Shown: positions 1 through 64,000, counted from the first letter of the stretch. The stretch: 64,000 nt of DNA from Rhizodiscina lignyota (GCA_010015805.1 ML978123.1:1178001-1242000); one strand, 5' to 3'. The notes: generated from the letters alone by a model not told the origin. A program made the numbers and translations.

Positions 1-75
1 TGTAGAGCCATTCTGATAATATGCGGTGCCGGAGTCTGCGGAGGCGAAGTATCGAGCTACTTCGCCCAGCACCAT
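1..75 (-). CDS. possible 5' end of a gene running off the left edge (MVLGEVARYFASADSGTAYYQNGST...)
   Basis: ATG at 75 opens 25 stop-free codons to the window edge, after a pyrimidine-rich leader. Too short to identify. Confidence 0.25.
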   Translation of the reverse strand, partial: MVLGEVARYFASADSGTAYYQNGST

Positions 76-1059
76 GAAGGCTCACGGATAGGCGCGTTCA
101 GAGCTGCCAGAAATTTCTCCACTGGCAGGCTTTGGTGTGAAAAGAGGCGTATCCAGAGAAGAGGATGAGGGAGGTGGAGAGCACGCTTGCGCGATGAGAG
201 GCCTTAGTTGTCTGATAATGTTCGTTGCGGAAAACGCGTCTTTGTTGAGCTTCGGAATTTTTTCGTTCGGCGACAAGGCAAACTCCGATCGGGTCTCGTC
301 TCGTGTGCTCTAACACCAAACTGAGCGTGTGCAAGCTCAACTTCCCATCCATAACCTGTCTCCTTGGAGAATTCAGACAAGAACCCAAAGCTATTACTCG
401 ATAGCTTCCATAAGCTATTCTATTCAGTCAATTTCTAAAATCCTCATGCATCTTTGGCCTTGTACCCCAGAATCTCCTACCAATCAAGACTTCAATATTC
501 AGACCAGCAATTTCAAGCACAGTATCTCACAACTTAAAATCTTGCATTCCACTTTAAAAGTAGTGTCTCTGTCTTCTGACATCTGTGTCTAAAGACATAC
601 CGATTGCAATTAACTGTCTGCGAACTGTTGGTGGAGGTGTTCGTGTGCCAGGGCCAGCCCATCAGCAGCTTCAACGGCCACATGACAAAAGGGAGACTGC
701 TGTCTGGCAATTGCCAGCAATCGGAAGGGCAAAAGCTCGAGGAATTTCACACAAACCTGCAAGCGGCCTCTGGTCTTCTCCAAGCTGAATTCGCAGCGCC
801 GGCGATGACGAAAGGATTCCGCGAGCCAATCATGGCTGGAACAGGTTAAAATGGGTGGCTAGCGCCCCAGCCATTCTGTTTATTTACCAACGCCCCGTCG
901 CTCCCGCACGACGTCCAGCTCCGTCCCACTTACAAGTCCACCACCGCGCTCATCAACTGCCATCCCAGCATCCATCACCAAAAATCCATATTCACACCCA
1001 AATATCCATCTCATTGTGATCGCCTCAGTTACGCGACTCCATCGAAGCTAATTTCAACC

Positions 1060-2182
1060 ATGTCGGCCTGGCTGCAGAAGCAGAAGAAGGGCGAGCTTCA
1101 GGACTACGCGAAGAAGATTGGTGTCGCTGAGTACGTGCAATTTGCGCACCTTGAGCAACTCCGTACAAACAACATAAAATTACTAATGCGACAGTGACAG
1201 CTCTGATGAGATGCTCAAGGAAGAGCTCGTTACCAACATCGACCAGTCCTTGCGCGCCAACGAGACCAGGTTCTCCAGCGATCCCACCTTTACCGAGTTC
1301 TACGCTCGCAGTTCACCCGTTAAGAAGGACAAAGGCACAGCCGCTGCAGCGGATGGAGAGAAGAAGCCGCGCCAGCGCAAGCAGTCCTTGAAGGTCAAGG
1401 AGGAACAGGATGCGGTGTAAGTCTTGAATGTTTATCCAATGCGCTCACGCGCACAACGCTGACGCGCCAACCACAGGAGCGATTCTACTCCAGACAAGGC
1501 GAAAGCACTAGCTGCGCGAACTCCGAGAGCAGTACAACGCGTCGCGTCGCGCGTTCCGCTTCCACCTTCGCCGGCCGTCGTCACGGACGCTATTGATCGC
1601 CAGACTGAAATCATCAGGCGGAGGGTCAGCTCAGCATGGGAAAAGTCCGGGGTTGATGAATCTGTGGAATGGATTCGCGAGTTTTTGAGCAGCGTTGAAG
1701 GCATAAGCCTCTGCACGCTCCTCTTGGAGGCGCTTTTCCTCCGCAGGGAGACCATGCCTTGGCGATTTGCGTTCAGGATGAGGGCAACACCACTTACACC
1801 AGCATTTGACGTCAAATGCCCCGACTTCTTTGTTCTGGTGGCAGAATCCTTCTGGGGGCCGACTCTGCTTTGGTTGACTACGAGCTTGCTCGCACCTAGT
1901 GCCGTCGCATACTTCGTCAACCTGACCAAGTCAAAGAGGGACGGCGTGACTACTCGACGCGCCAGTAAAGCTTCCTATCCGTTCGATCCGCTGACCTTCA
2001 ATATTGCCAAAGCACTGATCTCATGGATGGTCTATTCCCAAGGATTCTACTTCTGGGGCCTGACATCAGATGTAACCGCAAGCCGTGTCAATGTCTCCCT
2101 TCCGGCAGGCTACACGACCATCCTGATTGGATCTGGCATTGGCATCTTGGTCAGCCTGTACGAGGCGATTCTAAAGAAATAA
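1060..2182 (+). CDS. hypothetical membrane protein, 2 introns
   Basis: ccATG at 1060 (MSAWLQKQKKGELQDYAKKIGV). Introns GTACGT..TACTAAT..CAG (~1132-1194) and GTAAGT..GCTGAC..CAG (~1417-1476) join ORFs 1211-1420 and 1664-2182. The C-terminus has about 3-4 hydrophobic segments. Confidence 0.7.
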
Positions 2183-2836
2183 GAAATTGGAAAGCATCCT
2201 GAACATTGGACGGATTGATATCGCACGTTGTTACGAAAATTGCTAGGTAATGTGGGACGGTTGGGTTTTCATTGTTTCCTTGGTCCATTCTTGGGTACCG
2301 ACTGGCATTCCTGGTTAGGGCACTGGTATTCACTTCAGATGACCAGGGGATCTCGTCAGGTTTGGGTGGAGACGATGGCGTTGATGGCGTTGGGGCAGAT
2401 ACCATCGTCAAGGAGGCTTGCTGGTCGATTCAATTTCCTTATGGGCTGCTGTATGGCATTTTATCTTAGATATGACGTTCGAATCCAGATACTATCCAAC
2501 GAGCTATCATCCGAGTTGACTTTGCCTTTCCGTTATGACTCGTGAGTCCCGCGCTTTGTGCCCGAACCTTGCCAAGCCAGAGTCATATTTTGCCCCACTG
2601 CGACAGCCTCAGAAATTCCGAACCTTAAACAATTCCATTCCACAATTCAATCAAATCACCTTTGCAGAATATCTGCAAACATCTCGAATCGAAACCACCT
2701 CTGAAGACACCCAGCGAACCAGCACGCGCTCATACACTTCGGCATCAGAACAACTGCGCCGCATAGCCAAATCACTGCACCCCACAGCGGGACCAAATTC
2801 GAGCCTGACCAGTCCTCTTCATCACATATCGCCACC

Positions 2837-3900
2837 ATGTCGTTAACAAACTGTCGGTTCTACGAGGAGAAGTACCCAGAAGTGGAGAGCTTCGTGATGG
2901 TCAACGTGAAGCAGGTATGCCGACATAATGCCTACATACTCACTCTTGTCATTGACGACTGGTCGCGTGCAGATCGCAGAGATGGGCGCGTACGTAAAGC
3001 TACTCGAATATGACAACATCGACGGCATGATTCTCCTCAGCGAACTGTCAAGAAGGCGAATAAGAAGTATCCAGAAGCTCATCCGAGTCGGAAGGAACGA
3101 GGTTGTCGTTGTGCTGAGGGTGGACAAGGAGAAGGGTGAGTCACTTATTGTGCAAAGGAGAGGAGAGATAGTAGCGAAGAATGAATGCTAATTGCATGAT
3201 GTCTACAGGCTACATCGATTTGTCGAAACGTCGTGTCTCCCCCGAAGATGTCGTCCGCTGCGAAGACCGCTACAACAAGTCAAAAATGGTGCACTCAATA
3301 ATGCGTCACGTTGCTGAGAAGACGAACACGCCGATAGAAGAGCTGTACAAGGCGATCGGATGGCCGCTGAACAAGAAATACGGTCATGCCGTGGACGCGT
3401 TCAAACTGTCAATCACAAACCCAGACGTCTGGAAGGAAGTCGAGTTCCCCAACGATGTCGTGAAGGATGAGCTTATATCATACATCGGGAAGCGCTTGAC
3501 GCCTCAACCGACAAAGGTTCGTGCCGACGTGGAGGTCACCTGCTTTGGTTACGACGGCATCGATGCCGTGAAGGCAGCACTGAGGACGGCCGAGGCGAAG
3601 AATACTGTGGAAACGCAGGTCAAGGTCAAGCTGGTATCGCCGCCGCTGTATGTGCTTACGAGTCAGTGTCTGGACAAGACGATTGGAATCTCTACACTGG
3701 AAGAAGCCATCGGAGAGATTGAGAAGAGCATCAAGGCAGCTGGAGGAAACCTGTCGGTCAAGATGGCACCAAAGGCTGTCACCGAGAGTGATGATGCGGA
3801 ACTGCAGGCGCTGATGGACAAGCGAGAGAGAGAGAACCAGGAGGTTAGTGGAGACGAGGATGAGAGCGAGAGCGACGATGCAGTCGTTGCAGAGGCATGA
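2837..3900 (+). CDS. SUI2: translation initiation factor eIF2 alpha subunit
   Basis: [61 protein letters not shown] (Ser51 loop), [12 protein letters not shown]; 2 introns. Confidence 0.97.
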
Positions 3901-4278
3901 AATGGGGGTTCAAAAGCTTCTATGATCAATTGAGCATCGCGAGGCAATGGTATAGCCCTGTCACAGTATCACGGGAATATATCTTAGGCGTACAAAACTG
4001 CGACAGGAGCAGTTCGGAATTTTATCTATCTCATCCAATGCATTGACATGTGGCTGAAGCTCCCCTTGGCACATGCAAAGTGGCTTGCAGCTCCCCGCGT
4101 CATTGCTTGGTATTGCCAACCTTTCCCACTTCTGCTCGTATATACGCCCGACCTCTCCGTAACCTTCTCCTAACTTTCTATAGTGCTTCAATTGATCAAT
4201 TGGGCTTCCTTTGAATCTCCCATATTCCTCGTCCCCATCTCTGCCGTCATACAGTGGTGTTCCTGAAGTGCCGCAGTC

Positions 4279-6407
4279 ATGGTTCGATGGGGGAGACTGC
4301 TCAACTGGGATGGACGCGACCACCGCGGCTTTCACGATGAGTTTAGATCACGTATGATATTTTTGTCCTCCTCTCCAGGCTAGAACATTCGCTGAAGCTC
4401 ACACCGAATAGTTTTACCTACGACCCGCGAATCCCTCCCGCCTTCACCAATCCCGCCGAAGGAAGTCACCAAAGTCGCCCTCCGTCTTAAGCACCAAGTT
4501 GAAAGCGTGATACCATGCGAGCTGGAAGAAGACAAGATCACAGCACCTCACAGTCAAGTCATTACTGCTGCTGTCATCGAGACCGCCAAGAGCGCCGGGG
4601 GCGACGAGTATAGAGCCTGTGTCGTATATTGCCTCCTGATCGTGAAAAAATGGTTTAGAAAGCAGGCGCAGCTCGAGCTATGGGATGCTGATATGCATAA
4701 TGTGAGGGCGATTGCGTGTGAGATGATTGCGAAGCACATCATCGAAGGGGAGGAAGACCAGAACTATCTGCTCGGAGACGTGCTGCTCAAGCGCTACGCA
4801 ATGTGGGTCAACGGCGAGGAGACAAAGCCTGCGAATGCCATAGAAAGAGCTGTGGACCTGCACGCGTTGATGGTCATTGGTTCGTCTGGGTACCAGCGAT
4901 GTATTTCGTACCTCTGGAGGGGTTGGCTTGTACAGGACGACGACGACCCATCACGGTTCATCGACTACGCGGAGAAGGTCAACCCCTCATACTGGGCCCA
5001 CCTCGACCCTGATCGAATGCGGGTGCCCATGTACCAAAATACCGTGCAGATTGCCTTCTCGGTCATCTATCTTGCCCTGTATACTGGCGCGATCAACACT
5101 GTCAATCCGACGGGCGACATCGATGTGGTCGAAGGAATACTGTACATTTTCACCTTTGGCTTCATTTGTGACGAGGCGTCCAAGTTCTGGAAGATTGGCC
5201 GGTATTACATTGGCTTTTGGAACACTTTCAACCTCACGTTATACACCCTTCTCACCGTCTCTTTGGTCATGCGGATCATTGCTCTCACGCACTCGATGGA
5301 CACCCCTGACGAGCGCGGCTTCCGGCACAAGTACAATGAGCTTAGCTATAACTTCCTGGCTTTCTCAGCGCCGCTGTTCTGGGGCCGCTTACTACTCTAT
5401 CTGGATACCTTCCGCTTCTTTGGAGCGATGCTGGTTGTCCTGAAAGTCATGATGAAAGAGAGTTTGATCTTTTTCGCATTGCTCATCCTCATTCTGGTCG
5501 GCTTCTTGCAGGCGTTCATTGGCATGGACCAGGTTGACAATAATTTGGACTCTGCAAGTTTCATCATACAAGCCATGGCGAATGCTATTATGCAGTCCCC
5601 CGACTTTGATGGGTTCGATCGTTATGCGGTAAGTCCCTGGCCGAATTGATGCTTTTGTAACGATGCTGATGTCTACACAGCCGCCTTTTGGACTGATTCT
5701 CTACTACATCTATACGTTTGTCATTATGGTCGTTCTATTGAACATCCTCATTGCGTTATACAACAGCGCATACGAAGACATTACGGACAATGCTGTGGAT
5801 GAATACATGGCGTTGGTGAGTTTCGATATCCACCTCTTAGCACCTCATCATGTTCGCTTACCAGATGCCGTTAGTTTTCCCAAAAGACCATGCAGTTCGT
5901 CCGTGCCCCAGATGAGAACGTCTTCATCGCTCGTAAGCCACCCATTACCCTTCTCCTCCTAGTACTCTAACAAACAAACAACCAGCATTTAACCTAATCG
6001 AAATGTTCTGCCTCATTCTCCCCTTCGAATGGTGGATGCCGCGCTACCGCTATCAACGCCTGAACGACTTCGTCATGGGCGTCCTCTACTCTCCACTTCT
6101 CCTCATAACCGCAGCCATGGAAACTCGCTCCGCAGCCATGGTGCGCCGCAACCGCGGGCGTGCTGCGCGCCTGGCGTCGCGTATGCCTGATCGGGAGTGG
6201 GATGTACCCGACGACGATGAGGTTGATGAATGGGAGGAGATGGAGGGCGAGATTGACTTTGAGGGCGAGGGCTGGGCGAAGAAGGTCCAGGAGACGAGCC
6301 CCAATGTCTCAGAAAGTAAGGAGCTGGTGGAGTTGGTGGAGCTGAGGAAGGAGTTAGAGGAGTTGAAGAGGATGGTTGAGAGACTGAGTCCTGAGCCGGG
6401 AAGTTGA
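4279..6407 (+). CDS. YVC1: vacuolar TRP cation channel
   Basis: ORFs 4507-5649, 5663-5962 and 6003-6407 are joined by introns. Motifs LLLYLDTFRFFGAMLVVLKVMMKES and VVLLNILIALYNSAYEDITDNA; C-terminal coiled coil. Confidence 0.93.
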
Positions 6408-7003
6408 GAGGACATGCGTAATCTGAGAGGTTAAAAAAGTGATCCTTGGTCTCGAGTCGTATTGGTTTTGTTCCATTCTCTTACGAGCGTGGCGTTGAGG
6501 GTTTCTAATCCTGCATATCGGAGTTGTCGGTCTCATAGCATTCTCAAGGGTAACACTGCACTTATTTCAACTGTGGTTGACAGCTTATCCTGTTAATAAT
6601 GAAGCTCGTCAGTCCGCAATCTCGTACCTCAATTACACGTACAGAGCTCGCCATGACCTGCCTAATTGGACGCCGACAATTTCATGTCTTCGAGTTGATA
6701 ATGTAGGTCGAATTCTCTGACAGAGCGACAGCTAACAACACCTGGTGTTCTACGCACTTCAGTCAGAAACTGTAAAGGAGAGTCTCCACAGAATTGAACT
6801 TGCGTTGAATGATAGGTTTGATTGTTTTAGAAGCATCGATCTGAGTCCTGAAAAATGGAGGCTGGCGGAGGTGGGTGCCTACTCGCACGTTGACGACTCC
6901 GCGGATAGCGTTTCACATCTGGCAGTATTATTTTCTTCGCAATTTCCGCGGCCAAGTTGCTACATCACAACAATTTGGCTCTGAGATCGTTGTTGGATCT
7001 CAG

Positions 7004-7011
7004 TATATAAA
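7004..7011 (+). promoter_or_regulatory. TATA box (TATATAAA) of the orphan gene at 7152
   Basis: Consensus TATA followed by a CT-rich tract ~140 nt upstream of an acaATG. Confidence 0.5.
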
Positions 7012-7151
7012 GCTCCATTTCTCCCACACAACCTTCTCTAAACAACCTTCTTCCTCCTCCGCTTCCACCCATACAACCAACAACCTCTGTCATCAGCACG
7101 CCCAGACATCCTCTTTTTTTTTTTTCAAACAGAACCGCGCCTAACATCACA

Positions 7152-7921
7152 ATGGAAGAGCTCGGAGATGCCTCTACCACTCTCGCCGTCAGTTATCCAC
7201 CTCGCTCGTCGTCGCTCCAGGCTAGACACCACCCGCAATTCACCCAGCCACACGCAGTACCCGTCAAGCGACATATCCAGCTGTTCGAGGATGTCATGAA
7301 ACTAGTCGACCGTCCAGTCAATGCTCTTCAGCATATGTTTGTGCCGGAAGAAGAGATCACCCTCATCCAGGAGTACGTGAAAGAAGAGCTCATTCCAGAC
7401 AAGAGCGCACTGGAGAACCCCATTACACGCGTGGTAAGCGAAACAGACTCCGATCTTGATAGAACAGTTACAGCGATTACGTTAACGCATAGAAAGTCTA
7501 CACCAGCGCTTTGAAATGGGCGCGTGCGGTGCGTTGTTTCCGCACGATCGAGCAGCTGGAAAACGACATCAACCGCTCTGAAATCGGCGAGTCCGCGAAG
7601 CGTGGAATGCTGTACAGGAAGCTGGACGTTCTGCGTCCAATCCTCAACATGCAGCTGCGCTACGCTGTTCCTGACCTGCTTGCGATCCGGGATGTGACCA
7701 GTGTGGCACTGTGGCGAGAGGACTCGGCGGGGCGTACGCCGGCCGAGGTGAATAGCTACATGCATGCTTTAAGAACGGCCAAGCTGTTCGCGATCTTGGA
7801 GGAGATCGATGAGTTGGGGGAGGATGAGGACGCTGAAGAGATGGAAAGGAAGCATGTGGTGCTGGAGGAGAAGAAAGCAGCCGTAGTGCTTGAGCTACGT
7901 GACTTGGAAAGCTATGCATAG
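7152..7921 (+). CDS. orphan hypothetical protein (~236 aa), 1 intron
   Basis: Intron GTAAGC..GTTAAC..TAG (7434-7492) joins ORFs 7152-7514 and 7511-7921 in frame. Acidic/coiled-coil C-terminus. Confidence 0.6.
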
Positions 7922-8610
7922 TGTGAAGTGAGCTTAAGTAGAGGATAATGAAGACATTCAAGAACTTCCATCAATGCTTTCACGGACTTCGAAGAGGGTA
8001 TTCTTCCAATTGAAATGCTCAACATCATTGCATTTAGACGGCATAAACATCTCCTCCAGGGCTTAGGGGGATAGAGATCAAATGTATGATGGACCACGGT
8101 TAGAGCAAAACTCCTTGTGGGACACTGATATGGTGTAGCAGTTCGCCTCGACACTATAACTACTCCCACAGCGGCCGATCCCGTTTTCGGTTCCTGCCGC
8201 ACGACTTCGATTCCTTCATCAACTCTCACAGATTTATGACCCACCATCCATCAGCTCCCTTGATAGCATATGGTAAGACACAGCATGGAGCGGCACGTTC
8301 CCAAAAGCGCGGAACCTGATCTTCAAGCGCGGGATAGCGGCGTTTTGCATAAATGCATGCCTGCAAGGCGGTCCACGGGGGGTACAAGCGGCACCTATCA
8401 CGAGCAAATCAACTGCCGCTATGCTTTCTAGCAAGCCTCAACACACAGGCCAGAGCATTCTAGTTGATGTACCTACGTCGGACTCTTTCCTTTTGCTGAT
8501 TTGCTGGCATTCTGACCTTGCCCATGCCCTTATCTTCCCTTGTCATCTTCCCCATTTTCTTCAATCTCACATCCTCCACTTTCTAAGCGGGCCCTGTTCT
8601 CTCTTTCAAA

Positions 8611-10486
8611 ATGCCATTGCAACAGGACCAATTGGCCGGGCTTGAGGCCATTGAACTCAAAGAACCGATCAAAACGTCAACCGAACAGAAAGATGGTCTC
8701 GGACCAGCATCTCCAGAAGGCGAATACGCTGAGGCCTACGAGTCTTATTTCGGCGATACCCAGCAGGACATTACGGACATGCAAAGACTGGGCAAAAAGC
8801 AATTATTCAAGCGAAATTTCTCCTTCGTCTCGACGCTCGGCTTCATATCAATCTACATGGCCACATGGGAATTCGTTCTTGTTTCGCTTGCTTTGGGCTT
8901 GCTGAACGGTGGCTTCGGTGGCCTGTTTTGGACTTTCATAGTGACTGTGCTTTGCTATAGCACCATTGTTGCTTCTCTGGCGGAAATGGAATCTATGGTG
9001 AGTCAATGGTCGTACATGATATCACTTGTGTTCGCCGTTATCGCTATGTTAAGCCCGTTAAGTCTTATGGCTTCCACGTTTCTTTTAGCGCTAGACGCAT
9101 TTGGGCAGGACAGCTGAAACAACCACGTCACTGTGTCTTCAGATTAGACTGTTTAATAGTGCTAATATGTTATAGGCTCCGACTTCCGGAGGTCAATATC
9201 ACTGGGTCAGTGAATTCGCGCCTGAAAAGTACCAGAAGTTCCTCAGTTACTCCTCTGGATGGATGAGCACGCTTGGGTGGCTAGCAAGCACCGCGAGTTC
9301 CGTATTCGTGTGCACTACCTTAATCCAGAGTCTGATCGAGGTCACGAATGCGGACTTTGTCTTCCCGAACTGGCAGTACACTCTTATAATGCTTGCGTTT
9401 CTGGCCGTTACGATTGTCTTCAATACATATCTGGCACAGGTTCTTCCAATGCTGGAGACTATCAGCCTAGTCGGACACGTCCTGGGTTTCTTTGTGACCC
9501 TGATTCCATTATGGGTCATGTGCCCGAAGAACAGCGCAAATGATGTCTTTGCGACCTTTGTTGATGGTGGAGGGTGGGGCAATATTGGTGTTGCTTGTCT
9601 GATTTCGCAGACCACGGTCTTGTACTGCAATTTGGGTGAGCTGATCGTATTTTGAAAGCACCTGACTGTGTGCTAATGCTGTATAGGCTCCGACAGTGTC
9701 GTTCACATTTCAGAGGAGGTAGAAGATGCTTCCCTTACAGTTCCGCGAGTCATGTGGTGGTCATTCTGGCTCAATCTAGCCATGGGCATTGTCATCCTGA
9801 TTACCATGCTGTTCTGCATCGGGCCCTTAGACGACGCTCTCAACTCCGAGGTTCCTTACCTCGCGTTATTTCAGAACTCGGGATCGAATGCTCTAGCACT
9901 TGTCCTGCTCATCATACTCTTCATCTTGATCTTCTCCGGCAATATCACTTGTCTGGCAACCGTCGCACGCGAAGTCTGGGCCTTCAGTCGCGATCATGGC
10001 TTTCCGTTTAGCCATTGGATTTCCGCGATTGAAATGAAACACCATGTTCCGTTCAATGCGGTCTATTTGGCCTCAGTTGCGTCAGGAGTCCTCTGTCTCA
10101 TCAACCTTGGCTCCACGTTTGCCTTCAATATTATTGTCTCCCTCTCTTTGCTCGCGCTGCTGTCAACGTACATGCTCTCGATTGGTAGTGTCTTTCTTCG
10201 ACGTCTGAAAGGACAGTATTTACCACCGGCGCGCTGGTCGCTTGGTAAATGGGGAATCTGGGTTAACGGCTTCGCCTTCTTCTATTGTGGATTTGCTATT
10301 GTCTGGGCGTGCTTCCCTGGCAGTCTCCCAGTTGACACAAGCAGCGCAAATTGGGCACCTGCGGTGTGGGGTGGCGTTATTGCATTGAGTATTGTGACAT
10401 ACTTCCTCCATGGGAAGAAGCACTACACGCCCCCACTCATCTTCGTCGAGGGAAAGCGGACTGGAGGCCTGCAAGGTACGGTTTAA
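8611..10486 (+). CDS. APC-family amino acid/GABA/choline permease
   Basis: DMQRLGKKQLFKRNFS, ASLAEMESM|APTSGGQYHWVSEFAP, GSDSVVHISEEVEDAS; ~12 TM segments; introns ~8998-9175 and ~9636-9686. Confidence 0.92.
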
Positions 10487-10689
10487 TACTCTGAGGGACA
10501 TGATTTGGTTATTTTCAGAGGTGGTTGGTATCCTCGAGAGCGGCATATCGAAGCAAGGACACTTTAAGGAGCGGCATTGATATTATTCATACACTTGCAG
10601 TGTGCAGTGTCTATCTTGTATATAAATATAAGCACAACGATATCCCGAACCTTTGCACACACTCCGCCAGACGCCATTCCAAGCCTTGT

Positions 10690-12074
10690 CTATGCCTTAT
10701 TCAGCTTCTCGGTCTTCTCTACCATCGCCTCAATCCAACTATTAAACTCCTTCCTTCGCTCGATAGGCATCACGTGGCTCTGTCCTTCGATGAATCTCTT
10801 GGTTATACCACTCTCTTCTCCTCCTAGATACTCTAGTAACTTCTCGCCATGGGGGAACGAGATCATGCCATCAATAGTCCCGTGAACAACAAGTATGCGC
10901 TCGCGGCCGATCTTATCCCCCAGTTCTTTCAACTGCTCGGGTGTCTTGTGATGCCAGCCTGCGGCGATGAGCTGTAGCAGGAAGCCAACACGAGTGAACC
11001 ACTCGGGGTGGTTACGCTTCATGACTTCCATTGCTGCGAAGCGATCACCATTAGTTGGAAAGGGCTCCTTGACGTATTCACATTCGTCGGGTTCGGCGAG
11101 CCATTTCAGAGTATAGCAATTCTTTTTCACATTTGAAAGTTGCTGGTCAATGGATTTGGGGATGATGAGATTTATTCGATGTCGCAGGTTCTCGACGTAG
11201 CCGACGGTGTTGAAGATATATGGTGCTGTGGAGATGAGGTTCAACGAAGCGATTCGGTCCGGTATCAGGAGGCCGAGCTCTTGACCGATCATTCCGCCCA
11301 TTGATATCCCGACAACATGCACTGATCGAGATTCCGTCCAGCCGACATGATCAAGAAGCTCGATAGCATCTCTAGCCATCTCCGACGTCGAATATCGTAT
11401 CCTGGGCTTGTCTGAATCGCCCATACCCCGGTTGTCGAAGATGAGACATGAGTATTTGTCCGCTTGGGTATGTCCGAAGTCTTTCGTCTGTCGCTGCCAG
11501 TTCGCCTTCAGGGATCCTAGGCCCATGACCCACTATTGCGCGAGACGTTACTTGTGCACTATACTACGGAATATTTCCAGGGTTGCTTGGCATCGCTCCG
11601 GACGAATGATGCCGGAAATGGGGGCGAGTTTGAAACATTTGGCGCGCGCGACGGAATGCGAGGTGTACGAGAATAGGGCTGTGGCGCTGACGGAGGAAAA
11701 ATAGAAACAGCAACACACAGTGAATGCAGAAGGGATCGAATAGCTAAAAGATGTAGAGGAGTATTTGACATACAACAATCTTGATGGGTCCGTGGCCGTG
11801 CACCTGGGTGGCATGTTAGCGGATCATGAGTATTCCGTTTCAGCTGGAGATGGAACGTCAAACCTCGTAGGCTATGTTGAAAGGCCCTCCTCTGCCTTTC
11901 GCGACAGGTAATTTGCCCTTTTGATCGGGTTCGAGATCCCATATGACATGAGGATACTCTGGATGCTCCTGTATCTGCGCCGCGGATAGCGGCGCCGAGG
12001 CAGCCCTTCGCCGGTGTTGGTGTCAGCCTTCAGCCTTTTGGATATGTGTTCAAGACGCATGTTTGGCCGTACAT
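10690..12074 (-). CDS. alpha/beta hydrolase (GxSxG nucleophile), 3 introns
   Basis: MAASAPLSAAQIQEHPEYPHVIWDLEPDQKGKLPVAKGRGGPFNIAYE|VHGHGPIKIV|WVMGLG...FDNRGMG...GISMGG. Introns 12072-12006, 11863-11804 and 11773-11533. Confidence 0.88.
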
Positions 12075-12746
12075 TGTGTATCACTTGGTCGACCGCAACG
12101 GCCTCTAGACGAAAAATAAAGTATCGAGCCGGAGCGGGATGTAGGTGGCTGTGTCGTCTTGTAGTCCGAGTGTGATCGTTACGGGGGTGGATGTGCGTGC
12201 TTCAAGAGATGACAGGACCCCCCGTCCTGAGCATAAGTAGAGAGCCAACAATGATCCTTCTACTTCGCTCTCAAGCGGTACTTGCCGTATAGCAGAATGG
12301 GGTGTTTGTTGACTAATTCCAGTGGAAGCAGTGTATTCCGAATAGATAATTAATGCGCCGGATCGGCGAGTGATTGGCGGCGCAGTGCCGCGCAGTGTCG
12401 GCGTTAAATGATATAGTGTAGCGAGCCCTGACGTCGCTGACGAATTCCGACTGTGCTCCCTGCGCTGCCTTGACCTCAGGAACCAAGCGTCGACATCACC
12501 ACCTCTCGCCATACTCACTTGTGTGCCTACCTTATACTCCGCCGTCCCTTTTGTCAGGATCGCGATGCTCCAGCGGCCGACAAACTCTCCTACAACACCG
12601 CGTTTCAGAGCCCACCTTATCACGACATCCACAACCTCGAAACAGGTCCAGCCAGCATCCCTGCACCTCTCGACACATCTGTGACTGCAGACTTTCGCCG
12701 ACCGTCATATTGCCTCGGACGGCCCTTAGAGGGCCTTCTCGCCGCC

Positions 12747-15700
12747 ATGAACAACTATCCACCACCTCAGCAACCTGAGCAAACTTCCAACCCCATGAAT
12801 TACTTCCAGCAGCCTCCGGCGATCGTGCAGCCGCCCTCGACGAATACCTTTCGCTTTGGATCCATAAATCCGACAAATGGCTCGCCCCTCTTCGCGGAAG
12901 ACTTTGCCATTCTCGGTGCGGATGATATGGGGGAACATTCAGACCCTAAGAGGAGACGAATAGCAAGAGTATGTTGTGGATATCACTTATGATGGGTGAT
13001 TGGTAATTAACTAAGCTATAGGCATGCGACATGTGTCGCAAGAAGAAGATCAAGTGCGATGGAAAGATGCCAGCATGCACACATTGCCAGAATTACAAGA
13101 CGGAATGTATCTTCACACAGGTGGAGAAGAAGCGCAATCCACCGAAAGGGTATGCTGCACTTTTGATGAATGTATGGGAAATGTTCTGACGTAGAGCTCT
13201 AGCGCGAAGTATATTGAAGGATTGGAGAATCGACTGGGTCGCATGGAGTCCCTATTGCGACTGTCTGGATTGCTCGGAGATGATGATGCTGGTTCTACGG
13301 ACTTGGGCACCTTGGAAAAGCGCCTGGCAGAAAAGAGGGACTCGGGAGCTCCGGCTTCTGTCAACGGTGGTGAATCCTCGAGAAATTCTGCTGTTTCCAG
13401 CCAGGCGCCTGAAAAGGAGAATGCAGCTTCGCAAAGCGGGTCTCCTCCTCAACCATCATCATCTGACACTCCAATCACATCGCCGGATCCACCCAAGTCG
13501 GCGAGGAGCGAGGAGGAAGTCGAAGTACTGTCTGATATGATGTGCTCACTGGTGACGAACAATTGCGGAGAAACGCGATACATAGGTTTGTGATTGTCGC
13601 TGTTGCGTCCGTACACGTACTAATGATATGTAGGTTCGTCGTCTGGCTTCTCGATATTTTCCCCAAAAGGCATTCAATGGGTGAACGAGAAGACTGGAGA
13701 TACGTCCTTCCAAGACATGATCTCGACAGCCTCAGTGGACGACAACAAGTGGATCCACTGGAAACCCGACGTCTTCCGCGACATATTCCAGCGACGCGTA
13801 TTCAAGCCGCTTCCTCCAAAGGCGGAAGCACTGTCATTGCTTCGCGATTACTTCCAGAACTTCAATTGCATGTTCCCGCTTTTCCACGAGCCCACCTTCA
13901 TGCATCTCGTGGACAAGCATTACTCTCGGGATCCATATGAAGGCTCTGGTTGGTGGGCGAGCTTGAACGTCGTGCTGGCAATTGCACATCGATTGCGAGT
14001 TATGAGCAATTTGGTCCCTCAGGAAGAGGATCAGAAAGCCTGGGGCTATCTCAAGAATGCGCTAGCTGTGCAAACCGAGCTTACAATCCGAAATACTGAT
14101 CTACTTAGTGTGCAAGCTCTGCTTGGAATGGTCAGTGTATCAATATCTTAGCCACTGATGAAGGTACTGACACTATTTCTAGGCCCTGTTCTTACAAGGA
14201 ACTCCAAATCCTCAACCCTCTTTCTTCCTCGTTGCAGCGGCTATTCGTCTATCACATAGCATCGGTTTGCACAAGCGTGGGCCTTTCAACTTGAATCCGA
14301 ACGAGATCGAACAACGGAGACGAGTGTTCTGGATTGCCTACATGCTTGATCGAGAGTAAGTTGGGATTTGTTATGCACTCGTGTTCACTTCTGACATATC
14401 GTAGTATTTGCCTCCGTTCTGGACGACCCCCGATTCAGGATGATGATGACATGAACGTCGATTTGCCGAGCGAAGATCCTGAAGACAATATTGGGAACAT
14501 TCCGCTTGCTGACGGCAAGGGAAAAGTCAACCTCTTCCGACTGATGTGCACATTCGCGGTGATCGAGAGTAAGGTGTACAAGCAATTGTACTCTGTCAAA
14601 GCCTCCAAACAATCCGACGGTGAACTGTTGAACACCATCGGCGAGCTTGACAAGGAGCTGGAAGACTGGAAGGATGCCATCCCAATCGACTTCAGACCGG
14701 AGCACGAGATCAAAGCTTCCCACACCCCACTGATACTGCACGTTGTCATGTTGCACTTTGCATACTACAACTGCTTGACGACGATTCATCGCATGTCGGT
14801 GCACCATGGGTATTGGACCAGCCGACTTTCAAATTACGCCATTCAAGGACTGAATGCCAGACCGCTGAATCCGAGAGTCTTCTCTTCGGCTGCGCTCTGC
14901 GTCTCCGCCGCACGAGCTTCCATCAACCTCATCAAATATATTCCTGCAGGTGATTTCGCATGTGTCTGGTAAGTTGTATCGCGATTCATATTTGCACGGC
15001 TCACTAACTCCTGTAGGCTCATTCTCTATTACCCCGTCTCTTCCCTCGTGACCCTCTTCGCGAATATCCTCCAGAATCCGCAAGACAGTCGAGCTCGTTC
15101 CGACCTCAAGCTGATGAACCTCGTCGTATCTTTCCTATCGGCTCTCTGTTCAGACGAAGCTAACGGCAGCGTTCGTCGCATGCTGAATGTGTGCTCCGAA
15201 TTTGACCGCATTGCCAAGGTCGTCCTCGACAAATCCGATAAAGACTCCTCGACGAGACGTAAGAGGAAGCAGCAGGATAATATGAGTGAAAAGTCAGCGG
15301 GTGGAGCAAACCAGATGCATCAGAGAACTCAAAGTCAGGCCACAACAGTGCCATCGCCAGCTACTCACAACATCGCCCTGACAGGTGGAAACATCCCGAA
15401 TGTCTTCACACCTCCAGACATTATGTCTAACATTCCGGAAAATGTTAGTCCCGAACTTTCCACTTAATATGACCTTCGCTAATCGTCACATAGGCAAACT
15501 ATCAGCGCAATCAATCATCTTTCTCTGCCTCGCCAGCACCACCAAACGCCTCCCTCCCTAACGGACTCTCTCCCGCTCCGCTCTTCGCTTTCTCCCCGCG
15601 ACCAACCTCTTCTGCTCTACCTACAAGCGGCGCATTCGCTGACGGCACCCTTCCCGGCTTTTCACCTGGCCCAGGAATGGGCACACCCAACAGCAATGGC

Positions 15701-15976
15701 GGAGGTGATCCTCTTCATCTAGACGGATCCTTCCAACAGCCGTTCGTTCCTCAAGATCTGTGGCAGATGCCAATGACGCTAGAGTGGGATTGGGCGGACA
15801 TCACTGGTGGCTATGGAAGCATCGATGGGGCCATGGGAGGGCTCGCTGCCACCGGTGTAGATGGCGATGCAAGAATGGACACCTCAAGCGGAACGATGAG
15901 CGGTGGGAAGGGGGAAGTGCATTCAGGGACGCCCAATGATAATGATGGTCCAACACCTACTGCAACGTCTTCGTAG
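12747..15976 (+). CDS. atrR: Zn2Cys6 transcription factor, AtrR ortholog (regulator of ABC transporters and cyp51 in Aspergillus)
   Basis: [74 protein letters not shown], a fungal TF middle homology region and C-terminal [23 protein letters not shown], matching AtrR as I recall it; ~7 introns. Confidence 0.88.
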
Positions 15977-18952
15977 GTGTGACTGGTACAGACAGGTTGG
16001 ATGGATCTGAATGGATGTTTCGGCGTTTTGGTTCAGCTCAAGATAAGGAAAATCTTCTCTCAATTGCCACCTAGATGTGCTGTGGACATCGATTGAGAAA
16101 AATCACGAACGAGCTCACTGCTCTGGTCCTTTAGTTATGATGGACATGATTGGAACACGGGTGGCTTTTTTTTTTTTTTTTGCAAAATCAACCATTAGGG
16201 GTATATGTCTCAGGACGTCTGCTGGAACTCTTTCATCTGCTGGTGCAGAAAAGAAAACTCCCTATTCTGGGTCTCGCTGTATATAGCTTAATCGGGCTTG
16301 CATGTTAATAGGCAGGATTGCATACTTCGAGCTGATGTATTATCAAGAGATGGTTTGTTGTATCTCATCCTTCCTGCGTCATCGGTAGCAGCCTGATGTC
16401 TCTAATGGAGCAAGAGTGATAAATGTCTGCCGCGGCTTTCAGGAAACTGAACCCCTACAATATTGAGCCTCTTAATAGCCAATGATGTAATCCAGTTTGT
16501 TACTTTTATACACACTCCAAGGAACTTAGAATCAAGCTTTCAGAGGTATTCTCGCTTATTTGGCAGCGCAGCTTGTATGTTACAGTTCATTCAGTGCGTA
16601 GCTAATTGTCAAGCTCGAGTTGCGCTGCAGTACAAATCGGGCAATTTGGAAGTCGCGAAGTTTGGAAGTCGCGGGCGGCGGGCCAAGCCGACGACACGCC
16701 GACCTTACTCGGTCGCTCAACAGCGACGATCTTTTGATGATCTTTCGATGATCTTTCCCATCATTTTACTTGTCGTTTGCACCATGAAGCTGTCCTGGTT
16801 CTAGGCCTTCCCCTCTTTAATTTTTTTAGATTCCGCTTTGAGGAGTGTTTGAAGAGAATGTCTTGAAGTCCGCCGAATTCGGTCCTTTGAATCCTCAGTC
16901 AATGTCTCGCATTTCCAGTCCTCATTTCTTTGCGAGTCGCTTATTGCTACGTCTCTGATTCTGTTTGCTTATATTTCATTTCGGCTGGTGTTTAGGTTTT
17001 GAAGCTGATCTCGAAGCCCTTTGATGGGGAGTTTCAGATGCTGTATGGTGAGGGTAGCCCCCAGGCCAGATCCTTTTGCTTTTGCCGAACGCGTGGCCTC
17101 AGCTTTGAGACATTTTGGGGATCAGCATTTTCATTCCAACAGGTTTTTAATATACAACCAACCAGCGAGACCATGATGCTGTATGCCTGGTGGATGTTGA
17201 GGTTCGAGGGAATCGCGGCACCCAGGCAGCGCTCAGATTTCAGGTCAAAGAGAGCGATTTGCTTCTTTATCAAATTATATTGCATCGAACCGTCTTTTCT
17301 AATTTGTCGTCTGGTCTAAGCACCTGTAGCTTATGCTCACACATGTTAGACTCCGTTCCCCGCGTCCGCCGTCTGCAGTAATGTCTCAGAATGTCAAGAT
17401 GAGGAAGGTGGCTGAAATGATGGCGCTATCATCCAAGGATCATACCCTTGCGCCGCTACGGGAAAACGTCATCAGGAAATATGCCGTTTCGATGCTCCCC
17501 GCCGGTCGACTTATCTTTTGGACGAGTGAAAGGGGATTTGTCTGCTTATTTAGCGATTTTTAGTGCGATTATCATTCGCTCTTGCATCTGCGATCAAAGA
17601 TGAATCTGGGGAATGTTGCATGGGCCAGCCCGTGTCTCGATCAACAGCGCGGACGCCGGACACTTTTTGAAAGGTGGGTGCTACGGGTAGGATCAGCCCG
17701 TTGATCGATCTGTAGGCGAGACTCGAGAGAGGATGAAGCTAACGGCGCGTGTTGCGCATATGGGGATTTCAATCATGATTACCTACCCGACGGAACCTTG
17801 TAAGCAGGCCTCCTGATCGATATCTTCGCTCTACGGCAAATGGGCTGCTAAGCCGAAATGGAAGTGTGCATACAGTAAGGGACAAGTACGTGTGCTGAGA
17901 AATTCGCCTGGTTTTGTTCAGAAGGATCTGACTAATCGTAACTTTATGCACAGATCAGTGATAGACCGTTACGCGTATGTCGGTTGATCCGGTTCGAGGC
18001 GGAATTCGCACTAGCCATTCCTTCTTTGATCGACAAGATCTGATTGGACCAATACAAGCTCTAAGACCAGCTGAGTTGGCCACTTCCAAAAACGGAGAGG
18101 ACACCGTACTTGTCCCCGGCTGTAATGGTGTGGCACTGTGCGGAGTGTTAGCGCGCTGATACGAGAGTGTGCCATGCCAGGTACAGTAGCCCAAGGGGCG
18201 AGTGGCCCGGCGAAGGCAGCTGATGAGAGAGTAGGTAGAGAAGAGGAAGGGTCTCCGTCAGTCATCACGCTTTCGTACAAATTTTTCGTCGGTGAATCAA
18301 AAAAGAGTGAGAGGTCGGCTTAGAGAATGGAGGCAGCCGATCAAACGCTTTGACGAACCGTTTGCGAATATTACGCACAGAGATGATCCGGCCAATAATA
18401 GCAGCATGCTCGACAGGTGGTGGTCGAGATCCTGGCTGCGCCCAAATGCCCCGTGACCATCCTTTAGCTAGGTCTCCCGTCTTGTGCCCTGCTACGCAAC
18501 AGCTACACCAACTTTTTTGATTTTCTTTCTGTTAACTTGCTCGCGCTGTGTGTCGACGAGAATCAATTCGCCCTTTTCCAGCCAATTTATAGTGTGTGTT
18601 GCTAGTCCCCAGCACGCTGGGACTGAAACCTACGGGCCTACCGGTAACCGCTGTCGAAGCGGGGTCCACAATTCGCCAGCTTTCTCATTCCAAAGCCTTT
18701 TTTCCTCCTTCTCCCTCACGGCCTTCCAAGCATACAATCTCGAGGACTGGCAGTGTTAATCTCCAACTGTTTAAGCTGTCGGAGAGGTTGCCTCTGCCGA
18801 ATGCTCCATTCGACGCCTGCGGTTCGCTCCTTTCACGCGCGCGGTAACTCCCCTCGCGCCGATTAATATTTTTGGAACGCGATTTCTGGCCAATCTCTCA
18901 TGTTCAGTGCTCGCAAGAAGCCTGGACTTGAGAGTGCAATTTTCCTTCCATA

Positions 18953-20460
18953 ATGGCTACTTCCAAGGTTTGAAATATCCCGTTCGCAGCCTTCCTCGTG
19001 TCTAGTGCTAACAAGTCGCCCCCACAGGACGCCGCGATGGCTCGACCCTCGAGCTCGCACCGATTATCTGTCAGTTCAGGCACGTCTGGCGGCGCAGCGC
19101 GTCTTTCACACCCACGTCCTCATACACACTCACTTTCCGTGGGCTCAATCAATTCTGCTCATCGCGTCACCCGTCGGAAAAGCACGTCATCTACTGCCGT
19201 TAATAACGCCGCTGCTATGGCTGTTGCGATGAGAGAGGCTTCTGGTGCTCCATATGATGCGAGTAACGGCACAGCCAAACGTTCCTCGTCGTCCAAATCT
19301 CCTGGAACGAAATACGGTAGCCACCCGTCGCTTCCAAGTAGCCTTCCTAATCACAGCTCGGACTTTGGCCCCAATGGTTATCCAAATGCGAAGAACAATG
19401 TTGCAGTGACAGATGGCCCGCCATTATCGTCGCTTCCAGAGAAAGAGAAAAGTAATGGCAAATCACGGATACGTAGGGCTAGTGAAGGGTCTCGCCTGAC
19501 AAAAGGCGAATCCAAGCGGGGAAATGCTCCCGAGCTGAGATGTGAAAAATGTGGGAAGGGCTACAAGCACAGCAGCTGTCTAACCAAGCACCTGTGGGTA
19601 TCCCTTCGCCTGAGCATTCCGCATACCTTCACATCGAGCAGCTCAACCTGTCTCAGCGCACTCAAGGTAATATTATGAGGAAATGAAATTGACACTAAAG
19701 CAGATGGGAGCACACACCCGAGTGGGCAATCACATCAAAGCTGCTCATTTCGAAGCACCAGCAAGTGCAGTTGCTCGAAGCTGCTTCCGTGCTTGTCACA
19801 ATGAACCAAGACGGAACTCCTACTGAGAGTGATCACTCTTCAGCCTCGCCTGCTGCTTCGGGTTCCACAGACCCTCGTGAGGATGGAATGAGTTCTGCTG
19901 ACACAACGCCTCCGCCTGATGCGAATGCTCCGTACTCCACGAGTCGTCCAGATTTCACGTCGACTAAACGATTCAGCAGCAACAGCAGTGCTTATTCACA
20001 ATCATACCAATCTGTCTTCTCGGATAGTGCATCTGCTGGGCGGCCATATGTCTCGCACTACCGCCAATGGAGCACAGATGGGAGACCAACAACATCTGGC
20101 ACATCTGTGACAGGCAGTTACCGCGATGACGACGATCACGCAGACTTGGCTGCTGCTGTCGGTCTGCTAAGCTGCAGCTACGGGACACCCAAGAGCGGGC
20201 CTGTGATGCTCCCTGCCGATGTCCCTCCGGTCCCGCCGTTGCCCGCTAAATACACTGGCTCGAAGCCTGACACGCTCTCGGGAAGTACTACCACCCTAAC
20301 ACCACAGTACTATTCCGCTACAGGTCGCAACTTTTTCCACCCGGATAGGAAAGACATAGATATGGACGATCGTAGCATGGCTGATGAGGATTCTGACCAT
20401 TATAATCGTATGCGGAACTACGAGGAGGAAGAAGGCGTTTTCGGCAAAATGGAGGAATAA
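18953..20460 (+). CDS. single C2H2 zinc finger protein
   Basis: MATSK|DAAMARP (intron 18968-19027). CEKCGKGYKHSSCL TKHL|WEHTPEWAITSKLLISKHQQVQLLEAASVL across an intron at ~19595-19703. Confidence 0.85.
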
Positions 20461-21272
20461 CATTTCCAGTTCTGGCGTCACAAGATTGAAACTGTTCTCC
20501 GTTCGCGGCGTCCTCTGTATTGGTCTCACCGTCTCCGTTCTTTTCGACTTTTGAAAAATCAACTGTTCCGTTTATACGGGCGCCTGGCTCCGCACCCATC
20601 TTCGCAGCACCAAGGAGAAGGCTTTTGGGCCAACCGCAATCAGGAGTGGCCGCTGCAGCTTTTGAGGTTAAAGTGAGGAGGTGGCGTCTCGAGCGTCGAG
20701 CCGGCTGTATGACGACAAGATCCGCTCTTTTATCTGTCTTTTTTTCTATCACATCAAAGGGACGCGCGTTTGCTGGCAGTAACGCGGCGAGCGGAATACG
20801 ATCAATGTGGATGTAAAATGAAAATATTTACGCAAAAATATGCTCCCAGCCCTGAACAATGGCGTCGGCTGTGCTTGTATACTCGATGTCGTTTGAGGGC
20901 ATTAGGATAGGACTTTCTAGTCAATCGAGCGATCGTCTTTTCAGAAATGATAATCTCCTTGTACATGAGACGTGCACCACGCTTTGGTGAAACCATCTCC
21001 CACGCACCACCAATGCATCGTCCTCCCTCGTATCTTCAAGCACAGACGTGCAGATCAGCGTTTTACAGCATCGTGAGTCTGGGCTTGATCGTCCTCTTTG
21101 ATCGTCCTCCTAGTCGTCGATGGATCCTTGTGCAAGCGGCTCACTGCATCCGTTGGTAAAGCTTGGCATCGCTGCCGCTTTTCGCCGAGATCCAAAGTTC
21201 GGACGACAGTCCAACACATCTTCACACGATCCTCTTCATATACCATCGATCTGAGCCTTCAAGCATCGCAAA

Positions 21273-21732
21273 ATGGCCTCCGCAATAGCAATAGGCACTG
21301 GAATCGCAGTTGCCGCCTTCCTGGTGCGTTTCCCCTTAAAATCAAGGCGATATCGACCTCGCGCCGCTGCGCAAGAAAAACTTGACTGACTGGTTGCAGG
21401 GCCGCGCAGGACTCATTGCGTTGAGAAGATCAAGAGGATCCGCATTAGGCAGATCGTTCTATAAGGGCGGCTTTGAGCCGCGCCTCAACAGACGCGAGGC
21501 GGCGCTGATACTGGAGATCCCGTATGTCTTGCTCTTGTCGCCGACTTTGATATGAAATATTGAATAAATAGACTGACTCATGATGTGTTTGTGTAGGGAA
21601 AGAGGAACAACGAAAGAGATCATTCGCAAGAAACATCGGCAGCTGATGCTGCTCAATCACCCTGATCGCGGAGGAAGCCCCTACCTCGCGAGCAAGATCA
21701 ACGAGGCGAAAGACTTTTTGGAGAAGAGTTGA
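21273..21732 (+). CDS. PAM18: mitochondrial import motor J-protein Pam18/Tim14 (absent from the ORF track because of short exons)
   Basis: [27 protein letters not shown]...[25 protein letters not shown]...[35 protein letters not shown] motif; 2 introns. Confidence 0.95.
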
Positions 21733-21927
21733 AAGCTGCCGGGTGCAAGGAGAAGCTTTAGTAAACACTGTAAATGTGGCATTAGCGTGGCGTTGCGGGC
21801 GTGTTCATATTGCGGGAATTTCGAGCATTGCGTGAGTGCTGTTTGAGAGCGGGAGGCGGTCAGGATCAATCACCACTTAAGATACCTTCAAACAAAATGG
21901 GGACGGGGAAGAAATAATGGAGCAGAA

Positions 21928-23228
21928 CTTTGGAACAGGAAGTATACCTGAAAATGGCCTTGGTTGCCTCAGAATTCTTTAAATTTGGGACATTACTCTC
22001 ATACTCAACCTCACCTATTCTATATGTGTCTTTGTTTCCTTGATGTATCGAAGAGCAAGGAAGCAGAATTTCCCTTCGCCGCTGGGACAAGAGAAAGAAG
22101 TGCAAATACTGCAGCCGTGTTTGCTGAAGTGGTGGTCAATTATGGTGGTGGGCGACCATAGTAAGTGTGCTGCTGCCAGCTGAAATGCGGTCTTAAAAAC
22201 TTACACATATATACAAGGTAGATTTGAGCAGGTCTCAAGAGAGCAGATTGGTCAAGTGGGCACATGGAGTATTCTCCATAACAATTATACCGTACTAACG
22301 GTTCTTGGTTAGTGCCAATTTGACCATTCGGCTCTCTTTCAATCATATTATGGTTTCCCTCTAGCTTGCTCCGGCGATGCATATAGAATCAGCCATATAT
22401 GATTAAAAGCCAAAAAACCCCCTCTAGCTTGCTTCGGCGATGCATATAGAGTTCTAGTTAGGCTTCTAGACTAAGTGGTTTCTCAACCATCCAATACCGG
22501 AAACGGTAGAGGGTGGTTGAGTTTTGCTGTTTTTTTTGGCCAAATTCGGCTTAACTTCCTTGCACTAAGTCAAGCCACAATGTTGTTGTACTGGTAATCA
22601 GAACGGAGCAGGTTCGAACCTGGGCCTCGCCAGTATTCCTTTTCTTTTTTTGCATTTGAAGTTCTATAGAAGCCTAACAAGCACGTTCTCGGTCTTTTGG
22701 GCCGGTTATTACCTTGAATCTGCTCTTAGGTCAAACTGATGCTTTTATAGCGTTTCACTTCTTTTTCAGCATGGTGCTCATGTTATCACATTTGTTACTC
22801 AGTTGTTACAGTCTGCTTCCAACTGCTCTTGCAAAGTTGGCCAAATTTGCCATGTTTTGAAGACTTGCAAAAGACATTGCGCGATCAAAGGAGCACTCTT
22901 GAGTCCTCTCCCTGACCCATTCACTCTCCTTTGAAGTTTTGGCCATGTTTATTCCCAAATTCAACGCGCCTCTTTGTTGGCAAATCCCCGCGACCAGGTG
23001 GTTTGTTTCTGCCGCGCCCAAGTTTGCGCCCACAGTGCCAAGTCTTATCGTACTGACCTCTAATTCTGATCGAGCAGAGTAACAATTCCTTTGGCCCACT
23101 AAAACAAATTGCAAATAACCATGACTAGCCTTACACGATTTAAAGTAGAGGCACCGCGTCAACACAACGAGGACTTAACTCTCCCACTTCACTGCTCTCA
23201 CAACCAAAGAACACGAACTGTTTCAAAG
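21928..23228 (+). ncRNA. candidate large structured non-coding RNA (~1.3 kb), family unidentified
   Basis: About 20 mutually nested helices of 6-17 bp with G-U wobbles on the + strand, C(UUCG)G, C(UCCG)G and G(GAAA)C tetraloops, and no credible ORF. See findings. Confidence 0.6.
22357..22450 (+). repeat. 31-bp direct repeat, two copies (22357-22387, 22420-22450), each a UNCG hairpin
   Basis: CCCTCTAGCTTGCT(C/T)CGGCGATGCATATAGA; the single difference lies in the tetraloop. Confidence 0.95.
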
Positions 23229-24582
23229 CGTAGCCATCCACAGAAGCATCGCAGCTATTAAAAACAGGTAAGACACATTCCCGAAGAGCGGCCTCATTCC
23301 GATCAACAGTTACCAAAATCCCCATCCTAAAGAGCAACGCACCGGTTCAGAGCCAGCGCCTTGCAGTAAATCCTCCGGCACCTCGGCGACATATTTGATC
23401 AAGTTTAATCGACGCAGCGTCCGAACATTCGCGAAGCACCACCTGTGAGGACAGCCACTACATTTGCCTCGACGGATTGTGGGCCGGGCCTAGGCCATAC
23501 ATACATAAGGGGGGGCTGGAGCAGTGCCGAAGGATGGTTTAAAAGATGTTCATGAGAATCCAGATGAGCAAGGTCATCTCCAGACGCTTCATGTTCTTGC
23601 GAATGTTGATCACTAGTGGTCTAACATGGGAGGGAAGAAGTGAAACGATAGCTGCTTATGACTGGCGAGGTGGGAACTGACAGCCTCTCCTTCAGATGAC
23701 GACTGCGAGAGTGATAGAGGTCGAGACGTTCCAAACAACGTTGGTGCGCATGACAATGCGCAAGACGGTTTGCAACGACTTGGCTGTCTAGCATCCTAAC
23801 TTCTCAGACGTTAGGCTGGTTTCAGCGTTCGATTGCCTTCGTGCGAGTGGGACTTCAACTTCAACTCGACTACGGCTTTAATAAGCCCTTTCATCTCTAA
23901 CTATCTGCGCTTAAAGGCCCTTACTGACTGTTCTTGTGTATATCTCAGCCACGACGTTGCTTCCCACGATACATGCCGGAACCGGCCGTTCGCAGTTCGG
24001 CGGCGGTCAACCAGTAGCCTCCGTCTCAACCACCACCGCACTTTACAGTGAAACCTCCTTACTATTCTTTGTGCCTCTTCATCACAACATTCTCATACAT
24101 TTCTTCATCAAGACGTGGTAGCACTGTTCGGCCTGCCCTGGTCTCTCCTGGTCCAATCCGCGAAATGCACGTGGATAACGAACCAGATACCAGCGTTCCT
24201 CGGAAAATCTCACATCCTCGCAGCGCTTCAGTCACCGTGGTCGGGAAGCGCGAACGGAGTTCATGTCAGCAAATCAATGAAACAGACGTGGATGACGAAG
24301 CAGATACCCGCCTTCCCCTTCAATGGCACCAATTCTTGAAGTTATACGCCTTGTCATTTAAAATGGCAAACTGAATTTGGTTCATGAAACCAGTGAAGGA
24401 TTTGGCGGAGAGACCTCTCCCAGAGTATTCAATGCTCGTGAAGCACTCCTGAATGTTGACACTTCTATTCACAGGGATTGTCACCTCTTATTACAGGACG
24501 AGAGGATAAAACATTATGATAATCACTGATAGGGAACAATGCAAAGTGCAGAACCAGCATTAGATATACAACCCAACGACGC

Positions 24583-25902
24583 TCAATACCCTCTGTTTAT
24601 CTTTCGAAGAGTCTCCACGTACCCAATGTATCCCTTCTTCTTCTTCTCCTTCTCCTTGCCCTTCCTCTCCGAGTTTCCTTGGCCCTCCGCTTTTGATGCG
24701 GATTCAAACCCGAAATTAAATCCCGTCGCGAGATTAGGCATCTGGAGCGTAGGCTCTGGACTCTTCATCTTGGAGTGTGAGTCCGACGCCGCAACATAGT
24801 TGGAACCCATCGACAGCCTATCGGTCATTTCGATATCCCCATCCATATCTTTTGCTAATTTCGCACGGGTAGGGGGGCTTGGAGGACCTCCATCGCTAGA
24901 GCTTGAGTCTGACTCGTCTTGCTCGAGGACAGGGGCGAGTGTAAGAGGAGAGGAGACAACTGTTTTTGACGAGCCGACGCTCTTGCGACGTGTGGCAGAA
25001 GCCAGCAAGGCTCCCCAGAATGCTTCTTTCTGCGGCGGGGATGGCTCGCTACCGGATTGATCAGCACTCTTATTCTGCGTGGGAGATAGATCGATGTTCT
25101 CGAGAATGGTGTCGAATGTCGTTGCGGGCATCGCAGTCTCCATGATTGGCTCTTCTTGCGGAGGCGAAAGTGGTGTGACAGGTTCCGAGAACTCAGAAGG
25201 AGAGGAAGTAGTTGGCTTAAGCGCTGGTGTCGCGGGCGCCGTCGGTGTCTTCTGCTGCCGGAACTGGGCTCCCCATCGACATTCGCTTGGGTAGTCGCAC
25301 CTGTGCCAGCAGTCCTTCTTCTGCGCTCCGGCAGCAGTTTGCTGCTGCTCGTCGCTCAAACGACGTTCGACCCGCCACTGCATGCCCAATCCGAGAGTGT
25401 TTGCACTGTTACCGTCCTCCTCCTCTTCTTTGGCGATCATGTCTCTGACAAACTTCCTAACTTCTTCTTCATTCCTGCGCCAATCGCCCCACGCTTTCCA
25501 GCCTTGGTAGTCAAACTCACTCGAGCACGCCTTATGGCGCCGAACGACTCGCGTTCGCTCGCCATTCCTCCCACGCTTGGTCTTCACCACCGTTGTGCCT
25601 GCACAGAAGTGGTGACCGTCTTCGAGACATCGGCGGGTGACGCCGAGCGGATATCTGATATGGCAGACATGGCACTGCCAGACCCAATTGAGCGGCGATT
25701 TCGGAGGAGACACTGTCGGTGCTATATTCGTGCGACTGCTCCATGATACAGATGCGGAGATGTTCGCTGCCTTCAAAGATATCGGAACAGGCGGTGGAGT
25801 TATTGGAAGTTGCGGAGAGAAGGGCGAGACAGGGATAGCGAGATTCGAAGAGCGAAAAGGAATGGCTGAGATCGCGAGGTTGGCGATCCGTGCTTTCTTC
25901 AT
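24583..25902 (-). CDS. hypothetical protein with Cys/His-rich motif and S/P-rich tail
   Basis: Long ORF with first ATG at 25902 (MKKARIANL). WQCHVCHIRYPLGVTRRCLEDGHHFCAG...CSSEFDYQGW...DCWHRCDYPSECRW. Confidence 0.8.
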   Translation of the reverse strand: MKKARIANLAISAIPFRSSNLAIPVSPFSPQLPITPPPVPISLKAANISASVSWSSRTNIAPTVSPPKSPLNWVWQCHVCHIRYPLGVTRRCLEDGHHFCAGTTVVKTKRGRNGERTRVVRRHKACSSEFDYQGWKAWGDWRRNEEEVRKFVRDMIAKEEEEDGNSANTLGLGMQWRVERRLSDEQQQTAAGAQKKDCWHRCDYPSECRWGAQFRQQKTPTAPATPALKPTTSSPSEFSEPVTPLSPPQEEPIMETAMPATTFDTILENIDLSPTQNKSADQSGSEPSPPQKEAFWGALLASATRRKSVGSSKTVVSSPLTLAPVLEQDESDSSSSDGGPPSPPTRAKLAKDMDGDIEMTDRLSMGSNYVAASDSHSKMKSPEPTLQMPNLATGFNFGFESASKAEGQGNSERKGKEKEKKKKGYIGYVETLRKINRGY

Positions 25903-28900
25903 GGCGCAAGAATTATGTGACCAGCGACAGTTTTCCAAAGCGTTGTTTGAGTCGGAGAGGGACTAATGCGAAGCCGGCTTCGCAAACGAACCGTAGTGTC
26001 TCAATGGCAGATGCAGAGAAAAACAACGCGGACAAGCGCCTAAAGGTATAGCTGCCTTGTGGCTTCGAGTACTGACGAAGGAAATTGTGAACAGCAATGG
26101 TGGAAATTGACGAAGAGCATTCGCAATGTCTATAGAGGTCTGCCATGACGCATACGCCACCGCGTCAACATAAAGCCCCTCGCTAAACACAACCAGTTCA
26201 ATGCTGGCGCAATTTAGCGAATTCTAGAGCAGCCTTTGTTTCCAGCAGCCAGGCACGCACGTGGTGTGGCCAAACTGACGGAGTCGCGCGTGTTTCTTTG
26301 TGTGAACTCGCTTGCCGGCAAAGCCGAGACAAAGCCCGGAAACCTTTCGATTTGGAGCTCGTCCGAATTATCATCAAAGTGCTTCAAAGACGAAAGACAA
26401 GAGATTGTCCAATTCCGACGGGGACAAGGCAATTCGGAGAGGGAGTGCTAGAGGGCCCCACGTACATCGAAATGACTGATCCACGCTGTCATATTTGACA
26501 TAGCGCTACAAATGTATATCACGGGCCGAGTTTCGGCGGAATAAAATGTTTCCCGAATTGCGTCTCATTTCCTAAGTCCATTTCTTCCTGAGATGATGTG
26601 TGTGCAGAAGGTTCTGAAAGTAGGCACATGTCCGATAACAAAGAAAGCGAATTGAAGGGTAGAAAGGAAAAGAACGCCGATCAAAAGTGGAATGACTTGA
26701 GAAAATCTCCAATACATGGACTGATATCACTAAGTCTCTCATTCTGACAGTAACCTTAGTAACGGTAGTTAGTCGAGGATGAAGGGGCCAGTGGAGCAGA
26801 ATAACCAGGAGGAGCGATTGCTGCCAATAGTTTCCAGCGCAGGTTGCCGTTGTCATAGATACAAAAGAAGCTTCGCTGAAATGTTTACCACAGGAGAGAT
26901 GAGAGCATTAGAGGTGCAATTCGCCCCTTGATATCGTCTGCGCTGAGCAAGGGGAAAGGGACAAACTTCATCTGCCCGAGGTGCGAGGGATCCAGTCATA
27001 AGAGAAGCAGCGTCAAAGCGCCATGACATACTCCGAAAGAGCGAATATTCTCCCCGCTCGAGATTTGTGAGATGTTCATCACTCCGGGAAAAGAGGATCT
27101 ATGAAGGAGTTTGATACGCGCTAGTCTGTTTAAGTATGGTGTACATGTTCAACGGCTTGTCACTTGTTCTCTTCGAATCGATTGAGAAAGGGGCGAACGA
27201 CTTTGAACGCAGCTCGCAACATGCAAGAAAGAGAATTGATCTGCTGCTGATAAGCTGGAACGGTCGATGTGCCACGAGCACGAGTCCACCACGCCGGGCC
27301 TTGGTCCAATTCGCCGACTTCGGTTAGAATGGAACGCGGTGCTTTCAACCATTCCATGCAGCCTCGCCCGCTCGACCAGTCCCAACAATTTAATGGATTT
27401 GAGCGCTTCAAGCGATTCAAGCGCTGAATTCCATCTCATCTGATGCGTTCTCGTGGTCTCTTTTTCTGCGGCCTTACCTACGCAAGTTTGTGATCTCCGT
27501 GGTTAACGGCGGTTCTTCAGCTTCAAAAAACATCGTCACATCCTGCAATTCACTATTGTCTGAATCTCATCGGGAACAGTTCGCCAAGAACATGTCGATG
27601 ATGCATCCGGATGCAGACGAGAATGTGGGAACGTGGAGCTGCTTTATCGGATTCCTTATGTACGACGATCGAGGTCCGTGCAGCGCATCCATTTTACAGA
27701 AAGTCACGGGACTGCGTGTTGTTTACAGCGTCGCGTGCTGCGCGCGTTAGCGCGTTTGTGTCCGACCTCACTCAAGCCCTTCCGGCGCAACATCCGGATA
27801 CAGCAACCCCAACATCGTACCCCTCCCCTCCCCATGACTTGAAACGCAACGTAAGCATGTCAACCGCCTCTAGCAGGATATATGATATGTAAAACATGCC
27901 GCTACTGCGCCTCATGCCGGCATTTCCGTAGTCTTCGGGGTCAGCTGGACAGCAGTTCGCAGTGGTTCGATCCAGGACTTTGGCACTTTCGTATCTGCGA
28001 GATTGAATTGTTTTGCTCCCACAGCCGCCATGAGGACGTCGGTGGCTGCGGGTAAACGGTAGTCGACAGATGTAATTCAAGATTCGCGTGAGACGGTGAG
28101 CGAGAAATCAAGGCATTTTGTATTCAATAGCTCGATCTCGATGCAGGATTGTGAATGACGTCGTCTGTCTCTCAGAATCTACGATCCGTCCTGCCAAACG
28201 GCGATCGCGGAAGTAAAGGGTTGGAGGGGAGGCTGTTTCGCGTCAGACAGCGATAGAGCTCCAATTGAAAAGGTGAGCAAGGAGGGCTAGCCAGTTGAGG
28301 CATGCCCCAGCAGCAGCCACATGGGCGAACGGACCTCCATGCGTCCCAAACTAGCACTCTGACAGAGATTGCGGAACTAGGTGCATTTTTGAGCCGCCCA
28401 ATAAGTGGCCTTGCGGAGCGCCAAGCATATTCAGCCAACAAGAACGGACTCAGGGCGCCTCGCAGTGCAATCCTTTCCCTGTTTGAGCGCGACGATTCGG
28501 TCTATTCGAGCCGAATGACGACAGATGGGATCGTCCTCTCGCAAAAAGAACAATAGACTATTGACGGGCTGCGCTGATGCTCCCATTGCGACCATGACAA
28601 CGCATAGCGTGTAGAAATTGACTGAGATGGTTCCTTGGTTGAGCATGAGAGCAGGAGCATGAATGCAGCAAGACAAGACGAGACGGTTCAGAAAGCGTGA
28701 GAAATTGATTGCGTGTGACCTTGTGGCCGGCCTGGATTCGGAACTTGAGCTCCAATTGCATGCAGGGAGACGTTGGAGGTGCAGAACGGCGAGCCGTGCG
28801 AGGTGGTGGCATGGCAACGATATGCTTGTCATCGCGCCGGCGGGAACGACGCTGCAGCAGCTGGGCTGGTCAGCGCAAGCGCACAGCTTGTTTCGACGTG

Positions 28901-29608
28901 ACCAGGCGCGATGTGAGAGCTGATGACGCTCCAGCAGCGAGCAGGCAGGCTCGAAGACAGCTAGAAGTGGGTGGCGATGCTATTCGTCGCGCCGATAATT
29001 TGGCAGCGTGGGGCGGCGATGGAGGTGGTGTTCGCAAGTCGCCTGTAAGGCCGCGGGTTAGCGCTTGCGGCGCACGTTAGCGGGAAGCTGACCCCTCCAG
29101 GCGCTCCAAGTGCAGGGCAGGGCAAGCGCTCCAGCAGCTACCAAACGTTGCGTAGCAACGACAAGCAAGCTACGCCCTCTTCACCTCTTCACCACCCGAC
29201 CTCTATCTACCTCTCTTCACCACGCTCTTTCCTGCCCTTCTTCGTCCCCCAGAAGGCTTCTGGTGCCCTACCTGCTGCTGTTCGAGGTGACCACTGGCCA
29301 GACAACCTCACGTCGTGTGCTGCACCGGCCTTCCCTAGCTTGAGCACCAGCGAGCCGTATCGTCGCGGCCGAGATGTTCACCTCTTGACAGCAGCAGCAG
29401 TGCCGACACTCTTTTGGAATCTTGCATCGGACGAGATCTGCGGTAGCATCTTAGATTGGAACTAGCATTCTCATCTTTCATGCTTTATCGCGTCGGCCCT
29501 GGTGCACACAGCTACCCGCTCTCTCGTCTCCCCCTCGTGCAGCTCCTCCCCAGGCTCACGCAACCTCACTAGGTCAATTGGACCTGCAACCCACTCAGCT
29601 CTTCCGAA

Positions 29609-31464
29609 ATGGAATCGTCTCCTCTGGCTGCAATGCAGCCACCTCCCTTGCCGCCGTCGTGGGGATGCAGACGCGATCTTTTCACCTCCAGGTCGCGCCA
29701 AATGGGATCCAATCCGTTCGGCACAAACAACTTCAATTTCAAGGACATGAGCATGCTTCGGTCACAGTCCGACTACTTCTCCGGCACTCAGGTCCGAGGC
29801 TCGTCGCCGGCAGCTAGCTTGGCCGCAGACCTGTCACAGAATTTCCATATCGACCAAAGGTTCGTCCCTAACACGCAGCGTCTTCAAGCCCATCTTTGCT
29901 TATCGATTGTAGTCCCCAATTGCCTACTCCTCGTCGCTCTCTATTTACTGCGAACCTATTCCAGCTAGCAGCTGCTCGAGGTAAGACAACACAACAATGT
30001 CAATGTTTGGAACTTACTGATCGACGTAAAGAGGGTGCCACAACTCCACCAATTCGTTGGGAAGGCGTAACGACACCGCCAATCCCATCCTCTTCGCCCG
30101 GATTTGGCCACGATTCCATGGACATATCGCCTCTGCCGCACAAGGTTCCATTCGCCCGGACGAGCGACATCGTGCCTACGCCGGACACGGAAACGACACT
30201 TGACGACGCCATGAGTTCTCCGCCCGTAATGACTTCTGACTCGTCCGAGACACAGAGCTCCGACAGACCACGGCTGCAGTATGTCTTGTCACTCGCTGTG
30301 TTCACGGTAATGGTGCTAACTGTCTTTAGGAGACGAAAGTCTTCCGCACCCCGACCCTCGTTACTTAGGTCCGCGAAGTTCTTTTCCACAAACACTGTCG
30401 CTCATCAGGCTAGAGAGCCAGACACTCAGCTGCCGCCATTTAAATTTGGCGCTGGAATCGGTGCGGCTGTTGCCCCCTCACTCTCGCTGGACGACATCGA
30501 GGATTCGCCTCCTCAACAACGGAACATGTTTGATTCTGGAATTATGGGTCCTCCAAGACCACGCCAACTCTTTTCGCATACCTCGAACTCCAGTCGTTCC
30601 CATGGATCGCCCTTAGCAGGTCTTTCGAAGAAGCCCCCCTTCCAAGTGCCTCGGCCAAGGAAGCAATTTCGCCGTTCGAATAGCATGTTCGAGCATCCAG
30701 GCGATATAATGAAACAAGAAAAGAGAGAATCTGCCCAGACAGGACTGCAATCGATCATGGATGTTGATGACACCCATCAGCTGGCCCTTCCACATTTCAT
30801 GCCAGTCGACAGGAACGACGGCATTCCTAGGATCACGCAGGAGACGATGCTTCAAGTCCTGGATGGCCAGTACAATTCGCACTTCGATAACATCAAGGTT
30901 GTGGACTGCAGATTTGAATATGAATTCAACGGAGGTCACATCAATGGCGCTGTGAATCACAACGACAAGGAAGGTTTGGCTCAGGCACTGTTCCAACAAG
31001 GCCCTTCACGAACATTGCTTCTACTCCACTGCGAGTTCTCTGTGCATCGTGCGCCTCTAATGTAAGTTATCACAATTCATTTGGCTGTAACTTCAAACTA
31101 ACTTTGATGCAGGGCTGAGCACGTACGGCGACACGATCGTCGCGTAAATGAAGCTTCCTACCCCAAGCTCAACTACCCGGAATTGTACGTCCTTGATGGT
31201 GGCTATAATGCCTTCTATAGGAACCATCGGACACGTTGCTTTCCTCAGAACTACGTAGAAATGGATGCTCAAGGTCACGAAGCTACCTGCGAGCGAGAAT
31301 TGGAGAAGCTTCGTCGTCGAGGCAAGCTCAATCGAGCCGCAACATATGCCTTCGGTGAGACCACCTGCGATATGCAGGACAGCCCGACCGCAGGAGCACG
31401 GTCTACTGCCTCGTTTGATGGAGATCCACGACGAGCATACAACAGACGAATGGCATCGTATTAA
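29609..31464 (+). CDS. cdc25: M-phase inducer phosphatase (Cdc25/NimT/Mih1)
   Basis: MESSPLAAM; DCRFEYEFNGGHINGA; catalytic HCEFSVHRAP; YPKLNYPELYVLDGGY; 4 introns. Confidence 0.95.
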
Positions 31465-32433
31465 CAGCCCAAGTACCCACAAACCCGCGATACCCATGGA
31501 TTTCCTTGTTCTCAAATTCTTGGCCATAACAACCCTCACCCTTCCGTCATTGGCGTTCCATCTCATTACCGGATCATCCTCTGGATCAGAACCCTTTTTG
31601 TCTGTCGGCCGATTGCTCTTCCTTGTCCGATATATCACCTTCCGCCGGGCAGTTGGGCACACTCATCTGAAACAGCCCACATGCCGTGCTGGAGTTTCCC
31701 GTTCGGCTTCCGACCTCTCCCCTGGCCCTCAACCCAGACATTGCTCTGAATACTCGCGCTGAAAGATCGCGCCTCTTCCCCATCAATGCTTCCATATGTC
31801 CTTCTCTTGGTTAGCCGACACGTCTCTCGTTGAACGTTCATCCACTGGACACCATGTGCCAGTACATCATCCAATACGCAAGCGATGCTCATTACTCAAA
31901 TTTGAGTACCTCTACTCCTTCAGCAGCAACATGCTCTGCAGGAGGCAGATGTTCCTCCGTCTTTCCCCATTGGCTCACTCATCCTTTTTGCACTTACCTT
32001 GCCGGTTTTCGGTCTCAAGCTCTCTGTAATAATTTGGTTTTAAGCATCCAGCGTGCCTTTGACAGCGCTTGCTTCTGAGGGGTATTACAGAGATTGTACA
32101 TATAGACTGCCTCTGACAGTGATTTTGCGAAAAGGGGTTCGGGGCTGTACAAGGCGGGATATCCTCGTCGTAATTGTTGCGCTTTGGGGCCGACGGGGGA
32201 GCTGTATTTCGTCGTCTCGCTATTGGAAATGCAAACAAATTTCAAACAAATCCCTAGTGCTATTTGTGCCAGTGACAATGGCATTGACATGAAATATTCG
32301 TTGTTGGTCAAGACGTCACGCGAAGACTCGGCGAGTCAAGTCGCACTCCACATCCCACCTCCAACATCCAGCGCATACAACATTCCCCTATAGAATCCTG
32401 TGAATCCCCACATGAAGCGCCGAAAATTAAATC

Positions 32434-33232
32434 ATGGATATCGATGATATCCTCGCCGATATTGACCGCGAAGCGTTACCGCAGGAGAGTCTTGACCTAC
32501 AAGAATTGACGCGGGCATGGGTTACCGAACGCGTCGCGCCAGAGCTTCTGCCATATCCTGATGCGCTGATGGAGAGGGTATCTGCGCGTATTCGAAGGCA
32601 GGTAAGCTCGCACTAAATAGTCTTCCTTCGGGAGACAGCGTTTCTACGCCAGTTCGACGTGAAAAGGAAGACGCTAACAGAGACCGCGCAGATTGAGCTG
32701 GTAGAAGAACAAACGGGTAACATGGATCCAAAGACGAACTTCAGCCTCATCATCATACAGACTGAGCTTGAGCGCTTCAAGTTCCTTGTGCGATCATTCC
32801 TAAGAGCCAGAATTGCAAAGGTTTTAATCCGCGTTCGCGTATCTCACGGCGCCGCTGCTGACGCTATGTGTGCAGATAGACGCCCATCCTCTCCACCACC
32901 TCACTTCCTCTTCCGCATCGTCTTATCTCTCCGCGCCTGAGAAACAGTACCTCTCCGCGCACCATGCGCTTCTCTCCTCGCACTACCAGGCATCGTTCCT
33001 GTCTCAGTTCCCCCCGTTGCTGCAGCGCCTCGACGACACTGCAGGCGGCGTGAGCATGGTCGACGCGCCAGATTTGGACAGCGCAGTCTTTGTGCGAGTC
33101 CTTAAAGATGTGGGGGTTGTGTCTGTGGAAGGCACGGACACGATATTCGAGATGCAGAGAGGAGATGTATTTGTGGTTAGGTGGAGGGTTGTCAGAGAGA
33201 GGGTGCTGGTTGGGGATGCGGAGTTGATTTAG
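32434..33232 (+). CDS. SLD5: GINS complex subunit Sld5
   Basis: [67 protein letters not shown]; 2 introns. Confidence 0.93.
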
Positions 33233-33452
33233 ACGTCTTTGGGAGGTGGCATCAATGGACGTGATATGAATGACGATCACATGGGTATGGCAGCATTGCA
33301 TGGAGTTCTGGTACAATCTTGTAGGAGCGTTGGAAAGTTGTCAAGGAAACTGTGTCGTCAGAAATCGTTTTGACATTGGGATATCTCATGCAAGTCCCAA
33401 AACGCCATCATGAGATGCACTTGCTCATCCAGACTCAAGTGCCTACAGAGAA

Positions 33453-34726
33453 TCAATGCGCTTGCAACCAACCCAACATCTGCTCGAACGCATCTTTCTG
33501 AGATGCCTTGATCTTTTCATCGTCATAGTCACCAAGGACCGCAAAGCCATGCGGAACTCCTGGATACACTTTGACTTCATGATCGATGCCAGTCTTTTCT
33601 AGGAGCTTTTTACCCTCCTCGCGCGTCTCGTCCGGGAAGAGTTGATCGTTCTCTACGCACACCATGCACACCGGCACTTTCACGGCCGCAATGTCCTCCT
33701 TCGTAATCATCGTCCCTAACATACTTAGAAGATGGCCAAATGTACAACTCGGGCTTTGACATACCGTGCGCAATGACTCCAGTTTTCAGTTGCGGGCCAG
33801 TCTTGACCATGCCCTGTTCCTCATCTGTAGTCGGCTGACCCTGAGCCCCCGTATCCGGACCTTCGCCCGCCAAGATCAGGATATATTTGGCGCCGAAGCA
33901 ATATCCAACGCCATACACACCACCGCCGTTAGCAACGGCATCCGCGAACTCCTCTTTGGCCCCATCGAGAACTTTCTGCACCAAAGGCAGTACTTTCTCC
34001 GGTGTTTGACGCGCCAGCCACATGTCAATCATGAATGACTTTGCTGTTTCTCCCACACGCAGCTTCACGCTTTCCAAGAAGGATGGCTGTTCCTCTGCGG
34101 ATGCCTCTGTTGTAGTATTGGGGGCTGGATCGCCACCGAACCTTACTATCTTTCAGCGATCGTTGAGGTAGGAAAAGACAGGTAAATGCTGACATGTCTG
34201 GCATGACTACTAAGAAGCCAGCCGCCGCATACTTGTCAGCCTGTAGCTGATTGTTTGTCGACTTGACGCCAGTGCCGCCGGTCAGGAAGAGGAGGAGCTT
34301 TGAGGGTGCATGTGGATAATCTGCGGGCTTCGTCACATAGACCTGAAATTCTAAAGTCAGCTTAGGTTTTCAATATAGGGAAAGCAAGCATACGTCGACC
34401 TCCGCGATCTTTGTCATTTCCTACATAAAGTAAGCGCATTGCACTAAAGTCAGCTATAGTTGTCGAACCCCAGTTGGCACTTCTCCAGCGGCTGCTCGTT
34501 GTCAGCAATTGGGTTTCCAAGTACATCTGAAGCTTCCTACGAGTCGGTCTATCGGTCACGCAATGTTCCTATTCATTATTAGAACAATCTGTCTCTCAGA
34601 AGCAGAGAGTCGAGGACTGTTTACACCCATACTCGGACCCTCCTGCGCCTTGGAGTCGTTTGGAATGGCGCTGTCCTCGACAGCATCGCTCTCGGGAGCT
34701 TTCGTAGCCACCTCTTCGTCTGCCAT
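33453..34726 (-). CDS. dienelactone hydrolase family protein
   Basis: MGEHCVTDRPTP..VYVTKP..LLLFLTGGTG..ADKYAAAGFLVVMPD; GVGYCFG nucleophile; YPGVPHGFAV; several short introns. Confidence 0.88.
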
Positions 34727-34878
34727 GCTGCTGAATAGGTGAAATGAAAGGCAGGCCGGAGTTTACAATACTGCTGCCTTTGTACTCGGCCAAGGGCAGT
34801 AAGCTCATTGGGCATTCAAAAGGTGACGTAGGAGGGGCGGAGAATCGGCGAAATGTATTCCCGTCATTAAAACGTGAT

Positions 34879-34900
34879 CGCGCGGCGCGTTCGAACGCGT
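34879..34900. promoter_or_regulatory. MCB-like (ACGCGT/CGCG) cell-cycle element cluster upstream of RFA1
   Basis: CGCGCGGCGCGTTCGAACGCGT with a perfect ACGCGT at 34895-34900, ~110 nt before the RFA1 ATG. RFA1 is an MBF target in yeasts. Confidence 0.6.
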
Positions 34901-35006
34901 TCTTATTAGTGGCGGCTGCCTCCCCAAATATATCCCCCGCGCCGCGTCTTCACCACATCTTCTGCAAACCACCCTCGACTTTCCCATCTACGGACGTGAA
35001 GACGCG

Positions 35007-37095
35007 ATGGCGGACATAGCACGTGCAACTGAAACGATTACGCAAGGCGCGTTGAGGTACGGCCTTGTGCGCTGCTCGCTGTGGTGCAGGTTGATAGCTA
35101 ACGTGTAGCAGAGGCATCTTCAATGAGAGCCCCGGCGGTGTGGCAGAGCCTGTCCTGCAATGCGTTCAAATCAAGGCCATGGAAAGGAAGGATAACTCAC
35201 AGCCCGACCGGTACCGAGTTGTACTCTCCGACGTGCAGAACTTCATCCAGAGCATGCTCGCAACTCGTACGCAACAACTGGCACCGCATGATAGGCAAAA
35301 GTACTGACATGGCTTCACAGAGTGCAATCACTACATCATTGATGACAAGCTAAAGAAGGGGTCTCTCGTGAGGATCAAGCAGTACACTCCGAATATCGTT
35401 AAGGGGAAGAAGTACGTTTCAGTGCGCTCTCAGAGACGAGCTAAGTTTAACGCATCCTAGGATTCTCATCATTCTTGACCTTGACGTATTGTCCGAGTAC
35501 GGAGAATGCGAAAAAATCGGTCAGCCTGCCGCTCTCGAGACAGTGAGGACGGAAGATACAATGAAGATGGAAGAGACCCCCGAGCCCCAGCCCGCGGGTA
35601 TTGCCAGTAACGGCTTCTATGGCAACAAGCCTCCAGCCCAAGCTCAGCAGCAGCAGGCTCAGGCGTTACCTTCACGCCCCAACAATAGCAACAACTCCCA
35701 TAGCCGCAACATTAACATCTCCCCGATCAGCGAGCTCTCGCCGTACACACACAAATGGACTATCAAGGCTCGTTGCACACACAAGAGCGACATCAAGACC
35801 TGGCACAAGCAGTCGGGAGAAGGGAAGCTGTTCAGCGTCAACCTCCTAGATGATACCGATGAAATCAGGGCGACCGGTTTCAATGCTGAGTGCGATGCGT
35901 TGTACGACGTGTTTCATGAGGGCGGCGTATATCTCATCCACAGTCCTTGCCGCGTGCAGCTAGCAAACAAGAAATTCACGCAAGTCAAACATGACTACGA
36001 GCTGACCTTCGAGCGCGATACTCAAGTGGAAAAGGCAGAGGATGACGATAGGGCTATACCGCAGCTGCGATACAATTTCACCAGCATCGGTTCGCTTCAG
36101 TCCATCGAGAAGGACTCTATGATCGATTGCATCGGCATTCTGAAAGAAGTGGGCGAAGTGTCCCAGATAACGTCCAAAACAACTAGCAAGCCTTATGACA
36201 AGCGCGAACTCACCCTTGTCGACGATTCACAGTATTCTGTGCGCCTCACAATTTGGGGCAATTCAGCACAGTCCTTCGATGCGCCAGTCGAGTCCGTCGT
36301 CGCCTTCAAAGGCGTCAAAGTCTCCGACTTTGGTGGCCGAAGCCTTAGCCTTCTCAGCTCTGGATCAATGCTCGTTGATCCAGACATTGATGAAGCACAC
36401 AAGCTCAAAGGCTGGTATGACGCCCAAGGCCGTAACGATGCTTTCGCTGGGCAGGCAAACGACGGAACCATGTCGACGACAAGCCGTAAAGACGACACTA
36501 AGATCATTGCACAGATCCGCGAGGAGAACCTGGGCGTGAGTGAGAAACCAGACTACTTCTCTGTCAAGGCAACAATTGTCTACATCAAGAATGACAACGT
36601 TGCTTATCCGGCCTGTATGAGTGAGGGCTGCAACAAGAAGGTCGTGGAGATGGACCCAGGACAATGGCGTTGCGAGAAGTGCGAAAAGAGTTGGCCAAAG
36701 CCACTGTACCGCTACATCATGAGTGTCAATGTGGAGGACCACACCGGCCAGCTGTGGCTGAACATCTTCGATGATATCGGAAGAATAATTATGGGCATGT
36801 CCGCTGACGAACTGATGGATATCAAGGAGAATGACGATCAGAAGGCCAAGGACGCCTTTGCAGAGGCGAACTGCAAGACCTATGTCTTCAGATGCAGGGC
36901 GAAGATGGATACGTTCCAGGATCAGCAGAGGTATGTGTCATTAGCAGTGTCCGTGGTGAATAATACTAACGGTGAGATAGGGTACGTTATCACGCAATGT
37001 CTGCTGCATCGCTAAACTTCTCGAATGAATGTGCGAAGCTGGTCGACATTCTGAAGCAATACGACATGAACTCGGATAGCTTGTTTGTCAACTAG
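35007..37095 (+). CDS. RFA1: replication protein A 70 kDa subunit
   Basis: ITQGAL; ISPISELSPYTHKWTIKAR; GKLFSVNLLD; VSDFGGRSLS; Zn ribbon YPAC..CNKKV..WRCEKC; 4 introns. Confidence 0.97.
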
Positions 37096-38392
37096 TGCGG
37101 GAAGGACAAGCTTGTATGCATTTTCCCCCATAATTCGCGGACCTGGCCGGGCTGCATGACTCAAACGGATGGAATGGGGGAACAAGGCAGCTGTGGGTTG
37201 CTTTGTCTGTCATGGCGTTAGTCGATATGGGCTCCTATTTCCAGGCTGAACGATTATCTTTGCTTTACTCGACATATGCTGGGCAACGAAAAATGGCGTG
37301 AAGGAGAGAGAAATGATGACTTGCTCGATTGAGATCCTCTGCCACTCTCAAAATCTAACTCTGGAATCTGCCACATCACATGCGTCTACTCCTGCCGAGT
37401 CGCGTCTACGGACATGGAGTAAGCAAAAGTCTGCGTGCACTGTGAAGTCCCACAATAGTCTTGCCTGGTGACCAAACCTATCACAGTCGAGCTACGATAC
37501 ATCAGCGAAATCCCTCTACTGTCTAGACACGCGCACCCGCGAGCTCGTGAAAGTTCGGTTCTCCTGGGCGAACTTAGATGAGCTCTGGGACGTTTGGCCG
37601 TCTCAATCCAGTATCGTACCTCGAGACGTTGCTCTCGTCCAGCGCTTGAGACTCTCCAATGTCCTAAAGCCTCTAAGTCGGCCGTCTGTTGTACTCCCAG
37701 CGAATTCTGATGTGCTCTGGACACATTCTGTTTTCGAATTCGTCCTTTAGTCTACCACTTCGCACAGCCACCGATGGCCCTGCCGTTTACATAGTCGTTC
37801 ATGAGCCTCAAGAAACATTTCACAACCGCTCAGATAACTGCACACCAGACACAATAGCTATGCACTTCACTTCCATTCCTACCTACCCTACATACGTACA
37901 GAAAAAGCAAGAGTCAAAAAAGGGAAAGGAAAGACCGAATCCACGCATCCGCATGTCGGCGTCGCAGTGTGTGAAGGAGTGTATGCTTTGTTGCCAAGCA
38001 GACATTATGCAACCAACCGCGGTGGGTATTGGGGTGTGGTATGTGAGGGTGGTATAGACAAGCCGACTACGGCGTCCAAGGTTTGCAATAGAAGTTAGAG
38101 TGTCGTCCGCCAACGTGGCAACAAAGTACTTAACCAGAAAAAAGGGTTTTAAGAAAACCAAAAAAGGAAAACCGTGCATGCATGGCCTTTCTCGCATGAG
38201 CATCTGGGAAGACTAAGAAAGAAATTTCCCAGTGCCATATAAGCGGACGGCCACACGCTTGATCGTCAAGAGGAAAAATCGCTAGGTATCGACAGCACCA
38301 ACTTCACCCTTCTCTATACAACACAAAACACCTCGGCTCATCGGGAAGACTATAAGGAAATCCACAGCCGTCACTTCACGAGCGTCATTCGA

Positions 38393-40699
38393 TTACGCTG
38401 CCGGACCCGCAGCCTGACCTGGAACTGGCTTCCTGCTTGGCACAGGAAGCATGGCACTCTGGCTCAGAGGACTCAGCCCAGGCGGGCTATTCCTCTTCGA
38501 GCCAGCAGGAGCACCGTTCGGGGTCATGATCTGGCTCATCGAGTTGCTCCTCCTCCTTTGCTCCGGTGCCGCCATCCTAGAGCCATTGGCACCGTTCGGG
38601 CCAGGACTCATGCTCCTTGGGACGCTGCCAGAACGACCACGACCGCCTGGTCCCATCGGTGAGGAGGGGCGCGGGGGTCTGCCGAATGGCGCACCTGGGC
38701 CGCCGTTGGGTCCAGTTGGAGTCATTGGACGCGCGCCAGGACCCGGAGAGTTACGACCGGTTGGGGTCATGGGACGGCCCTGAGGACCATAGGGTCCAGG
38801 AGAGTTACGGCCAGAAGGCGGGCCCATGGGACGAGGGCCAGGAGCGGGATAGTTGCGACCGGTTGGAGTCAAGGGACGAGGGGCACCAGGGAGACCAGCA
38901 GGGGGAGGTCCGCGAGGAGGGCTGCCGCGAGGGCCCGGTGGGCCACGAGGGCCATTAGCGTTTGGTGGAGGGCGAGGCTTGACGGCGTGCTTCGAGAGGC
39001 AGGTACGCGGAACGACACCTTGATGAGTGCGATCCATGCGGAGGCAGAGCGCCTAGGGAGTAGTAGTCAGTCCTCAGCACGTTCATGTCATTAATGCAAT
39101 ACTCACCCATCCGTCATCGTACTCATGAAGCATGCGGACAAGTTGGCCAGCGTGGAGCTCGAGTTCGTCATCCATCGAGGGCTTGAAGTCCATCTGAACC
39201 CTGTGCACGTTGTTTGCAGGAGCACCAGACCCAGTAGCTGCTGAGGCGAGACTAGTGGAGCTAGCGGCCGCTCCACCGGGAAGAAGAGAGGCAGGGACTT
39301 CGCTAGCGGTAGTGCTTGGTGCATCAGTCAATGCGGGACTGGGAGGACCAGGGGTGATCATAGAAACAGCAGACTTGGTCGACTTGAGACTGAGTGGCTT
39401 TGGAACAACCGGGTCATCCTTTGGATCTTTGGACTCATTCGAAGCCTTGGAGGCGTTGGATGGCGCCTTGTTATGATTTGCGGATGTGAAAGCTGCAGCT
39501 GCAACAGCAGCTCCGGCAGCAGCTCCGGCGGCAGCAGCATCAGTGGCGGCAGCAGTAGTAGTAGGGCCAGTAGCAGGACCAGAGGTGGGAGCAGTAGTAG
39601 TAATAGAAGGAGCAGTAGCACTGATAGGAGAGACGATATCAGTTTGCGAGGGAGATCCTGGAGCGTTGGACAGATTGTTCTGAGCCGCTTCGTTGGCAAC
39701 AGTTTCAGCATGGTTGCCAAACGGATTGTTCGGGTCGTTCGCATGGTCACGCTGGCCTGGCTTCTCCCAAGCACTAGCACTGGATGGTTCGGTCGCAGCG
39801 GCGGTCTGACCGGGCTGACGAAGACCACGAGATCCTGCAGCAGCTCCAGCACCTGCTGCGCCACCAACCATCATTGCGCCTGCAGATGGCCCTGATTCCG
39901 GAATGTCGAGCATGTTGCCTGCGCTCTTACGGTTCGATGTAAGACCAGGAAGGAACTGAGTGACAGGGCGAAGACTAAGACGTGGAGCAAAAGAGTTGAC
40001 GTTCTTGCGTGGCCTTGGTGTCGCCTCTGCACCTGCAGCACCTGCAGTCATGGGGAAGGCGTCATTGTTGTTGTTGGCAGCTTGACCTTTCTCGTCGTCC
40101 AGTCGTTCATGATCCTCGCCTGCAGCAGCCTTTCTGCGGCGGATGAAGAACAGTGCAGCGACTAGAAGAGCACCGACTCCAAGAAGAACGCCAATTGCAA
40201 TGCCGGCCTTTGCGCCTCCTGAGAGACCACTCGAAGATGAACTCGAAGCATTCGGAGATGCAGTAGCACTCGATGAAGACGCAGCACCAGCGGCAAGCGG
40301 GTCGAGGGTTGATGATGGGGTAGCATCTGTTAAATGAGTCCCACCAATGGGAGTTCCAACGATATGCGAAGTCGAGGGGGTCTCTGCAGCACTTGAGGTC
40401 TCGCGTGCACTTGTCGTGCTTGCCTTGTGAGTTGCTTCGCTGGCACTGGTGCTCTCGGCTGGAGTCGGTGTTACAGTCGCCTTCGAGGGCGTTGGCGTGT
40501 CCTTGGGCTCGGGCTTTGCCTCAGGTGTCGTGGTGGGATCGCTTTTGTGCTGAGAAGTGGTTGAAGAAGGGACTTGAGTGATGTAGACGGCAGGCCCAGA
40601 GAAGGTCTTCTTCGCCGTCACGTAGACGACTGAGACACTCGTGGAGACATCATCGTCGTTCTTACGAACGAAGAGGTCGCGCAGATTCGGGAGACGCAT
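38393..40699 (-). CDS. single-pass membrane protein with S/T-rich ectodomain, SH3 domain and Pro-rich tail (Fus1-like)
   Basis: TM GAKAGIAIGVLLGVGALLVAALFFIRRRK; SH3 VHRVQMDFKPSMDDELEL..LHEYDDGW|ALCLRMDRTHQGVVPRTCLS across an intron at ~39106-39053. Confidence 0.87.
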
Positions 40700-43176
40700 T
40701 TTTTCGAAGCTTCGCGTATTCGAGCTCGAGGTTGGAGAAGTGCGTGTGTTGTATTAGAGGCGGTTGGATGAGCTGAAGGAAGGTGTTACGATTCGGCCAG
40801 CGTGTCGATTGGTGCGATTCGGTGACGCTCCGCGGAATGCGAATCAACAGCAAGGGCGGAGAGGGAAGGCCAGGCGCAAGGGCGCGGAGTCGTTCTAAAA
40901 GAGCGTGGGCGAAGCGAAACAGAGTTGAGCGCCGATAAACGAAGGACGACGACAACCTGGTCGCGAAGCAGAAAAGAGTGAATGAAGGCCGTAGTTGGGT
41001 GGAGGAGTGAGAGAGGCGAGGCGTGGTGCAGAGAGAAGAGGTGCAGAAACACCGAGAGGGAGTCGCTGGCTCACTCGCGCCTGCAGCTCGCGTGTGGCCG
41101 CATGCCTGCTCGCATCTGCACTGGCCACGCTGAGAAGGCCTGAAATTGCGCGCTAGCATCTGCCTGCTCTAGCGCCTTGGCTAGCGCCAGGTACGTGCGC
41201 GCGCCCATTGGCTGCATCTCGGCCTGCCGCGCACGCCCCCTATCGCGCACTCGTCGATGTTATTTGGCGCGCAGGCTTCATCGCTGTGTTTCACGCTTGC
41301 ACGCGGAACAACTGCTGCCATCCAGCTCGTATCTGGCCAGCTCAAGCGATGACCCTTCCATGCCGGCCGTCGTCGTGTATCCATGCTGCCTTCCCGCACG
41401 CCTCCGCTGGACGAAATACCTCGCATGCAACCAACTCTATGAAGCCATGCACTTCTATGCTGTACCTTCGGAAAATATTTCACGTTTCACGTTTCGACCG
41501 CACCCTCTTGTCTACCCGCCTAGCGCTCCAAACGTTGACCGACTCGGGGGCGGGAGCGAGTCTGAGATCAAGCGAAAAGACCGCCCAGTGACCGCCTAGC
41601 AACAGCCTCTTATTAGTCTTGGCCAGTCCGCGCGCATGAAACGCCGTGGAGGCGCAGTTGCGTATATTCCGAACCACCGAAATGAAACTGTGGCGCGGCT
41701 GTTGTGCGGTGGAAGCTGAGCATCTTCCATTTCGAACGCGAGACCGCTACTCATGACCTCGTGCTCGAGTATTCCGTAAGGACTAGTGACCGTTCAACTT
41801 CGTTATTCTCTATTCCATACTTACTTGTGTCGTGTGTAATTCGCACCCTTACATATCGTAATGCCTGATCTATCATCTCATGCCCTGGACCCGCAATATA
41901 GCGGCCGGCAATGGCGCAAGCCGTCCCTGTCAGGATCTTCTCACGGCTTACGCTAGTATTTGCAATTTATAGGCGGATATTCTCCAGATGCCTTGCTTAT
42001 CATTGAATTAATACAGCCGATTCATCCGGCGAGTGGAGGCAAGGTTGAGAGAAAGCCAGAGGTGTGACATTGGCAGTGTCAAGACTTGTTCGGAGACAGA
42101 GTTTCTTTCTTGTTACCGCAATCCATGTAGAACCATTAGAAGGGGCGCCAGCGCATATGAGAATGCTTTCTTATTCGAAGCCCACGGAAAATCTCACTTT
42201 AAGACGCATCAGGATGACTCCAAAATAGATACGTCCAAAGTTCCCCTCGCTCTTCACAAATGCCTTGGCAAGGATATCAAAAAGAAGAGGGACCTTCTCT
42301 CATCATCCTTGGAAGAAATACATGTATCGGTGATAATAGCCCTCTCTTCCGTACTGCCGAACATCTAGCCTTCAAGCTGCTGCAGCTGGACGACACTCAG
42401 CTTGCGATTTCAGTATACGTATTGTCACAAGCTCACGTGCCTTGGTCTTGAATGTTGGCTACAGCGAGATCAAGACACGAAAGCCTGGAGTATCGGAGAA
42501 GAAACCACGGTATACCCAGTTTTGGAGAGAAAAGTCATTGGGATCGCCATGAACCAATCCGGCATAATTGAACCGTTCGCGATAGACACGCTGCTTTCAA
42601 TAGTTTTGAGACCACCTAGAGGGAATTCTGGTAAGTAATAAATAGGTTTAGACAATTTTGATTCATGATAGAGGAGAGGAGTAGAGTAGTTCGCCATATC
42701 ACCAAATTTAATACTCTTGGCCAAGGTGGGGAATCATTGCGTTTGCAATACGACAAGATGGCAAAACAGCAGTATCATAGGACGACACTCACACTTGGAT
42801 GCAAGATCACAGAATTACCATATCTCAAATAGGTTGAATGCTCATGCGTATCTAATTTCGCAGAGTGAAGAGGAACTTCTCTCCAGGCTAGGTACGTCGA
42901 ACATCGTGTCCGAATCGGGAAGTGCCTGGGTCGTGCGATGTCAACCTTGAAAGATATCAACTGCCCATGACAAAGCCAACTCTCTCCATCACGCAACATT
43001 TCAAGTGAGACTTTCTTCCTCTCCAAGTACTTCCGAAATTGATTTGGTGTTTTCGCCGCATCTTCAGGTGCACATTCAAATTCTCTGACGCAACAGCCTT
43101 TTCCAGTCATCCAAGTCTCAAACAGAAGAGTCCTACGGCTTGAGGTCTCTGATATTGGATCCACCGACGGATCAAG

Positions 43177-46100
43177 ATGGGGAGAACAGTTACCATCGCG
43201 GCTGCTCAGCTCAACCAATGGGCACTGGATTTCGAGGGCAACACGAACAGAATCATCGAAAGCATTCGCATCGCAAAAGAGCGAGGAGCCACCTTGAGAT
43301 GCGGTCCGGTTCGTCTCCTGAGATGCAGCATAGAACTCGAGCTGATGTACTGAACGTAATATCAGGAGCTTGAAATTCCGGGCTACGGCTGCCAGGATCA
43401 TTTCCTCGAGTCGGATCTCTATCTGCACAGTCTTGAGTGCCTTGCGAAGATCCTGGTACATCCCGATTGCCAGGACATATTGCTGGACATAGGTATCCCA
43501 ATGATGCACCGCAATGTTCGATTCAATTGCCGGGTGTATGTATGCCCTGATGTACAGACTGAAATCTGCAGAACCTGCTAGCTTACTCTGCTTTTCAGCA
43601 TATGTCTCAACAAGCAGATCCTTCTGATAAGACCCAAGATGTTCTTGGCCGATGACGGGTAGTTCGCCTTGTAAGATCCGATATGGAGATACCATCTAAC
43701 AGTATTGCAGTAATTACAGGGAGTCACGGTGGTTGTGAGTGGCAGCATTGATGTTCCTTAAATCTTTTGCGCCATGCTGATCGTAAACAGCACACCGTGG
43801 AACCGCCCGCAGCACGTCGAAGAATACTATCTCCCCCGCATCCTCCAGGACATCGTGGGGAGAGTCAAGGTTCCAATTGGAGATGCGGTGATATCAACGG
43901 CTGACAGTACGTCGTCCTGTGAAGGTGGATATTCAAGACATACTAATTTCTTGATGCAAGCTTGCTTTGGAGCTGAAACCTGCGAAGAGCTCTTCACTCC
44001 TCAGAGTCCTCACATAGGTAAGTTGGATCTCCTTTCCGCTATAAGATGTCAAGACTGAACCCATCAGGGATGAGTTTAAACGGCGTTGAGTGAGCTCTTC
44101 TCCCAACGCCGATATTGAAAAGAGGCTCATTACAGCAGAATCATTACAAACAGCAGCGGGAGTCACCACCAACTGAGGAAACTCGATACGGTAGGCTTCC
44201 TGTTGGTACAAGTCAAATTCTAATTGTACTAATTTACTTTGTACGATATAGCGTATCGCTCTCATACGAGAAGCGACACGCAAATGTGGAGGCATATACC
44301 TCTATACTAATCAAAGGGGGTAAGGAATCCGATAAGACTATCTCTATAACATACTCACAGATGATGCAGGTGCGACGGAGACAGACTTTATTACGTATTG
44401 CTCCTTCGCCATGATTGAACAACCTCGACATTACAGATCGCTCACTCATTGATAGGACGGGTGCGCGATGATCATAATGAACGGAGATGTCGTGGCTCAA
44501 GCGAGCCAGTTCAGTCTGAACGACATTGAAGTCATCACGGCGATCTGTGATCTCGAAAGCGTTCGCTCATTCCGGTCTCCCCCTAGCAGAGGCCTGCAAG
44601 CTATACAAGCACCCACATATCAACGAATCGAGACGCCTTTCAGTCTTTCGCCAAAGGAGAGGATCATGGATCGCGACCATAAACCTACTCCACCGCTCGA
44701 GAAAATCCGCCTCCATCTCCCGGAGGAGGAGATCGCTCTTGGGCCGGCATGCTGGCTCTGGGATTATTTGCGCCGCTGCGGTGGTGTTGCAGGGTATATG
44801 TACGTATTCATACATCGTATACGAATAGGGATAATGCCATTGATATACCCATTACGAACAGGCTCGCCTTGTCCGGTGGTATCGATTCGTGCAGCACTGC
44901 CACAAGTGAGTCGGCGATTAATGCCAAAGGGGCTTGCAAACTTGCTAACGGAACGTGATGCAGTCGTATTTTCCATGTGCCGCTTGGTGATTCAAGCCAT
45001 CAAAGATGGAAACGAACAAGTTGCCTCTGATTGCCGCCGACTCTGCGCATTAGAGGATGGTGCAGAGCTCCCAAAGACTGCTGAAGAGCTCTGTGGCAAA
45101 CTCTTCCACACAGCATACATGGGGACGAAGGCGGCTTCCTCTCCCGAGACCCGAAAACGTGCTGTTGAGCTCTCAAAGAGGATCGGCGCGTATCATACTG
45201 ATCTGAATATTGACACGGTCGTCAAAGGTATCTGCTGAATCTTATTACATCTCATTCTCAAACGAATGCTCACACAGTATAGCTCTGACCGATATGTTCA
45301 CTCTCGCTACAAACTTCATGCCTCGTTTCAGGAGCCAGGGAGGTTCCGGTAAGTGACGGTCTAATATAGAACCCGAAGCTGTGCTAATTCGCCTATACTT
45401 CAGGGGCCGAGAATCTTGCTCTTCAGAATATCCAAGCCCGGTTGCGGATGGTCATCATTTACCTCTTTGCTCAACTGCTTCCAACGGTGCGTGGACGCCG
45501 AGGCGGCGGCGGTCTGCTTGTCCTGGGCTCCGCAAACGTAGACGAGTGTCTGCGAGGATACCTTACGAAGTATGACTGCTCGAGTGCGGACATCAATCCC
45601 ATTGGCGGCATATCGAAGACGGACCTTAAGAGGTTCATCAAGTGGGCGCAGACGGAGTTCGACATGCCCGTCCTCGAGGAGTTCCTCAATGCAACCCCGA
45701 CCGCGGAGCTGGAACCACTGACGGAAACGTATGTTCAGAGTGACGAGGTATGATTCTGTCCTACAAGCTGCAGATATGCTGCCTATATTGCACATCCCCT
45801 TCCTTCCTCTCCGCTTCTTATATGCACTTGATGTCTTCATAAAGTGCTAACGTATCACACAGGTTGATATGGGAATGACCTACGACGAGCTCAGCGTAAG
45901 TTATCACACGGATGCTTGATGACTTGGAGAATGGTTGAATCACTCTGTTACGGACGATAAATCATTCAAAATGCTCTCGGCCGAACCTGTGCTAACTTGA
46001 ACAACTAAATAAAGGTTTTCGGTCGCCTTCGAAAGATCGACAAACTTGGACCATTCGGCATGTGGGAGTTGCTTGTGAGCTCGTCGCTGTAAAGTGAACT

Positions 46101-46636
46101 CATCACCAATTGCTTACTTCGAAAGGTCCAAACTTGGACTCATCTGTCTCCCAGTCAAGTTTACGAGAAAGTGCGCCGGTTCTTCTACTACTACGGTATT
46201 AACAGGTGTGTACATCCCTCGGCCTTGTGAGCATGACTTCTGCTGATGCTTTCTCAGACACAAGCAAACTGTTTTGACGCCATGTAAGAGAATTTGCCCC
46301 TTTTTGGATCTGGTAACGTACTGACAACCTTTCTGTAGCCTACCATGTCAGTTTGATCCTTCGTAGCGCAGCCCACGGGCGACGTTGCGGTGAACTTCCA
46401 CCCGCTTGAGCTAAAGCTGACTATGTGACGAGGCCGAACAATACTCTCCGGATGATAACAGATTCGACCTCCGACCGTAAGTTTGTTCAGAGCGCTGCTT
46501 TATGTCGGACGTGTGCTAATTTGTCGTGTAAACTAGTTTTCTCTACCCTCCTTTAAACTTCGCATATCAGAAGATCGAGTCCGCACTGCGCCTGATCGAG
46601 AGGAACGGAGAGCAAAAGGAAGGAAAGACGGAGTGA
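43177..46636 (+). CDS. QNS1: glutamine-dependent NAD+ synthetase, 22 exons
   Basis: [106 protein letters not shown] traced 21 GT-AG introns. Confidence 0.95.
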
Positions 46637-47051
46637 ACGCTGCTGTTGTGCGGAGAAAGATAGTGCTGTTGGCAAGTCCAGTGAGACTCGGGGTGCGGAC
46701 CTCAACAGGCCTGGAGTTGGGACTACTCGGGAAACGTAGTTGATATCTCAGCCAAGGTTCGAGGAAGTATTTAGGGATAGTTGATGAGAGAGCGGAGAAA
46801 CGAATGTTTGTAGATGACACTATTGATAGGGACATGCATCAAGTTAAGTGACAGTCGCGTAGTACGGGCGGCACTGAACTTATTGATAGTAATGGGCTTA
46901 TTGCTTCAACAGCTGTCATACATTCTGAGACTGCTATCCCTTCTGCCCAATCTTCGGCCGCACATTCCATCATGGTCCCAACGCCAATGAAGTGGTTGCT
47001 GTATGACTGCTTGCTAACGCTGGCTCCAGCGGTCCAGCCTCAAGATGGCTC

Positions 47052-47675
47052 TCAAGCCAGCACCTGTCTTCGAATGTCTTCTTCTAGTCCCTTTGTCAAT
47101 TCAATCCACTTAACGGCTTCCCTCGGTTCCGCTCCGACTATGACCCATAAATCGACAGTCGAGGGGATGATTGTGAAAGAAGCCAGTCCCCGCAGTTTCT
47201 GTAACTCGGGGACAATATCGACACGCTCATGCCATGCTCCCGTCACGGGTGATTCGATAGTAACGTGTTTTATATTCCTGAAGCCTTCAACAAACATTCT
47301 CAGTCCTCCAATATAGATAGGGTGAACCATAAGGCAGGAGTCGCGCCGAGGAAGCAGTGAATTCTTCAGAATCGGATACCAGAGTCCCCTCAGGGAAAGT
47401 CGTTTCAAGAGCATTCCAATTGATGATCCGAATGCCTTGCAGAAAGGAGACAAGTCGTCGACATTAATGGCGATTGTCTTGGGACCGAAATAATGATGAA
47501 GTGCCTCTTCGCGGATCTGTCTGTTGACGTGGCTCAGGTTGAGGGCATGTTGAAATGGTGTGGAACCCCACGAATGGACGCGAATAATCCCGTCGGGGGC
47601 ATAATAGTCGTAAATTTTAAGTCGCAGTTCAGCTGAAAGATCGAGGAAACGGAATGGAATGTCTTGATGAGGCAT
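47052..47675 (-). CDS. F-box-like/2EXR-type hypothetical protein
   Basis: N-terminal PFRFLDLSAELRLKIYDY and LSHVNRQIREEA, typical of fungal F-box-like proteins; intronless, 207 aa. Confidence 0.7.
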   Translation of the reverse strand: MPHQDIPFRFLDLSAELRLKIYDYYAPDGIIRVHSWGSTPFQHALNLSHVNRQIREEALHHYFGPKTIAINVDDLSPFCKAFGSSIGMLLKRLSLRGLWYPILKNSLLPRRDSCLMVHPIYIGGLRMFVEGFRNIKHVTIESPVTGAWHERVDIVPELQKLRGLASFTIIPSTVDLWVIVGAEPREAVKWIELTKGLEEDIRRQVLA

Positions 47676-48634
47676 CGTGATCGCAGGGTATCGTTGCCAG
47701 AATGGTTGATAGAGTAGTGTTTCGAGGAGTGAAAGAAGAAAATAGTCCCATATAGAGTGTTTTATAGGATTCGTGATAATTGTGAGTAGTTGTGGAATAA
47801 GATTAGAGCAACATACTCGAGCTTATAAATACCTGCCGCGCGTCTGTGTTTATTGGGTGTAGTAGTGTCGCATAGAGACACAAAACACGTAGTGAGCTAA
47901 CATTCGTGTTCCCAAAAGCTAAGAACTAGAGGATAGTGATAGTGCCCATCAGTCTGAATTGTCTCGTGTATTGCCGATCAAGCAGGTGTGTTTTGAGGAA
48001 GCCGCAAGTCAACTTTGTCATTCGCTTGGTGCGGCTTGCTGAGCGTCTAAGTGTGCTAGAACTACTTCCGACCTGGAGCCATTGATAATCTAGCCTTATC
48101 AAACCAAAACTCAAACTTCGTGAGGGAATAGATTGAATCCAGAATGGGGTAATTGCTCGAAACACTCATGAGGTCAAGTTGGAGGACTGTTTCGTTCGAA
48201 AGATCAAGCGGAGTGAGGAGAGTGATGGCACATGCTAGAAAAGACAACCACCCGATTTCAAAGAACTCGTATAAAATTGAAGTACATCCTTTAGCGCAGG
48301 CTATGAAATGCCGTCGGTTCTGTTTTCCAGCTGAGTGGATGTTGCAGACATTACATGCATGCATGTGGATTCCACGTCATGGATGCGACAGGATAGAGAA
48401 AGTCATCAGTCAGTAGCGCTATTAACCCTAATTTCGGCCCGAAGAGTAGATGAGAAGATAGTATTTGTATGTTGCGCTGGTCATTGCTTTGCACTATATC
48501 GAAATTGAAGCTGTCGCATAGTTGTGAACTTCATAAAGCCTCTATCGGAAACACAGAGTGAGCAGCGGGCACAGCTGCAGAATACCAACACCGACCTTTA
48601 TACAGCCATAAGGCTGGTAGCTAACTGTCTTTGG

Positions 48635-49056
48635 ACCGATATGCCCCTACAAGGATTGATTCCGCAATCAATCGATACTAAGTTCGTCGAGCATGAGAAG
48701 CAAACTTGCTGTGTTTCGGAGCTAACCATGGCTACTCAGACTGAAACCAAGCGGCTCTATCAAGTCCTTAAAGAGAGGCTCGCAAAACAACAGGCCAAGG
48801 ATCTCGGACTGTGGATCGTCGGAGGCGAGTATACGTGCTTCAGCTGGGTAAATTGGGCTGAATGGGCTGGCGTTCCGACAAAGCCATTCCCAAAGGTAGA
48901 GGATTGGATGAATGCGGTTGCAGCAAGGCCTGCTACAGAAAGAATAGTCAATCTTCCAGATCGCTGCGAAATGAAAGAACCCATGAAGGCCAATGAGGGG
49001 CAGAGTATACCAAGTACCATAGTAAATGGGTCATGAAGGGACAGGAGGCGGGCTAA
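48635..49056 (+). pseudogene. decayed glutathione S-transferase (Ure2p/GST-II-like C-terminal half)
   Basis: QTETKRLYQVLKERL..WIVGGEYT-CFSWVNWAEWAGV..FPKVEDWMNAVAARPA lacks the usual (S/T)IADI capping residues. The tail EYTKYHSKWVMKGQE is in another frame and no N-terminal domain was found. Confidence 0.65.
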
Positions 49057-49177
49057 GAGAAGCAGAGGTAGACAAAACTTACAGGAACACTGAACATGTG
49101 TGCACTCATGACTTTTGACAGGTCGAGAAGTGTATGTCTAAATTCTCTAGGATGTTTCGGGGACACTTGAGTGATGT

Positions 49178-50097
49178 TCAAACCGGATCGTCAGTATAAT
49201 CTGGTCCTTGAGATTCAGCTGCATCCTGAAGGCTCCGCTCCTCCTCTAGTTGTGCAGCCCACAGTGCTGAGCCAGCCGCAGTGGTGAGAAGGAAGAACAT
49301 CTGGAAAATCGGAATAAGCTGCAGGATCAGTCCGATGGTTCCGAACCTGTCACTCGTCAGTGACGTATCCTTATCACTAATATGAACGTGTTTTACCAAG
49401 TGTATTTCAATTGTCTTCTCTTAATGAAATCATTGCGCTGCTTCTTGTCGTAGCCCCTGAGCTTGAACAGCCGCCAGTGATGGAAAGGTCCAGCTCGATA
49501 TCCCGTCAAAAGTAGAAATACCGGCACTCCAACGTAAGGTATGAGATTTAAAGGTAGAAATATTATAAACTCGAATATTTGGCGGAAGGAGAAGGGCGCA
49601 TAGACTGAAGAGACGGTAGGTTTCCCAAGGGCTTTGACCGGATCAGCTTGATCGGGGTCGACGGGTCGAGTCGTTGAGACGAGGTCTTCGAAGCCTTTCG
49701 CTACAAGCACCTTGACCGATACATGTCAGTATCCTATTGCCTGAGGATGTACATCGTTACTCACAGTATCAAAAATGTCCACTTGTGTCTCGTCGCAAAG
49801 GAAGGCCTCGAACAATAGTCCGACTATGGCCGCGCCTTCTCCCAGAACCAGGACAGTCGCATTGAACCACGCAGCACGTCCATGAAAGATGGCAAGGAAA
49901 GCAACCTGCGGCAGGTATGTGAAGAGGAATAGGTTCACGTAGACAAAAATTGAAAGCAGGAAGACGGGAAGCAGTCGAGCGCGGAGCAGCGGATACATGA
50001 ACGGGTGACGGAGAAAATAGAATATGCCTTTGATTGGATATAGCCATGAGGCGCCGTATGTAGCCTGAAATGGCCGCAACAGCACAGATGGAGGCAT
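49178..50097 (-). CDS. EI24-domain membrane protein (Lds2/Rrt8-like)
   Basis: SWLYPIKGIFYFLRHP; FLFTYLPQVAFL; LPLNLIPYVGVP; FFLLTTAAGSALWA; 2 introns. Confidence 0.85.
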
Positions 50098-50403
50098 CTT
50101 TTGCGAAGATTGTTGAAGTGCTTCTGCTGCCAGAACTATTTTGCATGAAGCGATCTGATAATTCTAATTGGGTTTAGCCTCCTAGAAGGCACGTGCCGTG
50201 CCTTCGTCATCTATGGGATAAGTGGAGCTTGGCGCTTGCCAGGCAACCAGCCTCATCTCCGTTGCTGTCGCAAGCTCTGTTATCAACCAAACATCATCCT
50301 CCTCCATCCCCCATCTCACATTTCTCCTTTCTGGCATCCATCCATCTACAGCTGGTGTTGTTACGAGAAGCATAGCAGATCAAGGCGACCACGCTCTTTC
50401 AAC

Positions 50404-51718
<1,315 letters not shown>

Positions 51719-52596
51719 ATGCACACCCACATGGCAGAATGCAGAGAGGAGGACCAGGAGATTGGTGAACCAGAATGCAGCTGGAAGCAAGGAGAGCAAA
51801 ACGTGTACTAATACTGGTGGATAAATGAAGGAAAGCGCCTCAGATCGCGCAGTAAATTGGGAACAGTACAGCCTGCCGGCGCCGCTCATTCTTTCCTTGG
51901 TTCCTGTATTCACTATAATTGTACTCTGGCACGGGTCAGGCGATTTGGTTAGCTAGGTGCAAGTTTAGCTAGATACTCAACAAGCAGTCTTCTGTCTTAC
52001 ACACCTGAGCATCGCGTGACGCGCCTTATCGGCCCTCGTGCGTGTGTGATTAGTGGTCCCGCGATATTCCATAACCCATGCTCCAGGCAGGCATTGCCTA
52101 ACGGCCGGTGCACTGTCACCGCTGGATTCGCCGACCACTGTCGGAAGAAGGAATAAAAACTTTGGAAGGACTCACAGCTGCAGTTCCCTGCAATACTAGT
52201 GTCCGCAGTGGTCTGCAGAGCTATTTCGAAAGGCCGCAGGCTAGGCAGCGTGGATCGTCGCCGAGGCCGTCTTCTCTCGACAGCAGCAAATCCATTGGGT
52301 CCGACATTCAACACCAACCCCGAGCGCCGCGCTCGACACGACCATGCAAGCACTTCAACATGTGACTCTTTCGCCCTCTGCACGCGCTCATCGCAGCTGC
52401 TAGCAGAATCCGCCGTGCCTGAAAGGCCACACTTTTCCTAGAAACGCTGCCTGCACGTCGCACGCGCGCCACGGGAGTGCCGAATCCACCAGCAGTCACC
52501 GCAAGCCCGCACTACACGAGGCGCAGTTCTGCGTTACAAAGCCTGTGACCTCGAATTTGTGAAGAGCTCAGGTACCACCCGAGCTCACCCTTCCTC

Positions 52597-55500
52597 ATGG
52601 CTTCCGAAGAGCGACTTCGAGAACGGTTGGGGCGTAGACTCACAAAGAGAAAGGCAGGCGATAAAAAAGTGTCCATGGATATACCAGAGCATTTCAAAGA
52701 TGGAGACGATGCGGATGAGGATGTGACCGCACCAAAGGGCAAGAATGCTGCCCAATACATGCACCAGAGCATCTTTTCGATGATCACAGCAGCTGGCGGC
52801 GGAGCGCAGGTCAACTATCAATCCCGCTTCGACGACGACCCGAGCGAGAGCGAGGAGGATGGTGATGGCGACAAGCAAGAACATGCGGGGCAACATACGC
52901 GAATTAATGACGGAGCGCACGAAGGCAGCCCGTCACAACTCTCCAGCTCCACTAAGCGGAAGATCAAACTGATGCGCTCCCTTCCTCGACTGACCAAGAT
53001 GCGTCGCCCGAAAGATCAACGAGAACCATCGACGGATCCCATGTCTAGCTCACAGATCCTTCCTCCCAAAAAGCAATGGCAGCAAGAGCTCGACGAGGAA
53101 GACGATGCAGCAAAGGGGAGCAGCGAGGCGCCCATACTGAGCAGAATGTTGACTGCTAGAGCAGAGCTAGAAGAAGCGGATCCAGAATCGCCAGTGCACA
53201 AATCTAAAGGCGAAGTGGACGTTGGAACACATTCCGTCACAGGCACAGTGGGTCTGGCGCAGCGGCTGAAGGAGATATTCGACTTTGATGATCCCGAAGA
53301 GGTCATAACAGAGTATCCCTGCTGGCTGCTGCAGACTGTATTGCTTCAGGGCTATATGTACATTACTCAGAAGCATGTCTGCTTCTACGCCTATCTCCCA
53401 AAGAAAGAGGTGAGTTCTATTGTTTGAACTATATTTCTCAGCTAATTCCTACAAGACCACAGTATCCAAGTCTGGATATCTCGCAAAACGTGGAAGGCCG
53501 AAGCACATGTTCAAGCGGTATTGGTTCCAGCTACGTGGTGATGTGCTCACATACTTTACCGACTCCTCCCAGCCATATTTCCCGAGTGGCCACATAGACC
53601 TTCGATATGGCATATCCGCAAACCTGGATCACGAGAAAGAGAAGGGAAAGGAGCCGACATGCTTCACAGTTGTCACTGATAAGCGAGACTACTATTTCCG
53701 CGCCGACAGTGTGACGAGTGCAAAAGAATGGGTCAGGAATCTGCAAAAGGTCATCTTCCGCTCCCACAACGACGGTGACAGTGTCAAGATTTCCCTTCCA
53801 ATCGACAATATAGTCGACATTGAGAACAACAAGGCCTTGGACTTTGCAGATACGATAAGAATCAAGGTTATCGATAATAACGAGACATACGCAGTGGATG
53901 ATTACCTGTTTTCCTTCTTCAGCTTCGGTCAGGAAGCTTTCAATATTCTCGAGATCCTGGTCAATGACAACGAAATCCATACACGAAATGCACCACACGA
54001 TAGCCCGGCTGCTCGCGCGTCAGGCTCGACCCGGCCTCAACCATCATCAACGGAACGAGGACGTTCGTCAACCACCAATATGGATGCTGTGCACGATAAT
54101 GTACGAGCAACGCTCATGCCTCCGGCATCACCAAAGCATCGACCAATTTCCGCATCTCGCCTGAGTGTGGATTCCAATCGAACGAGCGAAGCAGGCAACC
54201 GCCGAAGCTTTGGCGAGCGGGGAGCTAGCTCCGAGCGGGAGCGTATCAGGCCGTATAGTCCAGGGCGAAGCCCCAGCCCAAGCAGCCATGATGCGCAGCC
54301 ACAAGAAGAGAAGTCGCCTATGTCAAGCAGACCTTTTGAGTCTGAAGAATCGGTGGTACACTCCCTGGCCCATGACACTGAATCTTCAGCTGCCATTCAG
54401 TCAATCGACGAAACGAACGCTTCTGCTAGCCAGATGCTGGAGGCTAGCACGCTGTTCAGAGCGCCCACAATGCATCGTGTAGAGGGCAGTGCCTCCCAAT
54501 CGTCATTGGAGAACAACCGTCGTGGGTCTGAAGATACTGCGAGGTCGTTTGAAGGCGGTAAGGATGCTAAATCAGCAAGGCGATTGCACAGCGACCTGCA
54601 CCGCTCAGCTATAGGATCCCAGAGCGCCATTCCGACTCCGTACGACTCAGTCCACGGGTATCCAAGTGTGCAGAAGAGACCAGTAGCAACGGCCTCGTCG
54701 TATGCGCTGAAAGAGATTATGCGAGCTGGTGCCAGCCCTTTCCAGACCGCATCGGAGGTTGCGGAGTACGTCAGAAAGCGGTCGAAGCATATGAGCAGTC
54801 TCCTTGCGACCGAATCGATGGGTTATTACGAGAAAGTATCAGGGATGTGGGCCGGCAACAGGAAGCATTATGGTGTTGCTGAAGCGTTGGCCCCTGATGA
54901 CGAAGTTCGCGAAGCAGACGATGACGAGACAACTGCCAACCTTATAGAGCGATTCCGGATGCACTTTGGATTGTCCGAGACGGAACAGCTCAAGGCGACG
55001 TATTTCGGTTGGATTCATCGCGTGCTCCCGCTCTATGGAAAGATCTACATCAGCAACAAGCACTTCTGTTTTCGGAGTCTGCTACCAGGCACACGGTTCA
55101 AGGTCGTTCTGCCTCTCAATCAGATTGAGAATGCGAACAAAGAGCGAGGTTATCGCCCCCGTTATTCGGCGCTTGTGATCTCGATACGTGGTTTCGAGGA
55201 GCTTTTTTTCGACTTCAGTCGTCGAGAAGACCGAGACGACTGTGTCGTAAACTTGCTTCAGTGTCTTGAACAGGCCCGGTACATGCAAGATTCTGGCATG
55301 CTAACGCAAGAAGAGATCTCGGAGGCTCAAACTGCGAAGACAGAACATCAGTTGCTACAGGAAGCAAGACAAGATGGACACGCGGAGCACGATATGAAAC
55401 TCCCAGGCAACGTGGCTGTCCATGAAGTCGAGCCTGAAGCTCCCCCGATCTTATTCGACGACCCTCGAGCATCCATCATCAACTTCAAGCCCACTGAGTC

Positions 55501-57092
55501 GTTGCGAATTACGTGCTTGACGATTGGGTCTCGGGGAGATGTTCAGCCATATATTGCTTTGTGCAAAGGCCTTCTGGCAGAAGGCCACAAGCCTCGAATC
55601 GCGACTCATGCCGAGTTCAAGGGCTGGATTGAAAAGCATGGCATCGAGTTTAAGCCCGTGGACGGAGACCCCGCCGAGCTGATGCGTATCTGCGTCGAGA
55701 ACGGCATGTTCACGTACTCTTTTCTCAAAGAGGCTAGCGCAAAGTTCCGAGGGTGGATCGATGCTCTACTCGTCACTGCTTGGCAAGCATGTCAGGGCTC
55801 AGATTTGCTGATCGAGAGCCCCAGCGCGATGGCAGGCATCCACATTGCAGAAGCATTGCAGATTCCTTACTTCAGAGCGTTCTCGATGCCCTGGACACGT
55901 ACCAGAGCCTATCCGCATGCGTTTGCAGTTCCTGAACATAAGCTCGGTGGATACTACAATTACATGTCCTACGTGATGTTCGACCACGTCTTTTGGAAGG
56001 CTATTGCAGGACAGGTCAACCGCTGGCGAAAGAAGGAGCTGGGGCTCGGTTCCACGAACCTCGATATGATGCAACCAAACAAAGTACCCTTCCTCTACAG
56101 CTTCAGTCCCTCGGTTGTCGCGCCGCCGTTAGATTACAGCGATTGGATTCGGGTCACTGGGTACTGGTTTCTGGATGAAGCGGGTGACTGGAAGCCGCCG
56201 AAGGATCTTACCGATTTCATCGCTAAAGCAAGGCGTGACAAGAAGAAGCTTGTCTATATCGGTTTCGGCTCGATTGTTGTAGAAGACCCAGCTGCACTTA
56301 CAAGGGTCGTCGTAAGCTCGGTACTCAAGGCAGATGTGCGCTGTATCCTCTCGAAGGGCTGGTCTGACCGCCTAGGCAAGAAGGACAGCACGAAGCCAGA
56401 GATAGAATTACCACCGGAGATCTTCCAGATCAAGTCCGCTCCACATGATTGGCTGTTCAAGCAGATTGATGCAGCTGCTCACCATGGTGGGGCTGGCACA
56501 ACCGGTGCAAGCCTGAGGGCTGGGATTCCCACCATTATTAAGCCCTTCTTTGGCGACCAGTTTTTCTTTGGATCGCGAGTGGAAGATTTGGGAGTTGGCA
56601 TCTGTCTCAAGAAGGTGAACGTCTCATATTTCGCAAGAGCGCTGTGGGAAGCCACGCATAGCGAGAGAATGCTGAAGAAAGCGGAGCTGCTTGGAGATCA
56701 GATAAGAAAGGTTCGTCGCTCTTCTTACCTCGTATCTCTGCTACTTATTGACAAATGTGTTGCAGGAAGATGGTGTGGGCAATGCAATCCAGTCCATTTA
56801 CAGGGATATGGAATACGCAAAGACTCTTGTCAAGCGCCGCAAACAATCATACGACGGTATCGCAGACGACTCAGAGGAGACTTGGACATTCATCGGCGAT
56901 GAGAGCGACCCGGAATTGAAGCGGTCTATCGCAGAATGGGAGCCACCAGCGCAAAGAAAGCCGCACGTGGATGATGTTTATGGAGTGCATCAGCAGGCGC
57001 AAGGCGTTCGGAAGAGGGATACCGGCGTTACTGAGAGTAGCGGAGTCATCAGCGGGACGGAAAGCTCTGGGAAGACTGAGGCCTCGGGATAG
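52597..57092 (+). CDS. ATG26: sterol 3-beta-glucosyltransferase (GRAM-PH-GRAM-GT1)
   Basis: [20 protein letters not shown] domain; [37 protein letters not shown]; introns ~53410-53455 and ~56711-56765. Confidence 0.96.
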
Positions 57093-58178
57093 AATGACAT
57101 TTGGTGATGAAAGTAATGACATTAATGATAATCGTAACGTTGTTGGTGATGGTGAGGGATGAGTTAGAGGCTCTTGGGACTCATTTGTATACCCAAACGT
57201 TTGGCAATGTACCGTTCTAGATTGGCCTTTGACATGTTGCTCTAATATCTTCACGGCTGGGCAGCTGAGTTGATATGTCACTCGTGCATTATTCGCCGTC
57301 GCGATGAAGGCGGGAGTCTTGTCTCGTCGCGCGGAGTCACCTGCCTGGGTGAGCAATCTCTATTACTACTCTACATCCTGTTTTTTTACCTTTCGATTGA
57401 TTTTGGACCCTCAATTGCATCGCCAATGCCTTGACGCTCTGTTGATAAAGAACGCTTCGAATCCACTTCCACCTGGCTTGCAAGCTACACTTTCCTAATC
57501 CGGACAGCTTGCCCTCAGTCATTAGAGCTTCTAATATCATCTTCATATCTAACTTGACCTCGGATATCGCCTCGCCGATGATAGAAAATACATTGTGCCA
57601 AACAGGATATGGAAGAGCGATACTTTTGGACCAGCTCAAGCCTCACCGCCGCCACCTCTTCCGGCGCCGCCAAGAATGGCGGCTCCGCGCACTCTTCTCT
57701 TTGGCGAGGCTACCTGCAGAATGCAGTGTACGCGACTTTCACGCGCACTCTTCAACGCGTGATCGACACGCGCCTATCTGTCATTGATGCCTAGATTCAC
57801 TCGCTCTCCTCTCTTTGATCTACGACGAGTACATGGGTTTGCCTTTTGCTTCACCGCAACTTCCTTTATCTGTTTGCGTCGCTACCACTTCCATCAGCTG
57901 AATGTACTAGCACTATTGTCATTCACAGTCAAACCACATGGTATTGCTCTTCACAGTTGCTAGCACATGTGGCTGATTCACTTGCAAAGCCTCACAAATC
58001 TTTGATCACATGTTAGAACATATTTGGGAGTGAATGTCGAACCTTCTTCGGGTGAACACCGGTAGTTCCAGGCTGCGACTCTTTATGTAAGTATATATTC
58101 TTCTGTTTTTCAAGCTTTCTTCATTGTTTCTGATTGCTGGTTCTTTCTGGGCAGTAAAGAAAAGAAGCCGAGACTCGG

Positions 58179-61100
58179 ATGACGGAAGGCATGGCGAAGC
58201 ATCTCCACCATCAGCCAACATACAACAAGCGAACCGCTTCCGAAGTCGCAGCCGAGGAAGATCAATTATCTGATCATCAACTCGACAGACCATCGAAGCG
58301 ACAAGTCGTTGACTTCGTAGAAGCGCCACCATCTTCATTTCCCAGGTCGCAGTTCTCCGGTCACTCGTATCACCTGCCAGCGAAATCGGAACCAGATGCT
58401 CTGCGATTGCTGAAGAGTGAATGGGAGCGCCGACGCCAGCCCAAGACTGCCGCTGCGGAGGATGAAGAGTCGCAATGGATTATGTTTGAATTGTCCGACT
58501 TCACCATCTACCGGCCTAAGATAATAAGCGATAATAAAGGATTCGACCATAGCTTCGAAATGGAGTCACTAAACTTTCTCAAATCGAAAGTCCAGATCGA
58601 TGACCTCCTGTTCGATGGAGTTCTATCTTATGGTAGTACCGTCGCCTATGTTGAATGCATTCCCTTCTCCATTCTCGCTGTCGAAGGGTATGGAGATCTG
58701 GATCTTGCGTCCGTCGCAGGAAATATCACCATACAGTCTGATCTCGCAAAGACAACTGATAATCGGATCTGGTATCGATTATGCAAACCTTCTGGCTGGT
58801 ATAAGAGATACCATGATCCCTTCCTTTGGATTGCGGATCTGACAAAGCACTGTATGGACTTCATCTGCAACAATGAAAAACCAGCACTACATCACTTTGG
58901 CTCTCAGTTCCAGCAATGGCTGCGAAGAACACATAAGAACAATCCTGTGTTCTTAACCTGGCTCTCAAAGGCACCATCGCTAGACTTCCGCGGCGCGATC
59001 GTGGCGAACTTTGAATACCTCTGGAAAGAGTATCACAGTCTCGCCGGGCAGTCCATGGAGTATCCCAGAGTTTCGCAGCTGCCTCTCTGGAGTGAAATAA
59101 TGCCAGAGCGGCTAGGCGCAATCAGGAGACAGCCACTAGTCCAGAAGGAAACCGTGGTGACACCTTACGTCTACGAATGCTTCAAAGAAACGTTCTTCGG
59201 CAAGGTTCTCAAGCCACAGAAGCCTAGTCCGGTCGTCGAATCCGAACGTAGTCAACACATCAAATCCTTGAAGTTCTCCCCTTCGCCGACTGCCTCATCC
59301 ACCCAGGACTACCTTAACAACTTTTCTCGTTCAACGACGAACCTCACTATCAAGATTGGAGACGTCGTCGGTGTCCCGCGGGATCTCAAAACGCGGTGGA
59401 AAGACTGCGCGACTCTGTGGTTTGCTTATGTCCAAGAAGTCCAGAAGACGAACAACGGGGATAACCTTCTTAAGGTGATATGGCTCTACAGACCCTCGGA
59501 CACAACGCTCTCGAACATGTACTACCCAATAAAGAACGAACTCTTCATTTCCGACAACTGCAATTGCGACGACGGCGCATTTCGTGAATCGGATGTTGTT
59601 TGCAAGCTTCCAGTGGAGTGGTGCCCAACTGATCTAGCTCGGACCAAAGGTGTCATTATCAGACAAAAGTACCTCGCAGGAAGTCACTCCTTCGTCTCAC
59701 TGAAGATGTCTGATCGCACCTGCCACTGCAAGACACATCAAAAAGAAACCCCGTTCCTGACTGTTCAACGAGATTACGAAATTGGCGACTCCGTTTATGT
59801 TCGGCTGGGAGGTTTATCTGCGGAAGTTTCCTTGGAAGATATTCTGGAGCCTGCTGTAATTGTGGGCTTTGACGATGACACTCGAAAAGTCGTGGTGCGT
59901 AGACTTCTACGAAAGAACCGCGACCTCGGCGACTCTGCTGCCGCAGCGAACGAACTGGTCTGGACCGATACCAAGGAATCAGTGTCTGCCAGACGTGTCG
60001 TAGGCAAGTGTTACATTAGGTTCTTTACACAAAAGGTCGTTGACTCCGGGGAGCTTCCGTTGCCTTACAACCGAGGCGGCACTGGGCATTTTTGGTACAT
60101 TACAAGTCGTCTCCGGAATGATGACAAGACAGAACCTTTTGGCCGCACTTTCCCCAAAGGTCTGAATCAAGCGCTCGACATAGCATCGCGTCCGAAACGT
60201 CTGCTGCACGGATTGGATCTATTTTGCGGTGGTGGCAACTTTGGGAGAGGACTGGAGGAGGGTGGAGCGGTGGAGGTGAAATGGGCCGTGGAGATTGCTG
60301 GAATTCCCCTTCATACATATAAGGCCAACCTGAAGGATCCCGATACTACAGAACTTTTCTGGGGTTCTGTAGACGATTATCTCCATTCCGCTCTCATGGG
60401 AGTAAGCTCTAAGGTCATCGCAAGAGTTGGAGAGGTACAATTCACCGCCGCCGGTAGCCCGTGCCGGGCGTTTTCTATCGCACAAAACAACAAACTATCG
60501 CCAAAGTCTGTCAAAAACGCATCACTGGTCGCGTCAGTCGCCGCATTCATAGACTTGTACCGCCCGGAGTATGCCATTCTGGAGAATGTGAAAGGCATGG
60601 CACATGCTTGTAAGGCTTTTCCAGGCCAGAACATCTTCTCACAGCTACTTTGCTGCCTTGTGGGAATGGGCTATCAGGTGAATCAATTTAACATCGACGC
60701 GTACTCATGCGGAGCTCCCCAGGCTCGCTCTCGACTCTTCATCGTGCTGGCTGCTCCAGGCCTACCGCCAATCGAACATCCGCAACTATCTCACGCACAC
60801 CCTCCCGAAACGAACAATTTGTCGCTTGGCAAGGCAGCGAACGGTGAGACCTTTGGGGATCGCAAGTTCGGCCCAACACCACTCCCATTCGTATCTGCTG
60901 CGGAAGCTACAAAAGATCTCCCCAACATTTACGACGACAGAGTGGGTTCTTGCATTGGATGCCCGGATCACCGCTCTCCGATAGGCAGCACCAATCTCAG
61001 CCGAGCACGGATCAAGCTGATTCCGACCTTTCCGAGAAAGTCGTCGTTCCGTAAAGCTATTGATATGGGAGTGATGGGCCAACTGCAGATTGACGACATG

Positions 61101-61790
61101 AAAAGCTGGAAATCAAAGGTGCGGACTTCTGAAAATGGCAAGATGTGGACTCGAATCCATCCTGATAGACTGATACCTACCATCACCCGGAAATTATGCG
61201 CTGCCGATGGACACACTGGAGAAGCTCTGCACTGGCGAGAGCATCGGACCTTGACTGTCATGGACGCCCGCCGCGCGCAAGGCTATCCTGATCACGAGGT
61301 CCTTATTGGGAGGCCGAGCGATCAGTGGGCGACAGTGGGCGATGCTGTGTCAAGGCACGTAGCTTTGGCTCTTGGCCTGTCTCTACGCGAGGCATGGCTT
61401 GGGAAGTTCGACGGCCATGACTCCGCGAGAGGCGTCGGCAGCAATAGCACGTCAGTCCCAGGGGCGCAGTCGAAAGAAGGTCGCTTGCAAAACGGCGGCA
61501 CGATGGAGAGATCCCTTGATCGCCAGGGTGATGGTTCGCAGGCCAAGTTCGCAGACCTCGTTCGAAGCAGGCTACCCGAGGAGGAAAATTCTTCGCTGGG
61601 CAGGTCTAGTCTGGTGCCGGTGGTGACGATACCGCGGCGCGCAGTCCATACCGCCGCCAAGAAAGAGGAGAGGACGTCAACACTTGAGATCTCGGGGTCC
61701 AGGGAGCATACGAGCACAGCTGCAGGGTCAAGGACGCAGAGGACACACGGTTGGGGTAATCTCCATATTGCGCACACGCAGGGGATCTGA
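58179..61790 (+). CDS. dim-2: C5 DNA methyltransferase DIM-2 (two BAH domains plus MTase domain)
   Basis: BAH-like WFAYVQ..VIWLYRPSDT..ELFISDNCNC; motif I DLFCGGGNFGRG, motif IV GSPC, motif VI ENV, motif VIII PQARSRLF, LTVMDARRAQGYPD. Confidence 0.92.
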   Translation: MTEGMAKHLHHQPTYNKRTASEVAAEEDQLSDHQLDRPSKRQVVDFVEAPPSSFPRSQFSGHSYHLPAKSEPDALRLLKSEWERRRQPKTAAAEDEESQWIMFELSDFTIYRPKIISDNKGFDHSFEMESLNFLKSKVQIDDLLFDGVLSYGSTVAYVECIPFSILAVEGYGDLDLASVAGNITIQSDLAKTTDNRIWYRLCKPSGWYKRYHDPFLWIADLTKHCMDFICNNEKPALHHFGSQFQQWLRRTHKNNPVFLTWLSKAPSLDFRGAIVANFEYLWKEYHSLAGQSMEYPRVSQLPLWSEIMPERLGAIRRQPLVQKETVVTPYVYECFKETFFGKVLKPQKPSPVVESERSQHIKSLKFSPSPTASSTQDYLNNFSRSTTNLTIKIGDVVGVPRDLKTRWKDCATLWFAYVQEVQKTNNGDNLLKVIWLYRPSDTTLSNMYYPIKNELFISDNCNCDDGAFRESDVVCKLPVEWCPTDLARTKGVIIRQKYLAGSHSFVSLKMSDRTCHCKTHQKETPFLTVQRDYEIGDSVYVRLGGLSAEVSLEDILEPAVIVGFDDDTRKVVVRRLLRKNRDLGDSAAAANELVWTDTKESVSARRVVGKCYIRFFTQKVVDSGELPLPYNRGGTGHFWYITSRLRNDDKTEPFGRTFPKGLNQALDIASRPKRLLHGLDLFCGGGNFGRGLEEGGAVEVKWAVEIAGIPLHTYKANLKDPDTTELFWGSVDDYLHSALMGVSSKVIARVGEVQFTAAGSPCRAFSIAQNNKLSPKSVKNASLVASVAAFIDLYRPEYAILENVKGMAHACKAFPGQNIFSQLLCCLVGMGYQVNQFNIDAYSCGAPQARSRLFIVLAAPGLPPIEHPQLSHAHPPETNNLSLGKAANGETFGDRKFGPTPLPFVSAAEATKDLPNIYDDRVGSCIGCPDHRSPIGSTNLSRARIKLIPTFPRKSSFRKAIDMGVMGQLQIDDMKSWKSKVRTSENGKMWTRIHPDRLIPTITRKLCAADGHTGEALHWREHRTLTVMDARRAQGYPDHEVLIGRPSDQWATVGDAVSRHVALALGLSLREAWLGKFDGHDSARGVGSNSTSVPGAQSKEGRLQNGGTMERSLDRQGDGSQAKFADLVRSRLPEEENSSLGRSSLVPVVTIPRRAVHTAAKKEERTSTLEISGSREHTSTAAGSRTQRTHGWGNLHIAHTQGI

Positions 61791-62165
61791 CTGATGCATG
61801 CCCGTTGTGGCTTGGTTGCTCTCTGCGCGAAATAGCGTTCCCGTCTCTTATAGACAAGGGGTTGGCTTTATAGATGAGTAGCGGCGGGGGGAAGCTCTAT
61901 CCGAGCAGTTGTCAGAAGCGAAGAAGCTAATTTGGTCGGTTATTCCGTATCAGACAGGAGAGAGAGGGTCATAGGACACTTATTCGGAGATAGAGATATA
62001 CAAAAGTTGTGTTGTCTAATCAAGCTTCGTCTAGATCTTGTGTTCCGATCAAGCTTCCTCTTCCTCTTTCTTGTCCTATATTAATGGGCTCTTGGCACCT
62101 CCGGGGGGTGAAGATCGAGTCGGCCTTCTCCTCCCTCTGCTGTTGCTCCTTGCATTTGCAATGCA

Positions 62166-63832
62166 TTACCAATCGTGCTCCAAGACCTCGCCAGCAACGC
62201 TCTCCTTCAAGCCCGTGTTATCCGGCTCCACGAACGCTCGGACAACCTTACCATCTCTTACGCACAGGGCATATCGCTTGCCTCTCGGCCCGCCGAAGAT
62301 CTTGCTCCCGTCGAAGGACAGTTCTAGCGCGTCGGTAAAGCCCAGCGACGGGTCAGCGAGGAAGCGGATCCCAGACTGACCACGGGGATCGAGTTGCGCC
62401 GCCCAGGCTTTCATTCTGTGTTGGGAAGGCGGTCAGTATGTGTTTGCGACATGCGATAGCACTTTTTTTGCTGGAGTTCGGTAAGGGTTTCTCTGCTTCT
62501 CTGTTTTCCAGGGAACCGGTTCGGGAGATTTCCCGAACATGGCAGACATGGGGTCAACATGGCGGGCTGGGGGTGCGGAGAGGGCCCTGAGGGCCAAGAA
62601 AGCAGGGTCATGGGAATATAGAAAGACGAAGTTTTGGAAGGATTTGGGGAAGTTGGTTTGCGGAGGCATGGAGGAGGGTGCATGGGTGGAAACAGGCCAT
62701 AGCGAAGCGAAGGGAGGAGGATAGGGAGGGAATAGTGCCTTGGCAGGACGGTAATTGAGATGGTTGTGGTGATATTAGTGCTAGGAGGATGGAGAGGGCT
62801 TGGCAAGACGGGGCTGGAAGTGGTAATTCTGATGGATGCTCCCGATGCGGACATATTAGCTACAGTGGAATGACCTGGACGGACATGGGAGGACGGTGGT
62901 GGAGGTTGGAGCGAGGCTTGGCGCGACGGGGTCGCAAAGGTTAGTCCCGGGTTGGAAAGAATTAGTGGGGACGGTGATGCAAGTAAGTCAGTAATTGAGA
63001 TGGATGCGGAGAGATTAGCGGCCGTAGCTGGCGCGCCAAGAAATAGGGGATGGTGTGATAATTGGCGGGCGCGTGTCCGCGAGGTGCGAGAGCGAGTGGA
63101 GTTGAGCGGAGAGATTGAGTGCAGCAGCACGTGGACATTCAAGGTACCAAAGTGTGTTATGACAGGGGCGTCGTATACAGCCGTCCAGAAGGCTTGGAAG
63201 AACAGGGACAGACAGAAATAGAGCGCCTCGGTGGGCGTCGTGATCACGGGTCTGACAGATTGGGAAAGGGGCCATGGAATGGTTTGAGAGAAGGAATGAG
63301 GTGCGACATGAGATGGGCCATGGAGGCACGGTACGCAGCAGAGAGAACGGAAGTTCGGAATCTGAATGGCAGGGGCATCGTATACGAGGCAGAGAGAAAC
63401 TTACACGAAAGGGTCGTTGACTGCAACGACAAACACGTCGCCTGCATCTCTGAGCTTGGACGCCTTGAGGTAGGAGGGTATGTGACTTTCAGAGCATGAA
63501 GGGCCTGCAGGAAAAAGTATCTCAGTAAATGGTCTAGATTAGGACTCGGAATAGACAACTGCCGTCACAGCCAGCCACAGCAGGCAATTGTCTCCAAGAG
63601 CAGGTCAATTGGACTTACTGAATGCTGCAGGAACGCCGATGATGAGGCCTTTGCCCTTCAGGATCTTCGACAGATTGGCCTTGTTGCCCGGCGAGCCCTC
63701 CATCAGCTCGACATCTGGAATTGCGTCGCCCACCTTGACAAAGGCGCGGGCAGAGGAGTGGAAGAGAGAGGCGCATTGCGCGCGAGGGACGAGGCGCTGG
63801 CCGGTGGCGATTGCGCGCCTGAATGCAAACAT
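62166..63832 (-). CDS. Prx5/Ahp1-type peroxiredoxin with mitochondrial presequence
   Basis: MFAFRRAIATGQRL.. presequence; GVPAAFS|PSCSESHIP (peroxidatic Cys); VNDPFV|MKAW; RFLADP. Exons 63832-63619, 63504-63405 and 62415-62166. Confidence 0.92.
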
Positions 63833-64000
63833 GGCTGCTGGAATATGTGCGGTCACCAGTGCAGAGCAGTGTGAGCAGGTCGCGGTTGAATTAGGCTCAC
63901 GCTGCGTTGGGTGCTGGAGGCGTTGTGGAGGCGTGCTGCCAGATGCTCCAATCGATGCGGAGAGGGCTCGAGCGGCGCCGAGAAATAGGGCTCGTCTATG

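Follow-up and report, generated by a model that had tools for sequence, protein, structure and literature searches.

A single-copy hairpin and inverted-repeat patch in the spacer downstream of a PAM18-like gene of Rhizodiscina lignyota, most likely a DNA-level palindrome patchwork

Fungal milRNA precursors have a general hairpin form, and a branched tip is unusual among them. Stems can also originate at the level of DNA: replication template switching makes reverse-complement copies, and with them perfect stems in one event (Monttinen and Loytynoja, PMC8794818). In structured RNAs, according to the same article, a helix consists of runs of 2-10 bases. Further work on template switching argues that a DNA-level origin is compatible with later RNA use, in that case for miRNAs (PMC10710096). 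For telomerase RNAs (TERs), Kuprys et al. (2013, PMC3603654) give a template of more than one telomeric repeat with a CCCUAA core in 13 of 13 TERs of the Aspergillus group, and a conserved 3' motif, CGGC3-5U7-12. Here, we describe the computational analysis of a non-coding locus in Rhizodiscina lignyota, located in a 64 kb window (GCA_010015805.1 ML978123.1:1178001-1242000; the window is the whole stretch of DNA analysed, and all coordinates are window positions). A first-pass annotation had proposed that positions 21928-23228 encode a discrete, three-armed + strand RNA of ~1.3 kb, possibly a telomerase RNA or an enlarged RNA of the RNase P/MRP type. The real feature is a ~480-nt single-copy hairpin-repeat patch, 22220-22700, in the spacer that separates a PAM18-like gene from a convergent one. 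This core is most likely (at a probability of roughly 55%) a DNA-level palindrome patchwork made by local duplication and inversion, lying in a 2.85 kb ORF-free spacer and without demonstrated function.

Introns in the window are short, beginning with GTGCGT or GTATGT and branching at CTGAC, and the G+C content is ~50%; from these intron signals and the G+C content, the window appears to be that of a filamentous ascomycete. The genes on either side of the spacer, and the spacer itself, are as follows.

21273-21732, + strand: PAM18-like gene, read from the sequence, with three exons (21273-21323, 21400-21521 and 21597-21732) and its stop codon at 21730-21732
21733-24582, unstranded: ORF-free spacer of 2.85 kb, ending at the stop codon of the convergent 439-aa ORF
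24583-25902, - strand: convergent 439-aa ORF, without a Pfam match

Exon 3 of the upstream gene, a J-domain exon, has a fragmentary Pfam DnaJ match (E 7e-5, short of the gathering score) and a weak Pfam match to Pam16, and relatives of this exon are encoded by 336 metagenome stretches; the name PAM18 given to the gene at first pass is therefore reasonable. The spacer is about twice the length of the 21928-23228 interval, and its description as a gap with no credible ORF is borne out: the longest stop-to-stop frames in 21733-24582 are 122 aa (- strand) and 118 aa (+ strand), and 0 of the 19 frames of at least 60 aa match Pfam at E 0.1 or better.

Folding of the proposed 1.3 kb RNA was compared with dinucleotide shuffles, with z computed from the MFE on each strand separately. 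The interval 21928-23228 folds to -387.7 kcal/mol on the + strand, against a shuffle mean of -344.9 (z -5.08; 0 of 60 shuffles as good), and to -379.4 kcal/mol on the - strand, against a mean of -357.5 (z -2.45; 1 of 60 as good). Viewed in isolation, both this strand difference and the pairing itself speak for the three-armed model: all 14 of the helices listed for it exist where they had been placed (0-3 non-pairing positions each), the named hairpins and their UCCG, UUCG and GAAA loops are present as described, and the MFE fold contains the 11-bp closing helix. The model divides into a core and two flanks.

21928-22219, + strand: 5' flank, with the closing helices and hairpin 22031-22067; folding at chance level
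22220-22700, unstranded: core, a series of consecutive hairpins and inverted repeats and the sole part with excess folding energy (z -5.98 on the + strand, -5.69 on the - strand)
22701-23228, + strand: 3' flank, with arm C and the closing strands; folding at chance level

When the core was kept intact and the two flanks were dinucleotide-shuffled separately (n=36 per strand), the native 1301 nt gave z -0.98 on the + strand (5 of 36 controls as good) and z +1.26 on the - strand (33 of 36 as good), which contradicts the three-armed model. Folded alone, the 5' flank 21928-22219 shows no excess (z -0.42; 62 of 200 shuffles as good), nor does arm C, 22768-23100 (z -0.89; 19 of 100 as good). Since the flank-shuffle and flank-alone tests are both at chance, the closing helices, the 12-bp closure of arm B and arm C itself are chance pairings; the long-range helices are what any 1.3 kb sequence of such composition provides, and the flanks, rather than the structured part, account for the global z difference between the strands. 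The earlier statement that the interval folds beyond shuffled controls thus holds for 21928-23228 overall and fails for its flanks, the excess being restricted to 22220-22700. A discrete 1.3 kb three-armed RNA is accordingly very improbable. Long-range helices picked by eye around a strong core can mimic a large structured RNA, and this locus serves as a control case, in which shuffling the flanks with the core kept is needed before a large RNA architecture is claimed. A giant undescribed fungal ncRNA, perhaps a telomerase RNA, would have been notable; that reading is unsupported.

Searches for known families also bear on the large-RNA model. Rfam 15 covariance models gave 0 matches at the gathering score in the entire 64 kb window. 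With E up to 10, region 21500-24700 gave 2 matches only (E 5.7 and 7.7) and region 22200-22720 gave 5 (E 1.3-8.6; miRNA, snoRNA and plastid models), and in the 521 nt of the latter region the RNase P, MRP, SRP and telomerase models were without a match even at E 10. The lack of any known RNA family, proposed from the sequence at first pass, is upheld by this Rfam search, and the core is therefore not, by that test, a member of the RNase P, MRP, SRP, snRNA, intron or ribozyme families. A CCCUAA-type template is likewise absent, as had been noted, though one is reported in 13 of 13 Aspergillus-group TERs (PMC3603654): no 8-nt permutation of CCCTAA occurs in 21600-24700 on either strand, where telomeric-repeat 8-mers are found with 1 mismatch only and never exactly (the query was CCCTAA, which may not be the repeat of the host). 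CCCTAA itself is absent from both strands of 21000-24700, the nearest copy being at 20294, inside an ORF. The motif CGGC3-5U7-12 was not seen by eye in the spacer. A telomerase RNA was rejected on the absence of a template.

Several shorter signals were also considered. On the + strand, 22162-22312 contains GTAAGT (22162), TACTAAC (22293-22299) and TAG (22310-22312), a set that should turn up by chance about once in every ~3 kb; immediately upstream of it, an Sm-type U tract is lacking, and a spliced small ORF over the GTAAGT...TAG signal was discarded on reading the sequence, as a stop is reached after three codons. ARAGORN found 0 tRNA genes in the 64 kb window. The A-box pattern TRGYNNARNNG and the B-box pattern GGTTCGANNCC are consensus forms of Pol III promoters. 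A Pol III unit (TATATAC at 22208, an A-box-like TGGTCAAGTGG at 22249, T8 at 22531-22538 and GGTTCGAACC at 22611) was rejected, with 0 matches to the B-box consensus GGTTCGANNCC and A-box words at chance (66 matches versus 54 expected). A resemblance between short words in the core and SRP RNA motifs was considered and is unsupported: with E up to 10, the search gave nothing from the SRP models.

The folding excess of the core is sharply placed. On the + strand and likewise on the - strand, 0 of 100 shuffles of 22220-22700 fold as well, and in 200-nt sliding windows over 21601-24600, z falls below -4 only at 22201-22400 (-4.8 on the + strand, -4.3 on the - strand) and 22401-22600 (-4.3 and -4.0); outside 22201-22600, the z of the windows in this region ranges from -2.8 to +2.2 for either strand. 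The excess over shuffled controls is thus a property of 22220-22700 only, shared by the two strands. In a + strand scan of the full 64 kb (639 windows), 3 windows remained at z <= -4 after refinement, namely 22201, 22401 and 58701; two of the three are in the core and the third, 58701, falls within a 1210-aa ORF. The core is the strongest non-coding folding outlier of the 64 kb window, and, of the 22 inverted repeats ranked strongest across the window, 4 are within 22004-22684. The proposal of an unannotated structured non-coding element after PAM18 therefore survives in its strong folding and in its lack of an Rfam family, and is given up in its 1.3 kb size and architecture. The parts of the core are the following.

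22237-22338, unstranded: hairpin A, a 27-bp stem (23 Watson-Crick pairs, 1 G-U, 3 mismatches) with its tip branched into two 5-bp mini-hairpins
22341-22404, unstranded: hairpin B, with outer stem AATCATATTATGG / CCATATATGATT around copy 1 of a 31-nt repeat and a UCCG loop on the + strand (z -2.9 on the + strand, -1.7 on the - strand)
22357-22387, unstranded: 31-nt direct repeat, copy 1, inside hairpin B
22420-22450, unstranded: 31-nt direct repeat, copy 2, which is hairpin C, with a C-UUCG-G loop on the + strand (z -1.4 on the + strand, -0.75 on the - strand)
22441-22468, unstranded: patchwork site 1, 16-mer TGCATATAGAGTTCTA then 12-mer GTTAGGCTTCTA, by sequence comparison with site 2
22451-22684, unstranded: domain D, 18-nt inverted arms (22451-22468 / 22667-22684, 16 of 18 complementary) around 198 nt
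22482-22521, unstranded: hairpin within domain D of 11 + 5 bp, found by folding, with a GAAA loop on the + strand and UUUC on the - strand
22588-22636, unstranded: weak hairpin with the palindrome CAGGTTCGAACCTG (TTCGAA) at its apex (z -2.3 on the + strand, -0.9 on the - strand)
22651-22678, unstranded: patchwork site 2, TGCATTTGAAGTTCTA then TAGAAGCCTAAC, by sequence comparison with site 1

Three of these elements fold on the two strands as follows: hairpin A (102 nt) at -48.5 kcal/mol and z -8.3 on the + strand and -43.5 kcal/mol and z -7.5 on the - strand, the GAAA hairpin at -27.4 kcal/mol and z -7.6 (+) and -21.9 kcal/mol and z -6.5 (-), and domain D (234 nt) at z -4.7 (+) and -4.1 (-). 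No tRNA was found at the weak hairpin 22588-22636, and the B-box consensus as searched has no match there.

Direct and inverted copies adjoin one another in the core. The two copies of the 31-nt repeat, 63 nt apart from start to start, are identical at 30 of 31 positions, and the single difference is in the loop. The 16-mer at 22441-22456 recurs at 22651-22666 with 13 of 16 bases identical (chance about 4e-6 at fixed register); at site 1 it is followed by GTTAGGCTTCTA and at site 2 by the exact reverse complement of GTTAGGCTTCTA, and these two 12-mers form the heart of the domain D stem. The first 10 bases of the 16-mer are the end of the 31-nt repeat, so that this motif is present three times. 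In a further instance, 22240-22249 is found inverted at 22717-22726 (10 of 10), and after a 2-nt offset there is a direct match of 7 of 10 to the sequence that follows the first copy.

The strand on which such a structure would act was assessed by wobble pairs, loops and energies. A bias of non-Watson-Crick positions to G-U on the + strand had been taken at first pass as a sign of selection on a + strand RNA, from a helix list that accepted G-U and rejected A-C and is thereby biased toward that strand. Counted over all pairs, G-U makes up 13 of 156 on the + strand and 5 of 144 on the - strand, versus 21.4 and 15.3 in shuffles, a difference without significance once the high T content of the + strand is considered. 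On each strand, the shuffles contain far more G-U pairs than the native fold, and the stems are therefore unusually rich in Watson-Crick pairs, as expected for reverse-complement copies made at the level of DNA. The + strand folds better in 6 of 6 tested elements, by 2.5-9 kcal/mol or 0.3-1.4 z units, and it has one GNRA tetraloop (GAAA) and two UNCG tetraloops (UUCG and UCCG, copies of one repeat), compared with 0 GNRA or UNCG loops on the - strand; we estimate the chance of such a set at ~0.03 for one strand. Where the two 31-mers differ, at one position, the UNCG loop is preserved (UCCG versus UUCG). Of the argument for selection on a + strand RNA, the tetraloops and the slightly better + strand folding remain as hints, and the wobble bias, together with any advantage of the + strand in the z of the core, has fallen away. 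The strand evidence is weak either way.

These hints bear on a working RNA made from the core or from part of it. If transcribed from the + strand, it might act as a milRNA-type precursor whose hairpin A would be cut by Dicer into small RNAs, as a structured ncRNA of ~300-480 nt confined to this lineage, or as a structured element within a long 3' UTR or read-through transcript of PAM18. The z-scores of the core (about -6) and of hairpin A (-8.3), the rank of the core as the strongest non-coding outlier of the window, its single copy, the uniform + strand advantage and the GAAA, UUCG and UCCG loops found on that strand only all agree with such an RNA; hairpin A, at 102 nt with a 27-bp near-perfect stem, is shaped like a small-RNA precursor, and the best Rfam matches, which are non-significant, are to miRNA precursor models. 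Against this, the two strands do not differ in z-score, the G-U bias lacks significance, and the patchwork of direct and inverted copies suggests a recent mutational origin; moreover, nothing similar was found near PAM18 in 80 fungal loci (blastn, nhmmer and two single-sequence covariance models), although these fungi are too distant for that to weigh much. We regard a working RNA of one of these kinds as possible but doubtful. A more specific version, in which a lineage-specific + strand multi-hairpin RNA of ~300-480 nt (22237 to ~22540 or 22700), capped by GNRA and UNCG loops, was born recently by template switching and duplication and is either a small-RNA precursor or a new structured ncRNA, is tentative and on balance unlikely. 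Evidence of transcription and processing would make the core a candidate hairpin RNA gene of de novo origin, caught early in a filamentous fungus.

Relatives of the locus were sought in 80 PAM18 loci from metagenome contigs, a comparison set of fungi too distant for non-coding conservation or covariation. With blastn (word size 9, E 1e-3, and word size 7, E 1) and nhmmer, no nucleotide similarity to these 80 loci extends past the coding sequence, all matches ending by 21735. Even the PAM18 3' UTR fails to align in the 80 loci, and the lack of matches tells little about how conserved the spacer is among congeneric species. None of the 80 loci carries the downstream 439-aa gene, and 4 have a weak match to an upstream ORF. 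Of the 41 loci with at least 2.5 kb downstream of PAM18, 36 have their next frame of at least 120 aa beginning no farther than ~900 nt away; in the remaining 5, this frame starts beyond 1.2 kb, with gaps of 1.3-2.2 kb. A long spacer free of ORFs behind PAM18 is therefore not the rule. A z-scan downstream of PAM18 in 7 loci gave 1 of 169 windows at <= -4 (in L019), whose fold has no visible resemblance to the core. Covariance models built from single sequences, one for hairpin A and one for the GAAA hairpin, recovered in 500,734 bases nothing but their own sources and two matches at E 8.8 upstream of PAM18 (L059 and L061). In the literature, no paper was found on a noncoding RNA downstream of PAM18 in fungi.

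Alternatively, the core could be what is left, after decay, of one small non-autonomous transposon or several, with domain D as a MITE-like element and hairpin A as a miniature foldback. Domain D has the size (234 nt) and the inverted ends (12-18 nt terminal inverted repeats) typical of MITEs, the nesting and close succession of the hairpins recall insertion clusters, and the long spacer is lineage-specific. The dispersed copies that a foldback transposon would have left were looked for and not found: 1 of 15,746 contigs (34.2 Mb, one run) covers 21700-24600 at >=80% likeness, in one 107.5 kb piece, and there is no second copy at that likeness in this set, which is a near-identical run, possibly the window's own source, and from which copies of <80% identity would escape. 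Nor is there a copy elsewhere in the 64 kb window, except for the internal 31-nt repeat, or in the 80 fungal loci. By eye, no convincing target-site duplication is present at 22451/22684 or at 22237/22338, that is, at either element, though inverted ends are present. RIP-type indices also speak against a relic, with (CpA+TpG)/(ApC+GpT) at 1.22-1.31 and thus not elevated; RIP was rejected on the same values. A transposon relic is improbable on this evidence.

For the reading that we prefer, a DNA-level palindrome patchwork, we infer an origin by template switching or duplication and a lack of function. Small tandem duplications, together with replication template switches or in-place inversions, would have copied nearby sequence as its reverse complement, and such copying would create long Watson-Crick stems in single steps. 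The complementarity would then be a by-product: either strand, if transcribed, would form the same hairpins, and a cellular role would not be implied. We favor this DNA-level origin because the folding excess is confined to the core and equal on the two strands, with nothing added by the flanks; because the stems are long and poor in G-U (the 27-bp stem of hairpin A with its 3 mismatches, the 18-nt arms of domain D); because direct repeats abut inverted copies (the 31-nt repeat, the 16-nt repeat with its 12-mers, and 22240-22249); because the core is without an Rfam family match; because a long gap behind PAM18 is not conserved; and because of the scarcity of windows at z <= -4 downstream of PAM18 in the seven other loci. 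By analogy with such events, a direct repeat that adjoins an inverted copy is probably the product of duplication with in-place inversion or of replication template switching. Counting against the DNA-level reading are the + strand advantage in all six elements, the tetraloops confined to that strand and the UNCG loop kept in both 31-mers, as well as the standing of the core as the strongest non-coding outlier in 64 kb, with no multi-copy or TE signature to explain it. A stem born in DNA could moreover be taken up as RNA afterwards, as template-switch work argues for miRNAs (PMC10710096). Read as a DNA-level patchwork, the core shows that a few local duplication and inversion events can lift a non-coding spacer to a folding z near -6.

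Compared with known systems, the locus resembles the telomerase RNA genes of filamentous ascomycetes in its large non-coding gap, its Pezizomycotina-like genome, its U-rich and A-rich tracts and, at a frequency expected by chance, the GTAAGT...TACTAAC...TAG series on the + strand, and differs from them in having no template and a folding signal of only 480 nt. Like MITEs and foldback transposons, the core has a domain of 234 nt with inverted ends of 12-18 nt (domain D) and a foldback of 102 nt (hairpin A); unlike them, it is single copy in the 34.2 Mb of contigs, with no target-site duplication seen and no relatives in the 80 fungal loci. Hairpin A shares with fungal milRNA precursors an intergenic position and a 102-nt stem-loop with a nearly perfect 27-bp stem, whereas it folds on both strands and has a branched tip. 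Set against template-switch repeats as described in PMC8794818 and PMC10710096, the core is read from one sequence, in which any four-point switch event is putative, and its 31-nt tandem-type duplication requires a second mechanism; it is like these repeats in its near-perfect stems in unique non-coding DNA and in its inverted copies, which lie next to their source.

Scanning of the 64 kb returned a single 200-nt window with a folding z-score of -4 or lower, measured against shuffled controls, besides those of the core (22220-22700, the single-copy hairpin cluster in the spacer downstream of the PAM18-like J-domain gene). This window, at 58701 (z -5.4), scores -3.4 (+) and -2.3 (-) when 58680-58920 is folded as a 241-nt stretch, and lies within a long open frame:

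58158-61790, +, open frame of 1210 aa enclosing 58680-58920

The structure is therefore part of coding sequence. Among the seven PAM18 loci of other fungi that were scanned, the single strongly folding spot 3' of the gene (L019, 4900-5260; z -3.3 over 361 nt) consists of a 14-bp hairpin followed by the stretch GGGATTCGAACCC, whose sequence suggests the 3' half of a tRNA in reverse complement; the spot shows no resemblance to the core.

Splice-like signals overlap hairpin A (22237-22338, within the core), whose tip contains the branch site:

22162, +, GTAAGT, canonical splice signal
22293-22299, +, TACTAAC, branch site signal
22310-22312, +, TAG, canonical splice signal

Correctly ordered, these delimit a would-be intron of 151 nt (22162-22312, +) that joins no ORF; chance alone would supply about one set of this kind in the spacer (21733-24582). 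A 16-nt inverted pair (22748-22763 / 23635-23650; 15/16 complementary, 871 nt apart) is not part of the 21928-23228 RNA proposed by the first-pass annotation and, given its length and distance, is likely due to chance.

The right half of the spacer (23230-24582) has a coding-like G+C content of about 0.50-0.51 and might hold a small or multi-exon unannotated gene. Neither its 95-aa frame nor the 118-aa frame listed below matches Pfam:

24018-24374, +, frame of 118 aa, no Pfam match

In PAM18 itself, the 3' end of intron 2 seems to be conserved among the fungi of the five closest metagenome loci (L001-L005), because their protein match extends into its translation (21577-21597), reaching query residues 1-3 onward, which are intron-derived. 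Downstream, 37 nt 3' of the stop codon, lies TGTAAATG (21769-21776, +), which we take to resemble the Puf3-type motif found in 3' UTRs of mRNAs that encode mitochondrial proteins.
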